Shown here in pieces: positions 1-57,892 of a stretch of DNA of 57,892 nucleotides; position 1 is the stretch's first letter; every line of letters begins with the position of its first letter. This stretch comes from an uncultured Candidatus Saccharibacteria bacterium. Lineage in GTDB: Bacteria > Patescibacteriota > Minisyncoccia > UBA6257 > Colwellbacteraceae. The stretch spans positions 1 to 57,892 of the forward strand of contig CAZMCG010000001.1 of assembly GCA_964565105.1 (NCBI GenBank). Reading direction: 5' to 3'. The translations under genes were made by a program, and so were the position numbers. The notes beneath the pieces are model-generated. The model made no database searches. It saw nothing but the letters and a program-made list of their open reading frames with translations, and was not told where the DNA came from.

Positions 1-347
1 CCCTCACCAGAGACGCCCTTGCTGAATATCAAAGAGAGAACAACATATTCCCACCTTGGGGATACTTTGGACCTATTACCAGAGAACATATTGGAAGATA
101 GAGACTCGCTATATTGTACGAACCATAACAGGACCGACCTGTTAAATATTCGCTTCCTTATTTATTATCGCAAGATAATTCAAACTCAAACTATATATAA
201 CGAGCGCTTCTTTTTTTATTGTAATTACGTTCCCTAGGCCATAACAGCACTTGATTTTTGAATTGAACTGTGCTAGGGTTCCATTCAGAGTGAGTGTTTT
301 AATTCCTGACGATGATATCGGCCAAGAATTGATCACAACTTGGTGGG

Positions 348-402
348 CCCCGCCCTCTGTGCTAATGAACGGTTTGTTGGCATAGGGGGCGGGGTTTTGT
401 TT
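348..402 (+). terminator. Terminator-like GC hairpin plus T-run upstream of pgk
   Basis: ccccgccct (348-356) pairs with agggggcgggg (384-394) and is followed by ttttgttt. The loop is large, so this could also be a leader or attenuator. Confidence 0.35.
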
Positions 403-468
403 AGGGGGTGAATTTGATGATATACTGAAACGCAAGTGCATAGGAATCTATTAATTATCACCTAGAAT

Positions 469-1542
469 ATGGAAACAATCCTTGTCAGAATAAATTTAGA
501 TATTAAAGAGCAGGATTTCCAAAATACATTAAGGTTTCATTTGGCGGCGTCTCTTATAAAATCGCTTTCAAAAAAAAATAACAAACTTGTTGTTTTAAGT
601 CATGCGGGTAGGCCTAGCGGCAGAGAAGAAAAGTTAAGCCTCCGCGCCTTTGCGGGGCCACTTGCTAGAAAAAGCGGAAAAGAAATGGTTTTTTTTCCAA
701 AGTTTGATTTTAAGGAAATCAGAGAAAATATAAAAGACGCCCCCAGTGGTTCCGTTTTTTTACTGGAAAATCTCCGCTTTTTACCCGGTGAGACAAGGGC
801 AAGTGAGAGTCTTGCAAAAAAACTTGCGAGCTTGGGTGATGAATTTATAAATAATGATTTTGCAACAGCTCACCGCAATGGAGCGTCAATAACAGCAATC
901 ACAAGATATATTCCTTCAAAAGCCGGTGAGCTTCTCAAAAATGAAATGAAAGTGCTAAGTAGAGTGACAAAAAAACCGAAACGCCCTTTTGTTCTTATCG
1001 TTGGCGGAGCGAAAATAGAGGATAAGGTAGGTGTTATAAAATACCTCCTTCCTATAGTTGACCATGTCCTTGTTGGTGGGAGAGTTGGTAACACATTTCT
1101 AAAAGCAGAGGGAGTTGATATTAACGATTCTATATATCAAAAATCAATGATTTTAAAAGCAAAACGCTTTATCAAAAGTGGTAAGATTATAATACCAACG
1201 GATAGTGTTATAGAAGATGGAAAATTTCTTGATATTGGGCCTGAAACACAAAAAGAATATATGAAAATTATAAAAACCGCAAAAACAATCATTTGGGGAG
1301 GCCCTATGGGATATTTTGAGAAAGAAAAGTTTGCGAAGGGGACGCAAGTCGTCGCAAGGGCAGTTCTCGCAAACAAAAAGGCCGACATTGTTGTAGGCGG
1401 AGCTCAAACAGTTTACGCACTCCTTGGTAGGGCAACGAGGCAAGAACGGGGGAACATATTTCTGTCAACGGGTGGCGGGGCGATGCTCAACTTTTTAGCA
1501 GGCGAAAAACTTCCGGCAATAGAAGTGTTAAAAAATAAATAG
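469..1542 (+). CDS. pgk: Phosphoglycerate kinase
   Basis: 357-aa ORF with PGK hallmarks: LENLRFLPGE, GGAKIEDKVGVI and C-terminal STGGGAML. Confidence 0.95.
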   Translation: METILVRINLDIKEQDFQNTLRFHLAASLIKSLSKKNNKLVVLSHAGRPSGREEKLSLRAFAGPLARKSGKEMVFFPKFDFKEIRENIKDAPSGSVFLLENLRFLPGETRASESLAKKLASLGDEFINNDFATAHRNGASITAITRYIPSKAGELLKNEMKVLSRVTKKPKRPFVLIVGGAKIEDKVGVIKYLLPIVDHVLVGGRVGNTFLKAEGVDINDSIYQKSMILKAKRFIKSGKIIIPTDSVIEDGKFLDIGPETQKEYMKIIKTAKTIIWGGPMGYFEKEKFAKGTQVVARAVLANKKADIVVGGAQTVYALLGRATRQERGNIFLSTGGGAMLNFLAGEKLPAIEVLKNK

Positions 1543-1576
1543 CTATTTAAAAGCTTCTTTTTTATTTTATAAGACT

Positions 1577-2452
1577 ATGACAAAAGAAAATATAATCTTA
1601 TATCACGCAAATTGTTCGGATGGATTTGGGGGGGCGTGGGTAGCTCATAAAAAATTTGAAGATGAAGCTGATTATATTGGAATAACCCACCAGGACAGCC
1701 CACCTGAAAATTTAGGTGGTAAGAGTGTCTATATGATAGATATTGTTTTTGATAAAAGGAATATAGATAAACTTCTCAAAGAAGTAAAATCTCTTGTTGT
1801 TATAGATCATCATATAACTATGGAAGATGTGGTAAAAAGTGTGCCGAACCACGTATATGCGGTGGAAAATTCAGGAGCAGTTTTAGCGTGGAAATATTTT
1901 TTCCCAGATAAAAAGGTTCCACTTTTTCTAGAGTATATAGAAGATGGTGATTTATGGAATTTTGACTTACCTCGCTCAGAGGATTTTTATTCGTTTATAC
2001 CCACAATTCCGTTTGAATTTGATAAATGGGACAAATTAGCGGAAGAATTTGAGAATGAGAGTAAGCGTAAATTGTTTTTAGATTATGGGAAAAGTATACG
2101 CGATCAGCAAGATAAAATGATCGAAGAGCTATTAGAAGAGGCAGAAGAGGTTATTTTTGAAAACTATTCTGCGCTTGCCTTGAGCTCTGTCGCGCTACAA
2201 TCTAAACTTGGAAACGCAATAATTACAAAAGGATATGATATAGGAATAATATGGAATAACCTGGATGACGATGTTATAAAAGTATCTTTAAGGTCAAATA
2301 AAAACGGTAATGTTGATGTTGGGGCGATAGCTAAAAAATATGGGGGTGGTGGGCACCAATCTGCTGCGGGCTTTGTGTTGGGGCAATCAGAGGAATTTCC
2401 GTGGCAGGCAACACAAGTAAAAAGTAAAAATGAAAAAGGTAAAAGTAAGTGA
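1577..2452 (+). CDS. DHH/DHHA1-family phosphoesterase (NrnA-like)
   Basis: 291-aa ORF with the VVIDHH (DHH) motif and GGGGHQSAAGF (DHHA1) motif. Confidence 0.85.
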   Translation: MTKENIILYHANCSDGFGGAWVAHKKFEDEADYIGITHQDSPPENLGGKSVYMIDIVFDKRNIDKLLKEVKSLVVIDHHITMEDVVKSVPNHVYAVENSGAVLAWKYFFPDKKVPLFLEYIEDGDLWNFDLPRSEDFYSFIPTIPFEFDKWDKLAEEFENESKRKLFLDYGKSIRDQQDKMIEELLEEAEEVIFENYSALALSSVALQSKLGNAIITKGYDIGIIWNNLDDDVIKVSLRSNKNGNVDVGAIAKKYGGGGHQSAAGFVLGQSEEFPWQATQVKSKNEKGKSK

Positions 2453-2485
2453 GTGCTATGAACTCAGTGAATAGATATACGAATC

Positions 2486-2525
2486 CACCGAGCACTCAAT
2501 GTTTTGAGTGCTCGGTGCTCATAAT
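2486..2525 (+). terminator. Intrinsic terminator candidate after the DHH gene
   Basis: Perfect 14-bp stem caccgagcactcaa (2486-2499) / ttgagtgctcggtg (2504-2517) with loop tgtt, followed by a ctcataatttt tail. Confidence 0.55.
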
Positions 2526-2553
2526 TTTGGCTAAAAATAAATTTTAGAAAATC

Positions 2554-2904
2554 ATGGCAAATGAACTACAAGCACGAATATATACCTGGGTACTTAACCT
2601 AGTAAACTTTATCGACAGTTTATCTAAAGATTCCAGCGCAAGGATTATGGCCAACCAGTTATTAAGAAGTGGGACGAGTGTCGGGGCAAATTATGTTGAA
2701 TCTCAGGCTGGATCATCGAGGAAAGATTTCGCAAATTTTCTTCACATATCACTTAAATCTGCAAACGAGAGTAAATATTAGCTTAAACTTTTGCGAGATA
2801 CCGAGAAAGGAGACAAGAAAATTATTGAAGAACTATTGGGAGAGCTGGAAGAAATTAGCAAGATATTAGCTTCAAGTATAATTACAACAAAGAGTAAAAA
2901 ATAA
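2554..2904 (+). pseudogene. Four-helix-bundle protein (23S rRNA intervening-sequence protein family) interrupted by an in-frame TAG
   Basis: The ORF reads ...QLLRSGTSVGANYVESQ...SLKSANESKY then TAG (2779-2781). It continues in frame as LKLLRDTEKG...SKK to TAA at 2902-2904. The TAG sits where this family has a conserved Trp (E-x-x-Y-W-L-x-LL). Confidence 0.7.
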
Positions 2905-2977
2905 TTTTTACTTTTTCGTTTTAACTTTTATCTTAGTTTTTACTTCTCCATTTTGACTTTTGCCTTATAATAAACTT

Positions 2978-3382
2978 ATGCTTAAGTTTATTATCTATAC
3001 AGATGGCGGTTCACGCGGTAACCCTGGTCCGTCGGCAATTGGTGCTGTTGTCGGACATAAGGAGTACGGAGAGCAAATCGGGCATGCCACGAACAATGTT
3101 GCCGAATACAAGGCAGTAGTTCTTGCTTTAAAAAAAGCAAAACAACTTTTGACTAAAAAGGTTGCCAAAGAAACTAATGTAGAGCTCCGCACTGACAGCG
3201 AGCTTTTGGTAAAACAATTAAACGGTGAATACAAAATCAAGGACGCCGACCTCCAACCGCTATTTCTGGAAGTCTGGAACCTTAGGATTGATTTCAAAAG
3301 CGTGACCTTCAAGCATATCACCCGCGACAAAAACAAAAAGGCGGACTCTCTAGTAAACAAGGCTCTTAACACTCTTTTATAA
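2978..3382 (+). CDS. rnhA: Ribonuclease HI
   Basis: Contains YTDGGSRGNPGPSAIGAV, NNVAEYKA and a C-terminal DKNKKADSLVN. The ATG at 2978 is preferred over the TTG at 2960. Confidence 0.9.
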   Translation: MLKFIIYTDGGSRGNPGPSAIGAVVGHKEYGEQIGHATNNVAEYKAVVLALKKAKQLLTKKVAKETNVELRTDSELLVKQLNGEYKIKDADLQPLFLEVWNLRIDFKSVTFKHITRDKNKKADSLVNKALNTLL

Positions 3383-3475
3383 GAGTCGCAGTCTCTATCT
3401 AAAAAGGTGGATCGGATGTTGAATACGCTAGTTTAAATAAAAAAATTACCTGACAATAGTCAAGCAACTTTTTTA

Positions 3476-4165
3476 GAAGGCAATTCATAAGCCGGATTCT
3501 GTTCCGATTTTGTCCGAAGTAATGAGGATACAAAATCGAGAACCCTTCCATAGCTCGTTAGAGCGACGGAGGGTATCTGCCCCACTTCGCCAAAGGCTTC
3601 GCGGGACGCTCAATTTTGTTACCACTCGTAAACTCGTGAACAAAATTGGCGATAGTAATTTATCTGGGCCTTTGATTACTCGCAGGCTCTGTGCGGCACT
3701 CCTCTCCGCCAAAGGCGGAGGGTACGGCCTTGCACCCAAGTAAGGATTTAGCCGTTTCATCCTGGCCTTATTACCCCTATAGCCAGGTAAAGCCATCAAC
3801 GTTGGGATAGGGCTCCCTACTTCCTTTCGGAACTAGGCGTTACTGTTCGCACCTCTATACTTTCGCACGACGGGTGTTACCTCCTAAATCTTTGCTTACG
3901 CAAAAATCGGACCCGACTTCTGTAAACAGAAGTTTAGGGCGCTACCATTGCCAATGCTCCGCATTGGAATTTCGAAGCTTTAGTTTCTAATTTCAAATAA
4001 GCTTTATCGAAACTCGAATTTCAAAATTCGTCATTCCAGTGCGAAGTACTGGCTGGGTGTCCGGACTTTCCTCTCTGTCTGTAAATTGTGTCTCCGGGTA
4101 TAAAGAACAGTCGCAAACTGCGAACTTGGAGAACAAAAGACAGAGCTACTACCTGAATTACCTCC
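3476..4165 (-). ncRNA. rnpB: RNase P RNA (bacterial type), unusually long at about 690 nt
   Basis: On the minus strand: GAGGAAAGUCCGG (4061-4073), ACAGAAUCCGGCUUAU (3487-3502) and AGUGCCGCACAGAG (3687-3700). P1 pairs GGAGGUAAUUC (4155-4165) with GAAUUGCCUUC (3476-3486). There are many GNRA/UUCG-type hairpins and no credible ORF. Confidence 0.85.
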
Positions 4166-4171
4166 AGCGAT

Positions 4172-4200
4172 TTTATACCACAAGATAAGGACGATTTCAA
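4172..4200 (-). promoter_or_regulatory. Sigma70-like promoter for rnpB
   Basis: On the minus strand: TTGAAA (4195-4200), 17 nt, TATAAA (4172-4177), placed 6 nt upstream of the inferred P1 5' end. Confidence 0.55.
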
Positions 4201-4258
4201 CCTTATGTACTGGTTTTTGTTTATATGTAGCAGAGGTGTCGGAGTTCAGTACTTGCAC

Positions 4259-4390
4259 AAACCAACCAATTTAATAATCACGGGCGTGATTGATGGTGTT
4301 TTGATAAATCCGAAGGGAGAGCTCTATGTTGTGGATTACAAAACAACTTCAAAAAACAACGAGGTGTTTTTAGACGCGGATAAGTCGCAC
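4259..4390 (+). pseudogene. Remnant of a PD-(D/E)XK (RecB/Cas4-like) nuclease, central fragment only
   Basis: The peptide KPTNLIITGVIDGVLINPKGELYVVDYKTTSKNNEVFLDADKSH carries the D...(D/E)xK core. There is no N-terminal part (rnpB promoter lies upstream) and no C-terminal QxxxY part (it runs into the convergent methyltransferase gene). Confidence 0.45.
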
Positions 4391-4391
4391 T

Positions 4392-5141
4392 CTATCTTAA
4401 CGCCCCTGGGCGCTTGGAGCTCCAATCAAAAAGCGTTACGGCGAGCGACGCCGCTACATTTAACGATTCAAGTTGTGAGTGCGTTGGTATTGCAAGCAAC
4501 TCATCACAAAGCTCTCTGGTTTTTTGTCGAATCCCCTTGGCCTCGTTTCCTATTATAAAAACCGACGGTTCATCATACGATTCCTCATTGATTGTTTTCA
4601 CTGCTTCTCCGTCCAACCCATAAATGCGGAATCCTTTATCTTTTAAATCACGGATGGTCATGTTTACATTTGGTATTTCCACAATTGGCACACGAAATGC
4701 CATCCCCGCAGAAACTTTCACAACAGCACCCGTAACGGGGGATTGGTTGTGCCTTGGCATCAATACTCCCGATGCGCCAAATCCTGCGGACGAACGGATT
4801 ATCGCGCCGACATTGTGCGGATCTTCTATCTCACCTAAAAGTACCAATGCGTTGTCGGGACCAATTTCTAACTTGCGGATAAAGTCATCATACTGCAGTA
4901 CTAATTTATCTAAAGAAATTCTTCCAATTACCCCCTGATGCACATCAGAATTTTTTACCCCCTGAGTGTTTTTACCGGAGCCAAGGGGGGACAAAGAAAC
5001 ATTTGCGTTATCAATTGCCTCACGCAAGTTTTTGTCTTTATTATTCTTGGCAAGAAAAACCTTATCTACAGCATACGGAGCGTTAAGAAGCGCTTCCATA
5101 AGTGCGTGCCTCCCATAAATAAATATCTTATTTTGTTTCAT
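4392..5141 (-). CDS. TrmH/SpoU-family RNA 2'-O-methyltransferase (RlmB-like)
   Basis: Contains IEDPHNVGAIIRSSAGFG, IIGNEAKGI and SLNVAASLAVTLF motifs. GGAGG lies 6 nt upstream of the ATG at 5141. Confidence 0.85.
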   Translation of the reverse strand: MKQNKIFIYGRHALMEALLNAPYAVDKVFLAKNNKDKNLREAIDNANVSLSPLGSGKNTQGVKNSDVHQGVIGRISLDKLVLQYDDFIRKLEIGPDNALVLLGEIEDPHNVGAIIRSSAGFGASGVLMPRHNQSPVTGAVVKVSAGMAFRVPIVEIPNVNMTIRDLKDKGFRIYGLDGEAVKTINEESYDEPSVFIIGNEAKGIRQKTRELCDELLAIPTHSQLESLNVAASLAVTLFDWSSKRPGALR

Positions 5142-5236
5142 AGCTTCACCTCCAAACATAACAAAAAACACCCCCCATCGTAAAGATAAGGTTGAAAAAG
5201 TCAGTGAATTGTTGCAGTTTAGATAATATACTTAAG

Positions 5237-5307
5237 TGCCGGATCATCTAATGGTAGGATGCGAGATTCTGGATCTCGTCGTCTAGGTTCGAATCCTAGT
5301 CCGGCAA
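5237..5307 (+). tRNA. tRNA-Gln (anticodon CUG)
   Basis: Hand-folded cloverleaf: acceptor tgccgga/tccggca, anticodon stem cgaga/tctcg with loop ttCTGga, T-arm ctagg-ttcgaat-cctag. CCA is not encoded. Confidence 0.9.
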
Positions 5308-5556
5308 CATTCATTCATACTTTCTTCCGAGAGACAGCTATTTCGATAGTAGGAGTTACTAGTCGTATTGTTATACGGAAAATATAAAACTCATTACATT
5401 CAAACACTTATATTTTCCTACAATACTCCTGCAACTCAGGATACTCTCTCCATAAGTCTCTCAAGAAGAAAATATTCATTCTTATTATTACTTAATGCTA
5501 CCTGCCATCTAAAAGATGGCGGGTTTCCAGGGTTTTTAGGGATTTGAACGGGAAGG
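5301..5556 (+). repeat. Direct repeat copy 1 (AT-rich module following tRNA-Gln)
   Basis: Aligns with 7739-8083 starting from the shared junction ccggcaac|attcattcatac. Identity is roughly 85-90% by eye. It ends in the hairpin ctgccatct-aaa-agatggcggg. Confidence 0.85.
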
Positions 5557-5726
5557 AAATCTTTCCTCTGCATGAAGCTGCGGGCGGGCAGGTGGGGAAA
5601 CGGCCCGCTCCGCCATAGCTTTAGCGAGGCGAGTAGTTTTCCATGGCGGAGTGCACGAACCGATGGGTTCGTGGGGGCAATCTACTGTATAACGGATTGC
5701 GACGTTCGATTACCTAGCCTGGTAAC
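5537..5726 (+). repeat. GC-rich structured element E1 (tRNA-Gln-end-bounded family)
   Basis: The 5' end tagggatttgaacg (5537-5550) is near-complementary (12 of 14) to the 3' end cgttcgattaccta (5703-5716). It contains the conserved core atggcggag-tg-cacgaacc-gatg-ggttcgtg (5643-5673) and ends in cctagcctggtaac, which resembles a tRNA-Gln 3' end. Confidence 0.6.
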
Positions 5727-6079
5727 ACAAGTGAAGCGAGTATTGATGACTTGTGCCTTTCAGTAGTCTCCTGACCCCCCGAAGCCCTTGGCGAAGGGCG
5801 TAAGTTATTGGCCTGTGGTTTTCACGGATAAATGTACATTTATATATTAGGTAGTAGATAGGAGAATGCATTGGTGGGGGAATTTTCCTTGGCTCCCGTA
5901 ATAGCTATTATTTTTACTATCATTGGATACGATGGATATATATTTTACTGCAACACCGCGCTTTCGCTGATAGGGTAAGAAAATATTTTTGATACCCTCT
6001 CTTTTTTCCGAGGATGGCAAGGTTGGAGTCGGTGCCGATGATATGATAAAATGATAAAGATGAACCCAAAAATATTTCG

Positions 6080-6427
6080 ATGAGAAGTCTACGCACGAAA
6101 GAAACACAAAAAAAATATGACGATTACAAAAAATCTGGGGGAATTAGCGGTGAATGCAACTTATGCAAATCAGAACCAATAAAATCGTTCGGGCGCTGGA
6201 GAATCATAGATAACGATTTCCCGTACGACAGAATCGCAGACACTCATCACATGATTATCCCAAATCGCCACATTACTGAAGACGATATTACAGATGAAGA
6301 ATGGGAGGAATTTAAGAAGATGAAAAAGGGCTATATAAACGACAACTATAATTTCATTTTCGAGAACACAATAAAAACAAAAACAATCCCAAAACATTTC
6401 CATATTCAATTAATGGTAGTTAAATAA
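6080..6427 (+). CDS. HIT-superfamily protein (HxHxQ branch)
   Basis: 115-aa ORF with an N-terminal CNLC, FPYD...HHMIIPNRH and a C-terminal HFHIQLMV triad-like motif. Confidence 0.7.
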   Translation: MRSLRTKETQKKYDDYKKSGGISGECNLCKSEPIKSFGRWRIIDNDFPYDRIADTHHMIIPNRHITEDDITDEEWEEFKKMKKGYINDNYNFIFENTIKTKTIPKHFHIQLMVVK

Positions 6428-6790
6428 TAAATATTATGACACTCCGAAAAATCGGACATAGCTCTTTCTTTTTGTTTTTAACGAGCTATTTTATTGAACA
6501 AAAAACCCCGACTTTCGTTTAGCCGAGACTTTTCTAATACCTAAAGAGTGTTTGCTTACATTAGAAAGTTAAAATTGCCACGACTAAACAAAGGGTTATC
6601 GTTCGCACCTCGCGAAATGATAAAGCCAATCGACCCTAGCTTTATCCAGTTGTAGCTGTCTCCGAGGAGAAATCAAACAACAATGCAGTATAATTATAAA
6701 TACATAGGCGCTATTCGCATAAAACAAGGGTTGAGATATAAAAATGTTTAGAGCCCGCAAACGAAACGGGCTCTGTGGTTGGGGGAGGTA

Positions 6791-6973
6791 CTACGCGTTA
6801 CGCGTACGGCGCCCAATGGGTTTTCCCTCACCGGGGATGAGCCTAATGGCTTCATCTAGGTATCTCAAGATCCAGTCCGGCGTTAGGGTGGTGTTGCTGA
6901 GCAGGTAGCGGAGTTCGAGGAGGTTGTCCCGCGCCTCCTGAAGATCTCCTTGTGTTATCTGTGTTGTAGTCAT
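6791..6973 (-). CDS. Hypothetical small protein (GC-rich orphan)
   Basis: 60-aa ORF immediately downstream of 7016-7291 on the same strand. GC is visibly higher than in neighbouring genes. The hairpin agagcccg/cgggctct follows it. Confidence 0.5.
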   Translation of the reverse strand: MTTTQITQGDLQEARDNLLELRYLLSNTTLTPDWILRYLDEAIRLIPGEGKPIGRRTRNA

Positions 6974-7015
6974 TTGTCATTCCTTTTCTCGGTGGACTCT
7001 GGGTCAGTGGAACGC

Positions 7016-7291
7016 TTACACTGTAGTTATGGCCCTGATTTCTTCCAGTTCTTTGCGTCCCTCATTGGTGACAAAAAGCTTTAGGGTTACAGGCGCCACC
7101 TTGATGGCGTTGTTATTTATACGGGAGAGTTCAAGTTTAAGAGCGCGCTCACTAAACCACCAGCCATAACTAGAGTTCGCGATGGCCGTATAGAGTTCAC
7201 TTGCTGTGTACTTACCATAGCCAACATGCTCTAGGAGCACTCTGCGAATTTCGCGACGGACACTGTCTGGGGGATAAATTCCAGGGGGCAT
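7016..7291 (-). CDS. Hypothetical small protein (GC-rich orphan)
   Basis: A strong SD (AAGGAGG) lies 5 nt upstream of the ATG at 7291, which starts MPPGIYPPDSVRR. This start is preferred over the longer TTG start at 7339. Confidence 0.6.
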   Translation of the reverse strand: MPPGIYPPDSVRREIRRVLLEHVGYGKYTASELYTAIANSSYGWWFSERALKLELSRINNNAIKVAPVTLKLFVTNEGRKELEEIRAITTV

Positions 7292-7496
7292 ACCTACCTC
7301 CTTGGGGTAATTGTTAGGGTGCGTACGCTTCTTTACCAAAACATACCAGACTTTATGCTAGAGTGGAAGGTAGGGTTGATGAGAAACTCCCCGAATGTAT
7401 ATAATATAAGTTAGTGTTGGGTGGCGCTTTGTTTGCCCGGCTATTATTCGGAGGAAATGCTTATATTCTATTGCGCAATCATTTCATTCCTCATTC

Positions 7497-7567
7497 TGCC
7501 GGGTGGTGTAACGGTAGCACGCTAGGTTTTGATCCTAGAAATCGGGGTTCGATTCCCTGCCCGGCAA
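7497..7567 (+). tRNA. tRNA-Gln (anticodon UUG)
   Basis: Acceptor tgccggg/cccggca, anticodon stem ctagg/cctag with loop ttTTGat, T-arm cgggg-ttcgatt-ccctg. Confidence 0.9.
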
Positions 7568-7576
7568 CAAAAATGG

Positions 7577-7609
7577 AGTAGTCGTTTTTCTGACGGCTAC
7601 TTTGTTTTT
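7577..7609 (+). terminator. Intrinsic terminator of tRNA-Gln(UUG)
   Basis: Stem agtagtcg (7577-7584) / cggctact (7594-7601) followed by ttgttttt. Confidence 0.7.
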
Positions 7610-7610
7610 G

Positions 7611-7746
7611 TGGCAGGGAATCGAACGCGAAAGGGGTCGGGAAAACAGCTGTTTTCCTGTGGCGGAGCGCACGAACCGAGGGGTTCGTGAAAGTCCCGAA
7701 CTAGTTGAGGGACGAGTGAGATAGCGAAGCGTCCCTGCCCGGCAAC
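7611..7746 (+). repeat. GC-rich structured element E2
   Basis: Starts with ggcagggaatcgaac (7612-7626), the exact reverse complement of the tRNA T-arm/acceptor at 7547-7561. Contains hairpins ggaaaacagctgttttcc and cacgaacc-gagg-ggttcgtg (7670-7689). Ends in tccctgcccggcaac (7732-7746), identical to the tRNA 3' end at 7554-7568. Confidence 0.65.
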
Positions 7747-8083
7747 ATTCATTCATACTTTCTTTCGAGAAACGACTATTTCTATAGTAAAAGCTACTAG
7801 TCGTATTGCTATACGGAAAATATAAAACTCATTACATTCAAACACTTATATTCTCCTACATCAACGAGTGAGAAAAAATGAAGATATAAATATCTTCATT
7901 TTATCCGAACGAGGAAGATGCAAGAAATTGTTTTACAATTTTGCCACAATACTCCTGTACCTTTATTATACTATCTCCATAAGTCTCTCGATAAGAAAAT
8001 ATTCACTCATATTATTACTAAGTGTTACCCGCCATCTAAAAGATGGCGGGTTCCCGGGATTTGTAGGGAATCGAACGGGAAGG
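7739..8083 (+). repeat. Direct repeat copy 2 (AT-rich module)
   Basis: Aligns with 5301-5556 and carries an extra 87-nt insertion at 7861-7947. Confidence 0.85.
7872..7903. terminator. Bidirectional terminator-like hairpin inside the copy-2-specific insertion
   Basis: aaaaa-atgaagata-taaa-tatcttcat-tttt: a perfect 9-bp stem flanked by an A-run and a T-run. Confidence 0.5.
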
Positions 8084-8246
8084 GGTTCCTCCAGAGGCGG
8101 ACAGGCAGGGAAACGGTAGTTTCCCGTGGCGGAGCTCACGAACCGAGGGGTTCGTGAGAGTCCCAAATTAGTTGAGGGACGAGTGAGATAGCTTGTCCTG
8201 TTTATCTCGAGCTACGTCGAGGGACGAAGCGCCCCCGCAGGGCAAC
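8063..8246 (+). repeat. GC-rich structured element E3
   Basis: The 5' part gtagggaatcgaacgggaagg includes a 12-nt complement of the tRNA-Gln(UUG) T-arm. Contains gggaaac-ggta-gtttccc, the core gtggcggag-ct-cacgaacc-gagg-ggttcgtg (8127-8156), an extended gagata...tatctc hairpin, and a degenerate 3' end cgcagggcaac. Confidence 0.6.
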
Positions 8247-8317
8247 AGCCAGTTGAGACCGACTGGAGAGGTTGATTAGAACCTTTTGTTAATGGTTTAG
8301 TGTTATGCTTAGTGTAA

Positions 8318-9274
8318 ATGTTTATAGATGATGTAACAATTAGAGTATCCGCTGGTGATGGTGGTCGTGGAAAAGTAGCTTTTAACTCTAACGCCATGAG
8401 TCTTGGTCCAGCAGGTGGTAGTGGTGGCAATGGTGGGAGTGTCTATTTGGAGGGTGGTTCTAACTTAGATTTGTTAAACAATCTGCGCTTCAAAAAAGAG
8501 ATTAAAGCTATTAGTGGACAGGATGGCAAGCCACAATTCCGCGATGGCGCCGGTGCTAGAGATCTGATATTAAAAGTGCCAGTGGGGACTTTGGTTCATA
8601 ATCTTGATACCAACGAGGAGAAAGAGGTTCTAAAAATAGGACAAAAAAATCTCATTGCTAAAGGAGGTTCTGGCGGAAAAGGCAACTTTCTTTTTCGAAG
8701 TTCACGCAATACAAGTCCTCGTCAATTTCAAGAGGGGCTACCTGGAGAAAAATTTACATTTCGTTTCAAATTAAAACTTATTGCGGACGTTGGTTTCATT
8801 GGCTTACCGAATGTAGGAAAATCTAGTTTTCTAAATGAATTGACTAATGCCAAAAGTAGGGTTGCTAATTATCAATTCACTACGCTCGAGCCAAATTTGG
8901 GAGTTTATTACCACTTAATACTTGCTGATATTCCGGGGCTTATTGAGGGGGCGTCTTCGGGGAAAGGACTGGGTATTAAATTCCTTCAGCACATTGAACG
9001 CACTAAAGTCTTGTTTCATTTTGTCTCTGCTGAGTCAATTAACCTAATTAATGATTACAAGACTGTCCGAAGCGAACTTAAAAAATACAATGAAGAATTA
9101 CTCGATAAGCCAGAGTATCTTTTAATTAGTAAGAGTGACTTGGTTGACTCAGTAGATCTGGAGAAAAAACTTAAGTCTTTAAAAAAAGTAAGCAAAAATA
9201 TCTTAGCTATATCCATCTATGATATAGATAGCATTGAAGCTGTTAAGAAAATCCTTAATAGTTTAGAAAAATAG
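8318..9274 (+). CDS. obg: GTPase Obg
   Basis: N-terminal Obg fold MFIDDVTIRVSAGDGGRGKVAFN, G1 motif GLPNVGKSS and G3 motif DIPGLIEGAS. Confidence 0.95.
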   Translation: MFIDDVTIRVSAGDGGRGKVAFNSNAMSLGPAGGSGGNGGSVYLEGGSNLDLLNNLRFKKEIKAISGQDGKPQFRDGAGARDLILKVPVGTLVHNLDTNEEKEVLKIGQKNLIAKGGSGGKGNFLFRSSRNTSPRQFQEGLPGEKFTFRFKLKLIADVGFIGLPNVGKSSFLNELTNAKSRVANYQFTTLEPNLGVYYHLILADIPGLIEGASSGKGLGIKFLQHIERTKVLFHFVSAESINLINDYKTVRSELKKYNEELLDKPEYLLISKSDLVDSVDLEKKLKSLKKVSKNILAISIYDIDSIEAVKKILNSLEK

Positions 9275-9353
9275 GGGGTACTGGATATTAACGGCCAGCC
9301 GTTTAGAGCTAACTTAAAAATTACCGAATAGACTAAGTAATTGCAGAAATAAA

Positions 9354-9394
9354 GTAAATAAACTATCGTATTGCGGTAACGATAGTTTATTTAC
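9354..9394 (+). other. Perfect 16-bp inverted repeat between obg and the ABC-F gene
   Basis: gtaaataaactatcgt (9354-9369) / acgatagtttatttac (9379-9394). There is no clear U-run. It could be a terminator or a leader attenuator. Confidence 0.4.
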
Positions 9395-9412
9395 ATCGTT
9401 CTTATAAAGACC

Positions 9413-10888
9413 ATGACACAAAAAGGACAAGTAATAATGAGGTTTCAAAATGTTTCATTTGAATACAATGTTAATAAGCCCATTTTGAAAGAAGTAAGTT
9501 TTACCACGCGTTTGGGTTCTAAGATAACGCTTATGGGGCAAAATGGTGCCGGGAAAAGCACTATGTTTCAGCTCATTACAGGTGAGCAAAGTCCTATTGA
9601 GGGGAATATTCATTTAGAAAAAAATCTTTCTATCGCAATTGCCCGTCAAGTTATTCAACGTGATGAACTTGAATTAACTGTACGGGAATTCTTTCAAAAA
9701 GCTTTTAAAGAGAAGGTTTATAACATTGATCCACGAATAGATAAAATTTTAAAGGTGGTAAACCTTCATGCATCTAAAGAAAGAGAGATTAAGGACTTTT
9801 CAGGAGGACAGCAAGCTCGTCTATTATTAGCATTTGCTCTTATTCAAGATCCTGATCTTCTTCTACTTGATGAACCAACAAATAACTTAGACAAAGACGG
9901 CATTGCTCACTTAACTCAATTCCTAATTAATTATGAAAAAACTATTATCGTCATCTCGCACGATGCAGAGTTCTTAAATGCTTTTACGGAAGGAGTTCTA
10001 TATCTAGACATTTTTACTCAAAAAATAGAACGGTATGCCGGTGACTATGAAGATGTTGTTAAAGAAATTGCTGCACGCGTAGAAAAGGAACGCAGAAAAA
10101 ATGCTGCACTTGTAAGACTTATTCAAGAGAAAAAAGATAAAGCTAACTTCTTCGCCAACAAGGGAGGGCGTATGAGGATTTTAGCAAAACGCATGAGAGA
10201 AAGTGCTGCTGAAGCAGAAGAGTCTAAAGTTGATGTATGGCGTGAAGATAAAGCTATTAGAGATTTTGTAATCGAAGTTGATCAACACCATGTGGGGGAG
10301 ATATTGAATATTAAATCTTTAACCATAATGAGAGACCATAAATTAGTTAAATGTGAAGCTAATATATCTTTGAAAAAGAATAGACACTTACTTCTAACTG
10401 GGCCAAATGGGATAGGAAAGACAACTTTGCTTGAGCATTTAGCAAACGGTACTGAGAAAGGAGCACAAATCTCACCAGGGGTAAAAGTAGGATATTATCG
10501 ACAAGATTTCTCTGTACTTGATTTCAATGAAACTGTACATCAGGCATTAAGCTCAGCAGCAACGGGTATATTAGACGAACAAAGACTACGCAGTATTGCC
10601 GCGGGGTTCCTTATTAGTGATAAATTGATGCGCACAAAGGTAGGAGATCTATCTGAAGGAGAAAAAGGTCTTGTCGCATTTGCTCGACTTGTATTGTCTA
10701 AGCCAAACTTATTAATACTAGATGAACCGACAAATCACATAAACTTCCGTCACTTGCCTGTTATTGCAAAAGCTATTGATCAATATAAGGGAGTACTACT
10801 TCTTGTATCCCACGCACCGGAGTTTGTTGATCAAATTCGTATTGATGAAATTTTAGATCTTGAGAAATTAAAACAAATTAAGAATTGA
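9413..10888 (+). CDS. ABC-F family ATPase (two tandem ABC domains, no transmembrane domain)
   Basis: Walker A GQNGAGKST and GPNGIGKTT, signatures FSGGQQ and LSEGEKG, Walker B LLLLDEPTNNLD and LLILDEPTNHIN, plus a charged linker. Confidence 0.9.
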   Translation: MTQKGQVIMRFQNVSFEYNVNKPILKEVSFTTRLGSKITLMGQNGAGKSTMFQLITGEQSPIEGNIHLEKNLSIAIARQVIQRDELELTVREFFQKAFKEKVYNIDPRIDKILKVVNLHASKEREIKDFSGGQQARLLLAFALIQDPDLLLLDEPTNNLDKDGIAHLTQFLINYEKTIIVISHDAEFLNAFTEGVLYLDIFTQKIERYAGDYEDVVKEIAARVEKERRKNAALVRLIQEKKDKANFFANKGGRMRILAKRMRESAAEAEESKVDVWREDKAIRDFVIEVDQHHVGEILNIKSLTIMRDHKLVKCEANISLKKNRHLLLTGPNGIGKTTLLEHLANGTEKGAQISPGVKVGYYRQDFSVLDFNETVHQALSSAATGILDEQRLRSIAAGFLISDKLMRTKVGDLSEGEKGLVAFARLVLSKPNLLILDEPTNHINFRHLPVIAKAIDQYKGVLLLVSHAPEFVDQIRIDEILDLEKLKQIKN

Positions 10889-11052
10889 TGATCACCTTGC
10901 ATTGACAATTCTCCCAAGTCTGTCACAATACACTCATAACTTAATATCTCATTGTTTTTGTTTTGCTTTAACCTTAAACCCTCGAGATGAGGGTCTTTTA
11001 ATACTTATATAGACTCAAAGTTATAAGAGTATTCAAACTCTATAGACAAAAA

Positions 11053-12249
11053 ATGAATAGACAAAACAATCATCGCCGTACTGGTGGGGCTTCTTCTTTT
11101 AGGAAACGACCCCAATCATCTCGAAAATATTCTCACAAAAGGATAGATATTTCGAGATATATTAATACAAATACTCAACCTATTGAGGCTATTAAATATA
11201 CTCATAGGCATAATTTTAAAGACTTCCCTATAGGAGAAAGCCTCAAAGTTAATATTGCATCTAAAGGATATACCACTCCAACTCCTATCCAAGATCAAAT
11301 AATCCCTGAGATTCTAAAGGGATTGGATGTTGTCGGTGTTGCAAATACTGGCACTGGTAAAACAGCAGCATTCCTTATTCCATTGATTCATAAAGCTCAA
11401 GTTAGAAATAAGGAACAAATTTTAATTGTAGTTCCAACTAGAGAATTGGCTCTTCAAATTAATGAAGAATTAAAATCATTTATTAGAAAAACGGGTATGC
11501 GCTCTACATGCACAGTAGGAGGTTCACCAATTGGTCGTCAGATTTCAGACCTTAGGCGCTTTAATAACTTTGTTATCGGGACCCCTGGACGAATTAAAGA
11601 TCTAATTGAGAGAAAAGTATTAAATCTTTCAAAGTTCAACACAGTAGTCTTAGACGAAGCGGATAGAATGCTTGACATGGGATTTATTAACGATATGCGT
11701 TTCATGATGTCTAAAATGCCACACGTTAGGCACACACTTTTCTTTTCAGCCACCGTTTCAGTAGAGATTGAAAAATTAATTAAGGAATTTCTTAAAGATC
11801 CTGTCCGTGTATCAGTGAAGACGGGGGAGACAGCAAAGAATATTCATCAAGATATCGTTAGGATTAAAAAAACTTCTAACAAGATGGATACACTTCATGA
11901 TCTATTAAAGAATAAAGAATTCGATAAGGTTCTTGTTTTTGGCAAAACAAAACACGGTGTCCAAAGGATATCTAACGCCCTTCTTAAAAGAGGACTTTCT
12001 TCAACAGCAATTCATGGAAACAAAAGTCAGCCTCAAAGACAAAGAGCTTTAAGTGATTTTAAAACTAATAGAACTCGCATTTTAGTAGCCACAGATGTAG
12101 CCGCTAGGGGATTAGATATTCCTGATGTAAGTCACGTTATTAATTTTGATATACCAGCTACATACGAAGACTACGTTCACCGTATTGGTCGCACTGGCCG
12201 AATTAATAAGAAAGGTAAAGCACTTACGTTTATTGAACACTCTGTGTAG
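11053..12249 (+). CDS. DEAD-box ATP-dependent RNA helicase
   Basis: Q-motif region TPTPIQ, then ANTGTGKTAAF, PTRELA, DEAD, SAT and HRIGRTGR. Confidence 0.9.
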   Translation: MNRQNNHRRTGGASSFRKRPQSSRKYSHKRIDISRYINTNTQPIEAIKYTHRHNFKDFPIGESLKVNIASKGYTTPTPIQDQIIPEILKGLDVVGVANTGTGKTAAFLIPLIHKAQVRNKEQILIVVPTRELALQINEELKSFIRKTGMRSTCTVGGSPIGRQISDLRRFNNFVIGTPGRIKDLIERKVLNLSKFNTVVLDEADRMLDMGFINDMRFMMSKMPHVRHTLFFSATVSVEIEKLIKEFLKDPVRVSVKTGETAKNIHQDIVRIKKTSNKMDTLHDLLKNKEFDKVLVFGKTKHGVQRISNALLKRGLSSTAIHGNKSQPQRQRALSDFKTNRTRILVATDVAARGLDIPDVSHVINFDIPATYEDYVHRIGRTGRINKKGKALTFIEHSV

Positions 12250-12324
12250 GGGGTTGAGCACGAGTCGTTGATGGGTAGTCAAATCGTACTAGTACGAGGA
12301 GTGTATGGGTATCGTACGCTTGAG

Positions 12325-12349
12325 GTGGGTTCGATTCCCACTATCTCCA
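12325..12349 (+). ncRNA. Orphan tRNA/tmRNA-like T-arm plus 3' acceptor strand (no cognate 5' half found)
   Basis: gtggg-ttcgatt-cccac followed by tatctcc-a. This closely resembles a tmRNA/tRNA 3' end, but no GGAGAUA/GGGGAUA partner lies within tRNA distance upstream. Confidence 0.4.
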
Positions 12350-12482
12350 GGAACTTGCAATCTAGTCAAGGATTCAGTGATTTTTTGATACTGTTCTTTT
12401 GAATAATCTATGCTCTTGAAGGGAGCTTGTTGTGCCGAAAGTATACTTAATACGAACTAGCCTTGAATTGATAGCGTGGATT

Positions 12483-12555
12483 GAGGAAATTGAAGGCGAC
12501 TTCGAATAACTTGATGGAGGACGAGTGAGATAGCGAAGCGTCCCTGCCCGGCAAC
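12483..12555 (+). repeat. GC-rich element E4 (short form)
   Basis: gaggaaattgaaggcgac resembles the E 5' arm. The block 12519-12555 is identical over 37 nt to 7710-7746 and ends in the tRNA-Gln 3'-end 15-mer. Confidence 0.6.
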
Positions 12556-12905
12556 CACGTAAAATAACAAACCCGCCCTCAAAGGTGAGTTTGTTATCAC
12601 GTGGCGCGGCCACGAAAAGTGATTGGTTCACCTCGTGGCGCGGCTGCGGGGACTGGGATTTTTACTCCATGATAAGCCACGGGATAATTTTACGTGGGTC
12701 GGGTGATGAATTGCACAGCAATTCATTTTACGCGACACTTACAATATGTATTATGTCTCGCCCTTCGTTTCTCTCGGGGCTTGCCAAGTGCAAGTACATT
12801 CGACCAGGCTTTCTTCGACTTGGTTTGATGCTACTCACCACAAGTCGCTCAGGATAAACAGTGCAAGCGCTTTGATTAGCTCATAAAATTTAATATGATT
12901 AGTTT

Positions 12906-13154
12906 ATGTATTTTGTTTATATCATCAGGTGTGAAGATAGCAGTCTTTACACTGGATCAAGCCCCAACCCAAAAGAGAGGTTTAAGAAGCATAAAGCTGG
13001 GACTGGCGGCAAGTACACAAGATCTCATAGACCTGTAAACCTTGTTTATATCGAAAAGCTTAATACTAAAAGCGATGCAATCAAAAGAGAGATGCAAATC
13101 AAGAGATGGCGAAAAGACAAAAAAGAAAGACTTGTAAAGGGAGCAAAGCTGTAG
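12906..13154 (+). CDS. GIY-YIG nuclease-domain protein (stand-alone, UPF0213/YhbQ-like)
   Basis: 82-aa ORF with YFVYIIRC..SLYTGSS, the KERFKKHK..G..KYTR region and a YIEKL...A.KRE..IKRW tail. Confidence 0.85.
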   Translation: MYFVYIIRCEDSSLYTGSSPNPKERFKKHKAGTGGKYTRSHRPVNLVYIEKLNTKSDAIKREMQIKRWRKDKKERLVKGAKL

Positions 13155-13242
13155 AACAGAACGAGCTACATCAAGGGAAAGTGGCATTGAGGAGTGTGGT
13201 ATCCCTATCCGACATATGGTATAATCGGAAATAATAAAATAT

Positions 13243-13347
13243 ATGGCAAAAAACAAACGTCGAAGAGAAAATATCCGCAAAGCCTTTATTATTTTGATAG
13301 CGCTTATGATGGCGTTAACACTTGGTGGCTTCGCCGCTATTTTTTAA
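13243..13347 (+). CDS. Possible 34-aa membrane peptide
   Basis: The sequence MAKNKRRRENIRKAFIILIALMMALTLGGFAAIF has a basic N-terminus and one hydrophobic helix. A TATAAT lies 20 nt upstream. It is below the ORF-track cutoff. Confidence 0.3.
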   Translation: MAKNKRRRENIRKAFIILIALMMALTLGGFAAIF

Positions 13348-13505
13348 AAAGCACTGTAAAGTTGAACGAGCTTTAAGGTAAGTGTTTTTGAAGTGTGTGT
13401 TTTGTTGTTATTATAGAACCCAGTAGAATTATTTTATGATATCCACACACCTACTTTTAAATATAGTCTTTTTTTGACACAGCGCTGTATAATGGCGCAA
13501 TAGCA

Positions 13506-14513
13506 ATGAAAATAGTTTTTGATTATTTAGAGAAAAAAGAGGAGGAGGAGGAGGTAGGGAAAGCTTTACGGGAACACGAGCTTATTTTTACTAGAGGGCA
13601 TGTGGATAAAAATAATATAAATAAGATAAAGGACGTCGGTATCCTCTCCGTTTCTATCAACTCACCAATAACGGCAGATATAATTAAATCTTTCCCAAAC
13701 TTGAAGTTAATTACCACACGCTCTACTGGATTTGACCACATAGACCGTGAGACCGCAAAAAAGCGCGGAGTTGCTGTGTCGAATGTTCCCACATATGGAG
13801 CTAGAACCGTTGCCGAGTTTACATTTGCGTTGATCCTTGCGACCTCAAGGCAGGCGCATCACGCATATAGTCGCCTCCGTGAAGAGGGGACAACTAGCGT
13901 AAGTGACTATGAGGGGTTTGACCTTTTTAGGAAAAACATCGGCATTATTGGGACAGGAAATATCGGGAAGAATGTAGGAAGGATTGCCAGGGGATTTAAT
14001 ATGGATATTTGCGCGTACGACACTTACCCTGACGAGGAATTCTCAAAAGAAATCGGCTGTCAATATAAGGAACTGCGCGAGGTCGTCGCGGGTGCAGATA
14101 TCGTCTCCCTGCACCTGCCGTATATGGCTCAAACCCATCATATTATAAATGAGGAAGTGCTGTCGAAATTCAAGAAGGGCAGTTATTTAATAAACACCGC
14201 CCGCGGAGGCTTAATTGACACAAAGGCGCTCATTAAATTTTTAAAAAACGGGCACATTGCCGGCGCCGGACTTGATGTAATCGAAGGAGAACGCGAGTTG
14301 GAAGACGAGCTTACGCTTTTAACGGACAACGTGGATGATATTGAAAAGTTCAGGGAGCTTGTAGCCGCGCACGCCTTAATAGATATGCCAAACGTAATTG
14401 TTACTCCGCACATTGCTTTTAACACTAAGGGGGCAAAGCAGGAAATCTTGAAAACGACTCTAGATAATATAGACTCCTATATTAACGGAAATCCAATAAA
14501 CATTGTTATATAA
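13506..14513 (+). CDS. D-isomer-specific 2-hydroxyacid dehydrogenase (glycerate/hydroxypyruvate reductase-like)
   Basis: NAD-binding motif GIIGTGNIGKNVGRIA, plus ARGGLID, GAGLDV and VTPHIAF. Confidence 0.9.
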   Translation: MKIVFDYLEKKEEEEEVGKALREHELIFTRGHVDKNNINKIKDVGILSVSINSPITADIIKSFPNLKLITTRSTGFDHIDRETAKKRGVAVSNVPTYGARTVAEFTFALILATSRQAHHAYSRLREEGTTSVSDYEGFDLFRKNIGIIGTGNIGKNVGRIARGFNMDICAYDTYPDEEFSKEIGCQYKELREVVAGADIVSLHLPYMAQTHHIINEEVLSKFKKGSYLINTARGGLIDTKALIKFLKNGHIAGAGLDVIEGERELEDELTLLTDNVDDIEKFRELVAAHALIDMPNVIVTPHIAFNTKGAKQEILKTTLDNIDSYINGNPINIVI

Positions 14514-14515
14514 TT

Positions 14516-15787
14516 ATGATTCGTATGATTCAGAATTTTGATGAGCTTGCAACGAATAAATATCGCAAGGATTTGCTGGAGATCGTTGATGCCGGGTATC
14601 GGTCTCTTGATACGGATAGTGTTATAAGAACGAATGTTAAATTAAATGGGGATGAATTAAAAATAAAGGATAAGATATTTAATTTAAAAGATTATAAAAA
14701 CGTATATGTTTTAGGTTGTGGGAAGGTCTCGTGCCAGGCGGCAGTAACACTTGAGAGTATTTTGGGAGATGTGATAAGGAGCGGAGTTGTTATAGGGATT
14801 GAAAAAAAGATATGTAAAAATATAAAGACATACAAGGGGACTCACCCAACTCCATCTGAGATAAATTTTGAAGCAGGTGTGCGCATAGAAGAAATTGGGA
14901 ATAAGGCAACTGGGGACGACTTGGTAGTTGTCATTATCGGTGGAGGGGGAAGCGCTCTTCTTTGTCCGTCGCAGGAGGAATCTGACCAAGGGAAGAAATT
15001 ATATGATGCGTTTTTATCATCCGGGGGGGATATCCACGAGTTAAATACTGTAAGAAAACATATATCCAGACTAAAGGGGGGTGGGCTTGCTAAAATACTT
15101 TATCCAGCAACGGTTGTGGGGCTTATCTTTTCTGACATCCCAGGGGGTGATTACGAGGTTGTGGCATCCGGCCCCACATACAAGGATAATACAACTATTA
15201 AGGATGCAGAAAACATTATTGAAAAGTATTCACTCGGATCTTTTAATTTAGTAGAAACAACAAAAGAAGATAAGTATTTTGAAAAAATTTATAACATTCC
15301 GCTTGTTTCAAACCGTGATGCGATAAGGGTGATGATGGAAAAATCAAGCAAGCTTGGGTACAAACCTATTGAGCTCGGATATGATTTATATGATTTTCCA
15401 GAGCAAATTTGCAAAGCGTTTCTGGAGAGAGCAAAGGCAAATAGTGTAGTTGTGGCGGGCGGAGAGATGAGACTTATTGTTCCTGCTGGGCGAAAAGGGA
15501 AGGGGGGAAGAAATAGTTATCTTGTGCTTGAGATGATAAGTAAATTGCGCAAGAATCAAGTGTTTGTTTCCTTCGCTTCAGATGGAATAGATAATGGCAA
15601 GGCGGCTGGAGCAATTATCAATGGTGAGATAAAGAAAGATCTCAAAAAATTAATGATTGATGAGAATAAACATAAGGAAAGCCTTGATTCGTTTACAATT
15701 TTTGAGAAAACAGACAATCTAATTTTTACAGGCCCAGTGGAAGCAAATGTTTCTGATTTGATGATGCTTTTAACCTACGATGAGTAA
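14516..15787 (+). CDS. Glycerate 2-kinase (DUF4147/MOFRL family)
   Basis: Contains VIIGGGGSALL, LNTVRKHISRLKGGGLA and SFASDGIDNG. Confidence 0.85.
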   Translation: MIRMIQNFDELATNKYRKDLLEIVDAGYRSLDTDSVIRTNVKLNGDELKIKDKIFNLKDYKNVYVLGCGKVSCQAAVTLESILGDVIRSGVVIGIEKKICKNIKTYKGTHPTPSEINFEAGVRIEEIGNKATGDDLVVVIIGGGGSALLCPSQEESDQGKKLYDAFLSSGGDIHELNTVRKHISRLKGGGLAKILYPATVVGLIFSDIPGGDYEVVASGPTYKDNTTIKDAENIIEKYSLGSFNLVETTKEDKYFEKIYNIPLVSNRDAIRVMMEKSSKLGYKPIELGYDLYDFPEQICKAFLERAKANSVVVAGGEMRLIVPAGRKGKGGRNSYLVLEMISKLRKNQVFVSFASDGIDNGKAAGAIINGEIKKDLKKLMIDENKHKESLDSFTIFEKTDNLIFTGPVEANVSDLMMLLTYDE

Positions 15788-16988
15788 AATTAAAAATATA
15801 AAAGCGGAGGAAATAAAAGATTCAAGAGGAAATCCAGCACTTCGCGTTACAGTTTTTACAGAAAATAACGAAGGATTTTTTGATGTTCCAAGCGGAGCGA
15901 GTACGGGGAAACATGAAGCTTATGAATTACGAGATGCTGATGGTATTGGGGTGCAGGATGCAATAAATATTGTAGAGAAAGAAATCGCCCCAGCGTTAGG
16001 TGGAATAGATTCTACTTATCAAAAAGAAATCGATGAAACACTAGTATCTCTTGATGGGACACCAAATAAGTCGCGGTTGGGTGGGAATAGCATGATAGGC
16101 GTCTCTGTCGCGTCTGCTCGTGTTGGCGCGTTATCAAGTGGGATTCCCCTGTATAGCTATTTGCGAACACTTGCGTCAATAAAGCCATCGCAAAAAACGC
16201 CAATGCTATTTATAAACCTGATAAATGGAGGAAAGCATGCGAGTGGTGGGAGTCCGTTCCAAGAGCATCATGTAATCCCGGAGACCGATGACGTGAGTAA
16301 TGCACTTGAAATGGGAAAGAAAATCCAAAGCACACTTCATAAAATACTGACTGAAAGTGGAAGGGAATCCGAAATTGGCGATGAGGGAGGATTTGTCTTT
16401 CCAGTTGGAAGCGTAGAGGAGCCTTTTAAATTATTACTTGAAGCAGTCGATGTGGCAGGTTTAGGTGATAGAGTTTCAATCGGGGCTGATATAGCGGCTT
16501 CTTCTTTCTTCCATAATGAAAAATATCATGTGTTTGGTGATGAGCTCACAGCTTACGATCTAGCTGATGTACTAACTAATATTCACAAAAAATATAACCT
16601 TAATTTTATAGAGGATCCTTTTGAAGAAGAGGACTTTTTGAACTTCGCAAAACTAAAAAAATCTTTACGGAGAACAACTGTTATCGGGGATGATTTAACG
16701 GTCACTAATAAAGATAGAATAGAAAAGGCTGATAATGCAAAAAGTGTAGGAGCTGTTATCATTAAACCCAACCAGATAGGAACGCTCACCGAGACGTTAC
16801 AGGCAATGAGGTTGGCGCGTGAGCACGGTATGGATTGCATCGTAAGTCACAGGAGTGGCGAGACGATGGACAGTTTTATCGCGGACCTTACTTATGCGTT
16901 TGGCTGCCTTGGGATAAAGACCGGCGCGCCGGGAAGGCCGGAGCGTGACATAAAATATAAACGTATAATAAAAATATCAAATGAGTAA
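15780..16988 (+). CDS. eno: Enolase
   Basis: Contains SGASTGKHEA, IGDEGGF, IKPNQIGT and SHRSGET. It overlaps the upstream gene by 8 nt. Confidence 0.95.
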   Translation: MSKIKNIKAEEIKDSRGNPALRVTVFTENNEGFFDVPSGASTGKHEAYELRDADGIGVQDAINIVEKEIAPALGGIDSTYQKEIDETLVSLDGTPNKSRLGGNSMIGVSVASARVGALSSGIPLYSYLRTLASIKPSQKTPMLFINLINGGKHASGGSPFQEHHVIPETDDVSNALEMGKKIQSTLHKILTESGRESEIGDEGGFVFPVGSVEEPFKLLLEAVDVAGLGDRVSIGADIAASSFFHNEKYHVFGDELTAYDLADVLTNIHKKYNLNFIEDPFEEEDFLNFAKLKKSLRRTTVIGDDLTVTNKDRIEKADNAKSVGAVIIKPNQIGTLTETLQAMRLAREHGMDCIVSHRSGETMDSFIADLTYAFGCLGIKTGAPGRPERDIKYKRIIKISNE

Positions 16989-17784
16989 GGGATCAAGAAC
17001 ACAAATTATCGCAACACTTGGCCCGTCATCAGTAAGTAGTGATGTAATAGAAAAGATGATCGGGTACAACATGGATGTTGCGCGCCTCAATCTCTCTTGG
17101 GGAAACCACGATGAGCACAGGCAGTTCATAAATACTGTAAGAGAAATAGGAAATAAACTTGGCAAGACGGTTCTTATTCTTGCCGATCTTTCAGGCCCGA
17201 GAGAACAAAGCAAGGACGGCCACCGTTTTAGCGGTAAGGAGGGTTCTGTTATTACTGAAAAAGATAAAAAAGATTTAGCTTTTGCTCTGAAGAATAAAGT
17301 TGAATATATTGCGCTTTCGTATGTGGGGAATGAATATGATGTTATTGAGCTCCGCAAACTTATAAAAGAAGGCGGAGGCAACGCAAAGATAATTGCCAAG
17401 ATTGAACGACGCGAGGCAGTTGATAATATTGACGGAATTTTGAAAGTAAGTGACGCGATTATGATCGCAAGAGGGGATTTGGGTAATGATTTTCCAATAG
17501 AAGCGATTCCGTTTATTCAACATGACTTGATTAACCTTGCCAAGAAAGCCGGTAAAACGGTCATTGTAGCAACCGAAATGATGCCCTCTATGATAAATAG
17601 GAAAATTCCAACGCGCTCTGATGTGACCGATGTGGCAAATGCCGTAATTTTAGGAGCAGACGCTGTTATGCTCTCTGATGAAACAACTATTGGTGAGTAT
17701 CCAGCCCTTGCGGTTAAAATGATGGAACGAATTGCAATAGAAGCCGAGGGGCGTGAGTTGGGGGCAAATTTTCACCCGCTCTAA
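16981..17784 (+). CDS. pyk: Pyruvate kinase, minimal form (A-domain barrel only)
   Basis: Contains TQIIATLGPSS, MDVARLNLSWG, ADLSGPR, KIERREAV, MIARGDLG, VATEMMPSM and MLSDETTIGEYP. At 267 aa, the B (cap) domain is reduced to about 15 residues and the C-terminal domain is absent. Confidence 0.8.
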   Translation: MSKGSRTQIIATLGPSSVSSDVIEKMIGYNMDVARLNLSWGNHDEHRQFINTVREIGNKLGKTVLILADLSGPREQSKDGHRFSGKEGSVITEKDKKDLAFALKNKVEYIALSYVGNEYDVIELRKLIKEGGGNAKIIAKIERREAVDNIDGILKVSDAIMIARGDLGNDFPIEAIPFIQHDLINLAKKAGKTVIVATEMMPSMINRKIPTRSDVTDVANAVILGADAVMLSDETTIGEYPALAVKMMERIAIEAEGRELGANFHPL

Positions 17785-17832
17785 AACTTTGAATAAACTC
17801 AACTTTGCGCGAATTTTTTGAAACTCCACAAA

Positions 17833-17874
17833 TAAACTTATCCTAATATTCTGTAGAATATTAGGATAAGTTTA
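17833..17874. other. Perfect 18-19-bp hairpin between convergent pyk and dnaX
   Basis: taaacttatcctaatattct-gta-gaatattaggataagttta. No flanking U-run on either strand. Confidence 0.45.
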
Positions 17875-17876
17875 CC

Positions 17877-17936
17877 TAAAAACGAAAATACCCGCCTCTG
17901 ACGGTAAGGCAAGGGTGCCTTCGCTGTCAAAGACGG
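17877..17936 (-). terminator. Long imperfect hairpin plus U-run (dnaX terminator candidate)
   Basis: On the minus strand: CCGUCUUUGACAGCGAAGGCA-CCCU-UGCCUUACCGUCAGAGGCGG followed by GUAUUUUCGUUUUUU. Confidence 0.45.
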
Positions 17937-18021
17937 ATTTAGGGCGCGTTAGGCGTCGGTCATAACTGATTCGGCTATCAGTACAACTCTTTTTGATTCA
18001 ATGCCACTCATCACGGGTCGC

Positions 18022-19224
18022 TCAGGATTTCGAATCTTTCAGATTTTCAATTATCGTGAGTTCAAGCGGGACAAGAGGGAAGGGGGAGTAACGCATTTCC
18101 GAATACGCGCGTATCAAAGACCTAATAAGCGCGATGGCCTTATCATCGTTTTTGATAAGCGCGCCGTGCTTTCTGATTTCCTCAATCTCATCTTTCGTTA
18201 ATTCTTTTTTGAAAATTTCCTCAAGGCTTGGGTCAAACTTCATAGCAAGAACACGGCGGAGATAGTGAAGTAAGTCTTTTGTAAGCTGAACCAAATTAAA
18301 CCCATCCTCGTTAATCTCCGCTAAATATCTAAGTGATGCCTTAAGGTTGCCCCCTAAAAGATGACCTGCGAGTGTTGAGGTGCGAACAAAGCCCACTTTG
18401 CCCAAAATCTGCTCTACATTTTCAAGCGCCATACCGTCACCTAGCGATGCGATCTGGTCAAGAAGCGACTCTGCGTCGCGAAAACTTCCCTCGGCCGCGG
18501 TTGCGATAAGCTCGAGCGCGGCCGAGTCTATCTTCATCTTTTCTTCCTTTGTAATCCTTACAAGCTTTTCCAAAATCAGCTGTCTTGAGATTCTCTTGAA
18601 ATGGAACCGTTGTGTGCGGGAAACGATTGTCGCCGAAAGTTTTTCATATTCAGTCGTCGCCAAAACAAAAATTGCGTGCGCCGGTGGCTCTTCTAAAATT
18701 TTTAAAAGAGCGTCAGCTGCATATTTAGTCAACTGGTGTGCTTCATCAATGATAAACACCTTATATTTATATGAGGTAGGGGAGAGGCGTATGCCTTCCT
18801 TTAAGCTGCGAATTTCGTCAATGCCCCTATTTGAAGCGGCGTCAAGCTCTAAAACATCAAGCGCCCCACCCTCGTCAATTTCTTTACACGGGCGGCACTT
18901 ATTACAGGGCTCTCCTTTTTTCCTGAACTTTTCGTCTTTAGCGCGTGTTTCGCAGTTGGCAAGCTTCGCGAGTAACCGTGCTGCAGTCGTCTTGCCGGTA
19001 CCTCTTGGCCCGTAGAAAAGATACGCGTGTCCTATTTTATTTTCCCCAGCGGCGTTTTTGAGAACCTCAACGACTAATTCCTGACCACTTAAGTCCTTAA
19101 GAGTTTTGGGGCGATATTTTCGATAAATTGCGAGCACAATGGGGTTAGAATTAATTAAGGGTTTATAAAATAGGAACTCAGTATTGTTACTATCTACACT
19201 TTCTATTATAGCGTACTGCTTCAT
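18022..19224 (-). CDS. dnaX: DNA polymerase III subunit gamma/tau
   Basis: Contains YRKYRPKTL, GPRGTGKTT, a Zn module CxxC..C..C, IIDEAH and SRTQRF. Confidence 0.9.
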   Translation of the reverse strand: MKQYAIIESVDSNNTEFLFYKPLINSNPIVLAIYRKYRPKTLKDLSGQELVVEVLKNAAGENKIGHAYLFYGPRGTGKTTAARLLAKLANCETRAKDEKFRKKGEPCNKCRPCKEIDEGGALDVLELDAASNRGIDEIRSLKEGIRLSPTSYKYKVFIIDEAHQLTKYAADALLKILEEPPAHAIFVLATTEYEKLSATIVSRTQRFHFKRISRQLILEKLVRITKEEKMKIDSAALELIATAAEGSFRDAESLLDQIASLGDGMALENVEQILGKVGFVRTSTLAGHLLGGNLKASLRYLAEINEDGFNLVQLTKDLLHYLRRVLAMKFDPSLEEIFKKELTKDEIEEIRKHGALIKNDDKAIALIRSLIRAYSEMRYSPFPLVPLELTIIENLKDSKS

Positions 19225-19318
19225 TCTTGTCTTAAAAATTAAATACTTAAACTTGATAAAAGACTTAATAAAAAATCAATTTATCACAAGTTATTACGAA
19301 TTACTACAAACCCATTAC

Positions 19319-19344
19319 AAGCTTAATTCGCGCGAATTAAGCTT
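19319..19344. promoter_or_regulatory. 26-bp perfect palindrome (candidate operator) upstream of the ArsR-family gene
   Basis: aagcttaattcgc|gcgaattaagctt abuts or overlaps TATAAT at 19344-19349. Confidence 0.5.
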
Positions 19345-19405
19345 ATAATGAATTGTATAATTATTATATAATTAAGGTATAATAATTTAAAAAGGAGTAA
19401 GAGGA

Positions 19406-19708
19406 ATGAAAAGAATGAGGAACAGTACAGGTCAAAAAATAGTGAATGCTGTGGAATTAGAAAAAATTCTAAAAGCTTTTGCCAATCGACGACGCATTCT
19501 AATACTCAAATATCTCAAAAAGGAGAGTGAGGCGACTGTTAGTGAAATCGCGGGCACAATCAAGCTTTCCTTCAGAGCAACCTCACAGCACCTACGCATA
19601 CTTGCAGGCCTTGATATTATAGAGCGAGAGCAACGAAGCCTAAATGCATATTACCGTTTATCAAAAAATCAAAGCGCGCCGATTCGTTCAATAATTTCGA
19701 TACTATAA
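19406..19708 (+). CDS. ArsR/SmtB-family winged-helix transcriptional regulator
   Basis: LKAFANRRRILILKYL....ATVSEIAGTIKLSFRATSQHLRILAGLDIIEREQRS. Confidence 0.85.
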   Translation: MKRMRNSTGQKIVNAVELEKILKAFANRRRILILKYLKKESEATVSEIAGTIKLSFRATSQHLRILAGLDIIEREQRSLNAYYRLSKNQSAPIRSIISIL

Positions 19709-19734
19709 CTAGTTACACATACTTACTACAAGTG

Positions 19735-19750
19735 TAATTCGCGCGAATTA
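19735..19750. promoter_or_regulatory. Second copy of the palindrome core (taattcgcgcgaatta) upstream of scpA
   Basis: The 16-bp core matches site 1 and shares the upstream ttactacaa context. Confidence 0.5.
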
Positions 19751-19849
19751 GGTATGTGATAATATGTATATATTTATATATATGTTATATGTTGAATCAA
19801 AAAATAAATAAAAATAGTAAGATTAAAATAAAAGCTGTAATGAAAAAGT

Positions 19850-20560
19850 ATGGATAAATATGAGTTGAATTTTGATACATTCAAGGGGCCTCTAGAAAAA
19901 CTTCTTGAATTAATCGAAGAAAAGAAACTTGAAATTACAGAGCTTTCACTAGCTGATGTAACTGGCGACTTTCTTTCGTATATAGAAAACCTAAAAGAGG
20001 TTAGCCCGCGTGTTCTTTCTGACTTTATTCAAGTTGCGTCCAGGCTGATTCTTATAAAATCAAGAGCAATTCTCCCACAACTTGAACTCACAGAAGAAGA
20101 GGAGGAGGATATTGTGGACATTCAAGAGAGATTGCGATTATATAAAGATTTCCGAAACGCAGAGGAGAATTTACGCAAGATGTGGGGTGGGCGCGCATCA
20201 TTTGCGCGCGAATATCTTGTCGGTTTTTCCGAAGGCTTTTATCTAAGCGAACCACTTACTTTAGATGATCTTCAAAGAGTAATACAAAAACTTTATGAAG
20301 AATCAATCGTACTTATTCCAAAAACTAAATCTATTGAAGTTAAGTTCGTAAGCTTAGAGGAAAAAATTGGAGAGCTCATTTTTCGGGTAGAAAAAACACT
20401 AGAAGCGAAGTTTGGTGATGTAGTAAGGGGAAAAGACCAATCCGAGATAATCGTGCTATTCTTAGCATTGCTACATCTTTTAAAAGAAAAAGTCATTGAC
20501 ATCAAGCAGGAAGAAATATTTTCAGAGATTCACATTTTCAAAAATATTTCCAAAAAATAG
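19850..20560 (+). CDS. scpA: Segregation and condensation protein A
   Basis: 236-aa kleisin-like ORF: F.GPLEKLLELIEEKKLEITELSLADVT..F, and LALLHLLKEK. Confidence 0.85.
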   Translation: MDKYELNFDTFKGPLEKLLELIEEKKLEITELSLADVTGDFLSYIENLKEVSPRVLSDFIQVASRLILIKSRAILPQLELTEEEEEDIVDIQERLRLYKDFRNAEENLRKMWGGRASFAREYLVGFSEGFYLSEPLTLDDLQRVIQKLYEESIVLIPKTKSIEVKFVSLEEKIGELIFRVEKTLEAKFGDVVRGKDQSEIIVLFLALLHLLKEKVIDIKQEEIFSEIHIFKNISKK

Positions 20561-20600
20561 AAGAAAAAAGGTAATATATAAAATATGATAAAAAATCGCT

Positions 20601-21197
20601 ATGGATAAAGCTGGACCCAGCTTGATGGGGCAGATAGAAGCTCTTCTATTTTTATACGGAGAGCCAGTAGCAATTAAAAAACTTGCCGAAGTTTTGAATG
20701 TTAAAAATTCAGAAATTCAAGAATCACTTGAAAATATAAAATCTATACTCCAATCTAATGACAGGGGACTTGCGATTGTAGTGTCTGATAATAGGGCGCA
20801 ACTTGTAACAAAACCCGCATTATCAGAAATTTTATCAAATACCATTAAGGGTGAAGTGAATACAAACCTTACTCCAGCAAGCCTTGAAACTTTGGCAATT
20901 GTTGCATATCTAGGTCCGTGTCGACGCTCGCTTATAGAACACATTCGCGGGGTAAACTCAAGTTTTATTTTAAGGAGCCTTTTGGTGCGTGGAATTGTGG
21001 AGCGCAAACCAGACCCAAGGCGGAAAAATACCTTTCTTTATCAGGTAACATTTAATCTACTTCGCCATATTGGGGTTGACTCTCAAAAAACATTACCAGA
21101 ATATGAAAAATATAGAGAATTTACAAAATTTTTTACAGAGTCCCCTGTGGGCTATAGCGTAGATGATAAAAATAAAGAAGTGGGGAAGCGAGAATAA
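20601..21197 (+). CDS. scpB: Segregation and condensation protein B
   Basis: Contains IEALLFLYGEPV..KKLAE, LS.ASLETLAIVAYLGP and IRGVNSS..L..L..RG. Confidence 0.85.
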   Translation: MDKAGPSLMGQIEALLFLYGEPVAIKKLAEVLNVKNSEIQESLENIKSILQSNDRGLAIVVSDNRAQLVTKPALSEILSNTIKGEVNTNLTPASLETLAIVAYLGPCRRSLIEHIRGVNSSFILRSLLVRGIVERKPDPRRKNTFLYQVTFNLLRHIGVDSQKTLPEYEKYREFTKFFTESPVGYSVDDKNKEVGKRE

Positions 21198-22149
21198 AAT
21201 TATAAAAACTACAATGCGAAATATTTATAATATCACTCTTAAAAACCTATATGCATACTTCGCTTTATGCATCATTCTTATACTTATATTGCTTGCAATT
21301 CAAACTATAAGTTTTTTCGAGGAAAAACCCGTTGACAAAGTAGTTGAGAAGGAGGTGGCGGTAGAGGTTATAGCAGTAGAAATAAAGGAAGTAGTTGTAG
21401 GGGAAACCCTAGTCGGGACCACGACGCCGACTCCCATAACAAGAGAATTCGCTTTTTCTTCGGCAGGAGCCTATGCAATAGATGGGAACTCTCTTTACAA
21501 GTTCCGCACCGAAAAGCGTTGGCCAATAGCTTCTATAACAAAACTTATAACAGCCCTTGTTGCGTATGAAAACCTTGAGTTGAGTAGGGTTATTAAAATT
21601 ACAGAAGAGGCAATAGCCACAGAGGGAGGTGCAGGAAAATTTAGTGCAGGTGGAAAATATACACTAGACGACTTAGTGAAAGCCGCGATACTTGTCTCAA
21701 GTAACGATGCAACCGAGGCTATCGCCATCTACTATGGCAGGGATGATTTTATCGCTCTTATGAATAAGAAGGTAAAAGAAATTGGAATGACAAACACTTC
21801 TCTTGTTGACCCCACTGGTCTTTCAATTCAAAATCTCTCGTCGGTCGAGGATCTGTATAAACTTTCTAAATATATTTTACTAAATGAGCCACGCATTTTT
21901 GATATATCAACAAAAGAGGTAAAAATTATTACTGAAATTACAAGTAACTTAAATAGGCCACTTAAAAATATTAATTTCTTTGCTGGGCACACGGGGTTTC
22001 TTGGAGGAAAAACTGGTCGCATACCCGAATCAAATGGCAATCTTCTTTCTGTCTTTAATCTACCCAAAAAGAAATCTGAGGTTATAATAATTGTACTCGG
22101 TGCCGATGACCGCTTTCTAGAAACAGAAAAAATTTTAAATGACTTATGA
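21163..22149 (+). CDS. D-alanyl-D-alanine carboxypeptidase (S11, PBP5/6-like)
   Basis: N-terminal transmembrane segment, then SITK (SxxK), SSND (SxN) and GGKTG (KTG). An alternative start is the ATG at 21214. Confidence 0.85.
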   Translation: MIKIKKWGSENKIIKTTMRNIYNITLKNLYAYFALCIILILILLAIQTISFFEEKPVDKVVEKEVAVEVIAVEIKEVVVGETLVGTTTPTPITREFAFSSAGAYAIDGNSLYKFRTEKRWPIASITKLITALVAYENLELSRVIKITEEAIATEGGAGKFSAGGKYTLDDLVKAAILVSSNDATEAIAIYYGRDDFIALMNKKVKEIGMTNTSLVDPTGLSIQNLSSVEDLYKLSKYILLNEPRIFDISTKEVKIITEITSNLNRPLKNINFFAGHTGFLGGKTGRIPESNGNLLSVFNLPKKKSEVIIIVLGADDRFLETEKILNDL

Positions 22150-23189
22150 TAGTTGAAGAGGCAATTAGGATATTAGCGCTGACACTCATCGCGTTTGTAA
22201 TTGCATTGACTGCCACGCCATGGGTTTTGAAATTATTAAAGAAGTTCAACATAAGGAAGCAGATTCGCACTTCAGAATCCGCTCCTATTTTTTCAAGCCT
22301 TCATAAGGGAAAAGAGGGGACGCCAACAATGGGGGGGGTTATTATATGGGGAACAGTCCTTTTCTTGGCGATTATCTTTTTTCTATTCGACGTATTTTCC
22401 AACGGAGGATTTGGAAATTTCAATTTTATAAACAGAGCTGAGACTTATTTGCCATTAACAGCACTTGCTCTTGCTGCACTTATTGGACTTGTAGATGATG
22501 TGGCAGGAGTTTTAAAGATAGGCCCCAAGGGTGGGGGACTTACTATGTCTGGTAAAATTTTGGTTTATATTTTGCTATCAGCACTAGGGGCATGGTGGTT
22601 TTATTTTAAATTAGAATGGACAGAACTGTATATTCCATTTATTGGAGGCTTTGATGTGGGTGCGTGGTATATACCAATATTTATGTTTGTAATAGTTGCA
22701 AGCGCATTTTCAGCAAATGAAACCGATGGGCTTGATGGGCTTTTGGGAGGGGTGTCTCTTTTTGCATTCGGCGCCTTAACGGTCGTCGCGTTTACTCTTG
22801 AAAGGTTTGATTTGGCAGCGATGGGTGGCGTAATACTAGGAGCGCTTCTTGCGTTTTTATGGTTTAACATATACCCCGCAAAGTTTTTTATGGGCGATAC
22901 GGGCTCAATGGCGCTTGGCATAACTCTAGGAGTTATGGCGATGCTTACGAACACTATGGTGCTTTTGCCACTTTTTTTCGCAATTCCGGTAATCGAATCC
23001 GCATCGGTCATAGTCCAGACAATCAGCAAAAAAGTTCGTAAGAAAAAAATATTTCTATCCACACCAATACATCACCACTTTGAGGCAATCGGCTGGCCGG
23101 AATCGCAAATCACCATGCGGTTCTGGATTATCTCCGTTATTGCAACAGGCCTTGGCCTTGTTATATTTTTTATAGATAGACTTATGTAG
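22146..23189 (+). CDS. mraY: Phospho-N-acetylmuramoyl-pentapeptide transferase
   Basis: Polytopic membrane protein with KEGTPTMGG, NETDGLDGL, GDTGSMALG and PIHHHFE. Confidence 0.95.
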   Translation: MIVEEAIRILALTLIAFVIALTATPWVLKLLKKFNIRKQIRTSESAPIFSSLHKGKEGTPTMGGVIIWGTVLFLAIIFFLFDVFSNGGFGNFNFINRAETYLPLTALALAALIGLVDDVAGVLKIGPKGGGLTMSGKILVYILLSALGAWWFYFKLEWTELYIPFIGGFDVGAWYIPIFMFVIVASAFSANETDGLDGLLGGVSLFAFGALTVVAFTLERFDLAAMGGVILGALLAFLWFNIYPAKFFMGDTGSMALGITLGVMAMLTNTMVLLPLFFAIPVIESASVIVQTISKKVRKKKIFLSTPIHHHFEAIGWPESQITMRFWIISVIATGLGLVIFFIDRLM

Positions 23190-23254
23190 GGATTTATTGG
23201 CCCATTTAAGCTTTGTGCACTTTAGTGTAAAAAGCTGATAATAATTGGTGTATA

Positions 23255-24742
23255 ATGAATTACACAATGAGCCTACTTATAAGAGACGCCCAAATTATTG
23301 ACGGCAAGGGTAAGAAGTCATATAAGGCTGATGTTTTGATACAAAAAAATATTATATCAGCAATTGGAAATTTGAAATCAAGAGGCGCTGATAGTGTTAT
23401 AGATGGAATGGGGCACTATCTTGTCCCCGGATTTATTGACACCCACACAACAGCAGATCATTATCTTTCGCTTTTTGATAATCCGCAACAAAGTGATTTT
23501 GTAAACCAGGGAGTCACCACAACAATAGGGGGTCACTGTAGCTCATCATTAGCTCCTCTTTTATATGGCACATTAGAATCTATAAGAAAATGGTCAAGTC
23601 AACCTGAAATAAATATAAATTGGCACACCTTCAGTGAGTTTTCTCGGGTCTTAGAGCAAAAAAAACTTGGCGTCAACTTTGGCACACTAGCGGGACACTC
23701 CACAATCCGACGCGCTATTGCAGGAGACAGGGCACGACTTCAACCGATAGAGCTTACAGCACTCAAGAATATCTTAGGTCAGGCTCTTGATGAGGGGGTG
23801 TTTGGGTTGTCGGTTGGACTTGAATATATACACAGCGGAAGCGCACCCCAAAAAGAGCTCAATGAACTTGCAAGGGAAGTGTGCGCCGCAGATGCTCTTT
23901 ATTCAATTCACCTTAGAGATTATGGAAAGGGCCTCCCAGGTGCAGTCAAGGAGGCTGTTGATATCGCGGAGAAAAACGGAGTTCGCACACTAATAACACA
24001 CCTAATGCCGATCAAGGGAATGGAGAAAGAGTACGAAGAGGCACTTAATATAATAGAAAAAAGTAAGGCGGAAATATATTTCAACCTCTATCCACATCCT
24101 GTTAGTATAAAGCCGATCTATACTCTCCTTCCAAAGTGGGCGCAAGTGGGAAACATAGACCGTATACTTGAACGTGTTCGCGATAAGAACGCAGTCAGGC
24201 TTTTGAAAAAAGATATGGACAATATAAATGTAGAAGCAATTCAAATAGCATCTGCTCCTAAAAATGAGTATATGGTCGGAAAGTTCCTAAAAGAAATTGC
24301 AGAAAATCTAAACAAAACTCCACTTAATGCACTTTTTGATGTGATGAATGTTACGGCGCTTCGCTCTACAGTCTTTTATGAAAATATAAACAAAGATGTG
24401 TTGAGAAACGCGCTTATGCACGAACACGCGATTATAACAGCGTATACAAATTCGTCCTCGTCCAAAGAATTTATCGTGCATGAAGAATCAAGGCACGCTT
24501 TTCCTCGATATATAACACGAGCGCGCGAGTGTGGCGTCTCTCTTGAAAATACAATAGCAAACATTACTTCAAAACCAGCCAAGCTATTGCGAATACAAAA
24601 AAGGGGAGTGATAAATGAGGGAGGGGTTGCTGATCTTGTAATACTAAATAAGGCAGATCTTGATATAAAATATGTTCTTATCGGTGGGGTTGTTGTTAAT
24701 AAAAAAGAACATATGGGAGCAATTCTCAAGCATAAGCAATGA
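23255..24742 (+). CDS. Amidohydrolase-family protein (D-aminoacylase-like fold)
   Basis: N-terminal beta-sandwich with GMGHYLVPGFIDTHT and a C-terminal VADLVIL. The usual HxH metal motif reads THT here. Confidence 0.7.
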   Translation: MNYTMSLLIRDAQIIDGKGKKSYKADVLIQKNIISAIGNLKSRGADSVIDGMGHYLVPGFIDTHTTADHYLSLFDNPQQSDFVNQGVTTTIGGHCSSSLAPLLYGTLESIRKWSSQPEININWHTFSEFSRVLEQKKLGVNFGTLAGHSTIRRAIAGDRARLQPIELTALKNILGQALDEGVFGLSVGLEYIHSGSAPQKELNELAREVCAADALYSIHLRDYGKGLPGAVKEAVDIAEKNGVRTLITHLMPIKGMEKEYEEALNIIEKSKAEIYFNLYPHPVSIKPIYTLLPKWAQVGNIDRILERVRDKNAVRLLKKDMDNINVEAIQIASAPKNEYMVGKFLKEIAENLNKTPLNALFDVMNVTALRSTVFYENINKDVLRNALMHEHAIITAYTNSSSSKEFIVHEESRHAFPRYITRARECGVSLENTIANITSKPAKLLRIQKRGVINEGGVADLVILNKADLDIKYVLIGGVVVNKKEHMGAILKHKQ

Positions 24743-25833
24743 TGAAAAGAAGGGGCAGTGTTGACTATGTTATTTTAGCCTCCGTAATCCTACTTGTGTT
24801 AATTGGGTTTGTCGCACTTGCCTCCGCGTCTTCTGATTTGGGAGCGCGGCACTTTGGCGATGCGTATCATTATCTAAAACAACAGGCTTTACACGGATTC
24901 GCGGTGGGCATCCTTGGTTTTCTAGTTGGCTATTTTATTGATTATAAGCGTTTTAAAAAATTCACGCCGATATTGTTTATAATCACATTAGGCATACTTT
25001 TGTTAACATTTACACCACTCGGCGTTTCTGCGGGTGGCGCGCTCCGATGGCTCCAGTTGGGGCCGATTACCATACAGCCTTCAGAGCTTTTAAAATTATT
25101 TTTTATAGCATATCTTGCGGCATGGTTTGCTGGAAAAAGAGGGGATAGGCAAAGAAGTATTACAGAAGGATTTCTCCCCTTTCTCTCAATATCCGGTATT
25201 GTTGGGGCTATTCTTCTCTTGCAACGCTCTGCAAGTGCAATAGTTATTATACTTTCTGGAGCATTTGCTGTTTATGTTGTGGGGGGAGCGCGAAAGAAAT
25301 ATATTTTCGGACTCACCATACTTGGCGTTGTTGCGCTCATTGGAATTATCATTTTAACTCCGTATAGGCTCGAGCGTGTAAAAACCTTACTTGAGCCTGG
25401 GGCAAACATACTGGACTCTGGTTATCACCTAAATCAAGCATTAATGGGAATTGGTTCAGGTGGTATAACTGGGGTCGGCTATGGCCAGTCAGCTCTAAAA
25501 AACACCTTACCAGAAAGAATGGGGGATTCTATATTTGTTATTATAGCAGAAGAATTTGGATTTATAGGGTCCATTGTCTTGATAGGGTTGTTTCTAACGC
25601 TTACTATACGCATTCTTATACTTGCCAAAAGATCACGAGACGAATTTGGTAAGCTTCTCTTGATAGGGTTTGGAACTATAATAGGGCTTCAGGCGTTTAT
25701 ACATATAGGGGCAAACTCTGGACTTATTCCCTTAACCGGAGTTACTTTGCCATTTATAAGCCTGGGAGGAACTTCACTTGCTGTGTTTATGACAATGAGT
25801 GGAATTATACTTAATATAAGTAAAAGAATATGA
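24739..25833 (+). CDS. ftsW: SEDS-family peptidoglycan polymerase FtsW/RodA
   Basis: About 10 transmembrane segments, with QPSELLK, DSIFVIIAEEFGFIG and PLTGVTLPFISLGGTS. Confidence 0.9.
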   Translation: MMKRRGSVDYVILASVILLVLIGFVALASASSDLGARHFGDAYHYLKQQALHGFAVGILGFLVGYFIDYKRFKKFTPILFIITLGILLLTFTPLGVSAGGALRWLQLGPITIQPSELLKLFFIAYLAAWFAGKRGDRQRSITEGFLPFLSISGIVGAILLLQRSASAIVIILSGAFAVYVVGGARKKYIFGLTILGVVALIGIIILTPYRLERVKTLLEPGANILDSGYHLNQALMGIGSGGITGVGYGQSALKNTLPERMGDSIFVIIAEEFGFIGSIVLIGLFLTLTIRILILAKRSRDEFGKLLLIGFGTIIGLQAFIHIGANSGLIPLTGVTLPFISLGGTSLAVFMTMSGIILNISKRI

Positions 25834-26978
25834 AAAAAGAATTTCGACTAATAGTAACAGGTGGAGAAACTGGAGGGCATATATATCCATTAATTGCCGT
25901 GGTTTCTGAATTTCAATTATTAGCAGCAGAAAAGGGTATACAACCAAATGTGCGTTACCTAGGCTCGCCTGGACAATTTACAGAAATGCTAAAAATAAAT
26001 GATATTAAGGTAAAAAAAGTTTTTCCAAGTAAGCTGCGCCCATATTTTTCAATTTGGAACATAGTTGATATCCCTAAATTTTTTATAAGCATTGTCCAAG
26101 CACTTTGGAAAATCTATTGGTTTATGCCAGATGTCGTTTTTAGTAAGGGAGGCCCCGGCTCATTGGCGGTGGTGCTTGTCGCAAGGTTTTATAGAACAAA
26201 AATTGTTATTCATGAATCAGACAGTGTGCCATCACGAACTAGTAAGGTTACAAGTAAGCTCGCCTTGGTGATTGCGGTTGCGTTTCCATCTACCCTTGAC
26301 GCTTTTGCGGACAGGGATGGTAGGGTTGAGCTTGTTGGGGGCCCTATTCGCAAAAGCCTTTTTGTAAACCCAGTATCATATAAAAAGGCTCGCGAACATT
26401 TTGAGCTTGATTCTGAAATTCCACTTATCTTAATACTGGGAGGCTCATCAGGCGCGACGCGCATAAATAATTTTATTTTAGATAATTTAAAAGATCTTCT
26501 TAAAATAACACAAATTATCCATCAAACTGGTTGGGCAAATTATGAGACTGTAATGGGTGAGTTTAATGTGTTAAAAAAAGAGATGGATGATGAGGTGGCG
26601 ATGCGTTATAAGCCAGTAGATTTTTTTAAAAACGATATACACACCGCTCTTATAGCATCTGACATCGTAGTCACTCGCTCCGGCGCAAGCGCAATTTTTG
26701 AAATTGCAGCATTTGGTAAGCCATCTATTTTAATTCCACTTCCTGAATCTACGAAAAATCATCAATACCACAATGCGGTAGAATACGCAAAAACAGGTGC
26801 AGCGATTATATTAGAAGATCAAAATTTGCTACCGCATTTATTTCAAAACCAAATAAAAAAACTCTTAACAAATCCGGAGCAGTTAATTGCAATGAGTGAG
26901 GCAGCAAAAAAGTTTTATCGCCCGGATGCCTCCTTGAAATTAGCGCAAATTCTTATCAAAATGGAGAGCAATGAGTAG
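25830..26978 (+). CDS. murG: UDP-GlcNAc:lipid I N-acetylglucosaminyltransferase
   Basis: Contains TGGETGGHIYP, ILGGSSGA, RSGASAIFE and NHQYHNA. Confidence 0.9.
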   Translation: MKKEFRLIVTGGETGGHIYPLIAVVSEFQLLAAEKGIQPNVRYLGSPGQFTEMLKINDIKVKKVFPSKLRPYFSIWNIVDIPKFFISIVQALWKIYWFMPDVVFSKGGPGSLAVVLVARFYRTKIVIHESDSVPSRTSKVTSKLALVIAVAFPSTLDAFADRDGRVELVGGPIRKSLFVNPVSYKKAREHFELDSEIPLILILGGSSGATRINNFILDNLKDLLKITQIIHQTGWANYETVMGEFNVLKKEMDDEVAMRYKPVDFFKNDIHTALIASDIVVTRSGASAIFEIAAFGKPSILIPLPESTKNHQYHNAVEYAKTGAAIILEDQNLLPHLFQNQIKKLLTNPEQLIAMSEAAKKFYRPDASLKLAQILIKMESNE

Positions 26979-28389
26979 TTCAAGAAAAGTTCGTGTCCGC
27001 TTTGCTCCATCCCCAACGGGGCTTTTACACATCGGAGGCGCTCGCACTGCGCTTTTTAACTGGTTTTTTGCAAAGGCAAATGGAGGTGAGTTTGTGTTGC
27101 GCATGGAGGACACAGATAAAGAGAGGTCAATGAGAGAATTTGAAAAAGATATTAAAGATAGTCTCGCGTGGCTTGGAATTACATGGGACGAAATATACAG
27201 GCAAAGTGAGCGTGAAGAAATTTATAAAAAATATCTTGAAAATCTTTTGAAGGACAATTGGATTTATCACTGTTTTTGTACGAAGGAAGACTTAGAAACC
27301 CAGCGACAAGCAATGCTATCGCAGGGATTAGCACCAAGATACTCAGGTATATGTCGTACAAGGAAGATAAGTGAGATTGAAAAAAAACTTAAAAATGGCG
27401 ATAATTATGTTCTTCGCTTTAAGGTCCGAGAAACAAAAATAGAATTCGAGGATTTAATTAGAGGAAAGATTACATTTGACACGAGTCTTATCGGCGACTT
27501 TGTCGTAGCGCGAGGGCTCAATAGCCCACTATATAATTTTGCAGTAGTAATAGACGACGCACTTACAGAGATCACGCACGTAATCCGTGGCGAAGAACAC
27601 ATATCAAACACACCACGACAAATACTCCTTGCGAATGCACTTAACCTTGATATTCCACAGTTTGCTCACTTGCCAATTATTCTGAATGCTGACAGAAGTA
27701 AAATGTCCAAACGATTTACCGATACAGCACTCTCTTATTATATAAAGCAAGGATATATTCGCGAAGCACTTATAAACTTTATGGCATATCTTGGGTGGCA
27801 CCCAAAAGAAAACAAAGATATAATGAATGTTGATGAAATTATAAATGAATTTGAGCTCGGGCGCGTGGGGAAGGGTGGGGCGATATTTAATATTGATAAG
27901 CTTGAATGGCTAAACTCTCAATACATTCAATCAATGGCCCCTGAGAAATTTATTGTATTAGCTAAGGCATTTTTGCCGGACGAATGGAAGTTAACCCCAA
28001 GGATGGCTGAGTCTACAAAGACTCGTGTCAAGAAACTAAGCGATGTAAAAGGCCTGGTTGATTTCTATTTTGAGCTACCGAACTATAGTGCAGATATGCT
28101 TTTATGGAAAGATAATAACTTGAAAGATACAGTTGGCAATTTGCGTAAAATCTATAAACTAATAGAAAGCATGCAAGAGAATAAATTTAAAGCCCTGCCA
28201 CTTGAGGGGTTTATAATGCCCAAACTACCCGAAGGGGGTAGGGGAGATATCCTCTGGCCCCTTAGGGTGTCTTTATCTGGTAAAAAAAAATCACCGAGCC
28301 CCTTTGAAATAATGGAAGTATTAGAGAAAAAAGAATCTCTAAAAAGAATTTATATTGCGATAGAAAAAGCACATATACACGGAACATGA
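26971..28389 (+). CDS. gltX: Glutamyl-tRNA synthetase
   Basis: Contains RFAPSPTGLLHIGGARTALFNW and KMSKR. Confidence 0.95.
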   Translation: MSSSRKVRVRFAPSPTGLLHIGGARTALFNWFFAKANGGEFVLRMEDTDKERSMREFEKDIKDSLAWLGITWDEIYRQSEREEIYKKYLENLLKDNWIYHCFCTKEDLETQRQAMLSQGLAPRYSGICRTRKISEIEKKLKNGDNYVLRFKVRETKIEFEDLIRGKITFDTSLIGDFVVARGLNSPLYNFAVVIDDALTEITHVIRGEEHISNTPRQILLANALNLDIPQFAHLPIILNADRSKMSKRFTDTALSYYIKQGYIREALINFMAYLGWHPKENKDIMNVDEIINEFELGRVGKGGAIFNIDKLEWLNSQYIQSMAPEKFIVLAKAFLPDEWKLTPRMAESTKTRVKKLSDVKGLVDFYFELPNYSADMLLWKDNNLKDTVGNLRKIYKLIESMQENKFKALPLEGFIMPKLPEGGRGDILWPLRVSLSGKKKSPSPFEIMEVLEKKESLKRIYIAIEKAHIHGT

Positions 28390-29705
28390 CAAAGAGAAAT
28401 ATCCTACATATATCTGTTTTTGTTTTTATGGTTGCCCTTTTGGCTATGGCGCCCGTAACGGATATCATTGTGGCTCAAGAAGAAGTTGAGCTTCAAGATA
28501 AAATAAAAGAGAGGGGTAGGGAGCTCCGAGCACTGAATGCAAAAATAAATCAAACTCAAGGGCAGGTTGCTAACCTGCAAAATCAAGGGCAAACCCTGCA
28601 AAACACAATCCGAACTATCAACATACAGATTAATCAAGTTAATTATGGAATTCGCTCAAGTGAAATAAATATAGAAAAACTTGGACTTGAACTCCGTGTA
28701 CTTGGTTTTGATTTAGAAGATGTAGCGGAGGCAATAGTTGTAAAAAGGGTTGCGGTCGCAGAAATTCTTCGCCAGGTGCAGCAAAAAGACGGCGATGGAC
28801 TACTTGAGGTAATGCTAAAAAACGAAACACTAGCAGATAGTGTTTTTGAGATTCAAAGCTTGCGAGATGTGCAAAACAATTTATCTATAGGCGTTGTGCA
28901 GTTAACAGAGCTTGGAAATAAATTAAAGAGCAATATGGGCACAACAGCGACCAAGAGAGGTAAACTTGAAAATGAAAATACAACCCTTGGGGTCCGCAAA
29001 GAAATCCTTGCGGATCAAGAGCAAGAAAAAGAGGTAATCCTGACTGAAACAAAAAATGAGGAAAGTTTATACCAATTACGCCTTTCTGCGCTTCGTAGCG
29101 AGCAAAAAAAGATTTTAGATGAAATTGTCCGCACTGAATCTGGTTTGCGCGCAAAATTTGATCCATTGGTCGTACCCCCAAGGCGCCCGGGTCTTTTAAC
29201 GTGGCCGATAAAGCTTGCTGGCAGTAGAGAGCCTTGCTTCAAATCATCGGGTATCCCCGGCGGGATAGGCATCGTTACTCAATGCTACGGTAAAACTCCA
29301 TATTCAGATGAGCTCTATGGGGGTAGGCCTCATAATGGCATAGATATCGGAGCGCCAATTGGAACAGAGATTTATGCAGCTGCGGGGGGCAAGGTAGTGC
29401 ATGTCGGATATAATGCATGGTATGGGAACTATATAATGATTAAACACGATAACAACTTAACTACGCTTTATGCACACTTATCTCGCTCAATTACGAGCCT
29501 CAACGCAAGGGTGGAGCGGGGACAATTGATAGGGTATGTCGGTAACACGGGATTCTCAACGGGGCCACACCTACACTTTACAATATACGCGACGCCTCCT
29601 GGGGGATGGACAAAGGTTTCCTCGCGTAACCAGTCAGGATTTGTGCGCCATGCGTCTGGATTAGTGCCGATTGGCGTTACATTTAATCCAACAAAATATC
29701 TATAA
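28386..29705 (+). CDS. M23-family peptidoglycan endopeptidase with N-terminal coiled coil (EnvC-like)
   Basis: Signal/transmembrane segment, Q/N-rich coiled coil, then HNGIDIGAP.GT and GNTGFSTGPHLHF. Confidence 0.9.
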   Translation: MTKRNILHISVFVFMVALLAMAPVTDIIVAQEEVELQDKIKERGRELRALNAKINQTQGQVANLQNQGQTLQNTIRTINIQINQVNYGIRSSEINIEKLGLELRVLGFDLEDVAEAIVVKRVAVAEILRQVQQKDGDGLLEVMLKNETLADSVFEIQSLRDVQNNLSIGVVQLTELGNKLKSNMGTTATKRGKLENENTTLGVRKEILADQEQEKEVILTETKNEESLYQLRLSALRSEQKKILDEIVRTESGLRAKFDPLVVPPRRPGLLTWPIKLAGSREPCFKSSGIPGGIGIVTQCYGKTPYSDELYGGRPHNGIDIGAPIGTEIYAAAGGKVVHVGYNAWYGNYIMIKHDNNLTTLYAHLSRSITSLNARVERGQLIGYVGNTGFSTGPHLHFTIYATPPGGWTKVSSRNQSGFVRHASGLVPIGVTFNPTKYL

Positions 29706-29738
29706 AACTCGCTCGTGTATATCTTTCGGAAACAGAAT

Positions 29739-29768
29739 ACTCCGACTCCAGCGGTCGGAGTTTCTTCT
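29739..29768 (+). terminator. Intrinsic terminator after the M23 peptidase gene
   Basis: ctccgac (29740-29746) / gtcggag (29754-29760) followed by tttcttct. Confidence 0.6.
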
Positions 29769-29769
29769 C

Positions 29770-30000
29770 CCTCGGTTTACTACCGAGTACTCAAGGCATT
29801 GAGTACTCGGACCAAGCTAGCAAACCTCCGGGACGTTCCGAGAAAATATACACTCGCTCGCATTGTTTCGGTGGTAGGGAATTCCGTTCTACCTACTACC
29901 ACCGCGAATGAAGAGTAGGAAAGTGCGCTTGCGTGTTCTTTTGCTCTGAGTGATGCGGTGGCAAGTGAGAACACCACTTACTAGTTAGAATACTCGCTCG
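29770..30000 (+). other. GC-rich non-coding segment with stacked hairpins and a thrice-repeated ACTCGCTCG word
   Basis: Hairpins ctcggt/accgag, gagtactcaa (29785-29794) / ttgagtactc (29799-29808) and ggtggtag.../ctaccacc. ACTCGCTCG occurs at 29707, 29852 and 29992. There is no ORF with an RBS. Confidence 0.4.
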
Positions 30001-30041
30001 CTTTGATTTTAGTTTGAATGGTATAATAAGGGAGAAAATTT

Positions 30042-30188
30042 ATGGATTTTTTAGGCCTTGAAATACCCGAATGGACAAAAGAACTCCTAGCGAGCGGGGA
30101 GCTACTCCTGTACGCAATAGCAAATTTTATGGAGGATGTACTTGAGCTACTACTGGAAGCCACAAGAGCCTTGCTTGATAAGGAATAA
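30042..30188 (+). CDS. Possible 48-aa protein
   Basis: ATG preceded by aagGGAGaaaattt and by TTGAAT..TATAAT. The peptide is MDFLGLEIPEWTKELLASGELLLYAIANFMEDVLELLLEATRALLDKE. It is below the ORF-track cutoff. Confidence 0.4.
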   Translation: MDFLGLEIPEWTKELLASGELLLYAIANFMEDVLELLLEATRALLDKE

Positions 30189-30259
30189 AACAGATATAAG
30201 AGGGTGTCGCAATAATAGTAAAAAGATAGAGTAGAGGAGTTGTATGTTTTATGTTACGG

Positions 30260-30288
30260 TTGTTAATATCGAATAAGGTTCGTATAAT
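30260..30288 (+). promoter_or_regulatory. Promoter of the xer-type recombinase gene
   Basis: TTGTTA (30260-30265), 17 nt, TATAAT (30283-30288). The -10 lies in the 12-bp palindrome gtataattatac (30282-30293). Confidence 0.5.
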
Positions 30289-30328
30289 TATACTTAATAG
30301 ACTATTAATATAATCCAAACATCTATTT

Positions 30329-31288
30329 ATGGAGAAAAACCAACGACCACTCCCCCTTCATATTCCGGATTATTTAGACTGGCTTGATGTAGAAAGGGGT
30401 CTTTCTACAAAAACTCAAGAAAACTATGCTCGTTTTTTAGGAAGATTTTTAGAATGGCTTGAAAAAAACAAATTATCCAACCTAAAACCCCACGAAGTCT
30501 CCCCCGACCACATTTGGAAATATAAAATTTATCTAGCACGACAAACACGCTCAAAGCGCTCCTCTCAGGCACTAAAAAAGACTACCCAAAACCATTATCT
30601 TATTGTATTACGCTCTCTTTTTGGATATTTTGCGGACAGAGATATATTAGCTCTTCCACCTGAAAAAATTAAATTACCTAGAGATAGGAGTGATAGAGAG
30701 GTTCGTTTTCTTTCTTTAGAGCAATTAGAGCGATTATTTTGTGCCCCCAATACATCTTTGCCCGGGGGGTTGAGGGACAGGGCAATACTAGAAACTTTTT
30801 TCTCTACAGGCATGCGCATATCAGAGCTTGTAGGACTTAATCGAGAGCAGATAGAGCGATTTCTTAATTCAGAAGACTTAGAATTGGGCATTGTTGGTAA
30901 AGGGGGTAAGGCTCGCACGGTTTATTTTTCACCCAGATCTCTTTTGTGGATTAAAAAATATCTCAAAACACGCAAAGATAATGATAAGGCCCTATTTGTA
31001 AACTACAGAAGACGGAAAGATGCACCCTATAGACTCACTCCTCGGTCAATAGAAAAAGCTATTAAAAAATATGCCTCAATCGCCGGGCTACCCCCTAACA
31101 CAACCCCCCATGTTCTCAGACACTCATTTGCTACAGACCTTTTAAGTCAAGGTGTGGATATAAGAGTTTTACAAGAATTCCTTGGACACAAAAGCATCAC
31201 TGCTACTCAAATCTATGCCCATGTTACTAGTAAAAAATTACGAGAGGTACACCGCAAGTATCATGGTGGCCATAGGTTATCAAAATAA
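30329..31288 (+). CDS. Tyrosine site-specific recombinase (XerC/XerD-like)
   Basis: N-terminal SAM-like domain, then RDRAILE..TGMRISEL, HVLRHSFATDLL and LGHKSITATQIYAHV. Confidence 0.9.
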   Translation: MEKNQRPLPLHIPDYLDWLDVERGLSTKTQENYARFLGRFLEWLEKNKLSNLKPHEVSPDHIWKYKIYLARQTRSKRSSQALKKTTQNHYLIVLRSLFGYFADRDILALPPEKIKLPRDRSDREVRFLSLEQLERLFCAPNTSLPGGLRDRAILETFFSTGMRISELVGLNREQIERFLNSEDLELGIVGKGGKARTVYFSPRSLLWIKKYLKTRKDNDKALFVNYRRRKDAPYRLTPRSIEKAIKKYASIAGLPPNTTPHVLRHSFATDLLSQGVDIRVLQEFLGHKSITATQIYAHVTSKKLREVHRKYHGGHRLSK

Positions 31289-31486
31289 GATATAAAAAAA
31301 TAAAGCTAAATTATGGGGCGTAAGCTATATCAAAAAACTCGTAAATATGAGTCATGACAATATTTGATAAATCGTTTATTATAGAGTAATAGCTGTAATG
31401 GGAGTTAGTTGTTAAGGGTCTGCTTTGTAACGCAGATACTATGTTTTTAGCTCAAAATGGAGTTATAAGAAGAGTTTATATGCGAA

Positions 31487-32248
31487 ATGAGTAATATTGA
31501 AGGTTTTAAAGAAAAAAATGGGTATATTATAGATGGTGTTTGGTATCCTAGAGTAACGAGCATCATAAATATAAAGGCAAAGCCTGCTCTTTATCGTTTT
31601 TATGCAGAGCTAGATAGCTATAAGCAGGGTGAAGAAATTAAGAAAAAGTCAGCCGACGAAGGTACGAGGGTGCACGAAGCGGCTGAGGCGATATTTATGG
31701 GTCGCCCTCCCGTTATAGCTGCAGACATCGCTCCGGCAGTTAAGGCATTTGAAGAATTTATTAAAGAACGGAATGTGCAAGTTGATCCTGAGTATGTTGA
31801 AAAACGAATTGTAAATTATACTGAACGATATGCTGGCACTAATGATGCGGTAGCACTTATTGATGGAAAGCTTGGTATATTGGACCTAAAAACTTCTGCA
31901 GGAATTTTTAGAGATTATAATCTACAACTTGCAGCATACTTTCCTCCCCTACAAGAAAAGCTCAGAGACATTTCAACACGCTGGATACTTCGTGTTGATC
32001 AAAATCAGACATGCAATATATGCGGAGGAACCAAAAGAACAAAGGGGGGTAGAGTGAAGATAAAAGCACCATATCCTAGAACGGGAATTAACTACAGACT
32101 CTGCCAACACGATTGGGCTGATGTTAAGGGCATAATTGAATTAAAAGAATTCCCTTATTGGCAAGATGATTACCAGGCGTTCTTGGGTGCCAAAAAACTC
32201 TGGGAATGGGACAATATTACGAATCTGAAAAAGATAGGATACCTCTGA
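31487..32248 (+). CDS. PD-(D/E)XK nuclease-superfamily protein with a Cys-rich insert
   Basis: Contains GTRVHEAAE, NDAVALIDGKLGILDLKTS, QLAAY and CNICGG...C. Confidence 0.7.
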   Translation: MSNIEGFKEKNGYIIDGVWYPRVTSIINIKAKPALYRFYAELDSYKQGEEIKKKSADEGTRVHEAAEAIFMGRPPVIAADIAPAVKAFEEFIKERNVQVDPEYVEKRIVNYTERYAGTNDAVALIDGKLGILDLKTSAGIFRDYNLQLAAYFPPLQEKLRDISTRWILRVDQNQTCNICGGTKRTKGGRVKIKAPYPRTGINYRLCQHDWADVKGIIELKEFPYWQDDYQAFLGAKKLWEWDNITNLKKIGYL

Positions 32249-32249
32249 T

Positions 32250-32578
32250 TAGGAATTAGGAGTTAGGAGTTAGGAGGATAGGAATTAGAAATAAAATGAC
32301 AAAAAATCTTTCACATAAAGATCTAATCGTAATCGTACTATATGAATGAATTAGCGATAGCAAGAAGATTACTATAGTTTGTTCTATATGAATAATTTAG
32401 CTATAGCTAATCTTGTCATATAGAACATATAGAAGCGTGCGATGAAGCTAGTGACGGAGGAATTCCCTAAAAGTGAAATAAAATATATGGATTGGCTTCA
32501 CGGGTAAGGCGAGCGGTAATCTCTATCCCTCCTAATATTGCTATGATTTCCAGACTCGAATCTAACTCCTAATTCCTA
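32250..32578. repeat. 17-nt perfect inverted repeat bracketing a 295-nt palindrome-rich spacer
   Basis: taggaattaggagttag (32250-32266) pairs with ctaactcctaattccta (32562-32578). Inside, gttctatatga (32381-32391) / tcatatagaac (32416-32426) encloses the 14-nt palindrome ttagctatagctaa (32397-32410). Confidence 0.7.
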
Positions 32579-32591
32579 ACATACTAACATC

Positions 32592-33176
32592 CTAAGTATC
32601 GTCTCGAGCTTTTCGTATCTCTTTATATTCCTCGGGGTAATTTCGTTTAAGAAACTCCTCAACCTTTCCTACTCTCGCGCTTTTTGTTAAACCTGATTCT
32701 TTCGCAAAATCTATAACTTTATTTGTGGCGTCATCCATACAAAGAAGACTCTCTACAAGCAGCTCGATTTCTACTACTTCATAACCGTAATTAACATAAT
32801 CAACATCTATTGTGAATTCCCCTTTCTTATATTTTCTGCGAGTGGTTTTCCACGCCCCGAAAGGGTTGTAACCGTAAGCTTCAAGGTCACTCTCTAAGGT
32901 CCCCTTTTTTGTGATACTTAATTCTTTCCTAATCAGATCTTTATTATCAACTTCTCTGTACGTAGAGATTATCCCTTCGAATCCCCTTCTCCTTACGCCA
33001 ATTTTCATTTCAAAAGTTTCATTTCTTTTGCGAATATATATATCTTTTTTAGTTAAGTAAAAGTTTTTATCGTAGTATGTATCATCGTTTATCGTTTCGC
33101 CGACAAACTCGGCATCTTTGGTGATGCGCTCTATATCGCTCTTGTCAGCGAGGAATTTTTTCTCTATTTCAATCAT
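32592..33176 (-). CDS. CYTH-domain protein (triphosphatase / class IV cyclase fold)
   Basis: N-terminal EIEKKF (ExExK) motif. Size and alternating charged beta-strand pattern are typical of CYTH. Confidence 0.75.
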   Translation of the reverse strand: MIEIEKKFLADKSDIERITKDAEFVGETINDDTYYDKNFYLTKKDIYIRKRNETFEMKIGVRRRGFEGIISTYREVDNKDLIRKELSITKKGTLESDLEAYGYNPFGAWKTTRRKYKKGEFTIDVDYVNYGYEVVEIELLVESLLCMDDATNKVIDFAKESGLTKSARVGKVEEFLKRNYPEEYKEIRKARDDT

Positions 33177-33266
33177 GTATCAGAATCGAGAATTAAAGGG
33201 CTAAAAAAACCGTAATTCATAATTCCTGCCTACCCCGCACCGTGCTCTGCTCTGATGTCTGGGGCT

Positions 33267-33440
33267 TCATAATTCATTATTCTGTTCTATAATTATCGGC
33301 GCCGGACTAAAATCACGCCCCACTAAATACCCTAAACCAAATGTAAGTAATGCTATCAAAAAAACAAAAATTCCCAATTTAATATATGATTCACATAACA
33401 AATTGCGTAATTTACCATAAAATCTTTTTAACATTGACAT
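33267..33440 (-). CDS. Possible 57-aa single-pass membrane protein
   Basis: The peptide is MSMLKRFYGKLRNLLCESYIKLGIFVFLIALLTFGLGYLVGRDFSPAPIIIEQNNEL. It is divergent from rpmA and below the ORF-track cutoff. Confidence 0.35.
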   Translation of the reverse strand: MSMLKRFYGKLRNLLCESYIKLGIFVFLIALLTFGLGYLVGRDFSPAPIIIEQNNEL

Positions 33441-33557
33441 AGGTATATTTTAACATTATCCTACTATCAAGTTAACACACCAACAAGCTATCAAGCCAAC
33501 GAGCTAAATCTATAACGCCTCCTACATACTAAATACTAAATACTACATACTAATCTT

Positions 33558-33830
33558 ATGGCACAAAGAAAAGCTGGTGGTTCAGCGAGTAATCTCCGGG
33601 ACTCAAAATCAAAAAGATTGGGAGTGAAACGCAACGACGGGCAAAAAGTTAAAGCCGGTGAGATTATTATCCGTCAGCGCGGCACAAAATTCATCCCCGG
33701 AACCAACGTAAAACGCGGGAATGACGATACGCTATACGCGCGGACCGCGGGCGTTGTTAAGTTCGTAACGAAAAGAAGAACCCGTTTTGACGGTAAGCGA
33801 AGATTCGCTAAAGTGATTGAGGTTATATAA
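33558..33830 (+). CDS. rpmA: 50S ribosomal protein L27
   Basis: [24 protein letters not shown]...[14 protein letters not shown]. There is no N-terminal Prp-cleaved extension. Confidence 0.95.
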
Positions 33831-33885
33831 AAACCCTAGTTTTACAAAGAGTAAGGGGTTTTCTAGTAAGTTTGTGTTTGTCTTT

Positions 33886-34341
33886 TTATTTTTGAATTTC
33901 TGAGGCTACCTCTATTACAACCCTACCCTCTATCCCCTGCCCCACGGAGATTTCAATCTCATGCTTACCTAGCTCTTTTATGTGGTCAGCTTCTATTTTA
34001 AGGTTATAACCCCTTAAGTCTGGAAAGTCTTTTAATATTTTTTTTCTTATTTCCGCCTTCGTTACAGAATCATAAATCTCGCCCTTTTCTCCTACCTTAA
34101 TACTAAAAAGGATTGGTGCCTTTCTTGAGGAGGCCCGTAGGTTTTCAAAGTGTTTTTTAAGTATCTTTGTTTTATAAATTATCGCATCCCGACCTACTTC
34201 TACCCGCTCAATCCCCGCTTCAGTTGCCAACTCTGCAAGTCCTCTTGGAATTAGAAAATTACGGGCGAAGCCATCCTTAATAATCCTTACATCGCCCTCT
34301 TTCCCAATCCCTTTTATATCTTTTTTCAAGATGACTTTCAT
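33886..34341 (-). CDS. rplI: 50S ribosomal protein L9
   Basis: MKVILKKDIKGIGKEGDVRIIKDGFARNFLIPRGLA. Confidence 0.95.
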   Translation of the reverse strand: MKVILKKDIKGIGKEGDVRIIKDGFARNFLIPRGLAELATEAGIERVEVGRDAIIYKTKILKKHFENLRASSRKAPILFSIKVGEKGEIYDSVTKAEIRKKILKDFPDLRGYNLKIEADHIKELGKHEIEISVGQGIEGRVVIEVASEIQK

Positions 34342-34440
34342 AATTTTATTTTAGTAATATTAAAAGCTAGTTTTTAGGTTGTAAATTGTGGAACCTATTA
34401 CCCTGACGCTTAAGAGCGCCCAAAACTCCGCATTTATAAT

Positions 34441-35661
34441 CTACAAGCTCTCCTTGAGAACTTCAATGGCCTTCTCTAGTTGTGGATCCCTATTCGCCTC
34501 AATATCCTCTTCTGTAAGCTCAACGATAAAGTCGGGTGTAAGTCCATATCCGTTTATAGGTGTCCCATCAGGGAGCAACCAGTTTGCGACCGTAATTTTT
34601 AAAGTTGATCCATCACTTAGCTTCTCAAGCTCCTGCACAGTTCCTTTTCCAAAACTTTGCACACCTATAAGTTTTACTTCGCGATGTACCCTAAGCGCCC
34701 CTGCCAAAATCTCAGAAGCCGAGGCAGACCCTTCGTTTATAAGAACCACTACAGGAAAGTCTATCAAGGCCTCATTGCCACGCGCGTGAAACATTCTTTC
34801 TTCACCAGATGTAAAATCTTCCGTTACGACAACCACTCCACGCTCAAGGAACCACCCAGCAAGATTGATAGATATATTTAAAAATCCCCCAGGATTGCCA
34901 CGCAAATCAAGCACCATCCCTTCGCCTCCCACAAAAAGCGCCCCGATCACCGCTTGCCGAAACGCAGCGGGCGTATTTCCGCTGAAACTAAATATTTGCA
35001 TATGGATAATGTTGTCATCCACTATTTTCCAATCAACGGTAGGGATTGTGATATTTGCACGTACAATGCTTATCTTTACCTCACCCTCATCGTCGCGGAG
35101 AATTTTTAATGTGACAGTTGATCCTATCTCACCACGAATCAATGAAACAGCATCGTTAACAGAAACGTCATTGGTTGATACGCCATCAACGCTTAAGATC
35201 CTATCCCCCGCCCTTAGTCCAGAACGCTCTGCCGGGGTGTCTTTTAGTGGAGCAATTACAACCAGTTGTCCGTTACGTAACCCTATCTCTGCACCTATGC
35301 CACTAAAATTACCACTTATATCTTCCGAGAACTTTTGGGAATCAATCGGCGCGAAAAACACAGTATTTGAATCACCAAACGCCTCGGTTAATCCTTTAAT
35401 TGCTCCATATAAAAGTTCTTGTTCGCTTATTTCATCTGCCCCCACATGCTTGTCAATAAGCTTTCCCCATGCTTCCCAAAAAATAGAAAAGTCTACTGCT
35501 ATGTCGTTACCAGGCTCAAGGTTTGTAACATTTTTAATTACTATATTGCGTGTCTCTTCAAGTCCCTGCTTAAGGCCCACATAATAAGCAGTTACAGAAA
35601 GAATCGTTATCGCAAAAATTAATGCAACCGTAAATCCAAATATTTTTTTATCTATTTTCAT
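34441..35661 (-). CDS. Carboxy-terminal processing protease (S41) with PDZ domain
   Basis: N-terminal transmembrane segment, PDZ (GLRAGDRILSVDG), LDLRGNPGG and GSASASEILAGAL. Confidence 0.9.
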   Translation of the reverse strand: MKIDKKIFGFTVALIFAITILSVTAYYVGLKQGLEETRNIVIKNVTNLEPGNDIAVDFSIFWEAWGKLIDKHVGADEISEQELLYGAIKGLTEAFGDSNTVFFAPIDSQKFSEDISGNFSGIGAEIGLRNGQLVVIAPLKDTPAERSGLRAGDRILSVDGVSTNDVSVNDAVSLIRGEIGSTVTLKILRDDEGEVKISIVRANITIPTVDWKIVDDNIIHMQIFSFSGNTPAAFRQAVIGALFVGGEGMVLDLRGNPGGFLNISINLAGWFLERGVVVVTEDFTSGEERMFHARGNEALIDFPVVVLINEGSASASEILAGALRVHREVKLIGVQSFGKGTVQELEKLSDGSTLKITVANWLLPDGTPINGYGLTPDFIVELTEEDIEANRDPQLEKAIEVLKESL

Positions 35662-35810
35662 CTTATTAAAGTTAATTGTAACAGACTATATGGGCATGCA
35701 ATAGCTAATAGTGGACGATATGTAGAAAATAAATAAATTAGTAAGTAGTATATAAGAAGCGGTATGATTATTTTACTCTGATAATATATCATAAATTTAT
35801 TTTTTGCTTT

Positions 35811-36068
35811 ATGGACTACCTTGAGGAATTAAAAAGGAGAAAAAAAGAATCTAGAATATATAGTGAACACCAGCTTATTGGTCTTGAGATAGCAGAAATC
35901 CTAGATGACAAAAAGCATAAATCTCTTTATATGAAACTTGCAAAAGACGGCGACCCCTATAATTTATTAAAAGTTGCAAAATCAGTTGCCGAGCGAAGGG
36001 GCGTTATAAATAAAGGTGCGTATTTTATGCAGCTTATAAAAAAAACTGATGGAGATATTAAAAATTAA
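35811..36068 (+). CDS. Hypothetical protein
   Basis: 85-aa ORF that overlaps the def start by 20 nt. No recognisable motif. Confidence 0.5.
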   Translation: MDYLEELKRRKKESRIYSEHQLIGLEIAEILDDKKHKSLYMKLAKDGDPYNLLKVAKSVAERRGVINKGAYFMQLIKKTDGDIKN

Positions 36069-36501
36069 TAATAGAAAAGAAAAAAGATTTCTAAAACGAA
36101 GGGTCCCAGATTTCGATTTTAATAAAATGACACGCGAGGAAATTCGTGATCTTATACAAAAAATGCGTATAAAAATGATAGAGTCTGATGGCATGGGACT
36201 TGCGGCAAATCAGGTTGGACTTGATCTAAGGCTGTTCGTTGTAGATCTTAACGGTAAGTTTTACGCAATTTTTAATCCGGAAATTACAAAAAAGTCCGAT
36301 GAGTCAGAAGCAAGACAAGAGGGGTGTCTTAGTATTCCGGGCACCCAATCTCAAGTTACACGGTCGTCACGTGTAACACTTAAGGGATTTGATAAAAACG
36401 GTAAAAAAATAAAGATTAAAGCTTGGGGTTGGTTATCTGTAGTTTTTCAACACGAGATGGACCACTTAAATGGTAAGTTAATAACCGATTACCTGAAATA
36501 G
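36049..36501 (+). CDS. def: Peptide deformylase
   Basis: Contains GLAANQVG, EGCLSIPG and QHEMDHLNG. Confidence 0.95.
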   Translation: MEILKINNRKEKRFLKRRVPDFDFNKMTREEIRDLIQKMRIKMIESDGMGLAANQVGLDLRLFVVDLNGKFYAIFNPEITKKSDESEARQEGCLSIPGTQSQVTRSSRVTLKGFDKNGKKIKIKAWGWLSVVFQHEMDHLNGKLITDYLK

Positions 36502-36598
36502 GTGTTAGGTGATGGGTTATAGGTGATAGATTAAAATCATGAAAAAACGTCAGTCGAAAAGTTTTAAAACCTCTAACCTAAAACCCCTAACCTCTCCA

Positions 36599-37447
36599 AT
36601 GAATTACGTTTTTTTCGGAACACCACACTTCGCAACAATTATTTTGGAAAAAATGATTGATGCGAATATGCCGCCTTCTATACTTATTTGCAATCCGGAC
36701 CGCCCAGCCGGTCGCAAAAAAATTATCACTCCCCCGCCAACAAAGGAGTTGGTAATGCAAAAAAGCCCGGATACAAAAATTTTTCAGCCGGAAAATAAAA
36801 ATGAACTTACGAGCTTAGCAAAAGAGATATTTGAAAACGCAAAAGTTGGTGTTGTCGCGGCTTACGCTCACATACTCCCCTCTCGTGTTATAGATAAAGC
36901 GCTAGGAGGCATCGTCGGCGTTCACCCATCACTTCTGCCTAAGCTTCGTGGGCCATCTCCAATCCAGGGGGCGATTCTCGAAGGTGATACAGAGGGTGGT
37001 ATTACTCTATATCTTTTAGATACCAAGGTAGACCATGGACCTATCATTAGACAAGAGAAGCATAGTATTTCAAAAATTGACACATATCTTACTTTACACG
37101 ACACACTTGCCAACCTTGCTGGAGAGCTTCTTATAAAAACACTACCAAATCTAGACAAACTAGAAGCACAACCACAGAAAGAGTCTGAGGCGACATTTAC
37201 AAAAAAGTTTATAAGTGAAGATGGATACATCTCACCCAAGGATCTAAAAAAAGCACAAAGTGGTCACAAAAAAGTCGCCCAAAAAGTCTTCCGTAAAATC
37301 CGCGCTCTTAACCCAGAACCCGGAGTCTACACAATACAAGACAATGTCCGCACTAAGCTTTTAAAGGCCAGAGTGGATAATGGGAAACTTGTTCTAGAAA
37401 TAGTCCAAAAAGAAGGTGGGCTTCCAGTACTCAGTGTCCCGAGGTAA
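36599..37447 (+). CDS. fmt: Methionyl-tRNA formyltransferase
   Basis: MNYVFFGTPHFA..IL, plus NPDRPAGRKK and HPSLLPKLRGPSPIQ. The start at 36599 is preferred over 36539, whose extra 20 aa come from a low-complexity leader. Confidence 0.9.
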   Translation: MNYVFFGTPHFATIILEKMIDANMPPSILICNPDRPAGRKKIITPPPTKELVMQKSPDTKIFQPENKNELTSLAKEIFENAKVGVVAAYAHILPSRVIDKALGGIVGVHPSLLPKLRGPSPIQGAILEGDTEGGITLYLLDTKVDHGPIIRQEKHSISKIDTYLTLHDTLANLAGELLIKTLPNLDKLEAQPQKESEATFTKKFISEDGYISPKDLKKAQSGHKKVAQKVFRKIRALNPEPGVYTIQDNVRTKLLKARVDNGKLVLEIVQKEGGLPVLSVPR

Positions 37448-37631
37448 CCCTGGAGTATTGGAATAAAAAAGAGAACGCCTCTGGGGGAGAGACGTTCTCA
37501 TATGTTCGCTGAAGAGCAAGCCCCCCAGCGAACGTAAATAATATATACAAGTAATTATTTTTTGTCAATAGCTTGTGCTGGTTCTATTAAACTTATTTAG
37601 AAATATCATACCCGTTAAATAGTATGCACCA

Positions 37632-38644
37632 GGCCTGTTTTAGGCACACACATTTGGCGGGTTTGTTAATTTGTAATCGGCAAGGAATTCATTCGGTGTC
37701 TTGCCACCCAACCCGCAGTGCTCAAGGTTGTTGTACTTAGTATTCCATACCCTCATCTCTTTGCGCAACTGACCCACACTTTTAAACCTGCGATTTAAGA
37801 GTCTTCTGTTGTCTTCCCTGTGACTTCTCTCCACCGTGCCGTTTTGTGATGGCTTTCCAGGATCAATGAGGTAGTGAGTGATATTGTGTTGTGCGCAGAA
37901 CTTGTCCAGTGCGTGTATCTCTTTGACCGTCATATCACTCCTTTTGTTTGTGCCTGTATAGTAGTTGGTGAATGTGGAGTGATTGTCTGTTTTGATGGCG
38001 ACAATTGTATGGGGGAATCTCCTCATCACAATCTTGAGAAACTCAATGGAGTGATATGTGCACTCTTCGTCAAACACCTCTAAGTGACGCCATCTGCTTG
38101 CAGTATCAATAGCGGTGTATTGGTAGTATTTCCTGCCCTGTATGGCTCCGGGAACGTGTTTAACGTCAATTTCAATAAGTTCACCGAGTTTTCTTTCCGC
38201 GCGAAGATATTTGTATTTCACTCTCTTCACTCTGTATTTGCGAACCAACCTCTCTTTTTTGAGTATCTTGCCGACAGTACGCTCATGGATACGAATACCT
38301 TCCTTTTCGAGCCTCCAGTGTATCTTTTTGGCGCATATATCCTCTTTTCCGCGCAAGGCGATAATCTTCTCCTTGATCGCAATTGGCGTCTCAATACGAT
38401 ATCTCTTCGGTTCCGTTGACCTTGGCTCAAGGTTCTTTTCTCCACCTTTCTTGTATGTTGCCACCCAGCGTTCAAGCGTCCTCTTGCCGTACGGACATAC
38501 TTTAGCCGCATCGACTAGCTTTATCTCCTTTTTAACTATGGGGAGTACCCATCTTAGCCTCTCTTCTTTAATTGTTTGTGCCATATATATTGCCATTCTC
38601 CCATTCTAGGGAAAACCGCCATATGTGTGTGCACATTACCGGCC
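37632..38644 (-). mobile_element. IS481-family insertion sequence (about 1.0 kb)
   Basis: Imperfect terminal inverted repeats ggcacacacatttggcgg (37643-37660) and ccgccatatgtgtgtgc (38616-38632), possibly extending to about 28 nt. A single DDE transposase ORF ends inside the left IR. Confidence 0.7.
37640..38596 (-). CDS. IS481-family DDE transposase (HTH + rve integrase core)
   Basis: N-terminal HTH with CPYGKRTLERWV. Catalytic region IEIDVKHV...YQYTAIDTASRW...IKTDNHSTF...PSQNGTVERSH. Confidence 0.9.
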   Translation of the reverse strand: MAIYMAQTIKEERLRWVLPIVKKEIKLVDAAKVCPYGKRTLERWVATYKKGGEKNLEPRSTEPKRYRIETPIAIKEKIIALRGKEDICAKKIHWRLEKEGIRIHERTVGKILKKERLVRKYRVKRVKYKYLRAERKLGELIEIDVKHVPGAIQGRKYYQYTAIDTASRWRHLEVFDEECTYHSIEFLKIVMRRFPHTIVAIKTDNHSTFTNYYTGTNKRSDMTVKEIHALDKFCAQHNITHYLIDPGKPSQNGTVERSHREDNRRLLNRRFKSVGQLRKEMRVWNTKYNNLEHCGLGGKTPNEFLADYKLTNPPNVCA

Positions 38645-38648
38645 CCCA

Positions 38649-38676
38649 TTGACTTTAATATATAAATCTATATAAA
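38649..38676 (+). promoter_or_regulatory. Sigma70-like promoter for the N1 candidate RNA
   Basis: TTGACT (38649-38654), 16 nt, TATAAA (38671-38676). A second TGATAAT lies at 38681-38687. Confidence 0.45.
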
Positions 38677-38684
38677 CTAGTGAT

Positions 38685-39038
38685 AATGGTTGCACAATAG
38701 GTGCAAGGTTCTGATCTTTACAAATTCTCAACGGACGCCCTTCTGTCGATCGACGGTCCACGATTGACGGCGTCCACCTCGGACTGCCCTGACCCTGGTT
38801 CACGAGCTCTACTGTACAACGGGGCTCACCGAATTTGCGCATTCTCGCTTTGCGCAAGTTTCTCCCACTCCCTCCAGGGTCAGAGCAGTCCCTAAAAATC
38901 CAAGATTTCCCTCCCCGTCCATAACGCAGGTAACCCCCACCAGCGTACCTCTCTGATTCCCCTATTAACACAGAGAGTGAGGGCGGGGAGGGAGTCTTCT
39001 CGCACACATCGACGCCACAAGCGTCGATTTCTTTTTTT
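38685..39038 (+). ncRNA. Unclassified GC-rich structured RNA candidate (N1, about 350 nt)
   Basis: Lies between a promoter-like element and a strong intrinsic terminator. Long-range helices: 38781-38798/38874-38891 (17 of 18 bp), 38733-38739/38769-38775 and 38908-38917/38984-38993. No ORF with an RBS. GC is visibly above the flanks. Confidence 0.5.
39008..39038 (+). terminator. Intrinsic terminator ending N1
   Basis: atcgacgc-cacaa-gcgtcgat followed by ttcttttttt. Confidence 0.75.
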
Positions 39039-39116
39039 AAATGTGTTTATTCTACTGCGTCGAACATGCAACGATAAAAAACGGGGGTGTCTTAATTCAT
39101 AATTCCCAATTCCTTC

Positions 39117-39779
39117 CTACGGCCACTTGTGTCGGGCTTTCGGGTAAATCTGGGAAAGTGGGTGTTCTCCACAATCTCTATGGTGCCTCCTTATACAAAT
39201 ATATCTACCGTATAAAACAAGCCTGTGGTTAAAGTCTCCCCAATCTCTCTTTGGAATTATTTTCATCAAATCTTGCTCGATTTTCACAGGATCTTTATTA
39301 TCAGTAAGATCAAGTTTTTGTGATAATCTCGCAACATGTGTATCAACTGCAATTCCTTCTATAACTCCATATGCATTTCTCAAAACAATATTCGCGGTCT
39401 TTCTTGCAACGCCAGGTAGTGTAAGTATCTCATCCATAGTTTTTGGAACCTCTCCCCCATAGTCTTCTTTTATTTTTTTTGTAGCACCTAAGATATTTTT
39501 TGTTTTACTCCTGAAAAAACCACTCTGGTGAATGTCTTTTTCAAACTCAACTGGCCTTGCATTAACATAGTCATCAAGTGTTTTGTATTTTTTGAAGAGC
39601 TCACCTGTTATCTCATTTACCTTCTTATCGGTCGCTTGCGCGGATAAAATTACGGCTATCAAAAGTTGTAGCGGATTTTTATATTTTAGCTCAATTTCTG
39701 CGTCGGGGAAAAGTTTTTTAAGTTTCTTATTAATTTTTTTAGCGCGCGCCCTTCGTTCCTCAAGTTTCCTATTCGTCAT
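39117..39779 (-). CDS. nth: Endonuclease III (HhH-GPD DNA glycosylase)
   Basis: Contains LIAVILSAQATDKKVN, LPGVARKTANIVL and VDTHV.R. Only two Cys remain in the C-terminal Fe-S region. Confidence 0.9.
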   Translation of the reverse strand: MTNRKLEERRARAKKINKKLKKLFPDAEIELKYKNPLQLLIAVILSAQATDKKVNEITGELFKKYKTLDDYVNARPVEFEKDIHQSGFFRSKTKNILGATKKIKEDYGGEVPKTMDEILTLPGVARKTANIVLRNAYGVIEGIAVDTHVARLSQKLDLTDNKDPVKIEQDLMKIIPKRDWGDFNHRLVLYGRYICIRRHHRDCGEHPLSQIYPKARHKWP

Positions 39780-39806
39780 ACTGTTAGTGTGGGGATATAT
39801 TTATAC

Positions 39807-40409
39807 TTAGCCTCTCCCTATAATTGCGCTTCCCAATGTCTCTTGGTCGGCAAACTCAACCTCTCCTCCAGTAGGGATACCACGCCCGAGGCGAGAAATT
39901 TTTTTCGCAAAGGGCTTTAACTCCTGAGCTATGATATCCGCAATTATTCCTCCCTCTACGGTTGGACTCGTCGCGATAATAATCTCATCCGCACTACCGT
40001 TCAACTCTCCCTCAATCCAGCCAATCAAACTTTTTATTCTTAACCTCTGACTGGGCTCAAGTACTCCATTTCTCCGCAAGTCTCCGAGAACCAAGTATCT
40101 GCCATTAAACTTTCCAGTGTTTTCCATAGATATTATGTCCGTTTCTTTTTCTACAACTGCGATAACTGACTGATCACGCCCCTTGTCTCCGCAATAATCA
40201 CAAAGTTCATTCGCATTTTCGTGAATGTAAAAACAGTTTTTACAAAGTTGAATTTTTTTTAAATCCGCTATAGCCCCTATAGCTTCATCCTGAAAGCTAA
40301 TACCACTACGCACAAAATAGAAAGCAAGACGTATCGCTTGCCTTGGTCCTATCCCAGGGAGCGCGGAAAAAATATCAACGAATTTCTTGATTGATTCCGG
40401 TACTTTCAT
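39807..40409 (-). CDS. recR: Recombination protein RecR
   Basis: LPGIGPRQA.RLAF, a C4 zinc finger CKNC...CDYC and a Toprim domain. Confidence 0.95.
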   Translation of the reverse strand: MKVPESIKKFVDIFSALPGIGPRQAIRLAFYFVRSGISFQDEAIGAIADLKKIQLCKNCFYIHENANELCDYCGDKGRDQSVIAVVEKETDIISMENTGKFNGRYLVLGDLRRNGVLEPSQRLRIKSLIGWIEGELNGSADEIIIATSPTVEGGIIADIIAQELKPFAKKISRLGRGIPTGGEVEFADQETLGSAIIGRG

Positions 40410-41760
40410 ACTGATGCGTTTCGTCTATTGTTTGGAAGCTCGTCTTTTGTTTATCAAAAAATAATCTAACTGTGCCCTGCGGGCCATTGCGGTGCTTAGC
40501 GACTATTATCTCAACCACATTCTGGTCCTCAGGCAGGACATCTAACTTACCCATATCTTTCGGATACAAAAACATAACAACATCCGCATCCTGCTCTATG
40601 GAGCCGGATTCTCGCAGATCCGAAAGCCGTGGAATCTTGATTTCCCTCTGATCAACCGCGCGTGAAAGCTGTGAGACTGTCAAAATCGGAACATCAAGCT
40701 CTCTTGCTAAACTTTTAATACCACGCGAAGTTTCAGTTACTTGCTGAACAACGCTTTCATAATTCTTTCTTGGCTGAATCAGCTGCAAGTAATCAATAAC
40801 GAGAAGGGCCAATTTGCCTTGCTCGGTCTGCAAGCGCCGCGCCATAGAGCGAATTTGCACGATGTTGGGTGAGGGCGTGTCGTCTATAAAAAGCGGTGCC
40901 TTATTTAATCTATCAAAGGCTGCTTGGATCATACTAAAGTCCGATTCGCTACTTAGTCGTCCGGTGCGAAGCTTCCAAAGATCAACCTGCGCTTCTGCCG
41001 AGATAAACCTGTCGATAACCTGCTCCCTACTCATCTCTAAAGAAAAAACTCCTACGGGCTGATTTTCATTTACCGCTACATGGCGCGCGATGTCTAAAAC
41101 AAATGACGTCTTACCATACGATGGGCGCGCACCAACGATAATAAACTCTGAGCGCTGAAGACCAGAGAGTATATTATCAACTCCAGAAAATCCAGTTGGG
41201 ACCCCACGCAAACGATGTTCGTCTCCCCCTCCTTCGTGTAGCTTCTCAATACGCGCATATGCTTCTTTTAAGTCATCTTTTATATGCCCAAAGTGCCGGA
41301 CAAGCGATCTCTGTGATATAGCAAAAATACTTTGCTCAACACTATCAAGCATTTCATCTAAATCTTCAGGAGTGTCAAATACGCGCTCCGTAATTTCTGC
41401 GGACGCCCTTATAAGATCCCTTAGGACCGCCTTTTCTTTTACGGTTTTTGCGTAGTGCTCTATATGTGAAGCTGTGGGCACTGAGTTTACAAGCTCGGTT
41501 AAATATGTAGAGCCACCAATTTCTTTCAATTTCTTTCTATCTTTAAGCTCGGTTGTAACACTCAATACATCAATCGGCCCCCTTCCCTCCCAAAGATTCA
41601 AAATCGCCTCATATATAACCTCGTGAGATTTTTTATAAAAATCTTTGGCAATTAAAAGATCTGCGACAAGTGAAATCGAATCTTTATCTATCATAAGCGC
41701 ACCTAAAACAGATTGCTCTGCACCTATGTCTTGTGGTGGAATTTTTACATTTTTGGCCAT
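40375..41760 (-). CDS. dnaB: Replicative DNA helicase DnaB
   Basis: PQDIGAEQSVLGALM, GARPSYGKTSF, VIDYLQLI and SQLSRAVDQR. Confidence 0.95.
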   Translation of the reverse strand: MAKNVKIPPQDIGAEQSVLGALMIDKDSISLVADLLIAKDFYKKSHEVIYEAILNLWEGRGPIDVLSVTTELKDRKKLKEIGGSTYLTELVNSVPTASHIEHYAKTVKEKAVLRDLIRASAEITERVFDTPEDLDEMLDSVEQSIFAISQRSLVRHFGHIKDDLKEAYARIEKLHEGGGDEHRLRGVPTGFSGVDNILSGLQRSEFIIVGARPSYGKTSFVLDIARHVAVNENQPVGVFSLEMSREQVIDRFISAEAQVDLWKLRTGRLSSESDFSMIQAAFDRLNKAPLFIDDTPSPNIVQIRSMARRLQTEQGKLALLVIDYLQLIQPRKNYESVVQQVTETSRGIKSLARELDVPILTVSQLSRAVDQREIKIPRLSDLRESGSIEQDADVVMFLYPKDMGKLDVLPEDQNVVEIIVAKHRNGPQGTVRLFFDKQKTSFQTIDETHQYESTGINQEIR

Positions 41761-43106
41761 ACAAAAGAATCTAATGATGTATCTTCTATTATATATCCTA
41801 AACGTTCAATTTTTTTTCTCAAGTCATCCGCCTTAATAAACTGTTCATTACTTCTATATTTTCCACGAAGTACAACAAGTTTTTTAATGTCTATCGGGGG
41901 CGTTGCCATTTTGTCGGCTCTTTCTATGTCAAGCCCAAGTACCTTGTCAAATCTTAAAAGAGCTTCTCTTTTTATTCTTGCTCCAACTTCACTGTCAGAT
42001 ATTAGTTGATGAATAACTGATAGTGCTCGAGGAGTATTTAAATCATCATCAATGGCATCTTTAAACTTCCTTTCATAACCCCTAGTACCCCCCTTTCGCT
42101 TATCACTTTTTGAAAGAAATCCCAAAAGTGCGAAGTCGTGATAAAGATTATATAATGCCTTCTCTGCTCCACCGAGTGCTTTCCATGTGAAGTTAAGCTT
42201 GGCGCGATAGTGAGCTCCCAGAACAAAGTAGCGATATGATAAGGGATCAAATCCCTTATTTTCAATATCACGAAGTGTATAAAAATTTTTAAGAGACTTC
42301 CCCATTTTCTTCCCATTTACTTGTAAGTGCTCACTATGCACCCAATATTTTACAAATCTTTTCCCAGTAGCACCCTCACACTGCGCTATTTCATTTTCAT
42401 GATGAGGAAAAATTAAGTCCACTCCGCCCGTGTGAATATCTATTGTATCTCCCAAGTTTGCTGTACTTATCGCTGAACACTCGATATGCCAGCCAGGACG
42501 GCCGTCGCCAAAAGGGCTTTTCCATGATGGCTCCCCCTTTTTCTTTGCCTTCCATAAAACAAAGTCTGCAGCTTCGTTTTTCCCATACTCGTCGGACAAA
42601 ACCCGCGCTCCCGCCTTTAAGTTTACGCCCCCAAGGCGCGCAAGCCGCCCGTAATTTTTAAACTTTGAAATATCAAAATAAGTAGAGCCGTCCCTACCTT
42701 TGTATGTGAGTCCGTTCTTTTCTAATTTCTTTATAAGATTATTTATCGCCTTGAGGCTCCCAGTTACCGTCGGATATTTATGGGCACGCTTGATGTTGAG
42801 CTTGTCCGCATCCTCAAGAAAAGCTTTCGTGAACGGCTTTGTAATTTCAAAAATGCTTTTTAGCTTTTCCTTTTTATAGCGATTGATTACCTTGTCTTCA
42901 ATGTCCGTGATGTTCATCACATGCTTTATGTTGTGTCCGTTGAATTCAAGAGTACGCCTCAAAATATCCTGGAAAATGTATGTGCGTAAATTTCCAATGT
43001 GAACAAAGTCGTATACCGTCGGTCCACAAGTATAAAGCGTTACAGTCTTTTTTAGGGGCTTAAAAACTTCTTTTTTTCTTGAAAGTGTATTATAGAGCTT
43101 GAACAT
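41745..43106 (-). CDS. cysS: Cysteinyl-tRNA synthetase
   Basis: YTCGPTVYDFVHIGN, WHIECS, HHENEIAQ and KMGKS. Confidence 0.95.
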   Translation of the reverse strand: MFKLYNTLSRKKEVFKPLKKTVTLYTCGPTVYDFVHIGNLRTYIFQDILRRTLEFNGHNIKHVMNITDIEDKVINRYKKEKLKSIFEITKPFTKAFLEDADKLNIKRAHKYPTVTGSLKAINNLIKKLEKNGLTYKGRDGSTYFDISKFKNYGRLARLGGVNLKAGARVLSDEYGKNEAADFVLWKAKKKGEPSWKSPFGDGRPGWHIECSAISTANLGDTIDIHTGGVDLIFPHHENEIAQCEGATGKRFVKYWVHSEHLQVNGKKMGKSLKNFYTLRDIENKGFDPLSYRYFVLGAHYRAKLNFTWKALGGAEKALYNLYHDFALLGFLSKSDKRKGGTRGYERKFKDAIDDDLNTPRALSVIHQLISDSEVGARIKREALLRFDKVLGLDIERADKMATPPIDIKKLVVLRGKYRSNEQFIKADDLRKKIERLGYIIEDTSLDSFVWPKM

Positions 43107-43191
43107 TGTTTTAAAATTATAGCATGAATGGTGGGTTAGCTTGATAGCTCATTAGCTCGTTAGTTTGTTGGTTTGTTAGCTTGTTAGTAAC

Positions 43192-43225
43192 AAAAAAGAA
43201 AGCCACCTTCTTGGCAGAAGGTGGC
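43192..43225 (-). terminator. Intrinsic terminator of the GC-rich orphan gene
   Basis: On the minus strand: gccaccttc-tgccaa-gaaggtggc followed by tttctttttt. Confidence 0.75.
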
Positions 43226-43292
43226 AGAAGGGAAGCGCGCGGGCGGTATTCTACCACACCGCACGCTTCCCTCTTGGCAGGAACGACGCCAG

Positions 43293-43709
43293 TTAGCCAA
43301 CCGTGACTGTAACTTCGTCCGTCGCTCTTTTTGCGTGAAAAACAAGTTCAGGATCCTCAAGCTCCTGATGGCGGAGCTCTCTGTACCGGTGGCTCAGAGC
43401 CTCCGGTAACACGTGCTCCTCGAGAAACCTCGCAAGCAACGCTTCCCTCTCCACGTGACTACGGGAGAATGTCCTCATCAGAGGAACAACGACGTTCGCC
43501 AGAAAGTCGTGTGTACTCGCAGAAATCCACGGAGCAGAGGGGGTTACAACGAAGCATATAATCTCCGCGGAGAGCGCCTTGAAGAATTCACGATCCCCTC
43601 CCATAGCCAACTCATCAGCTGCGCCCCACGCTTCACGCATGAGTCCTTCTAGAAACCGCTGACGCTGGCTCTCTCTTATCTGCCACGCGGGGCCTGTTAT
43701 TTCAGACAT
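43293..43709 (-). CDS. Hypothetical protein (GC-rich orphan cassette)
   Basis: 138-aa ORF with AGGAGG 6 nt upstream of the ATG. It has its own promoter and terminator. GC is clearly above the flanking cysS and rplU. Confidence 0.7.
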   Translation of the reverse strand: MSEITGPAWQIRESQRQRFLEGLMREAWGAADELAMGGDREFFKALSAEIICFVVTPSAPWISASTHDFLANVVVPLMRTFSRSHVEREALLARFLEEHVLPEALSHRYRELRHQELEDPELVFHAKRATDEVTVTVG

Positions 43710-43764
43710 TCTTGCCTCCTAATAGTTAAGGTTCAATCAAATAGGTATTTCCTATTTCCCACTC

Positions 43765-43793
43765 TTTATACCAACTAAAAGCCTTATTGTCAA
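43765..43793 (-). promoter_or_regulatory. Promoter of the orphan gene
   Basis: On the minus strand: TTGACA (43788-43793), 17 nt, TATAAA (43765-43770). Confidence 0.6.
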
Positions 43794-43889
43794 GTAACCC
43801 CTAAGGGTGCTCCCGCCGGATCTGCATATCTGTCGCACGCTGCCAAAGGCTATGACCGATGGAGCACAGACAGGAGCGAACAAGCGGGA

Positions 43890-43917
43890 TAAAAAATCAC
43901 CAGCTAAAGCTGATGAT
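43890..43917 (-). terminator. Intrinsic terminator downstream of rplU
   Basis: On the minus strand: atcatcagc-ttta-gctggtgat followed by tttttt. Confidence 0.6.
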
Positions 43918-43977
43918 TCTTGCACGCTCGGCGGATCAAGGGTGAAAACTAGTAACTTATCAGCTACTAATCTTTAC

Positions 43978-44083
43978 CCATTCGATTTTACTCAGGACGA
44001 GAATTGGAACTAATTACTATTTATATTTGTCCATTCGATTTTACTCAGGACGAGAATTGGAACTAATTACTATTTATATTTGT
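43978..44083. repeat. Perfect 53-bp tandem duplication covering the 3' end of rplU
   Basis: 43978-44030 is identical to 44031-44083. The second copy contains the last 6 codons plus the TAG of rplU. Confidence 0.9.
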
Positions 44084-44383
44084 TATCTCAACCTCGGTAA
44101 AGGGTTGTCTGTGTCCCTTCTTTTTTCTATACCTAGTCTTAGGGTGATAACGAAATACAATCACCTTATCAGACCTCCCCTGTTGCAAAACCTTTGCCTC
44201 AACTTTTACTCCTTTTAAATATGGATAACCTATCTCAATATCATCGTTATTATTAGACAAAAGAACCCTGTCAAATAAGAAACTATCCCCCTCTTCGGTG
44301 TTGAGCTTCTCCACTTTTATCTTATCACCCACAAAAACCCTATACTGTTTACTACCCGTTTCTATAACTGCAAATTTACTCAT
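44063..44383 (-). CDS. rplU: 50S ribosomal protein L21
   Basis: MSKFAVIETGSKQYRV..GD.I.VEKL and KV.VFRY..K..YRKK.GHRQ..TEV.I. Confidence 0.95.
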   Translation of the reverse strand: MSKFAVIETGSKQYRVFVGDKIKVEKLNTEEGDSFLFDRVLLSNNNDDIEIGYPYLKGVKVEAKVLQQGRSDKVIVFRYHPKTRYRKKKGHRQPFTEVEITNINSN

Positions 44384-44621
44384 ATTTTCTTACTATTATT
44401 TATTCTGTGATAATAAATCTTATCAGCACCCTATTTAATGACTCTTCTTACTGGACACCACAAGATTAATATATCAACACTCATTAAAGTAAATAATGCG
44501 GTTACCGTCAACCCCAAGCAAAGCCCAGATTAAATAATTTCTATAACCCCGCCCTAGACCATGGGTTATGCCACCAAATAACTGGGCGCGTTTTTTCATT
44601 TATATGCAACTTGCAAATTAG

Positions 44622-44912
44622 TTAAGGTTGGGTCTTTTTTGGGACCACAATGATTAAACGTTCATGCGGAAGTCGGTAATTAAATCTTGCACGCAATTCT
44701 TTTTCCAAATTATGTGGATCGGAAAAATATTCAATATCACGATATAGCCTCTCATTACCCTCGTGCAAGAGATTAAGTTCGTCTGTAACTTTAGCTGTTT
44801 CTAATTTTAGTGCACGCCTATCAAAATTAATTGTATAAGCTTGAAATAAAATCCCACCCAATATAACAATAAATATAAGCAAAACAAGTACTTTAACACC
44901 CTTATTATTCAT
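44622..44912 (-). CDS. Septum-formation initiator (FtsB/DivIC-like)
   Basis: 96 aa with a single N-terminal transmembrane segment, a coiled coil and a C-terminal SDPHNLEKELRARFNY..P.E. Confidence 0.75.
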   Translation of the reverse strand: MNNKGVKVLVLLIFIVILGGILFQAYTINFDRRALKLETAKVTDELNLLHEGNERLYRDIEYFSDPHNLEKELRARFNYRLPHERLIIVVPKKTQP

Positions 44913-44936
44913 ATATTATAGTTTACAAAAAGAGTA

Positions 44937-46754
44937 TTATCTTTTCAATAACTCACGAAATACATCGGGTGGTATATCAACACGCCCTCGCTCCTTAAGA
45001 CGCTTTTTTCCTTTCTGTTGCTTCTTTAAAAGTTTATCCTTCCTAGTTCTGTCCCCGCCATATAAATCTCCAGTTACATTTTTTCTAAGTGGCGATATTG
45101 TCTCACGAGCTATAATGTCCCCACCAACTTTCACTTGGATTGCTTGAGCGAATTGTGCTCTAGGCAAAAGTTCTTTTAATTTTTTTGCCATCTTTCGTGC
45201 TTCACGTTGCACGTCATCTTTTGGAACTATGCGTGAGAGCCCAGAAACAAGCTCACTTGCAATATAAATATCTATTTTTTTAACTTCGGCATCTCTGTAT
45301 CCAGAAAATTCATAGCTAAAAGAAGCAAAGCCCTGCGAGACCGACTTCAACTTATCATCAAAATCAAGCACGATGTCCGCAAGCGGCATAACTGTTGATA
45401 TAACCATACTATCACCCGATGTGTGAGTTTTAATCTCACCAAAACGGAAAAGTCTTTTTAAATTCAAAACAGAACTAAGATATGTACCAGGAGTAATTAT
45501 TGTAAGTTTCGTATACGGCTCCGTTACGCCTACATATTCATTTGGAAATTCTTTTGCGTTTTCTACGGTTATTTCTTCCCCGGAGGCTATCTTAACCTTA
45601 TACGCTACTGACGGAAAACTATTTACAATTTCTTGCCCAAACTCACGCTCTAACCTCTGCATAACAATTTCAAAATGAAGCCTACCCAAAAAACCACACT
45701 TAAATCCACGACCAAGTACCGGACTCGTATCTGGTGTAATCTCTATAGAAGAATCATCAAGTCGTAATTTGTAAAGAGATGTCTTAAAGTCCTCATAATC
45801 ATTTGCGTCGTGAGGATAAATCGTGACAAAAACCACCGGATTGGGTACTAGAAATCCAGGTAGAGACTTCTCGCCAATCGTATCCCCAATCCTTATTGCA
45901 TCTGTATCTTTAAGGCCAGTTGCTATATACCCTATCTCACCTACATCAAGTGTGTCGAAAACGGAGAGTTGGGGAGTAAAATACCCTACCTCCTTCACTT
46001 TTAATGTTTTATCAAGTGCGTGAAGCTTTGCGGAGTCACCACATTTAAAACTGCCACCAAAAACACGGACAAACGCGATAATCCCCTTGTGATCATCGTA
46101 GAGTGAGCTGAAAATAAGCGCTGCCCTTTCTGCTATCTCTTGCGGAGCAGGTATTTTTTCTATTACAGCGTTTAATAGTTTCTCAACGCCGTCGCCAGTT
46201 TTTGCGGAGATACGGTGAATATCTTCGGGCTTTGCGTTTATTAATTTTGCGAGATCCTCTGCTAACCTATCAACACCATCGGGATTCAAATCAACTTTAT
46301 TTAGTGCACCTATTATTGTAAGTCCTGCGTTTTTTGCAGACTTAAGATTAGCTAATGTCTGCGCCTGAATTCCCTGACCCGCGTCAACTAAAAGAACAGC
46401 CCCCTCAACCGCCTTTAAAGCACGTGAAACTTCGTATGAAAAGTCACTATGACCAGGGGTATCAATTAAATTCAGAATGAATTTGTTGGAACTGTTCGAA
46501 CTATCAGATCGCTTTGCTTGTTGGATTTGCTCACCTCCAACATTTCCAATATCTCGAACTTTATAAACCATGCGAACAGGGGCCATCTTTATTGTAATTC
46601 CCCGCTCTCTTTCTAGCTCTAATAAATCCAAATACTGCTCGCGCATATTGCGAGACGACACAGTCCCTGTAATCTCAAGCATCCTATCAGCTAACGTTGA
46701 TTTTCCGTGATCAATATGCGCAATAATTACAAAATTCCTAATTTTATTATTCAT
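44937..46754 (-). CDS. lepA: Elongation factor 4 (LepA)
   Basis: IRNFVIIAHIDHGKSTLADR, LIDTPGH, NKVDL and the LepA C-terminal domain. Confidence 0.95.
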   Translation of the reverse strand: MNNKIRNFVIIAHIDHGKSTLADRMLEITGTVSSRNMREQYLDLLELERERGITIKMAPVRMVYKVRDIGNVGGEQIQQAKRSDSSNSSNKFILNLIDTPGHSDFSYEVSRALKAVEGAVLLVDAGQGIQAQTLANLKSAKNAGLTIIGALNKVDLNPDGVDRLAEDLAKLINAKPEDIHRISAKTGDGVEKLLNAVIEKIPAPQEIAERAALIFSSLYDDHKGIIAFVRVFGGSFKCGDSAKLHALDKTLKVKEVGYFTPQLSVFDTLDVGEIGYIATGLKDTDAIRIGDTIGEKSLPGFLVPNPVVFVTIYPHDANDYEDFKTSLYKLRLDDSSIEITPDTSPVLGRGFKCGFLGRLHFEIVMQRLEREFGQEIVNSFPSVAYKVKIASGEEITVENAKEFPNEYVGVTEPYTKLTIITPGTYLSSVLNLKRLFRFGEIKTHTSGDSMVISTVMPLADIVLDFDDKLKSVSQGFASFSYEFSGYRDAEVKKIDIYIASELVSGLSRIVPKDDVQREARKMAKKLKELLPRAQFAQAIQVKVGGDIIARETISPLRKNVTGDLYGGDRTRKDKLLKKQQKGKKRLKERGRVDIPPDVFRELLKR

Positions 46755-48642
46755 CCTTTATAAATGTAAGATTAATGGTAGTACGACTGAGAACCGCCTC
46801 GCTTTTGAACACAAACCTTGAGCTTTGAGATTCTTTCCATAAATATCCAGGAGGCGCAAAAATTGTATAGCTTAAAGACGATTCAATCCCTGACTGCTTA
46901 TCAAAAACAAACTTATATTTTGCACCATCGTAAACTTTAACACGATTTGTATAGTTAATCTCAATTTTATTTGTATTTCCACTTCTATCCAATGGCCACA
47001 TAGCAAACACATTTTTACCAAACTCCACATATCGCTCAACCCCAAACCCGTCCATAACCTCACGTGTACCCTCAATTATATCGAGCGTCGGATTAGTTGT
47101 ATAGTCCAATATTTTATAGTCTACAAGTGGTAGTAATACCCTTGGCATTACTCCCGAAACGGAAACAAGCTTTGCGTTAGGGGGTGTAAAAATTTTTACA
47201 AAATTCTGATTACGCAAAGCATTGGGCAGCCCTTGCTTGCTCACCTCTTTGTAGGTGTGCACTACAGACAGACGATTCTGCACAATTCCGCCGGAAGTAA
47301 TAAGAGACTCAAGCGCGATAGATTGATCAATAAATGTGTCAGATTGGCTCCCAGACACATTCGCGTTTACAACCGCAAGATAGTCTCCATTAAAATCGTT
47401 TGCTAATTGATAAACATCACCAGCGAACCCCATCTCTTTTACAAACTCCTGCAACTCCTGATCTCTGAGATAAAACTTAATGTCTTTGTTAATCATGCGA
47501 GCTAAAAACAGTAGCGTAACATCCCTTGTTTGACTATGGCTAAGCTTCCCCAAGCGATCAAGCATAACTGGCATCATAGCGCCCAAAATCTGCCCCTGGC
47601 TTTGTGTCTTGTTTTCGTCATACAATCCTCCGGCCCTGTCCCGCATCTTATCAATAAGGTTTTCACCCGTAAGCATAATGTCGTACTTTTGCAGCTTAAT
47701 TGGCCCCACAACTGCAAGCATATCACTTATGACATGCATATTTACAGATATTGCTCCATCAAACACAGTGCTGTAAGAGGCATACACGCCTGAGGCGTCG
47801 AGTAATTGAATAGTTTTTTCGGCTGAGGTGGGATAATCAAAGAACCAACTTGCATCACGCGCTCCCCAATTAGAGATTATGTGCACAAGTTGAAGTGGTG
47901 GAATGATGTTTAATGACAATTGACTGTCAGTATAATAAATATCATTTACCTTGATATCTGATATTGCGCCCCTATCAAGGGTTACCTTCGCATAACTTTC
48001 AATAAAACCACCAGATGGTCTTATCTTTGACTGATCTTCAAATAAAAGAATTATATGTCTTTTTTCAGGCACATCAATAAAACTTATGAGACTCCCGAGC
48101 CCATCACGAAGAGTGGCGAGGCTATCTAACGCATCAGCATTAATTGGCATATTAACACCGGGTAAATACTCCTCAAGGTTTAACTTTAAATTATTAAGCT
48201 TTTCTAAGTCACCATGTATATCCTGTAAAATACCAACAAGCTCTTCACCACCATCGTTAAGTACAAGATAAAATCCACGCTCATCAAGCACTCCCATATT
48301 CTCACCTAAGCCCACAGCAGTTCCAAGTAAGTTTCCAAATTTTCCAAAAAGGTTAAGTAGTAATCTACCCTCAGGTGCACCGATCAACTCCACATTCCCA
48401 TTTGAGTTAGTAGTAAAGGGCTCGGCTAATAGTGTTTGAATATTCTTAATTGGCGAGAGTGTGTCAGTTCTGTATAATCCAAGGCCAACGATAAAAATTA
48501 ACGCTGTCACAAAAAATGCCCTCGTAATCGCGCCCCAAGGAGAGTTTTTCCTTGGCTTTTTCCTTACCCGCATGACAGCCGCCACAGGATGACGAATGTC
48601 GTGCAGTACAAAATCTATATTTCCGCGAGACTCGTGTTTCAT
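46747..48642 (-). CDS. Large membrane-anchored hypothetical protein (possibly DUF4012-like)
   Basis: 631-aa ORF with an N-terminal transmembrane segment (AFFVTALIFIVGLGL). No catalytic motif recognised. The family guess comes from size and architecture only. Confidence 0.75.
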   Translation of the reverse strand: MKHESRGNIDFVLHDIRHPVAAVMRVRKKPRKNSPWGAITRAFFVTALIFIVGLGLYRTDTLSPIKNIQTLLAEPFTTNSNGNVELIGAPEGRLLLNLFGKFGNLLGTAVGLGENMGVLDERGFYLVLNDGGEELVGILQDIHGDLEKLNNLKLNLEEYLPGVNMPINADALDSLATLRDGLGSLISFIDVPEKRHIILLFEDQSKIRPSGGFIESYAKVTLDRGAISDIKVNDIYYTDSQLSLNIIPPLQLVHIISNWGARDASWFFDYPTSAEKTIQLLDASGVYASYSTVFDGAISVNMHVISDMLAVVGPIKLQKYDIMLTGENLIDKMRDRAGGLYDENKTQSQGQILGAMMPVMLDRLGKLSHSQTRDVTLLFLARMINKDIKFYLRDQELQEFVKEMGFAGDVYQLANDFNGDYLAVVNANVSGSQSDTFIDQSIALESLITSGGIVQNRLSVVHTYKEVSKQGLPNALRNQNFVKIFTPPNAKLVSVSGVMPRVLLPLVDYKILDYTTNPTLDIIEGTREVMDGFGVERYVEFGKNVFAMWPLDRSGNTNKIEINYTNRVKVYDGAKYKFVFDKQSGIESSLSYTIFAPPGYLWKESQSSRFVFKSEAVLSRTTINLTFIKDE

Positions 48643-49065
48643 AAAAACTGAGGTTATAGGTGTTAGGCTTTAGATTTTCTATTAGTTATTTTATATCACC
48701 TCTCACCTATAACCTATCACCTTGCATGTATCATACGACGGTGGAATAAAAAATAAAATAGGTTATCTTTGTGTTTGTTTAAATATATCAACCTCCTTTT
48801 TACACAGCGTCTTTATTACACAAAACAAAATCTATAAAAACCAATAAACACCATATAACACGACACCAAGCTCTTATGTCGCAAATTTGACATATACTAC
48901 ATAAATTTGCTAGTCTTTATAAAGTTTTGGGGGGTGTAAGCTCTTTTACAAAATAATCCATAGAAAAACTACAATAAGACGAGTTCTTGAGTGCCAGTAA
49001 GGGAATACTGGCTTTGAAGACGCTCACCTAATTGTAATCGACAACAATCCCAAGAAGGAGGGATT

Positions 49066-49464
49066 ATGACTACAAAAAAAGCCCCCGGCGGCGCCCATGA
49101 TTTGAGAATAAACAGTATATCCGAGGGGTTCGAGAAACTCTTCGGACAACACCTATCCAAATACAGGCGCCTGAAGGAAAGGGTGATGTTTCTTGAGCAC
49201 AAAAAGAGCCCAAGATTTCACAGGAAAATCAATACTCACGTTGCATCCATGTGGTATCTTTGGCGCTTTAAAAAAGCGCAAAGGTTTAACAAACAGTTCT
49301 GGCAAACATACGCAGAGATAACAAATTGCGTGTTTGACAGAGCCAAAAAGATGATCGAAGAAGAAGAAGCTCGCCTTCTGTATTTCGGGGGCGGAAAGGA
49401 TGATGAAGAGCTTATCCGGCTCGCAAATCAGCTTCTTGAAGGAATTCAAGAGGTCCAAACCTAA
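49066..49464 (+). CDS. Hypothetical protein (orphan cassette)
   Basis: 132-aa ORF with GAAGGAGGG upstream of the ATG, followed by a strong terminator. Confidence 0.65.
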   Translation: MTTKKAPGGAHDLRINSISEGFEKLFGQHLSKYRRLKERVMFLEHKKSPRFHRKINTHVASMWYLWRFKKAQRFNKQFWQTYAEITNCVFDRAKKMIEEEEARLLYFGGGKDDEELIRLANQLLEGIQEVQT

Positions 49465-49466
49465 CA

Positions 49467-49510
49467 AACCCCACACAGGAGAACCTCCTGTGCGGGGTTC
49501 TTCTATTTTT
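49467..49510 (+). terminator. Intrinsic terminator
   Basis: aaccccacacaggag-aac-ctcctgtgcggggtt followed by cttctattttt. Confidence 0.75.
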
Positions 49511-49634
49511 AGAACGAGCCGTGAACCCATACCCACAATCCAGATAGAACCCTACGGATTCCCGCGTCTGGGCTACTACCAGCCCACCGTAGCCAATTTA
49601 TTCTATCTCATCTAATACTATTTTTTTCTGCTCC

Positions 49635-49982
49635 TCATAAGAAAGTGTACTGTCTATCTAAAGCCTCTTGTTCGCTGATTTTAAACCACAAAAGAATATA
49701 GTCTGCCCCATTCTCCTCAGCAATTTTCTGGAGACGCACCCTGTACATCCTCAGGGTTGAGTTGGCGTCATAAACCACGCTATTCCCAGTAGATAAAATC
49801 TCTTCCGACATAGCATCCATAGCACCAAATACAGAACGGTTTCGTGGGGAGTGTACTTGGGCTCATCAAAAATACTAATTCTTAGCATATCACTGTTTAG
49901 GTGAACCGCGGAAAAATCTTTACAGAAACGCCTCGCAAAATATGTCTTACCAGAACCACCAACAATGCCATCCCTAAATCAT
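49635..49982 (-). pseudogene. Degraded P-loop kinase / AAA-type ATP-binding protein gene
   Basis: Walker A DGIVGGSGKTYFA (about 49942-49974) is in one frame with no in-frame start (the ATG at 49980-49982 is followed by ATT TAG). The continuation FGAMDAMSEEILSTGNSVVYDAN... (49635-49820) is in a second frame. There are at least two lesions. Confidence 0.6.
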
Positions 49983-50030
49983 TTTGTATATACAAAATGA
50001 TCGGGCGATCAATCTCGTAGCGAGATTGAT

Positions 50031-52613
50031 TTAGCCATGGCATTGCTTGAACTTCTTTGGGCGCCCATCAGGGCGTTTCGCTCCGCACGGACACGGAGCG
50101 TTGCGACCGACACCCTTAAATTTTGGATTATGAACAACAGCAATGTGCCTGCGCCTCTCCTCTACCTCTTCCTCCGTTAACTCACGGACATTAAATATAT
50201 TTGTAAAAACCCACTCATCAAAGTAAGCCTGCATCCTGTCAAAAAATGTCCGCCCATCCTTTCTATATTCAACAAGCGGGTCACGCTGGCCATACGCGCG
50301 AAGACGGACAGACTCTGAAAGTGCCTCTATATCTTCTAAGTGATTCATCCAAAGCATATTCCAGACATCCAAAAGTTGGTGACCGACAGCAAGTAAAATT
50401 GTCTCATTAAAATTACTTATACGCTTTTCTGCAAACTCTTTTATCCCCTCTTCATCCTTTATATCCTCCGGGATACCCGCGCGCGCAAAAAATTCCTGAC
50501 GCTTATCTTCTACAGCATTAGTCTCACTGAGTCTAAAAAGAGCATTATGAATAGATTCATTTAAAACTTCACGAATTTTCTCCGGATTTTTAATTTTAAT
50601 CTTCTTATCTTCGCCCGTTCTTGCGCGACTCACGGCTTCAACAAATTCCTGACGCCTCTTATAAAACGCTCCGCGTTGTTTGTTTAAAATATCATCATAA
50701 TCAAGAAGGTGTTTACGAGAGTCAAAGTTAAATCCCTCAACCTTACCCTGCGCCTGCTCAACGGCCTTGGAAATCATTTTATTCTCAATCGGCATATCCT
50801 CCGGCAAGTCAAATTTCTCCATAAAGCCCTGGATTCGCTCACCACCAAAAACACGCATGAGATCATCCTCAAGTGAAAGGAAGAACCGCGATGACCCAGG
50901 GTCACCCTGGCGTCCCGCGCGGCCCCTTAACTGGTTATCAATTCTCCGTGCATCGTGACGCGCAGTTCCTATAACATGTAGGCCACCCAAGTCTTTTACT
51001 TTTTCTGAGTTCTCCTTGATCGAAGGATTACCACCTAAAATAATGTCGATCCCGCGACCGGCCATGTTCGTAGCGACGGTGACCGCCCCCTCCCTACCAG
51101 CTTGGGCAATTATCGAACCCTCCCGCTCGTTATTTTTTGCATTCAGGACCTCGTGGGGAACACCTGCCTTCTGTAGATAACTAGAAAGGAGCTCGTTTTT
51201 ATCAATTGAAATCGTCCCTAAAAGCACCGGCTGCCCCTTCTCGTTACGAGCTTTAACCTCATTTGCAACCGCATTATATTTAGCATCAAGTGTTTTATAA
51301 ACAACATCCGAAGCGTCGTCTCTTATAAGCGGACGATTAGTCGGGATACTTACAACTTTCATGCCATAAACTTTGTCAAATTCCTCGGCCGAAGTCTGGG
51401 CTGTGCCCGTCATGCCGGCAAGTTTACTATAAAGACGAAAATAGTTTTGGATTGTAATTTGAGCGACTGTTCGCGACTCGTCTTTTACATTAAGCCCCTC
51501 TTTGGCCTCGATGGCCTGATGTAGTCCCGCCGAATAGCGACGACCGGGCATCATTCGCCCAGTAAACTGATCTACTATCACAACCTCGCCGTTTTTTACA
51601 ACGTATTCCTTATCTATCTGGAAAATTGCCTTTGCCTTTAAACTTGCGTCCAAATAACTTACAAGGCGCAAATTTTCAACAGCATATAGATCTTTTATAC
51701 CCGTAATTTTCTCAACCTTATTTATCCCTTGCTCTAAAATCTCTACTGATTTTAATTTTTCATCTACGAGATAGTCGTCACCAACAGTCAATTGCCCAAC
51801 GGCTTTCGCAAAAACTTTATAGTGTCCCCCTGAGCCTGTGTCGGGTGATGAGATAATAAGTGGCGTACGCGCTTCATCAATTAATATGGAGTCGACCTCA
51901 TCTACAATCACAAAGTTAAGTTTTGATTGTACCTGCTCGGAGACATCAGCGCGTAGGTTATCACGAAGATAATCAAAACCAAACTCATGATTTGTCCCGT
52001 AAACTATTTCAGCCTCATACGCCTCTTTACGAGAAATCGGACGCAAAAAGTCTTCCTGAATATTAAAAGCTCCGGTCAAATCACGCTCTGCATCAACCTT
52101 TGCCTTTTCTTCCTCACTTACTTTCCAGTCAGAGTCATAAGCAAGCGCGCCATCGTGAACAAGACACGCGACTTTGAGTCCGAGAAAATCATAAATCTCC
52201 CCCATCCATACCGCATCACGCTTTGCTAGATATTCATTGACCGTTATAACATGAACACCCTTACCTGACAGGGCGTTTAGATATATAGGCGCTGTTGAAG
52301 CGAGCGTTTTACCCTCACCCATTTTCATCTCCGCAATACCGCCATTATGTATGACAAGCCCACTCCAAAGCTGGACATCATAGTGTCGTTGTCCAAGAGT
52401 CCTTTTTGCGGCTTCTCGTACAAGCGCGAACGCTCTCGGTAAAAGCTCCTTTAAGTCCTCTCCGCCTCTCGCGCGTTCACGAAGGCTCGCGCTTTCCTTT
52501 TTAAAATCGTCATCAGAAAAACTCCCTATTTCTTTTTCAAGGTCATTTATTTTTCCTATTTCAGCGGGCGGCTTAGCACCGTCCGCACGGCTTTTTAAAA
52601 ATTTAAGGGGCAT
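50031..52613 (-). CDS. secA: Preprotein translocase ATPase SecA
   Basis: 860 aa with MGEGKTL, DEVDSILIDEARTPLIIS, TNMAGRGIDI and a C-terminal zinc motif CPCG...C. Confidence 0.95.
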   Translation of the reverse strand: MPLKFLKSRADGAKPPAEIGKINDLEKEIGSFSDDDFKKESASLRERARGGEDLKELLPRAFALVREAAKRTLGQRHYDVQLWSGLVIHNGGIAEMKMGEGKTLASTAPIYLNALSGKGVHVITVNEYLAKRDAVWMGEIYDFLGLKVACLVHDGALAYDSDWKVSEEEKAKVDAERDLTGAFNIQEDFLRPISRKEAYEAEIVYGTNHEFGFDYLRDNLRADVSEQVQSKLNFVIVDEVDSILIDEARTPLIISSPDTGSGGHYKVFAKAVGQLTVGDDYLVDEKLKSVEILEQGINKVEKITGIKDLYAVENLRLVSYLDASLKAKAIFQIDKEYVVKNGEVVIVDQFTGRMMPGRRYSAGLHQAIEAKEGLNVKDESRTVAQITIQNYFRLYSKLAGMTGTAQTSAEEFDKVYGMKVVSIPTNRPLIRDDASDVVYKTLDAKYNAVANEVKARNEKGQPVLLGTISIDKNELLSSYLQKAGVPHEVLNAKNNEREGSIIAQAGREGAVTVATNMAGRGIDIILGGNPSIKENSEKVKDLGGLHVIGTARHDARRIDNQLRGRAGRQGDPGSSRFFLSLEDDLMRVFGGERIQGFMEKFDLPEDMPIENKMISKAVEQAQGKVEGFNFDSRKHLLDYDDILNKQRGAFYKRRQEFVEAVSRARTGEDKKIKIKNPEKIREVLNESIHNALFRLSETNAVEDKRQEFFARAGIPEDIKDEEGIKEFAEKRISNFNETILLAVGHQLLDVWNMLWMNHLEDIEALSESVRLRAYGQRDPLVEYRKDGRTFFDRMQAYFDEWVFTNIFNVRELTEEEVEERRRHIAVVHNPKFKGVGRNAPCPCGAKRPDGRPKKFKQCHG

Positions 52614-52619
52614 ATAGGT

Positions 52620-52925
52620 TTAGCGTACTTTGTTCTTGCGAATTTCACGCTTGAGCTTACGCCTTGCTTCTCTTATTGCTTTCCAGATATTCTCGTCATT
52701 GTGCTCTGCTAAAAGCGTCATACCAGGGGCGTGTAAATTAATCTGCGCATGGAAAACGTTACCGTGTCGGTGGCGTTGTGTTAGGCGCTCAAGTCTAACT
52801 CTCGCGTGAATCGAACTTTTATCAAATTTGCGTAAAAACTTTTCAATTCCGCCAATTTTATTCTCAATATGCGCACGAAGAGTTGGTGTTAAATCAAACC
52901 CAATAGTCTGGATATCTATTTGCAT
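52620..52925 (-). CDS. hpf: Ribosome hibernation-promoting factor (short HPF/RaiA)
   Basis: MQIDIQTIGFDLTPTLRAHIENKI. The start at 52925 is preferred over the longer ORF. Confidence 0.85.
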   Translation of the reverse strand: MQIDIQTIGFDLTPTLRAHIENKIGGIEKFLRKFDKSSIHARVRLERLTQRHRHGNVFHAQINLHAPGMTLLAEHNDENIWKAIREARRKLKREIRKNKVR

Positions 52926-52992
52926 CTTATAGCCATTATACGAATATGAATAAGTTAGTAAATAGGAGGCAGTACTCAAGTTATCTTACTTC

Positions 52993-53736
52993 TTACTTTA
53001 GCTCAAATGCCAGTTTAAGAGCCGAGTGATCTGATATCTCATCCTCTACTACCTCAAAACTAAAAACTTCTACCTTGTCATTTGTAAATACATAATCTGC
53101 AAAGCGTATATCCTTCTTGTAGTAAGAAGTTCTCGTTGAAATGATTCCATTATCTGTAATTAAATTTTTCATCCCGCTTTCTTCAATTATTTTAATGCTC
53201 TTTGTGTTCGGCAAGAGGTTAAAGTCACCACAAAGTATTTTACTGCCAGTAAATTGATCTGTGTACGCAACTATCCTTCTGGACTGCTCCAACCTGTATT
53301 CACTATCAGATTTACCCATGCCGTTCCACAAACCATGAAGGTTAAAAATATTCAGCTCTCTGCCATTTATATTAAAGGATAGTGACTGGAGATTACGCGC
53401 ATGATCGGCTGTATGAAAATCTGACTTATATCCTCTGCTTTTGTAGATATAAGTCTCCTCTTCTTTAACTGGCCCCATCTTCTCATTTATGAAGGTGGCT
53501 AATCCAAAATTATCATTGTATTGAGTGCGAAAATAGCCAACATGATTTGGTAAAATTTTCGCGATGTCGGAATAAATCTCCACATTGGCTTTAAACTCAC
53601 CTTGTGTGAGGTAGTTTGGTGGACCATTATATATTTCCTGAAAACAATATATGTCTATATCTATATTACTCTTCAAAAAATCCAAAATTTTATTTACTCT
53701 TCCTGCCCAAGTATTAAGGGTAATTAACTTAAACAT
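52993..53736 (-). CDS. Endonuclease/exonuclease/phosphatase (EEP) family protein
   Basis: MFKLITLNTWAG, FQEI, NLHG, GDFN and SDHSAL. The ATG at 53736 has GGAG 8 nt upstream. The longer ORF runs through non-coding repeats. Confidence 0.85.
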   Translation of the reverse strand: MFKLITLNTWAGRVNKILDFLKSNIDIDIYCFQEIYNGPPNYLTQGEFKANVEIYSDIAKILPNHVGYFRTQYNDNFGLATFINEKMGPVKEEETYIYKSRGYKSDFHTADHARNLQSLSFNINGRELNIFNLHGLWNGMGKSDSEYRLEQSRRIVAYTDQFTGSKILCGDFNLLPNTKSIKIIEESGMKNLITDNGIISTRTSYYKKDIRFADYVFTNDKVEVFSFEVVEDEISDHSALKLAFELK

Positions 53737-53745
53737 ACCCAAACT

Positions 53746-53990
53746 CCACCACGGCGAGCGAGAAGAAAAGAAGTGCACTTTGTATATTTGTTTTCTTCGA
53801 GCGAAACCGTGGCAAACGATAGTGCCACCACGGCGAGCGAGAAGAAAAGAAGTGCACTTTGTATATTTGTTTTCTTCGAGCGAAACCGTGGCAAACGATA
53901 GTGCCACCACGGCGAGCGAGGAGAAAAGAAGTGTACTTTGTATATTTGTTTTATCCGAGCGATGCTGTGGCAAACGATAGTGCCACCATC
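53746..53990. repeat. 79-bp tandem repeat, 3 copies plus a partial fourth
   Basis: Copies start at 53746, 53825 and 53904, with a partial copy at 53983. Copies 1 and 2 are identical and copy 3 has a few substitutions. The repeat lies between the murB stop and the EEP start. Confidence 0.9.
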
Positions 53991-54008
53991 AACTTCCAGC
54001 TTACGTAC

Positions 54009-54941
54009 TTAAACCTCCACGATTCTTATCTCCTCCTCAAGCTCAATGCCAAAATCAGAATAAACTTTACTTTTGATGTGGTCCATTAACTCAATAACAT
54101 CAGAAGACAAGGCGTTGCCAGTGTTTACGATAAAAGCTGAGTGCTTTGGTGAAACAATAGCGCCACCGACACCCGCGCCTTTTAGGTTTGCCTTGTCAAT
54201 TAAGTGTGCAGCGGGAATAACCGGAAACGGATCTATTTTAATCGCCTCGCGGTGCGGAGAAACAAGCTCGTCGGATAGTCCATCAACTTTTACATTCTTA
54301 AATATACTACCGATATTAGGCTGATCTAACGGCTGGCGTTCTTCACGATACCGAATTTTTGACTGCACGCTTTCGTATAAATATCTCTTATCACCAGGTT
54401 TTAGTTTTAGAGTAGCTCCCAAAATTATTTCACGAGTGTCATCGCTCTTAAAAACACTCCATCGGTACATAAATTTGCAATTCTCGCAATCTCTTCGCTT
54501 GAGTTTCAATGTATCCATATCAAGGCTTACGACCTCCTCCACTAAATCTTTGATTTCACCGCCAAAACACCCTGCGTTTCCAAAGATGGCACCGCCAAAG
54601 CTCCCCGGCAATCCGCCCGCCCATTCCAGTCCGGCAAGCCCATAAGTAATCGAGGTGTAAACAAGGTCCGACACCAGCACGCCGGCACCCGCAAAAATGC
54701 GGTTCCCTTTTACCTCAACATCAGCGATAAGTGGTCGAATAACGACACCGTAAAACTCGTGATCACTCCAAAGAATGTTCGTTCCGCCTCCTAAAACGAA
54801 GACTGGTAGTTTAACCTGCCTTGCGACCCGCAGGGCGTCTATAAGTTCACCAGCATTATCCGCGCTTACAAAATCGCGCGCGGAGCCTCCAATTTTGATG
54901 CTCGAAAAATTTTTTAATTCTACCCTTTTACCTATCTGCAT
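54009..54941 (-). CDS. murB: UDP-N-acetylenolpyruvoylglucosamine reductase
   Basis: FAD-binding IGGSAR..V, GGGTNIL, GAGV and GGAIVS.KH..FIVN. Confidence 0.9.
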   Translation of the reverse strand: MQIGKRVELKNFSSIKIGGSARDFVSADNAGELIDALRVARQVKLPVFVLGGGTNILWSDHEFYGVVIRPLIADVEVKGNRIFAGAGVLVSDLVYTSITYGLAGLEWAGGLPGSFGGAIFGNAGCFGGEIKDLVEEVVSLDMDTLKLKRRDCENCKFMYRWSVFKSDDTREIILGATLKLKPGDKRYLYESVQSKIRYREERQPLDQPNIGSIFKNVKVDGLSDELVSPHREAIKIDPFPVIPAAHLIDKANLKGAGVGGAIVSPKHSAFIVNTGNALSSDVIELMDHIKSKVYSDFGIELEEEIRIVEV

Positions 54942-55064
54942 ATCAATTAGTGACCGATCCGAATAACCCGAATTATATCCGAATGTCCCGAATAAATTAA
55001 ATCTTACAATATCTTATTATTTGTAGATTCGGATGTATTTGTAGTTTTGGATCGCATACTCACT

Positions 55065-55129
55065 AAAAAGGAGCGGCATGGTGCACTACCAATACTCGGT
55101 GTTAAGTGAGTGCCCGTGCTTACCGCTCC
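55065..55129 (-). terminator. Intrinsic terminator candidate between the exonuclease gene and murB
   Basis: On the minus strand: ggagcgg...gcac / gtgc...ccgctcc long hairpin followed by ttttt. Confidence 0.5.
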
Positions 55130-55326
55130 AACCTTCATTGTACCCTACGCTCGAAAAAAGGTAAATTAAAAATTGACACATCATAATTCTTATAAAGTTT
55201 TATAAAACATATTTTTCACAAAAAACCAAAACACTGAATATAAGTGAGTTCAGAAAAAGTCGAAAAAATATTTTTTAGTATATTCACTTACCATCTTGCC
55301 CATATAAATTAATTATATAATGCGAT

Positions 55327-56037
55327 CTAAAACCGAATGTATGCATTCCAATATTCATAAAGCTCCTTTGTCGCGTGTAAATCTCTTGCATTATATCGCG
55401 CAATATCTTTATATTTTTTCTCATTAAAAAGCTCTGTTACATTGTCCCCAGAAACACCGGACGCCTTCGGGCTTTTAATGCCGAACGCGCGCGTAAAGGC
55501 ATGTAGTGTCTGCCTTCGAAAAGCGCCGTAAAAACTAAGTTGGTCTAACAAATCAACATGGAGAGCTCCAAACTTCTGGCTCCCAAGATAGCGGTTAGAC
55601 ATCAGGTCTTTTGTTGCGCGAATACCGTGAACCGCGGAACGAATTAGTATAAATGGAACATCAAATGTTCTACCAGCAAAACTTATAAGTTCATCATACT
55701 CCTTGACCCCATACCAAAATCTCTCTAACATCTCCTTCTCAGTTGTCGGCTTAAACTCGATGCCATCCTCTTCAAACGCCCCCATCTTTTCTCCTGGCGC
55801 CTGAAAATAAACAACTCCCCTGTCTTTATCGCAGTCAAGAATACCAATTGCAACAATCTGTGAAGTCGCGGGAGAAAAAACCGTTTCCATTTTCACCTTC
55901 TCAATCGCCTTTTCGTATTCAGGAGACCCCTCTATATACGACTGTGAAACCCAGCGCGTTAGTGTTTTTTGGGTCGTCTCATCAAGTGAATCAAAGTCTT
56001 CCCCAGCAGTTTCTATGTCAAAAACTAATTTAGCCAT
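55327..56037 (-). CDS. RNase H-fold 3'-5' exonuclease (PolB-exonuclease-like)
   Basis: The ExoI motif LVFDIETAG. Size and pattern match stand-alone DEDD exonucleases. Confidence 0.7.
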   Translation of the reverse strand: MAKLVFDIETAGEDFDSLDETTQKTLTRWVSQSYIEGSPEYEKAIEKVKMETVFSPATSQIVAIGILDCDKDRGVVYFQAPGEKMGAFEEDGIEFKPTTEKEMLERFWYGVKEYDELISFAGRTFDVPFILIRSAVHGIRATKDLMSNRYLGSQKFGALHVDLLDQLSFYGAFRRQTLHAFTRAFGIKSPKASGVSGDNVTELFNEKKYKDIARYNARDLHATKELYEYWNAYIRF

Positions 56038-56527
56038 TCTCAGTAAAGTTTAACACAAGATTTCGCTCCCGGGGGCCATCAAGCTCTATAAGCACAACCC
56101 TCTGCCATGTTCCGAGAACAAGCTCCCCGCCCCTCACCGGTACCAAGACCGAAGCTCCGATAAGCGAAGACATAATGTGATCCCCTACATGCTCTGGGTT
56201 GTGGGGGTGCCGATATTTTATTTTACCTGCCCCGCACCGAGTTTCTTGCCGTGAACCGAGTTTGTGCTCCCCGGCCTCGCCAAGCGAAGCGGGGCGGGCT
56301 GGTTCTGCGGCGCTCTTATGCGGTGGTACAATAGCCTCAAAAGCATCTAACATATCAAGATCCGTGCCCGGATCCAAATCTGCAGTAGTAAGCGCGGCGG
56401 TTGTGTGCGTTAGAAAAATATGACAAACACCACTTTTCGCGCTTATGTTTTTTAGAGCTTCCTGAACGCGCTGGGTAATATCAACGACTTCTTTTCTCTT
56501 GTTCGTAGAAACAAAGATTTCCATCAC
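56030..56527 (-). CDS. YjbQ/UPF0047-family protein carrying a ~34-aa GC-rich insertion
   Basis: Family motifs HTTAALT..D.D and GDHIMSSLIG.S...PV..G.L.LGTWQ.V.L.E.DGPR.R. The extra segment is HKSAAEPARPASLGEAGEHKLGSRQETRCGAGKI. Confidence 0.8.
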   Translation of the reverse strand: MMEIFVSTNKRKEVVDITQRVQEALKNISAKSGVCHIFLTHTTAALTTADLDPGTDLDMLDAFEAIVPPHKSAAEPARPASLGEAGEHKLGSRQETRCGAGKIKYRHPHNPEHVGDHIMSSLIGASVLVPVRGGELVLGTWQRVVLIELDGPRERNLVLNFTENG

Positions 56528-56808
56528 TTTTTGATTTCCTTTTCGTATTCTGAAAAGTAACGCGAGATTTCTCGCAGATTAAATTGCTTTAATATGGACT
56601 CTTTCGGCTCGCGAACAAGAAGAAATTTAAAAGATTTTTTTACTAAGTCAACAGGCACAATAACGCCATCGGTCAGATATTTATAATAATCCTCATCTAT
56701 TTCTACGCGATGAATTGTGGATGACTCGCCTTCACTAACAGTCACTTCAAAGGAATGTCGATTATCGTCCTTGTCAAGAAGCGAAACTTTAATCTCACTC
56801 ATTTCCAC
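56524..56808 (-). CDS. Hypothetical protein
   Basis: 94-aa ORF translationally coupled to both neighbours through 4-nt and 14-nt overlaps. Confidence 0.6.
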   Translation of the reverse strand: MEMSEIKVSLLDKDDNRHSFEVTVSEGESSTIHRVEIDEDYYKYLTDGVIVPVDLVKKSFKFLLVREPKESILKQFNLREISRYFSEYEKEIKK

Positions 56809-57889
56809 CTGAGAGATAAATAGTCTGCGTTGGATACGCCATTTCTATTCCGTACTTTTCAAATTCGTCCTTGATTCTAAAGTTCAATTCCTGCTTTACA
56901 TCCATGTAGGGCGGGTATTCAGGTGTCTCCACAAAGTACACAACTTCAAATATCAAAGCAAAATTATCAAACCGCGTAAAATGCGCCCTATCAAAACGCG
57001 CTTTATCCAAGGTATTAAAAATATCTCCTATGATGTCGGGAATCGCACGCAACTTTTTTCCCGAAGTTTCATAAACGATACCTAACTCAAACACGACGCG
57101 CCGTTCCTCCATCTGCTTAAAGTTTTGCAGGCGCACGGAAGTAAGCTCCTGATTTGAAATAACAAGCTCCTCGCCACCCAACGAGCGAAGCCGCGTAGTC
57201 TTAATACCGATACGCTCCACTGTCCCCTTGCTGGTATCACTAACCACGATGTAATCGCCAACCGCGAATGGCTTGTCAAAATAAATAGCAAAAGAGCTGA
57301 AGAGATCAGAAAGGATACTCTGTAGGGCAAAGGCAATCGCGATACCACCGATACCAAGTCCCGCAATAAGAGAGTTAATATTGATACCAAAATTGGAAAG
57401 AATAAGAAGGAGCCCAACTGTCCAAAGAATAATTTTCGCGATCTTACCAATAATATCTGTAGCAACTTTTGCGCTCTCATCTTCCTGCTTCGCAAGAGCC
57501 TTGTGCGCAATAAAGTCTATTAACACCTGCACAGCGTTAATCGCCTGGTAAACTACCCAGACGATGAGCACCATCGTCATAACTCGCTGCACCGTACTGT
57601 TTAACTCAAGAAAAAGCGTTATGGCGAAGTAAAATGCGATAAACGAATAGAACGGAGGTTTTACTGTATTTACGATACGGACAAGCGCATCGTCAATATC
57701 AGTCTTTGTTCGTTCGGCAAGACGCCTGAGGCGGTGCAAGACGCCCATCTGAATTAGTTTGAAAACAAGAAGAAAAACAGCAAGCGCAATAAACGCTATT
57801 ACATAATCCGCAAGTGAATTGTTCCAAATCTCGCGTAAGAGCGCCTCGGATTCTAAAAATCTTCGTAAAGTCTCAATAAGTTCCGTCAT
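56795..57889 (-). CDS. Small-conductance mechanosensitive channel (MscS family)
   Basis: Three or more N-terminal transmembrane segments, a pore helix LIAGLGIGGIAIAFALQ, and the beta-domain FAVGDYIVV....GTVERIG.KTTRLR. Confidence 0.9.
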   Translation of the reverse strand: MTELIETLRRFLESEALLREIWNNSLADYVIAFIALAVFLLVFKLIQMGVLHRLRRLAERTKTDIDDALVRIVNTVKPPFYSFIAFYFAITLFLELNSTVQRVMTMVLIVWVVYQAINAVQVLIDFIAHKALAKQEDESAKVATDIIGKIAKIILWTVGLLLILSNFGININSLIAGLGIGGIAIAFALQSILSDLFSSFAIYFDKPFAVGDYIVVSDTSKGTVERIGIKTTRLRSLGGEELVISNQELTSVRLQNFKQMEERRVVFELGIVYETSGKKLRAIPDIIGDIFNTLDKARFDRAHFTRFDNFALIFEVVYFVETPEYPPYMDVKQELNFRIKDEFEKYGIEMAYPTQTIYLSGGNE

Positions 57890-57892
57890 ATA

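Follow-up and report, generated by a model that had tools for sequence, protein, structure and literature searches.

The stretch of DNA analyzed here (the window, 57,892 nt) carries on its forward strand a tRNA-Gln(UUG) gene at 7497–7568, recognized by ARAGORN and, with 65.8 bits, by the Rfam tRNA model. The last 14 nt of this gene, ccctgcccggcaac (7555–7568), form its tail. A 37-nt block, GGACGAGTGAGATAGCGAAGCGTCCCTGCCCGGCAAC, occurs at 7710–7746 and at 12519–12555 with no mismatch at either site, and ends, as the sequence-only reading had stated, in the 3′ strand of this tRNA. A genome-wide search (578,396 bp) returned these two copies and no others; within the window, allowing up to 3 mismatches gave no further match, with none expected from 100 shuffles. 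Both loci are genuine and do not result from misassembly. A Logan contig assembled independently from a different sample (L070) is 100% identical across 10088–12749, through the second copy, and another (L071) runs from the tRNA-Gln gene into E2, the element that carries the first copy. A third contig (L069) ends 30 nt inside the repeat, as is expected of a k=31 assembler.

The first copy lies at the right end of E2, a 178-nt insertion unit at 7570–7747 (forward strand) that was delimited by blastn and MAFFT alignment of a contig from a closely related strain (L072) against the window. A repeat search and the same alignment identified a 16-nt direct repeat, tccctgcccggcaaca, whose left copy (7554–7569) starts at tRNA position ∼60 and ends 2 nt beyond the discriminator, and whose right copy lies at 7732–7747. 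Between the tRNA and the body of E2 is a terminator-like hairpin (7575–7608; long-hairpin alignment and fold), which forms the center of an 85-nt imperfect palindrome (7544–7629). It is followed by t′ (7612–7626; repeat search and folds), an inverted copy of the tRNA-Gln T-loop, the 3′ strand of the T-stem and the start of the acceptor strand that is complementary at 15 of 15 positions; t′ pairs with the tail in the 37-nt block to form P1. The conserved core (7639–7713), defined by alignment, covariation and a fold z-score of −2.5, comprises P2 (7639–7658), the segment GTGGCGGAG, P3 (7670–7689) and P4 (7693–7713). The 37-nt block then supplies a 21-nt core (7711–7731) and the tail copy (7733–7746), and constitutes the attR-like junction according to the alignment and a census of related sequences (see below). 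The 178-nt unit contains no credible ORF.

In L072 (sample SRR9822619), exactly these 178 nt are absent between the direct repeats, and the tRNA-Gln(UUG) tail is joined directly to attcattcat. This contig represents a true empty-site molecule, as a 31-mer spanning the T-loop, tail and spacer has no other source. This organism is contained in two samples, SRR9822619 and SRR17622021. An uninterrupted junction of this kind is also seen at the paralogous tRNA-Gln(CUG) unit. Here, the related strain differs from the window by only 3 SNPs within 180 nt of the tRNA. The tRNA-Gln tail does not separate diverged from identical strain sequence, since the SNPs of L072 cluster at 5985–6670. The empty site shows that E2 has been gained or lost precisely between the 16-nt direct repeats; its absence from the other strain could reflect slippage deletion between these repeats, instead of an ancestral empty site. 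The tRNA gene is intact, the tail is repeated at both boundaries, and taking the element and one repeat copy out of the filled site gives the empty site. The earlier suggestion that the block is an att-like junction is therefore largely borne out at E2, where it forms the right boundary of the insertion.

The 37-nt block is composite, with a 23-nt terminal module preceding the 14-nt tRNA-Gln(UUG) tail. The module contains a pseudo-T-loop (TGAGAT), followed by the mini-hairpin motif GCGAAGC (7724–7730 and 12533–12539). This motif conforms to GCGNAGC, an extraordinarily stable DNA mini-hairpin known at single-strand initiation sites (PMC13037366). The 21-nt core, GACGAGTGAGATAGCGAAGCG, was found exactly at 9 genome loci and 13 metagenome loci, representing 14 distinct loci, in other CPR genomes and metagenomes; the genomes include Yonathbacteria, Paceibacterota and Saccharibacteria MAGs. 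Nearly all of these loci continue directly into the ∼15-nt tail of the upstream tRNA (Gly-UCC, Gly-GCC, Arg-UCU, Pro-CGG, Glu-UUC or Ala) or tmRNA. Within the order to which the window belongs, modules of this type are rare (5 of 401 genomes) and precede Asn, Leu, Pro and Gly tails. Among 24 distinct instances in the census, the module closes a full element body in 20 and is solo or attached to a partial body in 4. Variants of the module alter only the N of GCGNAGC, which can be A, C or T. However, a search for exact 21-mers preselects such instances, so any invariance of the module is overstated, and variants with up to 2 mismatches exist. No exact match to the 21-mer was found in IMG/VR (2.9 million viral contigs), and an origin as a phage attP site was rejected on this basis.

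The second copy belongs to E4 (12489–12555, forward strand), a solo right end consisting of a remnant of the P4 loop, the module and the tail. Its 21-nt core lies at 12520–12540 and its tRNA-Gln(UUG) tail copy at 12542–12555. The nhmmer match covers only positions 90–132 of the family HMM, and neither an element body nor an inverted tail copy was found upstream. E4 is not a full-length element in decay, as the upstream 100 nt score 34 against the body of E2, compared to 33 ± 7 for random genome segments. The flanks of the two copies had been described as unrelated; this holds for the preceding 100 nt, but not immediately upstream of the block, into which a weak similarity continues (92% over 48 nt in the repeat search; nhmmer envelope 12489–12555). 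E4 has the same orientation as its cognate tRNA and follows it at a distance of 4,974 nt, an arrangement for which we roughly estimate a chance probability of ∼0.4% in this 578-kb genome. The intervening 4.8 kb contain housekeeping genes (obg, an ABC-F ATPase and a DEAD-box helicase), which are also neighbors, in varying order, in several relatives. Consequently, this segment is not ordinary mobile cargo, nor is its interpretation as a foreign island supported. E4 may simply be a relic.

Two other elements of this family are present nearby on the same strand. E1 (5536–5728), a full element with a TTCGATTA-type end, lies ∼230 nt downstream of tRNA-Gln(CUG). E3 (8064–8247; alignment and nhmmer) is an older full element with a diverged tail, cccccgcagggcaac. 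As had been noticed from the sequence, its module is interrupted; the split follows GATAGC and consists of ∼33 nt with a gagata/tatctc hairpin. Members from other genomes point to retargeting. In one genome (L020), the element at Arg-GCG shares ∼95% identity with the one at Gly-GCC from GGAATCGAAC to GAGATTCC, yet the two differ in their t′ and tails. In L029 (at a tmRNA) and L007, t′ is complementary to the whole tail, and in L005 the element is inserted at the end of a protein-coding gene (RNase H). Boundaries of inserted or variable segments are occupied by the copy in E2 and by solo ends behind protein genes. At L041, a tRNA-Ala is followed by an E element, a HicA gene, and the module with an exact Ala tail. 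On contig C14 of the genome studied here, a tRNA-Ser-like T-arm and tail is followed by a GIY-YIG gene, with the module 7 nt past its stop codon and then a Ser-like tail.

Taken together, we consider it probable that the 37-nt block is the right-end junction of protein-less E elements inserted in tRNA and tmRNA 3′ tails of CPR bacteria. These elements would be structured insertions of ∼120–190 nt without ORFs, in which an intact tRNA is followed by the terminator-like hairpin, t′, a core of three hairpins, the terminal module and a direct tail copy that extends from tRNA position ∼60 to just past the discriminator. The first copy closes E2. The second, at E4, would be an attR-like junction at the distal end of a 4.8-kb segment starting at the same tRNA-Gln tail, against which a GIY-YIG nuclease cassette appears to have landed directly. 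Insertion may proceed by Campbell-type integration or by gene conversion, crossing over within the T-loop, which is universally conserved, such that the element supplies a replacement tRNA tail and the old tail is displaced to the right end. The module and tail would then represent a minimal right-end site, so that the interior could be either a small structured body or cargo genes. Two candidate catalysts are conceivable: a tyrosine recombinase of the host, with a folded single strand as its substrate, or a GIY-YIG nuclease together with repair. A broader proposal, which we put forward tentatively and regard as rather unlikely, is that the module and tail are the minimal cis end of a new class of protein-less cassettes bounded by inverted T-loops. 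Such cassettes might retarget to any tRNA, tmRNA or gene end by copying the target into an antisense t′ and a sense tail, and move through a single strand of DNA or RNA in folded form, with GCGNAGC as a priming or resolution signal; their right end might mobilize or rearrange chromosomal genes over kilobases, including nuclease and toxin genes.

The cassette adjoining E4 raises the possibility that small GIY-YIG nucleases cut tRNA tails and spread both cassettes and E elements, with E4 having been co-converted or carried along with a leader and nuclease gene. The leader, K (12556–12756, forward strand), begins exactly at the end of the tail and contains an inverted repeat (cacgtaaaat ... attttacgtg); it is followed by a gene for a small GIY-YIG nuclease of 82 residues (12906–13154, forward strand; PF01541, E = 1.3e-21, and tblastn). 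K is 90–94% identical to G000:C5:56-222, where a second copy of K with a GIY-YIG gene sits after the module and tRNA-Met tail of another element, and this module and tail are duplicated beside their tRNA on contig C20. In three places, K begins exactly at the end of a tail (Gln, Met and Pro). PF01541 has 12 matches in the genome, the highest number among 41 relatives, and 6 of the 11 small GIY-YIG paralogs lie within ∼400 nt of a tRNA, a tRNA fragment or an E tail; the module after the GIY-YIG gene on C14 also fits. There is a precedent in SegB of phage T4, a GIY-YIG homing endonuclease within a tRNA gene cluster (PMC2330249). However, the proteins encoded after the two K copies are only 34% identical, and a GIY-YIG gene is found nearby in just 2 of ∼68 loci (mostly E loci of other genomes), where it lies upstream of the tRNA. 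GIY-YIG copy number in 40 relatives averages 3.6 with E elements and 2.9 without, and one E-bearing genome has only a UvrC-type match. Given this lack of correlation with the presence of E, GIY-YIG nucleases were rejected as obligatory partners, and we regard a homing footprint as an unlikely origin of the second copy.

The perfect identity of the two copies had been attributed to either recent copying or strong constraint. A copying or gene conversion event between E2 and E4, for instance during the insertion of E2 or by ectopic conversion over 4.8 kb, would account for the sharp drop in identity (37 of 37 positions, then 7 of 11, then nothing), and for the divergence of the equivalent region and tail in E3, although this element lies between the two copies. 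E2 is moreover a recent gain or loss at the strain level, indicating a recent event at this locus. On the other hand, the contig that carries E4 in the empty-site sample is unbroken at the 37-nt block, and E4 is thus present there, with 100% identity, where E2 appears absent; E4, therefore, cannot derive from E2. Conversely, a full element such as E2 is not derivable from a fragment of 48–60 nt. Identity is expected in any case, as the module is conserved throughout the family, including exact 21-mers beside many tRNA tails in distant CPR lineages, and the tail is set by the target tRNA. Of the two, constraint is the better reading; recent copying is not required, and we consider it quite improbable.

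The block had also been described as a T-arm-like stem with an enlarged loop, a description that did not withstand analysis. The hairpin of the 37-nt block (−6.6 kcal/mol, z = +0.41) is matched or bettered by 134 of 200 shuffles and is absent from the best fold of E2, in which GGGAC pairs with an upstream GTCCC and the tail with t′. In other family members only GACG/CGTC can pair, giving at most 4 bp, and the proposed stem is not conserved in the family alignment. Neither ARAGORN nor Rfam gave a match at 12519–12555, and a T-arm, tRNA or tmRNA reading was rejected. In the Rfam scan of the window, only the two tRNAs passed the gathering score, with nothing relevant at E ≤ 5. In contrast to the isolated block, the full E2 element folds with −53.3 kcal/mol (z = −2.5), and its tail pairs with t′ in this fold. 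P2 and P3 covary, with 87.7% of alignment cells paired compared to 78.2% in shuffles (0 of 500 as high) and 10 pairs with changes on both sides. These counts were made on a hand-specified structure, as RNAalifold on the MAFFT alignment recovered only P2 because the members with a long module (GCGAAGC) are misregistered in P3.

A functional RNA end is a related alternative, in which the block would mimic an acceptor/T minihelix, its tail pairing with t′ so that a tRNA-like 3′ overhang remains, and RNase P, RNase Z or the CCA-adding enzyme might process or stabilize the element RNA, or the block might serve as a decoy for them. In full elements, t′ and the tail indeed build one uninterrupted helix that corresponds to the T stem stacked on the acceptor stem, and in L029 and L007 t′ complements all of the tail; covariation in the core is expected of a folded RNA. 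It is equally expected of folded single-stranded DNA, however, and the G-U pairs and A-C mismatches in P2 (8 versus 5) give no clear strand signature. E4 has neither t′ nor a body and, as such, cannot form the minihelix, the 37-nt block alone folds no better than shuffles, and tRNA mimicry is inapplicable at the RNase H gene end of L005. We would accordingly assign such an RNA end a low probability.

A generic dispersed repeat or chance similarity without boundary meaning can practically be dismissed: short GC-rich words do recur in the region, but the shuffles gave no match, the only two genomic copies both carry the tRNA tail, and every module identified elsewhere likewise precedes a tail-like sequence. 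The 10-mer ACGAGTGAGA, which the sequence-only reading had placed in a further insertion, does occur once more, at 7864–7873 and not at 7863–7872; its chance expectation is 0.06 for one given 10-mer but ∼1.7 over the 28 overlapping 10-mers of the block, and hence this single match is not significant.

The genome encodes only two tyrosine recombinases (PF00589; C1:30707 and C6:18712), both far from E2, and no integrase lies adjacent to this element. DEDD recombinases (PF01548) gave no match in this genome, although control genomes did, and thus an IS110 bridge-RNA element was rejected. The single reverse transcriptase gene (RVT_1, C15:669-1859) lies beside an Avd-like ORF and a template-repeat-like sequence; this context marks it as part of a diversity-generating retroelement, and a tRNA-primed or retron-like origin of E was provisionally set aside.

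A right-end junction of protein-less elements has partial parallels in several known systems. Like phages, islands and ICEs that target tRNA genes with tyrosine integrases and cross over in the T-loop or anticodon loop, E elements insert in the 3′ part of the tRNA, which is preserved by a copy of its end on the element side, and show direct tail repeats at both junctions (attL/attR), tandem arrays downstream of one tRNA and a precise empty site. Unlike these elements and their integrase-less derivatives, E is only ∼180 nt long with no integrase or ORF, has a covarying hairpin core and an adjacent inverted target copy, places the same body at many different tRNAs in one genome, and has a module unmatched in the 2.9 million viral contigs. 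The 178-bp repeats of the E. coli tyrT operon (RtT RNA, RF00391) are non-coding, follow a tRNA gene and each terminate in a duplicate of its 3′ end. E shares these properties, but has no Rfam match, occurs at many tRNA species and tmRNA, and contains, besides a conserved core, an inverted copy of the tail.

IMEX elements, such as the CTX phage, exploit Xer and integrate via a folded single-strand attP at dif. E likewise encodes no protein for integration, a single strand of it could fold back through the palindrome of tail, hairpin and inverted tail to recreate the target as a duplex, and its module carries the GCGNAGC motif, a hyperstable mini-hairpin in DNA (PMC13037366). In contrast to IMEX, the target is the tRNA T-loop and tail instead of dif, and a single-stranded intermediate or the use of Xer would be putative. 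As with the bridge RNA or seekRNA of IS110/IS1111, a structured non-coding part matches both target strands; however, the target matches of E are terminal segments of 14–20 nt instead of internal loops, E duplicates the gene end, and there is no DEDD transposase. Finally, small GIY-YIG genes lie beside tRNA genes or tails here, one adjoining E4, as do free-standing nucleases of the T4 SegB type, but E itself encodes nothing and its presence does not track GIY-YIG copy number. A literature search for a described CPR tRNA-tail element returned nothing relevant.

Genomes of CPR bacteria (Patescibacteria) are tiny and thought to be poor in mobile DNA. This 578-kb genome nonetheless contains, in several copies, an uncatalogued family of elements that rewrites tRNA gene ends. 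The family is experimentally tractable, with a fusion of module and tail, a copy that is polymorphic in natural populations and has a precise empty site, and solo ends that bracket gene cargo; the results define a junction to clone, empty and filled alleles, and candidate host factors (the two tyrosine recombinases and the expanded GIY-YIG family). E insertions would also explain contig breaks beside tRNA genes in CPR metagenome-assembled genomes, and a duplicated tRNA tail after GTGAGATAGCGNAGCG provides an annotation signature for such insertions.

The 37-mer GGACGAGTGAGATAGCGAAGCGTCCCTGCCCGGCAAC occurs with 0 mismatches at 7710–7746 (copy 1), where it forms the right end of E2, and at 12519–12555 (copy 2), in E4. 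No third match with ≤3 mismatches is present in the window or in any of 100 shuffles, and these two sites are the only ones in the whole genome (578,396 bp in 40 contigs, CPR-type, ∼40% GC, 98% complete). The final 14 nt of the block are the 3′ end of tRNA-Gln(UUG), located at 7497–7568. Both loci were recovered in independent Logan assemblies: contig L070, assembled from a second sample, matches 10088–12749 at 100% identity and spans copy 2 uninterrupted, and contig L071 spans tRNA-Gln into E2. Contig L069, from the first sample, ends 30 nt inside copy 2, in the way expected of a k=31 assembler at a repeat. Thus, an identical block at two loci (37/37) ending in the tRNA-Gln terminus, as proposed by a sequence-only reading, is real.

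E2 (7610–7746) belongs to a family of GC-rich, non-coding elements, which also includes E1 (5536–5728) and E3 (8064–8247) in the window, further copies behind tRNA-Pro and tRNA-Arg on contig C8, and weaker copies elsewhere in the genome. A BLAST search with E3 found relatives in 16 of 41 related genomes, and automatic extraction yielded >30 pairs of tRNA and element, covering most amino-acid specificities plus tmRNA. The order of parts is constant in every inspected case. An intact tRNA comes first, usually but not invariably followed by a terminator-like hairpin with A-rich and T-rich arms. Next is t′, an inverted copy of the T-loop, the 3′ strand of the T-stem and part of the acceptor strand of the tRNA, and then a conserved core consisting of GGGGTC, hairpin P2, GTGGCGGAG, hairpin P3 and a variable hairpin P4. 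A terminal module and a direct copy of the tRNA tail (position ∼60 to just beyond the discriminator) complete the element. Hairpins P2 and P3 covary, with 87.7% of cells paired compared to 78.2% in shuffles (0 of 500 as high), double-sided changes in 10 pairs, and 26–65% pairing in slid controls. No Rfam model matches the family. The element behind tRNA-Arg(UCU) (C8:5694–5792) and one element of locus L008 contain runs of N, and these copies are only partly readable. In another genome (L005, G033:C2:46562–46637 region), an E-family element occupies the 5′ end of a gene for RNase H, in opposite orientation, with a ∼75-nt, ∼70%-identical duplicate of the first 25 codons of that gene beyond it; the inverted arm of this element matches the RNase H gene, not a tRNA.

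An alignment of 25 elements distinguishes three types of right end. Two are short, GAGCGACG-TTCGATTA-tail and GAGCGACG-TGAGATT-tail, and the third, found in E2, E3 and E4, is longer, GACGAG-TGAGAT-AGCGAAGCG-T-tail. The longer end is the short form with an inserted AGCGAAGCG; the right end of locus L017 is intermediate (TTCGAAT-AGCGAAGCG-C). The 37-mer is therefore a composite of a 23-nt family module (a pseudo-T-loop, then GCGAAGC) and the 14-nt tail of tRNA-Gln(UUG). The block had also been taken to fold as a T-arm-like stem with an enlarged loop. This hairpin (gggacg/cgtccc, 15-nt loop) reaches −6.6 kcal/mol with z = +0.41 and is displaced when the whole of E2 is folded (best structure −53.3 kcal/mol, z = −2.5): GGGAC instead forms P4 with an upstream GTCCC, and the tail forms P1 with t′. 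Other family members can pair only GACG/CGTC at the proposed stem, and the T-arm interpretation is unsupported.

The 21-mer core of the module, GACGAGTGAGATAGCGAAGCG, is exactly conserved in 9 loci of a species-representative genome collection (MAGs labelled Yonathbacteria, Paceibacterota and Saccharibacteria, among others) and in 13 metagenome loci, for a total of 14 distinct loci, counts from exact-match scans that overstate its invariance. At nearly all 14 loci, the 21-mer closes a full element and is directly followed by the tail of a tRNA located 140–250 nt upstream; these tails include Gly-UCC, Gly-GCC, Arg-UCU, Pro-CGG, Glu-UUC, Ala and tmRNA. Within the order to which the window belongs, the module is rare (5 of 401 genomes with ≤2 mismatches) and closes elements behind tRNAs for Asn, Pro, Gly and Leu. 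Among 2.9 million viral contigs, none carries the exact 21-mer. The two halves of the 37-mer are therefore fixed independently: the family determines the module, and the target determines the tail. Two ends aimed at tRNA-Gln(UUG) will thus be identical without fresh copying. Between recent copying and strong constraint, both offered earlier for this identity, constraint is supported by the 14 other loci with the exact 21-mer, and recent copying is not needed. Variants of GCGAAGC differ at the fourth base only (GCGCAGC, GCGTAGC). GCGNAGC is an extraordinarily stable DNA mini-hairpin motif (Tm 76.5 °C for GCGAAGC) known from single-strand phage priming sites (PMC13037366). Its presence in the module is a lead, not a demonstration, pointing to a single-stranded DNA stage.

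E2 is polymorphic. The sequence from 7747 onward, after E2, is ∼90% identical to that from 5309 onward, directly after tRNA-Gln(CUG), and therefore E2 with its hairpin is an insertion relative to the paralogous unit. In Logan contig L072 (sample SRR9822619), the tail of tRNA-Gln(UUG) runs straight into attcattcat..., without exactly the 178 nt between 16-nt direct repeats tccctgcccggcaaca; its flanks match the window except at 3 SNPs close to the tRNA and in a variable patch (5985–6670). Since a 31-mer holds both T-loop and spacer, only an empty-site molecule can be its source. The contig across E4 is unbroken in SRR9822619, which implies that the 37-mer is unique there and hence that E4 is present where E2 is absent. 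The empty site is compatible with both an ancestral state and a precise loss; on either history, tail repeats delimit the E2 unit, whose right, attR-like junction is the 37-mer. An insertion of ∼87 nt (7861–7947), specific to the second tRNA-Gln unit, contains ACGAGTGAGA (7864–7873) followed by a near-perfect palindrome of A-run, hairpin and T-run, and is possibly another decayed mini-insertion.

At E4, just the last ∼48–60 nt of an element are recognizable (HMM positions 90–132 by nhmmer). Over the next 100 nt upstream, similarity to the E2 body does not exceed that of random genome segments, an inverted tail copy is absent, and the upstream region is unique in the genome. E4 is therefore a solo right end. 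Its cognate tRNA is on the same strand, 4,974 nt upstream; the chance of such an arrangement in this genome is estimated at roughly 0.4%, so E4 and the tRNA-Gln locus are locally linked. Of 24 module instances, 4 are solo or partial ends, and three of these four (L041, C14 of the same genome, and E4) have the cognate tRNA, or a fragment of T-arm and tail, upstream with other sequence between. In L041, tRNA-Ala is followed by a full element whose module and tail have diverged, a HicA toxin gene, and then a module with an exact Ala tail. On C14, a tRNA-Ser-like T-arm and tail precede a leader, a GIY-YIG gene, a module 7 nt past its stop codon, and a Ser-like tail. The expectation that copies sit at boundaries of variable segments thus holds at these three ends and at the end of the E2 insertion. 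The interval from tRNA-Gln to E4 contains obg, ABC-F ATPase and DEAD-box helicase genes, which are also neighbors, in shuffled order, in several relatives, and is not typical mobile cargo. Equally likely origins are capture and either a local rearrangement or the entry of chromosomal DNA into an old element. Directly after the helicase stop codon lies a 103-nt tmRNA-like tRNA domain (12250–12352) with 5′ GGGGGUU, a 3′ UAUCUCC-A acceptor with a G3-U pair, a perfect T-arm (GUGGGUUCGAUUCCCAC) and a weak RF00023 match (17 bits, model 1–374). ARAGORN finds no tmRNA anywhere in this genome; an SmpB-like ORF is readable on C14 (∼5930–6340, minus strand).

The sequences show an insertion unit bounded by tail repeats, an intact tRNA, a right end of conserved module plus target tail, and a structured body. 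At locus L020, the element at Arg-GCG matches the one at Gly-GCC with ∼95% identity from GGAATCGAAC to GAGATTCC, a compensatory change in P3 included, while the two differ in t′ and tails. This shows one body at different tRNAs in a single genome, with the common part thus bounded by the inverted T-loop sequence. The T-loop is the single stretch common to all tRNAs. The most likely event, at about even confidence within the main explanation, would be of Campbell type or a conversion, with crossover in the T-loop, giving the tRNA a replacement tail, so that its former one ends up behind the module. Both the mini-hairpin motif and the long palindrome formed by tail, hairpin and t′ hint at a single strand that folds to display a duplex copy of the target, which would resemble Xer-dependent CTX-type elements. 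The genome offers two tyrosine recombinases (C1:30707 and C6:18712) as candidate catalysts; it contains no IS110-type enzyme, and its sole reverse transcriptase is part of a diversity-generating retroelement. The retroelement (C15:1–1859) comprises an Avd-like ORF, a template-repeat-like stretch (lectin/FGE-type VR signature) and the 396-aa reverse transcriptase.

Directly at the end of the E4 tail begins a ∼200-nt leader, K (12556–12756; cacgtaaaat ... attttacgtg). Next come the first 4 codons of a GIY-YIG-like ORF (ATGTATTATGTC...), which look like the remnant of a lost gene, then unrelated sequence and, downstream, a small GIY-YIG gene (12906–13154). A second K (C5:56–222, 90–94% identical), accompanied by a GIY-YIG gene, directly follows the module and tRNA-Met tail of another element type; the same module and Met tail are also found beside tRNA-Met on C20. 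The tRNA-Pro element is followed by a 16-nt K stub. With 12 PF01541 matches, the genome ranks highest among 41 relatives; 11 are small genes (78–98 aa), alongside UvrC, in 578 kb, and GIY-YIG genes are borne by contigs C1, C3, C5, C6, C8, C14, C23, C24, C25 and C38. Six of the 11 small genes examined lie ≤∼400 nt from a tRNA, a tRNA (3′) fragment or an element tail, reminiscent of T4 SegB, a free-standing GIY-YIG homing endonuclease in a tRNA cluster (PMC2330249). Such a gene abuts tRNA-Glu in C23 and L042, and tRNA-Ala in L028. Across relatives, GIY-YIG copy number does not track E presence, and only 2 of ∼68 fetched loci (mostly E loci of other genomes) have a GIY-YIG gene nearby. In our reading, the nuclease cassette is another passenger of tRNA tails and may be a helper, but is no demonstrated partner. 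A short repeat (cttcgacttggtt.gatgctactcaccacaag.cg.tcaggataa) at 12790–12870, upstream of the GIY-YIG gene, recurs at C23:5508–5575 and C12:18049–18107, just downstream of tRNA-Glu(CUC) and tRNA-Ala(UGC).

The 37-mer behaves like attR in integrative elements that target tRNAs, and E4 corresponds to a solo att remnant; the E family differs from such elements in carrying no integrase. Assignment of the block or family to tRNA/tmRNA, RtT or IS110-type elements was rejected in each case. With no match in Rfam or in the literature searched, the family appears to be uncatalogued. New here are the decomposition of the 37-mer, the cross-lineage conservation of the module, the natural E2 empty site, the pattern of solo ends with cargo, the GCGNAGC constraint, and the link to the K/GIY-YIG cassettes.

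Other element types were also observed. Between tRNA-Arg(CCU) and tRNA-Arg(UCU) (C8:5273–5508), three copies of the tRNA-Arg(UCU) 5′ end (cctccccgt) each lead into a GGCG...GCGGGTTCGTCGCTC unit, a sequence arrangement that suggests a second element type duplicating tRNA 5′ ends. A second family of tail elements differs in its core and ends in ...gaccg(a)...gggaat/gtgaccgat followed by the tail. It is found at C20:11848–12056, C5:1–55, C8:20854 (minus strand) and loci L024, L026, L028 and L031, behind tRNA-Met, tRNA-Ser, tRNA-Gly and tRNA-Arg; its direct repeat on C20 includes the tail and at least 37 nt of terminator. Finally, at L004 (G010:C65), an intact tRNA-Pro(GGG) is closely preceded by a 26-nt tRNA-Pro 5′ fragment (cgggctgtagtataccggcaagtacg), and the tail after the downstream element (cagcccgac) fits the fragment rather than the intact tRNA, suggesting that one tRNA-Pro gene was replaced by another.

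Follow-up and report, generated by a model that had tools for sequence, protein, structure and literature searches.

A candidate stand-alone structured RNA of no known family, next to a conserved small RNA in a CPR genome

Does a GC-rich, gene-free segment between a promoter-like and a terminator-like signal encode an RNA that acts on its own and, if so, of what kind? The question arises in a 57,892-nt stretch of DNA (hereafter the window, meaning the whole stretch analysed) from the CPR/Patescibacteria, bacteria with tiny genomes in which, to our knowledge, almost no regulatory RNAs have been described. The original prediction, made by reading the letters of the window, was a stand-alone non-coding RNA. 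Our best reading is that the segment probably specifies a lineage-specific, fast-evolving, stand-alone structured RNA of no known family. The features of the locus are collected in Table 1.

Table 1. Features of the candidate RNA and its surroundings, in window coordinates
Feature	Position	Strand	Basis and details
Small RNA, ~70 nt	37465-37535	-	13-bp CUUG-loop hairpin, then terminator hairpin with C5 loop
Small RNA promoter, TTGACA-17-TATATT	37540-37568	-	11/12 consensus positions
IS481-like insertion sequence	37632-38644	-	rve transposase and inverted repeats; context only
-35 box TTGACT	38649-38654	+	sequence reading and promoter scan
-10 box TATAAA	38671-38676	+	16-nt spacer from the -35 box
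Candidate RNA, predicted transcript of ~355 nt	38684-39038	+	start placed ~7 nt past the -10 box; end at the T-run
5' hairpin UUGCAC-AAUAG-GUGCAA	38690-38706	+	MFE fold
A/U-rich leader, mostly single-stranded, ...UUCUGAUCUUUACAAAUUCUCAAC	38707-38732	+	MFE fold
Domain B, 7-bp helix round an 8-bp hairpin on the palindrome GUCGAUCGAC	38733-38775	+	MFE fold
Domain C, 18-bp closing helix, two hairpins, C-rich internal loop UCCCACUCCCU	38781-38891	+	repeat finder and MFE fold
Domain D, closing helix of at least 13 bp (UCCCUCCCCGUCC/GGGCGGGGAGGGA), two hairpins	38902-38999	+	repeat finder and MFE fold
Intrinsic terminator	39008-39038	+	8-bp stem, 5-nt loop, T-run

Signals, fold and surroundings of the candidate RNA

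The limits drawn originally were recovered at both ends. The promoter, TTGACT and TATAAA with a 16-nt spacer, is present, and a promoter scan tool returned, for the same -35 box, an alternative -10 box, TAAACT (38673-38678), with an 18-nt spacer. In the 2.5 kb scanned, 10 promoter-like sites were found compared to 4.5 expected, and the promoter on its own is weak evidence. The terminator, described as an 8-bp GC stem with a T-run, was identified as a hairpin at 39008-39028 (ATCGACGC-CACAA-GCGTCGAT) followed by TTCTTTTTTT. The GC content, noted as higher than that of the surroundings, is 0.54 in the candidate RNA, whereas the window averages 0.405 (sd 0.049 over 350-nt segments).

Comparison of the fold to shuffled sequences shows that the minimum free energy (MFE) of the candidate RNA, -149.7 kcal/mol, is far below that of dinucleotide shuffles (-98.1 +/- 5.2 kcal/mol; z = -10.0). 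Of the 115 tiles (350 nt each) scanned over the window (mean z = -1.3, sd 2.3), the one that holds the candidate RNA is the most extreme (z = -11.4); the tile of RNase P RNA has z = -8.1. By absolute energy, the fold of the antisense strand is almost as stable (-144.2 kcal/mol, z = -4.4) because almost all of the helices consist of Watson-Crick pairs. Both strands fold alike, and the strand assignment therefore rests on the promoter and the terminator; these two signals, together with analogy, suggest a function at the level of RNA rather than DNA.

From 5' to 3', the MFE fold comprises a small hairpin, an A/U-rich leader, three independent domains (B, C and D) and the terminator. In several relatives, similar CUUUxCA(A/G) stretches are found ahead of the first large helix, a recurrence that is statistically not significant. 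The helix of domain B pairs GGACGCC (38733-38739) with GGCGTCC (38769-38775), and the palindrome GTCGATCGAC lies inside it, as had been described. Domain C is closed by the 18-bp helix of the original prediction, recovered by the repeat finder at 38781-38798 with 38874-38891 (94% complementary), and its one mismatch is a C.A pair. The helix of domain D, which had been given as 10 bp (38908-38917 with 38984-38993), was confirmed in place but not in length: the repeat finder extends it to 13 nt at 92% (38908-38920 with 38981-38993). The two hairpins of this domain carry the C-rich loops AACCCCC and AUUCCCCUAUUAACA. The local hairpins listed earlier, ttgcgc/gcgcaa and ctctctg/cagagag, all fall within the MFE fold.

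The left neighbour of the candidate RNA is an insertion sequence that encodes an rve transposase (IS481-type, DDE; 37640-38596, minus strand) and ends in 33-nt imperfect inverted repeats (37632-37664 and 38612-38644). The element sits between two divergent promoters, that of a small RNA described below and that of the candidate RNA, and is absent from the orthologous spacer in two relatives, L004 and L005. The -35 box lies 4 nt outside the right inverted repeat; starting 4 nt beyond this repeat, the candidate RNA is therefore not part of the element, which, so close to the -35 box, may alter its expression. An insertion-sequence guide RNA of the bridge or omega type was rejected given the location outside the inverted repeats, the rve/IS481 DDE type of the enzyme, and the RNAs of the relatives that occur without an insertion sequence. 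On the right side, nth, recR and dnaB are convergent to the candidate RNA, and no terminator is obvious for nth itself. As the adjacent gene is convergent, the candidate RNA does not serve as a leader here; the original argument, that the absence of a downstream gene on the same strand speaks for a stand-alone RNA rather than a leader, agrees with this arrangement.

Known families, coding potential and repeats

Searches of Rfam 15 with the region and with the whole window returned no family at the gathering score for the candidate RNA. When matches were ranked by E-value, the best (2.7-9.6) were to Pab91, NEAT1 and mir-483, chance matches to eukaryotic or archaeal families, and neither 6S nor Ms1 matched the candidate RNA at E <= 10. 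The claim that no family is recognisable thus held in the very search proposed for checking it. The same search of the window located RNase P RNA on the minus strand, at 3473-4164 (E = 2.9e-9; the match has large insertions), and a tmRNA starting at 12250 (E = 0.007). One copy of each is expected per genome. As both lie elsewhere in the window, and ARAGORN identified no tRNA or tmRNA at the locus, we rejected RNase P RNA and tmRNA as identities of the candidate RNA. Elsewhere in the window, ARAGORN reported two tRNA-Gln genes.

With 6S RNA and mycobacterial Ms1, which are 180-300 nt long and diverge in sequence beyond recognition between phyla, the candidate shares the character of a structured stand-alone RNA; unlike these RNAs, it is predicted to fold into three separate branched domains and not into a rod with a central bubble.

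Two open reading frames overlap the candidate RNA, one of 123 amino acids on the minus strand and one of 64 amino acids on the plus strand, both starting with GTG. The original statement, that there is no open reading frame with a ribosome-binding site, has to be qualified accordingly, whereas its substance, the lack of a coding signal, stood: Pfam contained no domain for either frame, and the 123-amino-acid frame compared to 5.8 billion proteins matched only itself. Only one ATG occurs in the whole candidate RNA, and a stop comes 4 codons after it. Judging from these sequence features, the candidate RNA has no credible coding potential. A six-frame tblastn search of the candidate RNA against the relatives' loci gave no match, so it is no degenerate remnant of a neighbouring gene. 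The gene-remnant reading was rejected on this result and on the presence of analogous RNAs at the orthologous position in relatives.

No second copy of the candidate RNA was found in the 58-kb window, no exact 18-24-mers of it occurred in viral contigs (0 matches), and blastn in a distant mode against phage and plasmid collections gave no match. A repeat of the REP or MITE type, which is defined by multiple copies, does not fit a segment present once in 58 kb. The resemblance to REP/BIME and MITE-like repeats is in the GC-rich, near-perfect palindromes that cluster in an intergenic region beside an insertion sequence; the candidate differs from them by its single copy, by a promoter and a terminator of its own, and in that the two loci of one relative have no hairpins in common.

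Searches directed at GC-rich intergenic regions have revealed large non-coding RNAs, including OLE, ROOL, GOLLD and raiA (Stav et al. 2019, PMC6429828). The candidate RNA came to light in the same way, through a long gap between genes that is GC-rich although the genome is AT-rich; unlike those RNAs, it has no covariance-model match, a far narrower distribution and much less sequence conservation.

Similarly built RNAs in related genomes

A collection of homologues by nhmmer and BLASTN, which the original prediction had proposed, yielded no sequence homologue of the candidate RNA in the collections searched. Neither program identified one in the relatives' loci, and there was none in the relatives' nth loci. 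Searches with Nth and Fmt put the window in the Patescibacteria, close to the groups of Colwellbacteria, Wolfebacteria and Wildermuthbacteria; the nearest relatives, all from metagenome assemblies, are only 79% identical in Nth and 59% in Fmt. Synteny followed through Fmt revealed an orthologous small RNA and RNAs that are positional counterparts of the candidate. Only two relatives, L004 and L005 (Fmt 57-59% identical to that of the window), retain the locus, which is lacking in the Fmt relatives L006-L008.

The small RNA, of two perfect hairpins and a U-run, is placed left of the insertion sequence and downstream of def-fmt. Its homologues lie at 11997-12068 in L004 and at 11464-11535 in L005, where the promoter, as read from the sequence, has the same spacing. 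In the three sequences, 25 of 25 base pairs are kept, with 6 compensatory double changes, a result equalled by 0 of 500 shuffles; G.U pairs occur on the sense strand only, and the C5-6 loop is kept. By these sequence criteria, the small RNA is clearly orthologous among the window, L004 and L005. In L004 and L005, synteny with the window is kept upstream through def-fmt, and is followed by a gene for HSP20 (minus strand), the small RNA, divergent promoters (TTGTCAA...TTGACAA), a multi-hairpin RNA on the plus strand and a terminator. By the orthologous small RNA and the synteny, the candidate RNA lies at the orthologous position and points in the same direction as the multi-hairpin RNAs of L004 and L005. 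An anchor pattern built on the small RNA had 0 matches in genome contigs and 0 in viral contigs, and its one match in metagenome contigs was due to chance (a generic terminator in a high-GC contig). A scan of genome contigs anchored on HSP20 returned only distant HSP20s from other phyla and was uninformative.

The multi-hairpin RNAs of the two relatives are both GC-rich. That of L004 (L004A) spans 12173-12721, 549 nt counted from the -35 box, and that of L005 (L005A) spans 11713-12007 (295 nt); the length range of the multi-hairpin RNAs adjacent to the small RNA in these relatives is put at 297-551 nt. The candidate RNA matches both in position, orientation, TTGAC[AT] box, terminator and GC-rich multi-hairpin architecture. 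L004A and L005A are similar to each other (z = 6.6), the 3' module being all that they have in common. In this module, 23 of 23 pairs are kept, with 3 double changes, and all of the single changes (4/4) produce G.U pairs when the sense strand is read, an argument that, in these two genomes, selection acts on the plus-strand RNA. Past the terminator of the RNA, both relatives have a promoter-like sequence for the downstream gene, which argues that the RNA is not simply a leader.

We identified a second set of RNAs downstream of the G6PD(-PTP) operon in L001, L002, L003, L011, L012 and L013. These RNAs (marked B, with A for the fmt locus) also have a TTGAC[AT] box, high GC content, several perfect helices of 14-24 bp and a terminator; the -10 box is TAGAGT or TAGATT in L011-L013 and weak in L001-L003. 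The two RNA loci of the relatives bracket a redox-stress island (DUF5654, MarR/ArsR, glutaredoxin, DUF3179, AhpC, G6PD-6PGD and PTP); in the window, fmt and nth have no such island between them. The A and B RNAs of one relative show no similarity and have no hairpins in common, so that we rejected the possibility that they are direct repeats flanking an excisable island.

Nine RNAs were compared: the candidate, L004A and L005A, along with L001B, L002B, L003B, L011B, L012B and L013B. In all nine, the TTGAC[AT] box forms the 5' edge and C exceeds G on the putative sense strand (9/9 each). The sense-strand folds score z = -6.4 to -10.2; in 8 of the 9, the antisense fold is the less extreme one. 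Within the second set, similarity was detected between L001B and L011B (z = 7.6) and between L002B and L003B (z = 3.7). The candidate RNA, compared pairwise to L001B, L002B, L003B and L011B, gave z = -0.6 to 1.2, and a nine-way alignment, with L012B and L013B included, showed that conserved blocks of the G6PD set (GAAGCUxGGAGG, CUUGGGA and GGUUCUCCACGAAC) are absent from it. Its best pairwise similarity is that of 38731-38790 to the L004A module (z = 3.5), in an alignment that is structurally inconsistent (a 5' arm aligned with a 3' arm). Profile HMMs of the 5' and 3' ends of the relatives' RNAs did not pick the candidate RNA out of the window, and nothing in the window matched, at E <= 10, the covariance model built on the 3' module of L004 and L005. 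The best explanation of these comparisons is that, in RNAs of this architecture, the position, the promoter, the terminator, the GC-richness and the extreme fold are kept, whereas the sequences and the hairpin domains turn over fast.

Possible modes of action and significance

Taken together, the signals, the fold and the counterparts in relatives make it probable (roughly 0.7) that the candidate is a real stand-alone RNA gene, and every testable part of the original interpretation as a stand-alone non-coding RNA agreed with the results. Under the mechanism that we propose, a sigma-70-type promoter would drive a ~355-nt RNA that ends at the intrinsic terminator, the product of a stand-alone gene specific to one Paceibacteria-like CPR lineage and the positional counterpart of the multi-hairpin RNAs in L004 and L005. 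Its three independent GC-rich domains, built on long, near-perfect helices and joined by short A/U-rich linkers, would form a stable scaffold displaying G-free, C-rich single-stranded loops. These loops might act in trans by pairing with G-rich sites, for example the ribosome-binding regions of mRNAs, in the way of S. aureus RNAIII and RNAs of the Rsa type, or might instead titrate a factor that binds C-rich RNA. The action in trans through C-rich loops is tentative, and we consider it more doubtful than probable; for the explanation as a whole, RNA gene and loop mode combined, a compromise between these two tiers falls slightly short of even odds.

The composition of the loops suggests such a mode. 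In the nine RNAs taken together, the unpaired share is 11% for G residues and 39% for C residues, most of the hairpin loops are G-free, and many contain runs of C. The C5-6 loop kept in the adjacent small RNA fits the same idea. CTCC (z = 3.6) and TCCC (z = 3.0) are enriched over dinucleotide shuffles. An unbiased search for 8-mers found C-rich motifs in 9 of 9 RNAs, a count that was also reached in 7 of 40 shuffled sets and is not significant. The loop sequences are heterogeneous, and none of the nine RNAs shares with the others a loop motif beyond overall C-richness. Among the 54 initiation regions of the window, none paired with the loops better than controls (best duplex -16.5 kcal/mol vs. 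a shuffled-loop mean of -16.9 kcal/mol), and GGAG, GAGG or AGGA lies upstream of 8 of the 54 crudely defined gene starts.

The closest models for pairing through such loops are found in low-GC hosts. The Rsa-class sRNAs of Staphylococcus aureus have UCCC or otherwise C-rich loops (Geissmann et al. 2009, PMC2790875), and C-rich-loop sRNAs of Staphylococcus (PMC2790875) and LhrC of Listeria (PMC4132741) pair with ribosome-binding sites. Like S. aureus RNAIII and Rsa and like LhrC, the candidate would be a stand-alone promoter-to-terminator RNA in a low-GC host, with several stable hairpins and C-rich, G-free loops, and CTCC and TCCC are enriched in its set. It differs from them in that there is no sequence or Rfam relationship, its helices are much longer and more GC-rich, the C-rich motifs do not exceed what composition yields in the unbiased test, and the 54 window starts offer no target site and few Shine-Dalgarno-like motifs.

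A string of stem-loops that titrates or assembles an RNA-binding protein, in the manner of the CsrB, RsmZ or CrcZ sponges and scaffolds, would account for the gain and loss of domains, the drift of sequence and the two loci per relative genome, and we regard it as an unlikely but serious alternative. The modular architecture (2-4 domains, 297-551 nt), the 3' module as the only part common to L004A and L005A, the second locus of the same architecture in relatives, and the strong promoter, terminator and G-free loops of each RNA all fit this reading, as does the likeness to CsrB/CsrC, RsmX/Y/Z and CrcZ in the variable number of modular stem-loops, the poor sequence conservation, the presence of more than one locus per genome (in the relatives) and the strong promoter and terminator. 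However, no loop motif recurs beyond C-richness, in particular no repeated GGA or CA-type motif as in those RNAs, no candidate partner protein is encoded nearby or was otherwise found, and known sponge RNAs have far shorter and less perfect helices.

Somewhat less probable, and in our judgement quite unlikely, is that the GC-rich perfect palindromes serve at the DNA level or in cis and that the transcript has no function in trans; this estimate covers jointly a barrier to transcription or replication between convergent and divergent units, a hotspot of recombination or integration, and a leader orphaned by loss of the redox island. Such a role keeps some probability for the copy in the window, since its helices consist almost purely of Watson-Crick pairs whichever strand is read, and the two strands fold about equally. 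It is also compatible with the redox island that the RNA loci of relatives bracket and that the window lacks between fmt and nth, with the insertion sequence that landed in the same spacer, and with the convergent nth gene that lacks an obvious terminator of its own. Against it, promoters are conserved and correctly spaced on one strand, with a terminator after them, at nine loci; the single changes in the L004/L005 module are all G.U on the sense strand; the downstream gene in these genomes has a promoter-like sequence after the RNA terminator; and the second-locus RNA of L011-L013 lies between co-directional genes, not convergent ones.

That the segment is non-functional, either a recently acquired or decaying GC-rich fragment or an accretion of hairpins by mutational processes such as template switching, between chance signals, is less probable still. 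Although none of the collections searched yielded a homologue, the AT-rich DNA here abounds in promoter-like hexamers and a mobile element adjoins the segment, this explanation has to contend with the most extreme fold in the window, a GC content of 54% maintained in a 40% GC genome, the lack of similarity to any protein, and RNAs of the same architecture at the orthologous site in relatives with Fmt just 57-59% identical. A type I toxin-antitoxin locus, in which the candidate RNA would be a toxin mRNA or another target of the divergent small RNA, recalls tisB/istR and zorO/orzO in its divergent ~70-nt small RNA beside a ~350-nt structured RNA, but is effectively refuted by the absence of a small hydrophobic open reading frame (one ATG, with a stop after 4 codons) and of complementarity, duplexes between the small and the large RNA being no better than shuffles in the 3 genomes (z = 0.8, -0.3 and -2.1).

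The putative stand-alone RNA gene is a credible one, in no database, narrowly distributed, unusual in architecture and partnered in the genome by a small RNA: a new candidate for a lineage-restricted non-coding RNA, of the general kind of stand-alone bacterial structured or regulatory RNAs, and a well-supported candidate rather than the discovery of a new mechanism. More speculatively, and with a low probability in our estimate, it might be one member of an undescribed CPR class of 'hairpin-cassette' RNAs outside the current sRNA categories. Such RNAs would be 300-550 nt long, strongly promoted and GC-rich, with interchangeable long perfect helices and G-free loops; they would occupy fixed positions, beside the 70-nt small RNA and at the far end of the redox-stress island, while their sequences would be almost wholly replaced between genera, and they might act, for example, as decoys for a factor that binds double-stranded or C-rich RNA (RNase III, Rho or a KH protein).

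If the reading as a stand-alone RNA gene is correct, it would be one of the earliest candidates for a regulatory RNA system confined to the CPR; the conserved small RNA partner and the RNAs of like architecture in relatives strengthen the case. It would, moreover, illustrate clearly how architecture and position can be conserved without conservation of sequence, and homology-based tools such as Rfam, by design, miss RNAs in which the architecture is conserved and the sequence is variable.

The interval between fmt and nth

In two related contigs that retain the fmt-side locus (L004 and L005), the interval between fmt and nth holds a redox-stress island of 6-10 kb (L004:10846-20501 and L005:10846-17492), with genes for HSP20, DUF5654, MarR/ArsR, glutaredoxin, DUF3179, AhpC, a G6PD-6PGD fusion, PTP, acylphosphatase and PBP, whereas the corresponding site in the window (37447-39117) is without this island and contains only a small RNA, an insertion sequence and the candidate GC-rich RNA. 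The small RNA, which is divergent from the candidate RNA, has a near-consensus promoter (TTGACA-17-TATATT) and folds into two hairpins, the first 13 bp long and capped by CUUG, the second a terminator whose loop is C5. Among the window, L004 and L005, all 25 of its 25 pairs are retained, 6 of them with compensatory changes; comparison of the small RNA with Rfam gave no match. An HSP20 gene lies immediately downstream in the relatives and is driven by a separate promoter of its own. The IS481-like element, present in one copy within the window, has inverted repeats that begin with GGCC and is flanked by the two divergent ncRNA promoters, the -35 box of the candidate RNA being 4 nt away.

Features of the interval and multi-hairpin RNAs of related contigs
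Feature	Location	Strand	Remarks
Conserved small RNA, ~70 nt, with promoter	window 37465-37568	-	promoter, hairpins, orthologues
Small RNA orthologue	L004:11997-12068
Small RNA orthologue	L005:11464-11535
IS481-like insertion sequence	window 37632-38644		318-aa rve transposase; 33-nt imperfect inverted repeats
Second-set RNA	L001:7079-7446	-
Second-set RNA	L002:6897-7258	-
Second-set RNA	L003:7642-8041	-
Second-set RNA	L011:8489-8917	-
Second-set RNA	L012:3935-4318	-
Second-set RNA	L013:3751-4088	-

A second set of multi-hairpin RNAs

Related CPR contigs carry a second set of GC-rich, promoter-to-terminator, multi-hairpin RNAs, located 3' of the G6PD(-PTP) operon. The members in L001, L011 and L012 have the conserved blocks GAAGCUxGGAGG, CUUGGGA and GGUUCUCCACGAAC in common, and show some compensatory pairs.

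Other structured regions and repeats of the window

In the tile scan of the window, the tile ranking second for structure (z = -10.4) covers the intergenic region 29706-30010 (+), for which the exact boundaries give a fold z of -5.7. Several perfect hairpins occur there, together with three copies of ACTCGCTCG (at 29708, 29851 and 29994, a spacing of ~143 nt), and the region is possibly a further unannotated RNA or a repeat array. Upstream of the GC-rich gene 43293-43709 (-), at about 43975-44085, lies a direct tandem duplication of ~54 nt containing caaatataaatagtaattagttccaattctcgtcctgagtaaaatcgaatgg as read on the minus strand.

At 50 nt 3' of tRNA-Gln(ttg), its T-arm recurs as a perfect inverted 15-nt copy (7547-7561 / 7612-7626), which may be an integration scar. 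A partial tmRNA match (12250-12352, E = 0.007) opens a gene-poor gap of 1.25 kb at 12250-13500 (+), where ARAGORN called no tmRNA; the match may represent a tmRNA of unusual or interrupted form. The RNase P RNA match at 3473-4164 (-) scored 40.6 bits against a gathering score of 100 (E = 2.9 × 10−9) and extends over 692 nt, compared to 367 positions in the model; this CPR RNase P carries large insertions and is overlooked at standard thresholds.
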